Shown here: positions 1 to 17,162 of the stretch, piece after piece | How the letters are laid out: every line of letters starts with the position of its first letter | Numbering within the stretch: the first letter of the stretch is position 1 | Position numbers and translations under genes: made by a program | Notes under the pieces: generated by a model | What the model saw: the letters and a program-made list of their open reading frames with translations, nothing else | Databases searched by the model: none | Told to the model about the DNA's origin: nothing | Assembly (NCBI GenBank): GCA_001600695.1 | Contig: BCKQ01000006.1 | Location: 1 to 17,162, forward strand | DNA: 17,162 nucleotides | Reading direction: 5' to 3' | From: Ascoidea asiatica JCM 7603 | Lineage: Eukaryota; Fungi; Ascomycota

Positions 1-817
1 TTTTAGTAATAGTATTATATTTATTAGTATTTTTATTGATATTATTTTGAATTTCATGAAAATTAAAATATTTTATATATTTATTATCACAAATAGGATT
101 TTGACATGGTTTAATATCTGAAAGTGTAGAATTTATATAAAACTCAATGAGTTTTTTTGGATATTCTTTTTGAATAATAGTATTTAATTGAAAAAACCCA
201 TTCTTTGAATTTAAATATAATTTTTTATGATTTTTGAATAATTCAATAATATCTTTTTTATTGAACCTTAAAAGACATCCAGGTTCAATACAAACTAGAG
301 AATTAATAGGATTTAAATTATTTTTAAATATATTTATAATATAATGACTATAGCATTTATAACAATATTCATGATTACATTTTAAACCAATCAAATCAAT
401 ATCCTTCAAGTTGTTCTCAAAACAAATTTGACATTCATTTTTGTTTGTCTCTTTAAGCTCCATGTCATTAATTTTAGTTGACTTAGATTTATTTGGGATT
501 ATACCATTTTCAATACAATATTTGTTTATAATAAGATGATTAGTTTCAAAATTATTCTCATCTTCAGCATATAAATGATTCAAATCATCAATAATTTTAT
601 TAGAATTAAAATTATATTTATAGAATAATAATTGAAGCAAATAAATATTAGATTTTCCAAATTTTAAAGTTTCATTTAGGTTTAATATTTTTGAATTAAT
701 TTCATTTATTACATCTTCTTCAGTCATATTTTTATAATTAGGTTGAGGAATGCTCGAAACATTTTAGATAGGTTCCTTCGTTGATTTTAAAGGAAATTTT
801 TTTGCTGTTGATGACAT
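1..817 (-). CDS. RBR-type E3 ubiquitin ligase paralogue A (Ariadne/HEL1-derived), 3' end outside the window; in-frame TAA at codon 18, so either a pseudogene or started from Met31 (727)
   Basis: Not in the ORF track. Manual translation: MSSTAKKFPLKSTKEPI*NVSSIPQPNYKNMTEEDVINEINSK...LLFYKYNFNSNKII...CQICFENNLKDIDLIGLKCNHEYCYKC...CIEPGC...KPCQNPICDNKY. Collinear with the 4908-6860 protein and open from 727 to the window edge. Confidence 0.85.
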
Positions 818-1425
818 TGTTGAAAAAATAGTTAAAATAGATTAAAGTGGTTAATATATAAAAAAAAAAGTATTTAAAGTAATACTATATGTTATTAATA
901 TAGAACATTAGAAGTTTGAGAATATTAACTGAAAGGAAAAATCTGAAATCTTCGAGAAAAAAAAGCACATTTCATATTTATCTTTGTATTAACAGTATCT
1001 TTTATAATCAATTGAATATTAGCAGTTGCAAGCTTGAATTGAATGAATATAACACACATTATAATAATGTTACCATCAATAGTTAAAGCTAGCCATGAGG
1101 AAAGCTCTAACTTAAACAAAGGAGCAAAGCAAGCTAAACCTTAATCCCTGAACAACATAAATAAACACAAATAAACACAAATGCAAAATGGACAAGCACA
1201 GAAGGAGACCCGTGAAGTTGGATACAAAAACGAAACTAAAAAAAAAAAACAATACGCCATGTTTTGCCACACCGCCCAATCAACTGTGGATAAGTCTTAA
1301 AAGCCAGCTGAAAAGAAAATGGTTCTGAATCTCCAATTGCATCTTTATCACCATTGAACCTTGTAAAGGACCTGGAAATAGAAAAAATACCATTTACATA
1401 AAGACAATCTCATCAAATAACCACC
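818..1425. promoter_or_regulatory. Divergent intergenic promoter region shared by RBR-A and GAB1
   Basis: Lies between two divergent ATGs. Contains a poly(dA) tract and blocks (GGAGACC 1204-1210, GTTGGATACAAAAA 1217-1230, GCCACACC 1266-1273, TGTGGAT 1285-1291) that recur in order in the paralogous region 7269-7452. Confidence 0.6.
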
Positions 1426-2763
1426 ATGTTTATGATACCCATAGCTGCTTCAGTATTCAAACTCATTCTTCTCAATTCCTTAAATGACTTTTCCCATAAT
1501 TTTCTAGACAAGTTGGTGGAGTTCTCAACACCTGTCACAAGTTTCAAATCTCTTCAAGAGGGATTATTTCTACTTTCCACCTACAACAACTATGATTCCT
1601 CAATTGATATATACAATGGAGGAAATGTCCATAACACTCCCATATTGCTTCATTTCATGAAACTTTTCTACTCATCTACATCCAATTACAACTTCCTATT
1701 CATAAACTTTATCTACTGTTTGTCTGATTTCATAATAATATCTCAATTACTCCAGTTAAATGATTATTTTCAGACGAGTTCCAACAAGAATAAGAAGAAC
1801 AATAAATCCCGATCAAATTTAATCTTGATATTGTTTTTGAGTTTGAATCCCTTGAGTATACTATGTTTGTTATCCAAATCTACAATAATATTCTCCAATC
1901 TATTCATCACAACCTCAATATATTCAATAATTATTCTAAAGTCTCCAATATTGGCTTCAATTTCACTAGGCATAAGCTCATACTTATCATATTATCCATT
2001 GTTTTTGGTGATTCCATTAATATCCATATGTTTGAATTTGAATGAATCCAGGAAGCTGAATAAATCCGGGAAGCTGAAGCTGAATTTGGCTTTGGTATGT
2101 AAAATATGTTTTTATTTCACTGCAACAATACTATCCTTATTATATTATTCATATTACTTGAATGATAGTAACTGGAACTTTATTGACTCCACTTATGGTA
2201 CCATAATCTTTTTCAGAAAAAATCAACCCAATATTGGTCTATGGTGGTATTTCTTCACTGAGATTTTTGAATTCTTCAATGATTTCTACATTGGTGTATT
2301 CAACATATTCAATTTGATATTTGTGATTCCATTGACAATTAGATTTCATAATATCAATTCAGGTTCAATTCCAGCTGGTTTATTTTCAATGGTCATCAAT
2401 CTAGGATTAATCAATTTAACTAAATCATATCCTTCATTAAATGATTTTAGTTTTATTTTAAATCTAATAGTAATTCTAATATTAAATTTGGAGAATTTGA
2501 TCAAATTTTTGAAATTTCCTATTTTTTCAATTCTTATTATTTTACATTCTGTTATTTTAAGTCCGATTTTTTATTATTTATGGATTTACAGTGGAAGTGG
2601 TAATTCGAATTTCTTTTATGCAATCAATTTGGTTTTTGCAATTGGGTTTGGTAAATTGTTGACTGATTCAATATGGAGTTTCTTAGCTATTGAATATTCG
2701 TCTTCCAAGAAAAACACATCAGGTGAATTGAATTTGAATAAACTTAGTTTGACATTGATATAG
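1426..2763 (+). CDS. GAB1: GPI transamidase subunit PIG-U / Gab1
   Basis: 445-aa polytopic membrane protein with PIG-U family motifs VEFSTPVTSFKSLQEG, PNIGLWWYFFTEIFEFF, KSYPS and YLWIYSGSGNSNFFYAI. An in-frame TAA at 1399-1401 fixes the start at 1426. Confidence 0.95.
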   Translation: MFMIPIAASVFKLILLNSLNDFSHNFLDKLVEFSTPVTSFKSLQEGLFLLSTYNNYDSSIDIYNGGNVHNTPILLHFMKLFYSSTSNYNFLFINFIYCLSDFIIISQLLQLNDYFQTSSNKNKKNNKSRSNLILILFLSLNPLSILCLLSKSTIIFSNLFITTSIYSIIILKSPILASISLGISSYLSYYPLFLVIPLISICLNLNESRKLNKSGKLKLNLALVCKICFYFTATILSLLYYSYYLNDSNWNFIDSTYGTIIFFRKNQPNIGLWWYFFTEIFEFFNDFYIGVFNIFNLIFVIPLTIRFHNINSGSIPAGLFSMVINLGLINLTKSYPSLNDFSFILNLIVILILNLENLIKFLKFPIFSILIILHSVILSPIFYYLWIYSGSGNSNFFYAINLVFAIGFGKLLTDSIWSFLAIEYSSSKKNTSGELNLNKLSLTLI

Positions 2764-3073
2764 TACCTAGATAATTTTCATAGAAATAGAAGTAGAAATA
2801 GAAACAAATATAATGATTATTGTAGAGTAGGCAAGTTATCGTGTTTCATATATTCTTTATTTTGAACGATATCCGAATAGAGACCGTGTTTGCGGTGCTG
2901 CTCTTGCTTTTGCTTATCGAGCATTGCAAATTGAAGCTGAGAAAAGCGATAAATGCAAGTGGTGAATGAGTCTGCTACCGGTACTAGTAGGTAATGAAAT
3001 GATCAATTGAATGACAATGGATAAAGAAGAGAAAGAACAGTAACAAGATTTAGAATAAGAGTCATTCATCAAA

Positions 3074-3856
3074 ATGGCAATGGGACAGATTGCATTGGTT
3101 GTTTATAGAGGAGCCTCGGTGGTGGGATTCATCATCTTCATTGCCTTTTGCACTGTAGCTCCATTGGATATTATAATTAGAGTCAAAGCTGCCCACTACA
3201 ACTCTGCCTTCAATACATTCATTGCAATCATTTCATGTGTGGTGTTTGTGGTGTTTTTTCTTTTCTTGACCAGTTACAGGTTATTCAATTTGAGAAAGAC
3301 ATTGCAGGAGATTCCCAAGAGATACATTCCATTGGAAGAAAACGATCTCCCGCATGATATGTTGGTTAGTATAAAGGAAGCAATGGTGAAGAGTGGACGA
3401 ATATACAATTACTCTGTCAATCCAGTGATCAGAGATAAGAAAGATATTAGGAGTGGAAATAATAAAGAAACTCCCAGAGGTGTTATCCAACATGATGGTC
3501 TTAGTAATCCGGTGATCAACAATATCTGTTTATCTGAGAAAGAGATCATATCAGATGTGCTACCTACGAGTTTACCATACGAGGAAGTTCTTATTTCCAT
3601 TGGTAAAACAATGGCCGAGAGTAAAGTGGTGGATATCAATGGAGTTAAAATGTCATTCCGAGAAATGATAAGTGATAAACACAATAATCTCAGTAATTCC
3701 AATAATCATACTAGTCATAATGGCTGTAATGACGATAATGGTCAGAAAGCGGAAGAGCTTATTCTGTTGTATGAAAGACTAAGATTTTCCAATAAGCCCA
3801 TAAAGCAAGATGAATTTCTTATATTGCTTGACAAGTTGATAAGTCATGGTGTATGA
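3074..3856 (+). CDS. DLT1: Defect at low temperature protein 1 (Dlt1 family), two N-terminal TM helices
   Basis: Recognised motifs: PLD...NSAFNTFI between two hydrophobic helices, LQEIPKRYIPLEENDLP, IQHDGL and C-terminal LYERLRFSNKPIKQDEF. Confidence 0.88.
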   Translation: MAMGQIALVVYRGASVVGFIIFIAFCTVAPLDIIIRVKAAHYNSAFNTFIAIISCVVFVVFFLFLTSYRLFNLRKTLQEIPKRYIPLEENDLPHDMLVSIKEAMVKSGRIYNYSVNPVIRDKKDIRSGNNKETPRGVIQHDGLSNPVINNICLSEKEIISDVLPTSLPYEEVLISIGKTMAESKVVDINGVKMSFREMISDKHNNLSNSNNHTSHNGCNDDNGQKAEELILLYERLRFSNKPIKQDEFLILLDKLISHGV

Positions 3857-3974
3857 TTTATGAATGAAGAGTATATTTTTGTTTATGAGGTTATGTAAAT
3901 TTGGGTGATTTTATTCAAACCTATGTTCGAAATGGTAATCGGAGTCTGGTAAAACTTACGATTTTTGATTTTTC

Positions 3975-4014
3975 TGAATGTAAAGATGAATGTAAAGATG
4001 AATGTAAAGATGAA
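3975..4014 (+). repeat. 12-bp tandem repeat (TGAATGTAAAGA) x3.3
   Basis: Read directly; lies in the DLT1 3' flank. Confidence 0.9.
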
Positions 4015-4907
4015 ATGGAGGATGAAATGAAATTCCTGTATTTTAATTTAAATTTTATTCAAATAAAGAGTTTCGTTGAATTATACTTGTTTTACTATTT
4101 TATTGAGAAAGCCAGACACTTTGTTGGTGGTTGATGGAGTCTGACATTCTGTTTATAACTTGAGAAAAAGGCAGGTACGAAGTTTAACAAAAGTCTCTTT
4201 TAATGTATTCAGTTTTGGACTGTATGACAACGTAGTTTTTTTTTAGTTACATTCGACACATTGAAGTCCTGGGATTGAAGCCAAAAGGCAACAATTCATT
4301 TTATTTAGTTTCTATGGACTTTTGCATTTTTTGCATTTATTTAATTTTCTTCGATATTTATTTACAGGTGCATTAATGAAATACTAACAAAACTTTAGTT
4401 TTTTTTCCATCAATTTTATACTATGTGGATAAACTTTACAAACTTTGTTCTTATAATGTAAGGATTTAAGTAGATTAAGATTAATTTTATCAATTTATTA
4501 GCTTCAAAAATTAATTTCTTATCTACGGTTCGAAACAAAGAGCAATGTATTCTAAGCTTTTTGTTTTCAATTTAATCTAATATTACATTATTCCAAAGAT
4601 TTTTTACATCTCAGATTGTTTTTCAAAATTATATTTGCAGTATTTGAATTTGGAATCTTAGAAAATGGAAAACTTTCTGCATAAAGTATTATTACAAAAG
4701 TTGAAGAGCGCTTGATATTTCTTATTAGAAATGACTCTGTAGTAATTATTTACTTTATATAATCGAGTACTTTAGTTTTAATATCAAAATGAGTGTATCA
4801 TTAAATTGGATTCAATATGAATGGTTGTATTATTTATATATAAATGTGAACTATAAAATTGCACCAAAAACAAGTTTTGAATCACTCATATTCAAATTTT
4901 TTGAATA

Positions 4908-6860
4908 TCAGACAGAATTGGAGTTATTTTGAACATTCTCTTTTCGACAATAAATTAAGTAGAAAAATAGAAGTCCTATTAAAAGAGTGAAAGCTTCAAT
5001 AATTGCAATGATGAAATGTTTCATAGCCATATTCTCAAAGAAGTGAAGAAAAGCGAAAATTGAAGTTATAATAACCAGAACAATACTATTATATATTGCA
5101 AACACAGGTACTTCGAAATATAATGCCACCATACCAACTAAGAAACAAAGTGAAAGAAAAATAGTAGCTAGATAATCAGTACCCTCGAACTTCAAAACCA
5201 AAATAAGATAAAACAAAAAAAAGTTAAGAATTAAATAAAGAACTCCTAACTCCCACTTTACACGAGGGTCTCCAACATGATCAGGATGGTTGTACTCAGA
5301 CTTTCTAAAAATCATTCTATGAATGATGAAATTTTCTAACTTTGGATATCTTTTATATTTACTATTTGCAATAGAGAAATATGAATCATAAGCATCTTTA
5401 TAAATATCAGGAATTTTAAAATATTTTACTCTATCCCAATAAAAAGAAGTTCGACAAAAAGTACATATCATATGAGCACATCCTTTATTTTTTTCAATTA
5501 ACTTCTTACATGATGGACATTCTTTACAAAATAAATGTTTATATCTCAGAGAATTTAAAAATTCAGGTGATAAATTCCTATTAACTTGACAACATTTTTG
5601 ATTTGAATTATTCGATTTGGAAGATATTTCATCACAATTAAAACAAAATTGATGATTTTTAGAACATTTCACTATAAATACATTTGAATAGGACTCTGGA
5701 TTATTATTATATACTAAACTATCACCACCTATGATTCTGTTATTGTGATTTTTATTTTGATTATTATTAATATTATCAATATTTATTGGATTACTATAGA
5801 TTGAGTGGATTTCACTTTCATTTGGACTTACTGATAGATTAGCTTCATCATCAGTATTATTATTGGCGGTAATATTATTGTTATTGGAATAGTCAGTAAC
5901 AAAAGTACTACCATTGATAGTTAGGTGATTATACTCAATGTTAGTCTGAGTGCTATGATTAGACTGAATTTCTATATTTCTAGAATCCCTACTGTTATTA
6001 TTGGTATCGATATTGTTATTCTTGATATTGTTATGGGTATTATTAGTGTTATTAGTATCAGCGCTATTAGTATTGTTATTGATTGTATCTTGAATGTCAG
6101 AAAAATTGAAATATTTTATATATTGATCACAAACAGGATTTCGGCAAGCTTTGATATCCGAATCTGGAGAATTTATGTAGAACTCAATAAGCTTTTTTGG
6201 ATACTCTTTCAGGATTATGAGATTTAATTGAAAGAGATCATTTTCAGGATTGAAGTATAATCTTTGATGATTTTTGAATAATTCAATGATATCATTGTTA
6301 TTGAATTTTAAATTACATCCAGGTTCTATACAAACTAGAGAATTAATAGGATTTAAATTATTTTCAAAAATATTTATAATATAATGACTGTAGCATTTAT
6401 AACAATATTTATGATGACATGTTAAACCAACCATATCAATATCCTTCAAGTTGTTCTCAAAACAAATTTGACATTCATTTTTGTTTCTCTCCTTAAGCTG
6501 TTTAGGATTACCTTTAGATGGCAAATCTGACTTAGTTTTACCTGGAATAAGACCTTTTTCAGTAAAATATTTTGTAGAAATGGCATATTTATCTTCATAT
6601 GTGTTTTTTCCAGCTTGAATTTTTCTTAAATCTTTGACAATTTTATCTGAGTTGAAATTATATTCATACAATAATATTTCAACTTTATTCAAATATGCTT
6701 TTCCAAAATTTAAAATCTTATTCAAGTTTATTATCTTTGATTGAATTTCTTTTAATACATTCATATCGGTCATGTTTTTGTATTTAGATAATGAAGTATT
6801 TGGTTCATTTGCAACTGGTTGCATTACAGGTAATAAAGGAATTGGTGCTATTGCTGACAT
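4908..6860 (-). CDS. RBR-type E3 ubiquitin ligase paralogue B (Ariadne/HEL1-derived) with Asn-rich IBR insertion and four C-terminal hydrophobic helices
   Basis: 650 aa. Ariadne-like UBA-type segment (EILLYEYNFNSDKIV), RING1 C130-C182, IBR C239/C244...C399-x3-H-x-FCFNC, RING2-like CPSCKKLIEKNKGCAHMICTFC (catalytic-position C461, H463), hydrophobic helices about aa 536-638. Confidence 0.92.
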   Translation of the reverse strand: MSAIAPIPLLPVMQPVANEPNTSLSKYKNMTDMNVLKEIQSKIINLNKILNFGKAYLNKVEILLYEYNFNSDKIVKDLRKIQAGKNTYEDKYAISTKYFTEKGLIPGKTKSDLPSKGNPKQLKERNKNECQICFENNLKDIDMVGLTCHHKYCYKCYSHYIINIFENNLNPINSLVCIEPGCNLKFNNNDIIELFKNHQRLYFNPENDLFQLNLIILKEYPKKLIEFYINSPDSDIKACRNPVCDQYIKYFNFSDIQDTINNNTNSADTNNTNNTHNNIKNNNIDTNNNSRDSRNIEIQSNHSTQTNIEYNHLTINGSTFVTDYSNNNNITANNNTDDEANLSVSPNESEIHSIYSNPINIDNINNNQNKNHNNRIIGGDSLVYNNNPESYSNVFIVKCSKNHQFCFNCDEISSKSNNSNQKCCQVNRNLSPEFLNSLRYKHLFCKECPSCKKLIEKNKGCAHMICTFCRTSFYWDRVKYFKIPDIYKDAYDSYFSIANSKYKRYPKLENFIIHRMIFRKSEYNHPDHVGDPRVKWELGVLYLILNFFLFYLILVLKFEGTDYLATIFLSLCFLVGMVALYFEVPVFAIYNSIVLVIITSIFAFLHFFENMAMKHFIIAIIEAFTLLIGLLFFYLIYCRKENVQNNSNSV

Positions 6861-7138
6861 TTTTGAGTAAAATACAGTAGATTAAAGTGATTATTATTTG
6901 AAAAAGTATTTAAATAAATGAAAAAAAGTTATTGAGAATGCCATCTGGAAAAAAAAAATTAAAATTTTAAAGAAGATAAAGCATATTTATATAAATTTTA
7001 TATATACAGTATATTCATATTTTATTTTATATCATGAACGTTGATTGTATTTTATTTTGGTAGAATTTATAGTATATCCTATTGGAACTTATCAAATGTT
7101 TAGTATATATTCGTTATTCTCTGACTAAAAAGAAAACT

Positions 7139-7221
7139 TATTAAAATTTAAAATATAAATATACATAAATATATATAAAATATAAATAAAATATAAATAA
7201 AAATTAATAAAAATAAATAAA
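7139..7221. repeat. Almost pure A/T low-complexity tract with repeated AAAATATAAAT units
   Basis: One C in about 83 bp. AAAATATAAAT at 7150-7160, 7177-7187 and 7188-7198. Confidence 0.8.
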
Positions 7222-7236
7222 GGTCTATTAGAAGCG

Positions 7237-7308
7237 TAACTGTTAATACTGATAGAATCAAGAGCAGAGGAGACCAAACTTTAAATCAAGTTTTTAAATC
7301 GGGACTCT
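7237..7308 (+). promoter_or_regulatory. Conserved upstream block of RBR-B (inverted homologue at 10332-10403)
   Basis: TAACTGTT, GAGACCAAA and CGGGACTCT occur in the same order and the same 72-bp span as the reverse complement of 10332-10403. Confidence 0.55.
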
Positions 7309-7382
7309 GATTCTAGAAGGAAAGCAAACAAACCGGGCCGAGTGTTCTGCAGTTAGATGCGAGATGGTTTTGGATCCATATC

Positions 7383-7520
7383 GTTGGTTACAAAAAGCAC
7401 ACGCGCCACACCAGCCAACCATAAATTGTGGATGAGTCTGAACAACAAGCTGGAGGAAAACGAAAAAGAGGAAAGCTTCTTCTTTTACCTCACTCTCACA
7501 ATCACAGGCATCAAATTCTC
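7383..7520 (+). pseudogene. Relic of the GAB1 promoter plus a possible ~27-bp scrap of GAB1 coding sequence
   Basis: GTTGGTTACAAAAA, GCCACACC, TGTGGATGAGTCT and AGCTG match 1217-1310 in order. 7494-7520 (TCTCACAATCACAGGCATCAAATTCTC) weakly resembles GAB1 1523-1552. Confidence 0.6.
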
Positions 7521-7573
7521 CATTGGAGTAGTTCATTGAGAAGAATGGTAGAAGTGAGAACAAGAATGGTGAA

Positions 7574-7700
7574 ATGGAATAGGAGAAGATTGCTTTAGTT
7601 GTTCAGAAAAAGCCTCAGTGGTAGGATTTATCATCTTCATTACCTTTTGTGCCATTGAATATTAGAATCACAAAGCTGCCTAAATTTTACTTTCAATATA
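7574..7700 (+). pseudogene. DLT1: DLT1 pseudogene, 5' fragment
   Basis: Aligns to 3074-~3217: ME*EKIALVV / frameshift / ASVVGFIIFITFC...KAA*...FN versus MAMGQIALVVYRGASVVGFIIFIAFC...KAAHYNSAFN. Stop at codon 3, a frameshift and small deletions. Confidence 0.9.
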
Positions 7701-8004
7701 CTTTCTGGTGAAAGATATTGATTGTTTGCTTCGTTAATATTGTATCGTAACATATCTGTATTTGTGGAATTTAAATTTATGTAACGATAGAAATTGATAA
7801 TTGGAATTTATGACAATATTTATCTTCAGAATACTCACTGTAACTGTATCTTTGAAGTTTTTTGGTAAAAAAAAAAAATTCAAGTGGCCTGCGACAATCG
7901 AAAAATCCATGAAGTTCAAATTTTCATTTATTTGATTTAAAAACATCGAAAGGCTCAGAAATTTGATTGTGTTCTTTGAAAAAAATAAAATTAAGGCACA
8001 GGCT

Positions 8005-8037
8005 GAAGAAAGCCAGAAGAAAGCCAGTAGAAAGCCT
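8005..8037 (+). repeat. 11-bp tandem repeat (GAAGAAAGCCA) x3, third copy degenerate
   Basis: GAAGAAAGCCA GAAGAAAGCCA GTAGAAAGCCT read directly. Confidence 0.85.
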
Positions 8038-8640
8038 CGCGGTGTTGAGTATATTTTAAAAATTAACTTAAATGAGTATTGATAACAGATTTAATCAATC
8101 TTCTCAATTTTTGCACAAATTTTAGATCAGAGAAATGATATGAAGAAATAAAGAAAGGATCTTGAATAAGTTAACTTTCTATGCTTTGGGGAGAATTTCA
8201 ACAACAAAGCTAAATAAAAAAAAATTCTTGAACCAATTTGGATTTTTATTACTGTGAATTAACGCTAACCCTTTAAATATAGCTATAGAAAGTTAACTGA
8301 GGAGGCTATAATATAGTAGTAATTCAGCCGACTTTTATTATTGATAATATTTTTTAACATAAATTATAAACTAGATAATTTCAAAATAATTTTGTCATTA
8401 TAAGATACATTTGCTAAATGATGATGACATCTCTTTAGAAAGCTGAGATATTATTTTTTTTCAAATAATGTTTTTGAAAATTTACCATATCTTAGGAATT
8501 ATTTAGATTTTGAGGGTACCTTACTGAGTGCATCTATAAAATACATTGATTACCTTCAATATTACTGATGTAATGTTTTCCATTGACTCAGAATATTTAT
8601 ATTCAAGTAGTTAAAATATCCAAAAGTTGTAAAATTTATA

Positions 8641-9237
8641 ATGAAAGTATATTATATTGGAATTATCAAACCCCTTAGTGAAAAAAGTGGTATTGAATTA
8701 ACCAGTGTTGGAAGTCTTGACTGGTCTTCTTCAAATATTTATCGAAAGTTTATGAAAAATAATGCAATATCTAAGTTTCCATTAAAGTCAAACTCAAGAT
8801 TTTCACTGAAAGAAGGAGAATTAAATTTTCATTTTTATTTCAATTCAGAATTTAATTTTTCAAAAGAAAGAAATCTTGTTCAAGATCAGTTAAATTATGA
8901 AATTCAAAAAAAAAATTTTCTTTGTATTGTACTTATTACAGATTTAGAATATCCAATATTTGAAGCTCATTCTTTATTAAAAATAATCTTGGATGATTAT
9001 TTTTTTCATTTATTCTTATCAGATCAAAAAGATGATTTACATAATATTTTTCATGAAAAGGATGTTCCAAAATCTTTAGAATTTCTTAAATTATATAAAT
9101 ATTTAGATAATTATCAGAATCCTGAAAATGTTACTAATTTTATGGAAACTTCACTGGTTTATAGTGTAGATTATGTTTGTCAAAATGTTAAAATCAATGA
9201 TATAATAACTTATGAAATTTTAGATCCCATATTCTGA
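8641..9237 (+). CDS. YKT6: Divergent Ykt6-like longin-domain protein lacking a recognisable R-SNARE core and C-terminal CCAAX box
   Basis: MKVYYIGIIK...IELTSV, VLITDLEYPIFEAHSLLKIILDDY and LYKYLDNYQNP parallel Ykt6 MRIYYIG...[30 protein letters not shown] and LDTYISKYQDP (recalled family sequence). No RGEKLD motif; ends ...LDPIF. Probably a paralogue, not the functional orthologue. Confidence 0.8.
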   Translation: MKVYYIGIIKPLSEKSGIELTSVGSLDWSSSNIYRKFMKNNAISKFPLKSNSRFSLKEGELNFHFYFNSEFNFSKERNLVQDQLNYEIQKKNFLCIVLITDLEYPIFEAHSLLKIILDDYFFHLFLSDQKDDLHNIFHEKDVPKSLEFLKLYKYLDNYQNPENVTNFMETSLVYSVDYVCQNVKINDIITYEILDPIF

Positions 9238-10331
9238 TAAACAATTATAGCAACAATTCCAAAAAAAAGTAGAAAAATTTTATTGGAAAAATATAATCAA
9301 GAAAGAAGTCTTTGTTTTTTTACTTCCCTATAAAAACTATCTTTTTTAAAAAATCAGTTCTTACAGTGATCTCGTAGAAAAACACTGAAATGTTATAGTT
9401 TGAAAGCTAATTTTCTCAGTGATATAATGAAAAAAATATACTTTTTTGTTGAACAAGTTCATTTTTATAGTTTAATAAACACCCTTTTTGTTTACAATTA
9501 AACTAATTATTTTATCCAAGAATAGTTTTCATTTATGAAAATATGTAATTCATGATTTATTCAAAGACTTTAACATCTCTGAGATGTAAAAATATGACTA
9601 ACTATTCATATTAACTGGCATTTTGAAAGCCATTTTTAAACTTTTTATCTGCCTATATAAAATTCAATCAATTTGCAGTTCTGAGGAAGCTTAAACGCTT
9701 GAATGCTTAATTATATGGATGTATTGAAGATCTGAAACTAAAAAAGTTTATTATCTTTTCTTTTATTTTATTTCCATACATTGAACTTTCTAAGTAGTTT
9801 AAAATAGTAGTTTCCTTAATGCAAAAATTATTTACTTTCATTATTTTTGTTTCAATTTATCGAGGTTCATCAGTTTGTTACCAAATTGATTTTGAATCTC
9901 AAGGTTTATATAACAGAAATACTTCTAAGTCAATGCTAATCAAACATTTTCTTTCAAGTTGAAACAACTGTTCAATCAGCTTTAAAAAAAGCTTTATATG
10001 ACTTAAATTATTTGGATGATCTTAAAATAATAAATTGGATTAACGTAATGATCTAGTTTATTTCTATCTTAATTCATGTTTGGAGACTTAATAAGGTTTG
10101 AAGAATTTTCGAAAATGTATAATATGATATGCATTAAATCAAGAATTTTAGAAACCAGAGGAAAAAGCTTTGGGTTCTCTTTTCCCGAATTAAAAGTCTT
10201 ACAACGTTTGAACTTTTTTAGATTTTCTTTATTATGCTAAAATGGTTCCACTTTATTGAAAATTTTGAAGTGATTGATATCAATTAATTAATCAATTTTT
10301 ATTTCATAATCTTCTAAGAAACCCAAAATTT

Positions 10332-10403
10332 AGAGTACCGTTAACTTAAAGTAGACTACTACTTAACTTTGGTCTCTCCAATTTTTTATTAAATAAACAG
10401 TTA
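10332..10403 (-). promoter_or_regulatory. Conserved upstream block of RBR-C (inverted homologue of 7237-7308)
   Basis: Minus strand reads TAACTGTT...GAGACCAAA...CGGTACTCT. Confidence 0.55.
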
Positions 10404-11242
10404 TTCCATAATTATTAAATGACTTGTATTTACCAAGTCTGCTTAATTGAATTGAATTGTTCATTATCCTTTAGCATAGAGTTTATACTGTTCTGCAGGA
10501 GATCCGCAATTTCGGTCTCGTTTTTTCCTTGGCAAATTTCCAGCAGGGTCCAAAAAGCGGTTATATTCACAAAAACGTTTCTGCATGCACAGTAGCTTAT
10601 ATTTTATGCCGGTTCCCGGATTAAGCCTCGAATTTCCAAGAGGCTTCGACTTCCGAAAGTGTCCGGTTAAGGTTTTCTCTGTTCTAAAATTCATAGCCAC
10701 TTCAACCATAAAATAGATCCAAAATGTCCCTTCTTTGAAACCACTAGAATATTCAAAACGATTATTGAACTGGAATTGAATGTGCTAAGAAACAACAAGG
10801 TGCCGTTGAAAGCTTTCTTCACCTTGCCTCCTTATTGTAGGATTTTTTGAATGCAATTACTTTCATCATTTTATAAGACAAAAAAAAAGCTTTTCAGTTA
10901 CTTTTAATTGAATTGAATAATAATAAATTCATTTTTGACTGAAAATATAGAACTATTATTTCAATATTCCGAAAAAATGAATAAATAATGTATAAGTAGT
11001 AACAGCCCCTTTGATATTTCTATTGGTAAGCATATAAAAATTATTCAAAAAAAATGAAGTTAATTCGCAATTATAATTAACTCTGAAATATAAATAGTAT
11101 AAATATTCTGTTTCTCAAACCATCATATATCGACTTAAATATTATAATATTGATTATATATATATATCAATCAATTGAGAAAAAGAAAATAATAAAAACA
11201 ATAAATACTTTTAGAATAATCAATTAATTAGATAAGATCAAA

Positions 11243-12826
11243 ATGTCTTTAGATTCTGTTTTACCACATTATTCAGAAAATTTTCCATTATCTGAAATTG
11301 CAAATTCAAATATTACAAATATACCTAGGGAAAATAATCCAAGATATAAAAATTTATGTGAAAAGGATGTATTAGATGAAATTGAAAATAAAAAATTAGA
11401 ATTGAATAAATTTTTAAAATTTGAGGAAAATGATTTAGATTCTATAGAATTGCTTTTATATTCATTCAATTTCAATTCGGATCTAACTATAAAAGAAATT
11501 AATAATTTAAATGATATACAAAAACTAGAATCAAAGCCAGAAGATAATAAAGATAATGAAATTGAATTACTCAAAAGCCATCAAAAGTTTTTTGTATCAT
11601 ATGGTATAATTCCAGATTATAATCAATCAAACTCAAAAATTGATTTAGGAAAAAGTAATTTCAATGATATAAATATAATAAATCACAAAGAATGTACAAT
11701 TTGTTTTGAAGAATATGAAAATTCAATGGATTTTGTATCATTAAAATGTAATCATAAATATTGTTATAGTTGCTACTATGAATATATTAAAACTTTATTT
11801 CAAAATAATTTAAATCCAATCATTTTATTAAAGTGTTTAAATCCATATTGTAAATTAAAATTTAATAAAAATCAATTAATTAAACTTTTTGAAAATAAAA
11901 AATTTTTTTTTAAAAATGATGCTAATGAAGTTGAAAAGATCAAAAAACTAAATGATTTAATCACAAATAGTTATAATAAAAAACTAATTGAGTTTTATAT
12001 AACTTCCTTGAATTCAAATATAAAATATTGTCCATATCCTGATTGTAATAAGTTTTTAAAATATCATAATTATAATTCAATACTAGAAAATAATGAATCA
12101 AATTTAAATTCCCAAAATGAATTTATTGTCAAATGCCTTAATAATCATCAATTTTGTTTTAATTGTAATTCAATTTCAAATCTTGAAAATAAATCAAATT
12201 TATCATGTTGTTTACCAAACAAAAATGTTGATATCAATTTCCTAAAATCTTTACATTATAAAAGTAAATTTTGTAAACCTTGTCCATATTGTGCAAAATT
12301 AATTGAAAAAAATAGAGGTTGTGATATAATAGCTTGTGTATCATGTAAGGGAAAATTTGGATGGTCAAAACAAGCTTATTTCGAAATTCCTAATGAATAC
12401 AAAGAAGTTTATCTAAATTATTTTACTAAACCGGAAAATAGGATGACTTATCCAAATCATAATGAACGAACTAGAAGTGCAAGATATATTGAAAATTTTT
12501 ATCTTCTCCTAGGCTTGGCAATGATATTAGGACTTGCAGGTATTTGTTCTATGATTCCTACATTATATTGGTATGGAATCGAAAAAAATAAAATAAGTTT
12601 AATTGCTTTTATAAGTTCTGCAGAATTATCTTTAACTTTTTTGGGTTTCCAATCATGTAGTATGAATCATGGTAATTGTTTCTATTTTTTAATTTTGTTT
12701 TCCAAGATTTCAAGTTCTATTATTTGTGGAATTTATCATTCACCTTTATGGGCATTAATACTCTCTGTTATTCAAACAAGTTTTTTAATTCTGGCAAAAA
12801 TATACATATCTTATTTTCAACATTAA
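11243..12826 (+). CDS. RBR-type E3 ubiquitin ligase paralogue C (Ariadne/HEL1-derived) with four C-terminal hydrophobic helices
   Basis: 527 aa. ELLLYSFNFNSD segment, RING1 from C151 (CTIC...CNHKYCYSC...CLNPYC), IBR CPYPDC...CLNNHQFCFNC, RING2-like CPYCAKLIEKNRGCDIIACVSC (C360, no His), hydrophobic helices from about aa 419 to the end. Confidence 0.92.
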   Translation: MSLDSVLPHYSENFPLSEIANSNITNIPRENNPRYKNLCEKDVLDEIENKKLELNKFLKFEENDLDSIELLLYSFNFNSDLTIKEINNLNDIQKLESKPEDNKDNEIELLKSHQKFFVSYGIIPDYNQSNSKIDLGKSNFNDINIINHKECTICFEEYENSMDFVSLKCNHKYCYSCYYEYIKTLFQNNLNPIILLKCLNPYCKLKFNKNQLIKLFENKKFFFKNDANEVEKIKKLNDLITNSYNKKLIEFYITSLNSNIKYCPYPDCNKFLKYHNYNSILENNESNLNSQNEFIVKCLNNHQFCFNCNSISNLENKSNLSCCLPNKNVDINFLKSLHYKSKFCKPCPYCAKLIEKNRGCDIIACVSCKGKFGWSKQAYFEIPNEYKEVYLNYFTKPENRMTYPNHNERTRSARYIENFYLLLGLAMILGLAGICSMIPTLYWYGIEKNKISLIAFISSAELSLTFLGFQSCSMNHGNCFYFLILFSKISSSIICGIYHSPLWALILSVIQTSFLILAKIYISYFQH

Positions 12827-13148
12827 GTTTCTACTTGATAACTCAACCCTATATTTTACCCTATTATTATTTTAAATATTTCTTTTTGTTTCTAATACAC
12901 TTTTTTAACCTTGATAAATTCCTAGACACTTAAATTAGTTCCCAGTGGTGCGATTGATCTTGGGTTATCAGACCTAAAAATAAGATTAGTAATGCCAAAT
13001 TAAGTTATAAACAGAATGTCAGACTCCATCAACCACCAACAAAGTGTCTGGCTTTCTCAATAAAATAGTAAAACAAGTATAATTCAACGAAACTCTTTAT
13101 TTGAATAAAATTTAAATTAAAATACAGGAATTTCATTTCATCCTCCAT

Positions 13149-13188
13149 TTCATCTTTACATTCATCTTTACATTCATCTTTACATTCA
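13149..13188 (-). repeat. Mirror copy of the 12-bp tandem repeat
   Basis: Reverse complement of 3975-4014, same copy number. Confidence 0.9.
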
Positions 13189-13306
13189 GAAAAATCAAAA
13201 ATCGTAAGTTTTACCAGACTCCGATTACCATTTCGAACATAGGTTTGAATAAAATCACCCAAATTTACATAACCTCATAAACAAAAATATACTCTTCATT
13301 CATAAA

Positions 13307-14089
13307 TCATACACCATGACTTATCAACTTGTCAAGCAATATAAGAAATTCATCTTGCTTTATGGGCTTATTGGAAAATCTTAGTCTTTCATACAACAGA
13401 ATAAGCTCTTCCGCTTTCTGACCATTATCGTCATTACAGCCATTATGACTAGTATGATTATTGGAATTACTGAGATTATTGTGTTTATCACTTATCATTT
13501 CTCGGAATGACATTTTAACTCCATTGATATCCACCACTTTACTCTCGGCCATTGTTTTACCAATGGAAATAAGAACTTCCTCGTATGGTAAACTCGTAGG
13601 TAGCACATCTGATATGATCTCTTTCTCAGATAAACAGATATTGTTGATCACCGGATTACTAAGACCATCATGTTGGATAACACCTCTGGGAGTTTCTTTA
13701 TTATTTCCACTCCTAATATCTTTCTTATCTCTGATCACTGGATTGACAGAGTAATTGTATATTCGTCCACTCTTCACCATTGCTTCCTTTATACTAACCA
13801 ACATATCATGCGGGAGATCGTTTTCTTCCAATGGAATGTATCTCTTGGGAATCTCCTGCAATGTCTTTCTCAAATTGAATAACCTGTAACTGGTCAAGAA
13901 AAGAAAAAACACCACAAACACCACACATGAAATGATTGCAATGAATGTATTGAAGGCAGAGTTGTAGTGGGCAGCTTTGACTCTAATTATAATATCCAAT
14001 GGAGCTACAGTGCAAAAGGCAATGAAGATGATGAATCCCACCACCGAGGCTCCTCTATAAACAACCAATGCAATCTGTCCCATTGCCAT
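13307..14089 (-). CDS. DLT1: Defect at low temperature protein 1 (second, identical copy)
   Basis: Identical translation to 3074-3856. Confidence 0.88.
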   Translation of the reverse strand: MAMGQIALVVYRGASVVGFIIFIAFCTVAPLDIIIRVKAAHYNSAFNTFIAIISCVVFVVFFLFLTSYRLFNLRKTLQEIPKRYIPLEENDLPHDMLVSIKEAMVKSGRIYNYSVNPVIRDKKDIRSGNNKETPRGVIQHDGLSNPVINNICLSEKEIISDVLPTSLPYEEVLISIGKTMAESKVVDINGVKMSFREMISDKHNNLSNSNNHTSHNGCNDDNGQKAEELILLYERLRFSNKPIKQDEFLILLDKLISHGV

Positions 14090-14399
14090 TTTGATGAATG
14101 ACTCTTATTCTAAATCTTGTTACTGTTCTTTCTCTTCTTTATCCATTGTCATTCAATTGATCATTTCATTACCTACTAGTACCGGTAGCAGACTCATTCA
14201 CCACTTGCATTTATCGCTTTTCTCAGCTTCAATTTGCAATGCTCGATAAGCAAAAGCAAGAGCAGCACCGCAAACACGGTCTCTATTCGGATATCGTTCA
14301 AAATAAAGAATATATGAAACACGATAACTTGCCTACTCTACAATAATCATTATATTTGTTTCTATTTCTACTTCTATTTCTATGAAAATTATCTAGGTA

Positions 14400-15737
14400 C
14401 TATATCAATGTCAAACTAAGTTTATTCAAATTCAATTCACCTGATGTGTTTTTCTTGGAAGACGAATATTCAATAGCTAAGAAACTCCATATTGAATCAG
14501 TCAACAATTTACCAAACCCAATTGCAAAAACCAAATTGATTGCATAAAAGAAATTCGAATTACCACTTCCACTGTAAATCCATAAATAATAAAAAATCGG
14601 ACTTAAAATAACAGAATGTAAAATAATAAGAATTGAAAAAATAGGAAATTTCAAAAATTTGATCAAATTCTCCAAATTTAATATTAGAATTACTATTAGA
14701 TTTAAAATAAAACTAAAATCATTTAATGAAGGATATGATTTAGTTAAATTGATTAATCCTAGATTGATGACCATTGAAAATAAACCAGCTGGAATTGAAC
14801 CTGAATTGATATTATGAAATCTAATTGTCAATGGAATCACAAATATCAAATTGAATATGTTGAATACACCAATGTAGAAATCATTGAAGAATTCAAAAAT
14901 CTCAGTGAAGAAATACCACCATAGACCAATATTGGGTTGATTTTTTCTGAAAAAGATTATGGTACCATAAGTGGAGTCAATAAAGTTCCAGTTACTATCA
15001 TTCAAGTAATATGAATAATATAATAAGGATAGTATTGTTGCAGTGAAATAAAAACATATTTTACATACCAAAGCCAAATTCAGCTTCAGCTTCCCGGATT
15101 TATTCAGCTTCCTGGATTCATTCAAATTCAAACATATGGATATTAATGGAATCACCAAAAACAATGGATAATATGATAAGTATGAGCTTATGCCTAGTGA
15201 AATTGAAGCCAATATTGGAGACTTTAGAATAATTATTGAATATATTGAGGTTGTGATGAATAGATTGGAGAATATTATTGTAGATTTGGATAACAAACAT
15301 AGTATACTCAAGGGATTCAAACTCAAAAACAATATCAAGATTAAATTTGATCGGGATTTATTGTTCTTCTTATTCTTGTTGGAACTCGTCTGAAAATAAT
15401 CATTTAACTGGAGTAATTGAGATATTATTATGAAATCAGACAAACAGTAGATAAAGTTTATGAATAGGAAGTTGTAATTGGATGTAGATGAGTAGAAAAG
15501 TTTCATGAAATGAAGCAATATGGGAGTGTTATGGACATTTCCTCCATTGTATATATCAATTGAGGAATCATAGTTGTTGTAGGTGGAAAGTAGAAATAAT
15601 CCCTCTTGAAGAGATTTGAAACTTGTGACAGGTGTTGAGAACTCCACCAACTTGTCTAGAAAATTATGGGAAAAGTCATTTAAGGAATTGAGAAGAATGA
15701 GTTTGAATACTGAAGCAGCTATGGGTATCATAAACAT
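14400..15737 (-). CDS. GAB1: GPI transamidase subunit PIG-U / Gab1 (second, identical copy)
   Basis: Identical translation to 1426-2763. Confidence 0.95.
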   Translation of the reverse strand: MFMIPIAASVFKLILLNSLNDFSHNFLDKLVEFSTPVTSFKSLQEGLFLLSTYNNYDSSIDIYNGGNVHNTPILLHFMKLFYSSTSNYNFLFINFIYCLSDFIIISQLLQLNDYFQTSSNKNKKNNKSRSNLILILFLSLNPLSILCLLSKSTIIFSNLFITTSIYSIIILKSPILASISLGISSYLSYYPLFLVIPLISICLNLNESRKLNKSGKLKLNLALVCKICFYFTATILSLLYYSYYLNDSNWNFIDSTYGTIIFFRKNQPNIGLWWYFFTEIFEFFNDFYIGVFNIFNLIFVIPLTIRFHNINSGSIPAGLFSMVINLGLINLTKSYPSLNDFSFILNLIVILILNLENLIKFLKFPIFSILIILHSVILSPIFYYLWIYSGSGNSNFFYAINLVFAIGFGKLLTDSIWSFLAIEYSSSKKNTSGELNLNKLSLTLI

Positions 15738-16345
15738 GGTGGTTATTTGATGAGATTGTCTTTATGTAAATGGTATTTTTTCTATTTCCAGGTCCTTTAC
15801 AAGGTTCAATGGTGATAAAGATGCAATTGGAGATTCAGAACCATTTTCTTTTCAGCTGGCTTTTAAGACTTATCCACAGTTGATTGGGCGGTGTGGCAAA
15901 ACATGGCGTATTGTTTTTTTTTTTTAGTTTCGTTTTTGTATCCAACTTCACGGGTCTCCTTCTGTGCTTGTCCATTTTGCATTTGTGTTTATTTGTGTTT
16001 ATTTATGTTGTTCAGGGATTAAGGTTTAGCTTGCTTTGCTCCTTTGTTTAAGTTAGAGCTTTCCTCATGGCTAGCTTTAACTATTGATGGTAACATTATT
16101 ATAATGTGTGTTATATTCATTCAATTCAAGCTTGCAACTGCTAATATTCAATTGATTATAAAAGATACTGTTAATACAAAGATAAATATGAAATGTGCTT
16201 TTTTTTCTCGAAGATTTCAGATTTTTCCTTTCAGTTAATATTCTCAAACTTCTAATGTTCTATATTAATAACATATAGTATTACTTTAAATACTTTTTTT
16301 TTTATATATTAACCACTTTAATCTATTTTAACTATTTTTTCAACA
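15738..16345. promoter_or_regulatory. Mirror copy of the GAB1 / RBR-A divergent promoter region
   Basis: Reverse complement of 818-1425. Confidence 0.6.
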
Positions 16346-17162
16346 ATGTCATCAACAGCAAAAAAATTTCCTTTAAAATCAACGAAGGAACCTATCTAAA
16401 ATGTTTCGAGCATTCCTCAACCTAATTATAAAAATATGACTGAAGAAGATGTAATAAATGAAATTAATTCAAAAATATTAAACCTAAATGAAACTTTAAA
16501 ATTTGGAAAATCTAATATTTATTTGCTTCAATTATTATTCTATAAATATAATTTTAATTCTAATAAAATTATTGATGATTTGAATCATTTATATGCTGAA
16601 GATGAGAATAATTTTGAAACTAATCATCTTATTATAAACAAATATTGTATTGAAAATGGTATAATCCCAAATAAATCTAAGTCAACTAAAATTAATGACA
16701 TGGAGCTTAAAGAGACAAACAAAAATGAATGTCAAATTTGTTTTGAGAACAACTTGAAGGATATTGATTTGATTGGTTTAAAATGTAATCATGAATATTG
16801 TTATAAATGCTATAGTCATTATATTATAAATATATTTAAAAATAATTTAAATCCTATTAATTCTCTAGTTTGTATTGAACCTGGATGTCTTTTAAGGTTC
16901 AATAAAAAAGATATTATTGAATTATTCAAAAATCATAAAAAATTATATTTAAATTCAAAGAATGGGTTTTTTCAATTAAATACTATTATTCAAAAAGAAT
17001 ATCCAAAAAAACTCATTGAGTTTTATATAAATTCTACACTTTCAGATATTAAACCATGTCAAAATCCTATTTGTGATAATAAATATATAAAATATTTTAA
17101 TTTTCATGAAATTCAAAATAATATCAATAAAAATACTAATAAATATAATACTATTACTAAAA
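16346..17162 (+). CDS. RBR-type E3 ligase paralogue A, second copy, 3' end outside the window; TAA at 16397-16399, open frame from Met at 16436
   Basis: Mirror of 1-817. 242 uninterrupted codons from 16436 to the edge encode the UBA-like segment, intact RING1 and the start of the IBR. Confidence 0.85.

Follow-up and report, generated by a model that had tools for sequence, protein, structure and literature searches.

The closest described counterpart of the locus analysed here is the FF region of Saccharomyces chromosome XIV, where gene-containing inverted repeats of ~4.2 kb, with sporulation genes and no MAT genes, flank a 24-kb spacer (Salzberg et al. 2022, PMC9731477). These repeats, which short reads do not resolve, are proposed to be homogenised by non-allelic gene conversion, and inversion of the spacer is considered a by-product without known phenotype (PMC9731477). 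Kilobase-sized, near-identical inverted repeats also surround the invertible segments of the FF1 and FF2 types of MAT flip/flop in Ogataea polymorpha, Ascoidea rubescens and Komagataella phaffii, with two repeat pairs in FF2 (PMC6692504). On mammalian sex chromosomes, arm-to-arm conversion keeps the old duplicates in palindromes identical and permits recurrent inversion, as summarised from Caceres et al. in PMC9731477.

Inverted repeats around a unique core are also known from the centromeres of Candida tropicalis. The centromere repeats of C. tropicalis and K. phaffii are non-coding. Those of K. phaffii follow the same plan of inverted repeat and unique core (10.1101/056382).

Here we describe a locus of Ascoidea asiatica JCM 7603, starting from a window (the whole stretch of DNA analysed) of 17,162 nucleotides. 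Like the FF region, it has a near-identical, multi-kilobase, gene-containing inverted repeat around unique genes, none of them a MAT gene, and internal evidence suggests that this repeat, too, is old and owes its identity to homogenisation. Unlike those of the FF region, its arms carry GAB1, DLT1 and half an RBR ligase in place of sporulation genes, its spacer is 8.8 kb instead of 24 kb, and the repeat (IR1) is enclosed by a second homogenised repeat (IR2), both within a visibly decayed larger duplication. The presence of two repeat pairs recalls FF2, but there are no MATa/MATalpha genes, and no telomere or recognisable centromere lies nearby. Arms and core are genic, unlike those of inverted-repeat centromeres, and the whole is far smaller than the mammalian palindromes and sits in a yeast. 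An incomplete search of the literature returned no description of the locus. What sets the locus apart is that it has a second, nested repeat and that its history can still be read; the mechanism itself is ordinary and has been proposed for the FF region.

An exact inverted repeat around a core of paralogues and remnants

Position-by-position comparison of the window with its reverse complement showed that bases 1-4161 match the inverted 13002-17162 with 0 mismatches, and that the first mismatch between the arms falls at 4162/13001. The initial annotation, which had claimed a perfect inverted repeat with arms of at least 4.16 kb, sharp inner boundaries at 4161/13002 and an 8.84-kb core, was thus confirmed (Table 1). 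When the two contigs that meet at the repeat, C19 and C6, were joined by script (negative coordinates denote C19; C19 position = window position + 272976), exact identity ran past the window to -290 and 17453, giving full arms of 4,452 bp. Both arms also share the in-frame TAA of RBR ligase B (mirror at 16397) and a 12-bp tandem repeat, as had been noted. In a search of the assembly the arm had no counterpart on other chromosomes and was unique to this locus.

The arms were said to hold GAB1 and DLT1, and this was borne out: GAB1 by Pfam PF06728, its best match being A. rubescens GAB1 at 50% identity, and the DLT1-like protein, which had no Pfam match, by its ESM Atlas features (up to 0.94 to DLT1 clusters), which are moderate evidence. 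IR1 has its outer edge within RBR-B/B'. Continued on C19, RBR-B forms a 501-aa ORF with a hydrophobic tail, and in RBR-B' a frame change near 17545 sets apart a diverged hydrophobic tail. Across this edge the copies are exact to -290, about 81-85% identical to -383, and 66-74% identical beyond; for the tails just outside IR1, dS (NG86) is about 0.4, a value that is rough on such AT-rich genes.

Table 1. Features of the window, with their extensions on the joined contigs
Feature	Position	Strand	Basis or remark
IR1 left arm	1..4161; true start 290 bp further out, at C19:272686	+	Reverse-complement comparison, contig join
RBR ligase B, 5' part	1..817; continues on C19	-	In-frame TAA 766-764, possible restart ATG 727
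GAB1 / PIG-U, GPI transamidase subunit, left copy	1426..2763	+	Pfam PF06728, E 2.7e-97
DLT1-like, left copy	3074..3856	+	ESM Atlas features 0.92-0.94 to DLT1 clusters
Core	4162..13001 (8,840 bp)	.	Single copy in assembly; potentially invertible
RBR-D mirror remnant, decayed	4400..4727	-	74-76% to 12312-12228 and 11402-11225
RBR ligase C	4908..6860	-	Profile match
DLT1 5'-end remnant	7572..7680	+	76% identity
Longin (Ykt6-like) paralogue, diverged	8641..9237	+	Weak longin match
RBR ligase D	11243..12826	+	Profile match
IR1 right arm	13002..17162; extends on C6 to 17453	-	Reverse-complement comparison
DLT1-like, right copy	13307..14089	-	ESM Atlas features
GAB1 / PIG-U, right copy	14400..15737	-	Mirror of left copy
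RBR ligase B', 5' part	16346..17162; on C6 to about 17990	+	5' TAA as in B

The core consists of paralogues and gene remnants only. The two RBR ligases and the Ykt6-like gene assigned to it from the start were recovered as RBR-C, RBR-D and a weak longin match; three conventional longin genes lie elsewhere, one of which (C6:605159) has a short DNA match to that of the core. A word search with RBR-D gave no match at E <= 1e-12 among 8000 scored candidates, which is not proof of absence. The DLT1 5'-end remnant probably derives from an older tandem copy of an RBR-GAB1-DLT1 unit; no GAB1 remnant was detected at 6900-8600. The decayed RBR-D remnant suggests that an old duplication once reached further inwards than today's inner boundary. 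In mid-core (6860-11240), a second ancient mirror symmetry was not reproduced, and only short AT-rich matches were found there. No gene crosses the inner IR1 boundaries, the DLT1 stop lying 305 bp inside the arm and the RBR-D stop 175 bp inside the core.

Kilobase arms around a core that is richer in AT (25% GC, against 29% in the arms) are what an inverted-repeat centromere of the K. phaffii or C. tropicalis type would look like. Nevertheless, there are intact genes in both arms and core, no counterpart of the arms occurs on other chromosomes, and the largest ORF-free gaps in the core measure 1.8 and 2.0 kb. The analogy to such centromeres that had been drawn therefore fails, and we consider this identity exceedingly improbable.

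The arms are a collapsed consensus of a real repeat

The analysis is based on a single short-read assembly of one strain in 71 contigs (BCKQ01000001-71; PMC6041473), and the repeat lies where two of them meet. Contig C6 is 1.15 Mb long and begins with the 17,162 bases of the window, and contig C19 ends with 4161 bases (272977-277137) that are an identical third copy of the arm. As the end of C19 coincides to the base with the inner boundary, it is most simply explained by an overlap of C19 with C6 in the left arm, the assembler having broken off at the repeat. The window ends at 17162 because both copies of the arm carry an N at the next position (0 and 17163). Further Ns of the right arm, at 17181-17182 and 17257, are mirrored in the left copy at -18, -19 and -94, and apart from these four N positions common to both arms, 108 kb of sequence contain no single N. 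A multi-copy retrotransposon at the opposite end of C19 likewise carries single Ns, and in both places they presumably mark differences among collapsed copies. Because they share the four N positions, the IR1 arms represent a single consensus that the assembler used repeatedly; their identity does not amount to two independent readings, and a few differences between them could therefore be hidden.

A RIKEN pipeline that has been described for other yeasts of the JCM relied on 3-kb mate pairs, which are shorter than the arm (PMC6597690), and we infer that it was used for the A. asiatica genome as well. If so, the contig break follows from the length of the arm and is uninformative on orientation; which way round the core stands in C6 may then be arbitrary. 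In practical terms, the repeat links contigs C19 and C6, and the assembled core orientation is not to be trusted.

These observations bear on whether the repeat could be an assembly artefact, an option raised in the initial annotation. Either a single real arm would have been output twice, or diverged arms would have been merged into one consensus. The arm appears three times, contigs break there, the same four Ns stand in both copies, single Ns mark the retrotransposon in the same way, and the arm would exceed the mate pairs (PMC6597690, their use here being assumed). Against this, both ends of the core join the same end of the arm while two different flanks join its other end, so that two copies are needed. 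Ambiguity was recorded at four sites and no others across the 4,452-bp arm; moreover, the decayed collinear remnants described below cannot come from an assembler, and IR2 and a 368-bp patch are exact although resolved. An artefactual origin of the repeat is thus very unlikely, although its perfect identity is that of a collapsed consensus.

IR1 and a second repeat lie within an older, decayed duplication

Beyond the window, IR1 is enclosed by IR2, which pairs -2899..-1119 (C19 270077-271857) with 24066..25846 on C6. IR2 is 1,781 bp long and contains a HAD phosphatase gene and the 3' end of a Dicer-like gene. Its copies differ at 8 positions, all near the ends, which are about 96% identical, and 1,588 bp are exact; on both contigs it lies in contiguous, N-free sequence. 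A third exact match links RBR-C at 6071-6438 to RBR-A on C19 (268055-268422), two genes that have otherwise diverged. This patch of 368 bp shows no change over 122 codons, and the regions flanking it have dS of 0.66 and 0.33 (rough values, as above), which suggests that it is a third conversion tract. Shorter patches of 40-52 bp link RBR-B and RBR-C.

IR1 and IR2 are themselves members of a longer series. Between -6859 and 4727 there are ten blocks whose mirror partners follow one another in strictly reversed order from 27367 to 11225, although these collinear blocks were chosen by hand and several of them fall on RBR paralogues, which match in other orders as well. The pairs are -6859/27367, -6734/26849, -6416/26642, -6266/26436, IR2, -1135/22891, -754/17847, IR1, 4400/12312 and 4549/11402. 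In the blocks other than IR1 and IR2, identity is 67-80%. Among them are remnants of RBR-E, the Dicer-like gene and RBR-D, whose scores exceed the maxima of shuffled controls (197 vs 50, 154 vs 46 and 122 vs 52, respectively); by BLAST the Dicer-like remnant is 76-80% identical. RBR-A and an LYR-family gene are kept on the left only, and RBR-E, the Dicer-like gene, a septin, a prenyltransferase beta subunit and RBR-D on the right only, with the HAD gene, GAB1, DLT1, RBR-B and an outer tRNA-Met kept on both sides. Identity is confined to the jointly kept parts, and three of the four repeat boundaries (all but the outer IR1 edge) fall where homology ends at a deletion. Together, this pattern indicates an old segmental duplication in inverted orientation, spanning about 34 kb, that has lost genes on alternate sides and in which IR1 and IR2 stand out as islands of identity.

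In A. rubescens we found no synteny around GAB1 or the HAD gene and no second copy of either within 10 kb, and this species is too distant to judge conservation; S. crataegensis likewise showed no synteny around GAB1 and HAD. Given the lack of synteny with A. rubescens, the ancestral gene order was reconstructed from internal remnants only.

A simpler history, in which a 4.45-kb arm was duplicated in inverted orientation once and very recently, would account for arms without a difference and a sharp inner boundary. It does not account for the diverged mirror homology that flanks the arms on both sides in the same order, nor for a second identical repeat set off from IR1 by diverged sequence, and unrelated RBR copies would explain neither the Dicer-like remnant nor IR2. 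With the 368-bp patch as a further exact tract, the very recent duplication put forward in the initial annotation is not supported, and we regard it as highly improbable.

Probable homogenisation by repeated gene conversion

The diverged collinear flanks, the stepped edges and the second and third tracts argue that the repeat is old and that its identity comes from homogenisation. We therefore think it likely, on the evidence of the assembled sequence, that an old inverted segmental duplication survives, in homogenised form, in this repeat, which repeated ectopic gene conversion has kept identical. The initial annotation had offered maintenance by recurrent recombination as one of its options, and this is the option that the old mirror homology around the arms, IR2 and the third patch favour.

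As the collinear remnants suggest, a block with several RBR ligases, tRNA-Met and the LYR, HAD, Dicer-like, septin, prenyltransferase beta, GAB1 and DLT1 genes would have been duplicated head to head, after which each side lost different genes, the losses themselves being apparent. Genes kept on both sides, 9-25 kb apart, would then have acted as mutual repair templates. Non-allelic gene conversion could have overwritten differences up to the nearest deletion breakpoint, consistent with the observed pattern of tracts, and would thereby have produced IR1 (4.45 kb) and IR2 (1.78 kb). By analogy with Saccharomyces chromosome XIV, a minority of conversions may be resolved as crossovers and so cause inversion; a crossover in IR1 would flip the 8.8-kb core, and one in IR2 about 25 kb. 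GAB1 is essential in S. cerevisiae. In A. asiatica it may help to preserve the tract by selection against the spread of a broken copy, while the stop in RBR-B could spread to both copies.

Conversion need not have been continual. A few recent, one-off events of long conversion or break-induced copying could have remade the second GAB1-DLT1 and HAD copies in an already decayed duplication, with no continuing homogenisation; the tracts are exact over kilobases, and a single copying event could have been primed by the RBR homology that lies near the two ends of IR1. Yet at least three separate tracts, two of them (IR2 and the 368-bp patch) in resolved, N-free sequence, together with the stepped edges, about 96% identical at the ends of IR2 and about 85% outside IR1, indicate that the events differ in age. 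Repeated conversion over a long time and a few recent long tracts are hard to separate fully, but we consider the latter unlikely.

Possible inversion of the core and its likely consequences

Under homogenisation by conversion, both orientations of the core are plausible, and the core can probably flip. Given identical arms, and with no gene spanning the inner IR1 boundary, a flip, if it occurs, would alter no coding sequence or proximal promoter, and it is probably a neutral by-product, not a switch. The flanks are gene-dense for at least 45 kb on each side, without an ORF-free gap above 2.9 kb, and the contig ends of the joined locus are 273 kb and 1.14 Mb away. These distances exclude a telomere, no gene-poor region that could be a centromere was seen within the 45 kb, and there is therefore no evident silencer.

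The absence of HMG, alpha-box and homeodomain genes from the core, which had been read from the window, was upheld by domain searches: no HMG-box or homeodomain match occurred on C6 or C19, and the only alpha-box match was on contig C50. There, an ArfGAP-PH gene, MATalpha1 and a kinase follow one another, with MATalpha1 between AGE1 and STE20. A. asiatica is a heterothallic diploid with the allele order AGE1alpha-MATalpha1-STE20alpha (PMC6692504), and the gene order on C50 fits this published allele. The suggested analogy to MAT flip/flop thus does not hold, since MATalpha1 lies elsewhere, the species is heterothallic, and no silencer was found to which inversion could bring a gene or from which it could remove one.

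A programmed or selected cassette could still act through a position effect on the expression of core genes or by shuffling halves of RBR ligases. The nested pair of repeats, the fast-evolving RBR family with its mosaic patches and the MAT flip/flop of the congener A. rubescens (PMC6692504) lend themselves to this idea. We nonetheless find it very doubtful, given that there is no MAT gene, that neither gene nor promoter crosses the inner IR1 boundary, and that the flanks are gene-dense and far from the contig ends. A broader speculation, which we hold to be decidedly unlikely, is that A. asiatica has unusually active ectopic conversion and many gene-containing invertible segments, the nested inversions at this locus being a passive shuffler of a fast-evolving family of membrane RBR ligases. 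Were this true, a flip of the core would place RBR-A and RBR-C in opposite orientation, and a crossover in the 368-bp patch would exchange the C-terminal parts of the two ligases together with their membrane tails.

If homogenisation is the correct reading, the A. asiatica locus is an independent yeast case in which gene conversion maintains the identity of a non-MAT inverted repeat. Its parent duplication is still readable and would show how such repeats originate, namely as islands of retained genes in a duplication that is losing genes. Repeats of this kind are the structures used by flip/flop mating-type switches, one of which is found in the congener A. rubescens.

RBR ligases and neighboring genes

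We found that the RBR ligase family has at least eight members in the genome, six of them at the locus formed by the inner and outer inverted repeats (IR1 and IR2). In place of an Ariadne domain, the RBR ligases read here carry a hydrophobic tail at their end, and in the paralogues at the outer edges of IR1, RBR-B and RBR-B', a rough estimate gave dN ≥ dS for these tails. RBR-B' carries one additional A relative to RBR-B in the region of C6:17545, and as a result its ORF ends at 370 aa with the hydrophobic tail split off; this extra A is either a genuine shift of frame or an error in a homopolymer run. For RBR-D, a word search with 8000 scored candidates returned no relative at E ≤ 1e-12, which does not by itself show absence.

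Genes at the locus and RBR ligase family members
Feature	Location	Remarks
RBR ligase A	C19:267003-268841	
RBR ligase B	window 1-817	part
RBR ligase C	window 4908-6860	
RBR ligase D	window 11243-12826	
RBR ligase family member	C6:26654-28648	
RBR ligase family member	C1:1776377	
RBR ligase family member	C2:2392677	
Dicer/Rnt1-like gene	C6:21974-24379	801 aa, RNase III + dsRBD
Longin-only Ykt6-like ORF	window 8641-9237	below Pfam cut-off

The final 314 bp of the Dicer/Rnt1-like gene lie inside IR2, and the left side of the locus carries an internally deleted remnant of this gene. At the DNA level, a conventional longin gene (C6:605159-605356) matches the Ykt6-like ORF over a short stretch.

Other repeats and tRNA genes

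On C19, the contig ending in the left arm of IR1, a tandem gene pair with 75% identity across 880 bp (~254980-259560; joined window coordinates -17995 to -13417) lies 14 kb to the left of the locus and is one more duplication of local extent. An exact 91-bp direct repeat, spaced by 142 bp, was seen at a gene start (C6:39976-40208). The first base of C19 falls within a multi-copy retrotransposon, whose sequence, with four single Ns, occupies positions 1-1300, and a 17-bp tandem repeat (~1153100-1153196) at the end of C6 distant from the window is possibly the A. asiatica telomere repeat. A scaffold gap of 485 N (C19:~231080-231770) is bordered by identical inverted 101-bp sequences that resemble tRNA genes.

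Three identical tRNA-Met(CAT) genes, at C19:266837, C6:18096 and C6:26252, each sit downstream of an RBR gene or RBR remnant, and represent three copyings of an RBR-tRNA unit.

Follow-up and report, generated by a model that had tools for sequence, protein, structure and literature searches.

The window, the whole stretch of DNA analyzed here, comprises the first 17,162 nucleotides of contig BCKQ01000006.1 of Ascoidea asiatica JCM 7603 and contains two paralogous genes for RBR proteins, each a single-exon, unbroken ORF. Paralogue B (4908..6860, minus strand, as are all its features) encodes 650 aa with an Ariadne UBA-like element (aa ~28-78; 6627..6779; HMM E 4e-5), a RING1 with all eight ligands (6315..6473), an IBR (5589..6146) which is split by an Asn-rich insert of ~150 aa, has lost its His ligand and ends in Cys-Cys, the first zinc site of RING2 (5436..5528) lacking the second one, and a tail of four hydrophobic helices predicted from hydropathy (aa 538-636; 4953..5249). 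In this half RING2, the motif GCAH keeps both the catalytic Cys461 (5478-5480) and the His. The RING1 lies inside a stretch of 368 nt over which B and paralogue D do not differ, which suggests gene conversion. Paralogue C (11243..12826, plus strand throughout) encodes 527 aa with the same architecture, namely RING1 (11693..11851), IBR (12029..12211; His ligand gone, Cys-Cys at the end), half RING2 (12272..12364) and four hydrophobic helices again predicted from hydropathy (aa 420-522; 12500..12808), of which helices 2 and 3 are just moderately hydrophobic. Its half RING2 carries an extra, family-specific Cys344 and the motif GCDI, in which the catalytic Cys360 (12320-12322) is present and Ile stands in place of His.

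Both genes are flanked by a 4161-bp inverted repeat, whose left arm (1..4161) contains the 5′ part of paralogue A, GAB1/PIG-U and a 260-aa gene, and whose right arm (13002..17162) is 100% identical to it in the assembly. The 5′ part of A (1..817, minus strand) has an in-frame TAA at codon 18 (764-766) and runs on into contig C19, where we call it A19; according to the assembly sequence, A19 also has a frameshift inside its tail. The 5′ part of paralogue A6 (16346..17162, plus strand) has the same early stop and extends beyond the window. Its RBR is split from its tail by a frameshift confirmed in the reads, thereby ruling out an assembly error. Just downstream of B lies a decayed relic with an internal deletion, from a paralogue resembling C (4396..4727, minus strand). 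Duplicated blocks and tRNA-Met genes accompany the inverted repeat in the region of the family.

In the whole genome, we found one normal HEL1 gene, encoding the sole Ariadne domain of the genome, and eight derived RBR copies, of which five are intact and tailed, one is tail-less and two are damaged; three relics were detected in addition. Damaged copies were translated across the breaks with X at the break. The initial annotation had proposed an expanded, lineage-specific family derived from Ariadne/HEL1 ligases. Its expansion is borne out by these copies and relics, and its restriction by an HMM search run in full against 1.84 billion proteins, which brought up no close relative. This search was chosen because word searches, whether started from C or from the alignment of the family, gave no matches, missed even Ariadne proteins and were therefore uninformative, and because the claim rests on absence. 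Scanning of metagenomes returned ordinary RBRs only (23-34% identity). Judged by these searches, the family is restricted to one species and absent from the other organisms searched. Likewise, sequence and literature searches brought up neither a fungal RBR carrying a tail of this kind nor a paper on one; in the literature searched, neither a fungal membrane-anchored Ariadne derivative nor a natural Ser-RBR family was described.

For the ancestry, an HMM was built from the sequences that precede RING1 in 37 Ariadne proteins. It matched all seven paralogues tested (best domain E 4e-13 to 1e-3; 5e-5 for C) and none of 13 unrelated tailed RBRs, so that the Ariadne-like N-terminus reported earlier for B and C is confirmed. 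The presence of this UBA-like element argues for an Ariadne ancestry separate from RNF144 and RSL1. Also, the top PDB matches of B and C are ARIH1/ARIH2, both by sequence and by fold, and an AF2 model of C (pLDDT 80) was closest to ARIH1/2. An ITT1 ancestry was rejected, as the RWD domain is found in no copy; an ITT1-like gene was not detected in this genome. In phylogenetic trees, monophyly of the family was supported with 100/100. With yeast-rich sampling, the family was nested in the budding-yeast HEL1 clade (94/99), while with two other taxon sets it came out basally in the Ariadne group without a definite place. Grouping with Ascoidea HEL1 was not rejected by AU tests (p 0.21-0.49), and the stem branch of the family measures ~3 substitutions per site. 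Thus, of the proposed derivation the Ariadne part stands, and HEL1 is the favoured, though unproven, parent.

Pfam, PDB and fold matches show RING1, IBR and RING2 modules in that order in B and C, as noted initially, but RING2 is merely half there and the IBR ligands are changed. Comparison of seven paralogues shows no variation in 19 of 20 Cys columns, as against 29 of 206 other columns, at a synonymous divergence (dS) of about 0.5-1. In the core, most dN/dS values lie at 0.3-0.7, with intervals often including 1, and the zinc fold is under selection. The eight zinc ligands of RING1 are invariant in all seven. In the second IBR site (canonically C-x2-C...H-x4-C), the His is kept in F only; the others have Cys-Cys and an extra invariant Cys, which may substitute for the lost ligand. 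Of the second RING2 site, all four ligands are missing in every copy. Half-RING2 modules also occur in other RBRs among the HMM-search matches.

The sole variable Cys column is the catalytic one, which holds Cys in B, C, A6, A19 and G and Ser in D, E and F. It changed at least three times on the tree, and the AU test rejected a tree in which Ser arose just once (p=0.0014), D, E and F not forming a clade. This variability, together with the loss of the catalytic His from C, D, E and F, of the third triad residue from B and C and of the second zinc site from all copies, would fit a family that is non-catalytic as a whole, its members being membrane-tethered scaffolds for binding of E2, ubiquitin or NEDD8 in which a dispensable RING2 cysteine drifts between Cys and isosteric Ser. 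We consider this rather unlikely, since B, A6, A19 and the distant G retain Cys-x-His over a large synonymous distance, and since the C-terminal half of RING2 and the triad His differ among active RBRs as well (PMC9834252). The same residues qualify the designation "de-repressed ligases" used at first: a C-terminal Ariadne domain was detected in no derived copy, and its loss is thereby confirmed, but the catalytic position is occupied by Ser in three of the five copies that are intact and tailed, and the losses listed above affect even the Cys copies.

Tail segments were defined as non-overlapping 19-aa windows with a Kyte-Doolittle value >=1.6. In agreement with the four hydrophobic stretches described before, four such windows were found in B (values 2.3-2.6) and in C (1.7-2.3, weaker), while at this strict threshold only two were detected in D and three in E. 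By contrast, 180 of 181 Ariadne domains are without any such window, and the charged fraction is 0.06-0.13 in the tails versus >=0.22 in Ariadne domains. In most copies, helix 1 and helix 4 are bordered by basic residues. The hydropathy, with which helical models agree, suggests that the tail inserts in the membrane; tail models are of low confidence (pTM 0.38).

As the tail has the same position as the Ariadne domain, a similar length and four helices, and as a few residues of C match up with HEL1 helices by eye, it could be the Ariadne four-helix bundle itself, diverged to a hydrophobic form, instead of a replacement. This is very improbable: hhalign gave a probability of 0.1, all tails scored <0 bits against an HMM of 52 Ariadne domains, shuffling gave z <=1.6, helix PSSMs were not significant (best p 0.03 of 15 tests), and fold searches with the B tail yielded no Ariadne match. 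The line-up of the C tail, striking by eye, failed four statistical tests. HMM, profile, PSSM, composition and fold search thus agree with the initial view that the tail is no soluble Ariadne-like bundle. The donor gene that had been envisaged was not found with the tails alone in the genome, Pfam, Atlas, Foldseek or VIA-align, which gave generic helical matches only.

The tails of B and C do not align (shuffle z=0.1) and evolve fast (tail dN/dS 0.7-1.1), both as anticipated. Inside subgroups, they align (C-E z=10, A6-A19 z=17, B-A19 z=5.4); weak alignments were obtained for C-F (z 3.2) and B-F (z 3.0). Relaxed constraint on an anchor accounts for this divergence equally well as the substrate-recognition module suggested previously. 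The high tail dN/dS, the T-rich composition of the tails, the three relics, the two damaged copies and the tail-less one, and the adjoining duplicated blocks, inverted repeat and tRNA-Met genes could even mean that the family consists mostly of redundant duplicates decaying in a rearrangement-prone region, with a tail that would be no more than captured T-rich sequence compatible with membranes. Reading frames and zinc ligands, however, survive near-saturating synonymous divergence, and two invariant cysteines were newly gained. In addition, none of 630 intergenic control windows of 115 codons was stop-free (five had four segments), so that the controls yield no stop-free four-segment tail, and the active site always changed to Ser, whereas AT-biased decay would presumably favour Tyr or Phe. 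We therefore regard such decay as distinctly improbable.

The Ariadne RBRs Hel1, ARIH1/HHARI and ARIH2/TRIAD1 share the UBA-like element, RING1 (with a C-x4-C second loop), IBR and the first RING2 zinc site with the Ascoidea family. Unlike them, the family is multicopy, lacks the Ariadne domain and the second RING2 zinc site, has the IBR His replaced (F excepted), two new invariant Cys and a hydrophobic tail, and in three copies has exchanged the catalytic Cys for Ser. RNF144A/B have one or two TM segments. These animal proteins (PMC7458406) resemble the family in an RBR core followed by a C-terminal anchor, which is predicted in Ascoidea, but belong to another RBR subfamily and have a complete RING2, whereas the Ascoidea proteins have the UBA-like element and four segments; the likeness is probably convergent. 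Arabidopsis RSL1/RFA6-9 form an expanded RBR family with anchored and anchor-less members as well, and ubiquitination at the membrane provides a functional model; compared by RBR core only, they differ as a plant-specific subfamily with a single C-terminal TM domain and known substrates (PMC8268412). Hence, membrane-anchored RBRs are not confined to animals, as first supposed, and the metagenome matches also included unrelated RBRs whose C-terminus has 2-3 hydrophobic segments. The protist-like RBRs P0038, P0063, P0109, P0119, P0127 and P0150, with ciliate-labelled Atlas clusters being nearest by features, resemble the family in combining RBR and a hydrophobic tail of 2-3 segments, but have a complete RING2, lack the UBA-like element and stand apart on trees.

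Taken together, we think it probable, though by no means certain, that a duplicated Ariadne-type HEL1 gave rise to a family of membrane-anchored RBR proteins that is restricted to one species and evolves by birth and death, and in which B and C are catalytic and the Ser copies are pseudo-ligases. The founder would have lost everything beyond the first RING2 zinc site, including the Ariadne domain with its autoinhibition and cullin docking, and acquired a short helix and a four-pass anchor. In HHARI, removal of the Ariadne domain releases the ligase (PMC3940038), and CUL1-RBX1 is bound by the Ariadne domain (PMC7904520). If expressed, the RBR module would then face the cytosol at the membrane, where RING1 would recruit E2~ubiquitin without need of neddylated cullins. 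The Cys copies, B best and C attenuated, would use the RING2 cysteine to pass ubiquitin on to membrane proteins nearby, the putative substrates, or to themselves. D, E and F would be pseudo-ligases that still fold and either bind E2~Ub or ubiquitin or take up ubiquitin as a dead-end ester, acting as modulators or partners; the Ser analogue of HHARI accepts ubiquitin yet is inactive (PMC3940038). It counts against this scheme that no RNA run was found to contain this DNA and that, of the eight copies, B alone is intact, tailed and equipped with Cys and His, yet it is without the third triad residue.

As a long shot, the repeated Cys-to-Ser change could be adaptive and the family a membrane recognition system, whose hypervariable four-helix tails would bind targets in the bilayer, such as foreign toxins, products of selfish elements or non-self proteins. 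Active copies would tag these for removal, and Ser copies would serve as ubiquitin traps or ester-chemistry ligases pairing with or tuning the active ones. The significance is limited by the family's occurrence in one non-model species and by decay visible in some of its copies. Within these limits, the family represents a natural experiment on RBR design, in which an Ariadne ligase would have been freed of autoinhibition and cullin docking and, with a one-zinc RING2, moved to the membrane separately from RNF144 and RSL1. With this family, one can test whether a RING2 reduced to half suffices for catalysis and whether nature has adopted the Cys-to-Ser active site, which in laboratory use is an inactive trap.

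Paralogue B (window 4908-6860, minus strand) and paralogue C (11243-12826, plus strand) are open intron-free frames, in both of which a Pfam scan detected RING and IBR. The family profile aligned with ARIH1 over the stretch from its UBA-like region through RING2. When C was modelled with AlphaFold (mean pLDDT 80), the best fold matches were ARIH1/ARIH2, and the C-terminal tail came out helical, at lower confidence. Four hydrophobic stretches per protein, as the initial annotation had described them, were found in place by hydropathy (19-residue windows), those of B being strong and those of C moderate.

In the surveyed 20.3-Mb, 71-contig assembly we counted eight such derived RBR copies alongside a single normal HEL1, whose RING2 is complete and which carries the genome's sole Ariadne domain; no ITT1/RNF14-type RBR was detected, all counts being lower bounds. 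Intact and tailed are B, C, D (contig C19), E (contig C6, 26.6-28.6 kb) and F (contig C1; L020:3679-5871), and G (contig C2) ends shortly past RING2, without a tail. A6 and A19, the continuations of the A gene on C6 and C19, are both interrupted by an in-frame stop at codon 18, after which translation could resume from Met31, and each has its own frameshift before or within the tail; the A6 frameshift was seen in contigs from both DNA samples. These samples contain 98-99% of the sampled words from 4300-12950 and may both be the source strain; no RNA runs containing words of this region were found.

The first 4161 bases of C6 are the end of contig C19, and six copies therefore probably lie in one cluster of ~40 kb formed by inverted duplications. 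The perfect 4161-bp inverted repeat (window 1-4161 and 13002-17162), which also equals C19 272975-277137 of the assembly (G000), has Ns at its borders within the A gene. Behind it are probably two real, nearly identical copies, of which a single consensus was placed three times in the assembly; the core of 8.8 kb between the arms, holding B and C, could invert. A. asiatica NRRL Y-17576 is described as a heterothallic diploid (PMC6692504). Near the copies lie relics of the D and E tails and, at window 4396-4727, of a C-like copy. B and D have 368 identical bases over RING1 in common, and A6 and A19 are identical over 1018 bases before their tails diverge to 36% amino-acid identity; part of the A6-A19 sequence identity may be collapsed assembly consensus. 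Together, the sequences point to birth-and-death evolution with gene conversion.

Further duplicated elements were observed around the copies. tRNA-Met(CAT) genes, which may seed duplications or ride along, lie just 3′ of A6 (L016:3097-3170), of the D-tail relic and E (L017:3253-3324) and of D (L019:1838-1909). Upstream of B, relics at window 7572-7680 (plus strand) and 6932-7015 correspond to the 5′ end of a 260-aa gene and to arm intergenic DNA, and are remnants of an earlier copy of the unit made up of RBR, GAB1 and the 260-aa gene; the latter we take to be DLT1-like, and it had no Pfam match. An 801-aa gene (L016:6975-9380, plus strand), RNase III/dsRBD-like by eye, occurs on both C6 and C19; on C19 (L019:6545-6919, minus strand) only its 3′ part is left, directly downstream of A19. 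An identical 234-aa HAD-like gene is also duplicated on both contigs. A 198-aa ORF (window 8641-9237, plus strand) that matches Longin weakly (E 0.004) resembles a truncated YKT6-like duplicate lacking the SNARE part.

That the copies are simply decaying duplicates appears quite improbable: although A6 and A19 are damaged, 19 of 20 cysteine columns are invariant over seven paralogues, against 14% of other columns. Two invariant cysteines (C323 and C344 of C) are family-specific gains, and the IBR histidine is retained in F alone. The sole variable cysteine column is the catalytic one, which holds Ser in D and F (both TCT) and in E (TCA, beside an insertion), while 229 of 230 fetched RBRs of canonical pattern have Cys at this position. 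The Cys/Ser states require three changes on the tree, and these may include reversals or conversions; a clade giving Ser in D, E and F a single origin was rejected (AU p=0.0014). The copy that most resembles HEL1 is F (IBR His, top UBA-like score), though its active site is Ser, and its terminal KKxx motif could serve ER retrieval or may be due to chance.

In RBR catalysis, Cys is essential, the remaining triad residues are variable, and the C-half of RING2 is the most variable part (PMC9834252); a Ser analogue accepts ubiquitin, yet is inactive (PMC3940038). Deletion of the Ariadne domain, which is also the cullin docking surface (PMC7904520), activates HHARI (PMC3940038). The proposal of de-repressed ligases agrees with the loss of this domain and needs correction for the catalytic module: besides Ser in D, E and F, RING2 ends after its first zinc site in every copy, and C has the Cys without His. 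B has Cys and His, and the Glu/Gln of the triad is lost in both B and C. That the whole family consists of scaffolds, for which the Ser copies and not the Cys-His pair of B would speak, we regard as unlikely.

Derivation of the tail by transformation of an Ariadne domain is highly improbable. Like that domain the isolated B tail was modelled as helical (four helices; pLDDT 69, pTM 0.38), and fold searches gave no specific structural relative; the tails have no detectable Ariadne-domain similarity, in agreement with the proposed replacement. As a control, a hydrophobic window occurred in only 1 of 181 Ariadne domains, whose charged fraction is three times that of the tails, and none of 630 intergenic 115-codon windows was stop-free. 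No tail donor was found in the genome, Pfam or Atlas. The tails of B and C are unalignable, as noted initially. Alignable tails fall into two groups, C-E (with F more weakly) and A6-A19-B, weakly joined via B-F (z 3.0), and the D tail aligns with neither; one origin or two would be compatible with this. For C-E, dN of the tail is ~2x that of the core, with a tail dN/dS of 0.7; for A6-A19, both damaged, it is 1.07 (interval 0.65-1.96). These values would fit either relaxed constraint or diversifying selection.

All copies have the Ariadne UBA-like element, which is absent from unrelated tailed RBRs. Seven tested copies form one clade (support 100/100; stem ~3 substitutions per site), which in yeast-rich sampling is nested within the budding-yeast HEL1 clade (94/99) and in other taxon samplings is left unplaced. 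The Ariadne derivation claimed at the outset is supported by the UBA-like element, the placement within HEL1 depending on sampling. The genome's HEL1 is nearest to that of Ascoidea rubescens (63% over IBR-Ariadne), and grouping of the paralogues with Ascoidea HEL1 was not rejected in AU tests. A HEL1 duplicate would be the simplest source, not a proven one. The expansion appears lineage-restricted, as had been suggested, since no close relatives emerged when 1.84 billion cluster representatives were scanned in full with an HMM; the best single-module matches were ordinary Ariadne proteins (E 1e-23 or weaker). The parent collection includes proteins of A. rubescens, and the family therefore probably does not occur in the annotated proteome of that species.

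Unrelated RBRs show multi-segment hydrophobic tails or a half RING2, each separately, and therefore neither is unique. RING2 ends after the first zinc site in nine unrelated RBRs among the search matches (P0033, P0040, P0064, P0085, P0086, P0104, P0114, P0116, P0139), one of them from Pelomyxa, which suggests a recurring RBR type. Two eukaryote-type tailed RBRs labelled 'archaeon' MAG at NCBI (P0059, P0109) are probably mis-binned protist contigs. Elsewhere, such a tail and a half RING2 were not found combined on the Ariadne backbone of a yeast protein, together with Ser recurring at the active site.

The Ascoidea family is real. In concept it resembles RNF144 (PMC7458406) and RSL1 (PMC8268412), but it descends from the Ariadne branch and lacks two defining features, the Ariadne domain and the two-zinc RING2. 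On balance we favor, with some reserve, a mixed family whose RBRs face the cytosol, are anchored in a membrane and act independently of cullins; their location, expression and activity we infer. B, and perhaps C, would be ligases that ubiquitinate membrane neighbours via the RING2 cysteine, and D, E and F would be folded pseudo-ligases.
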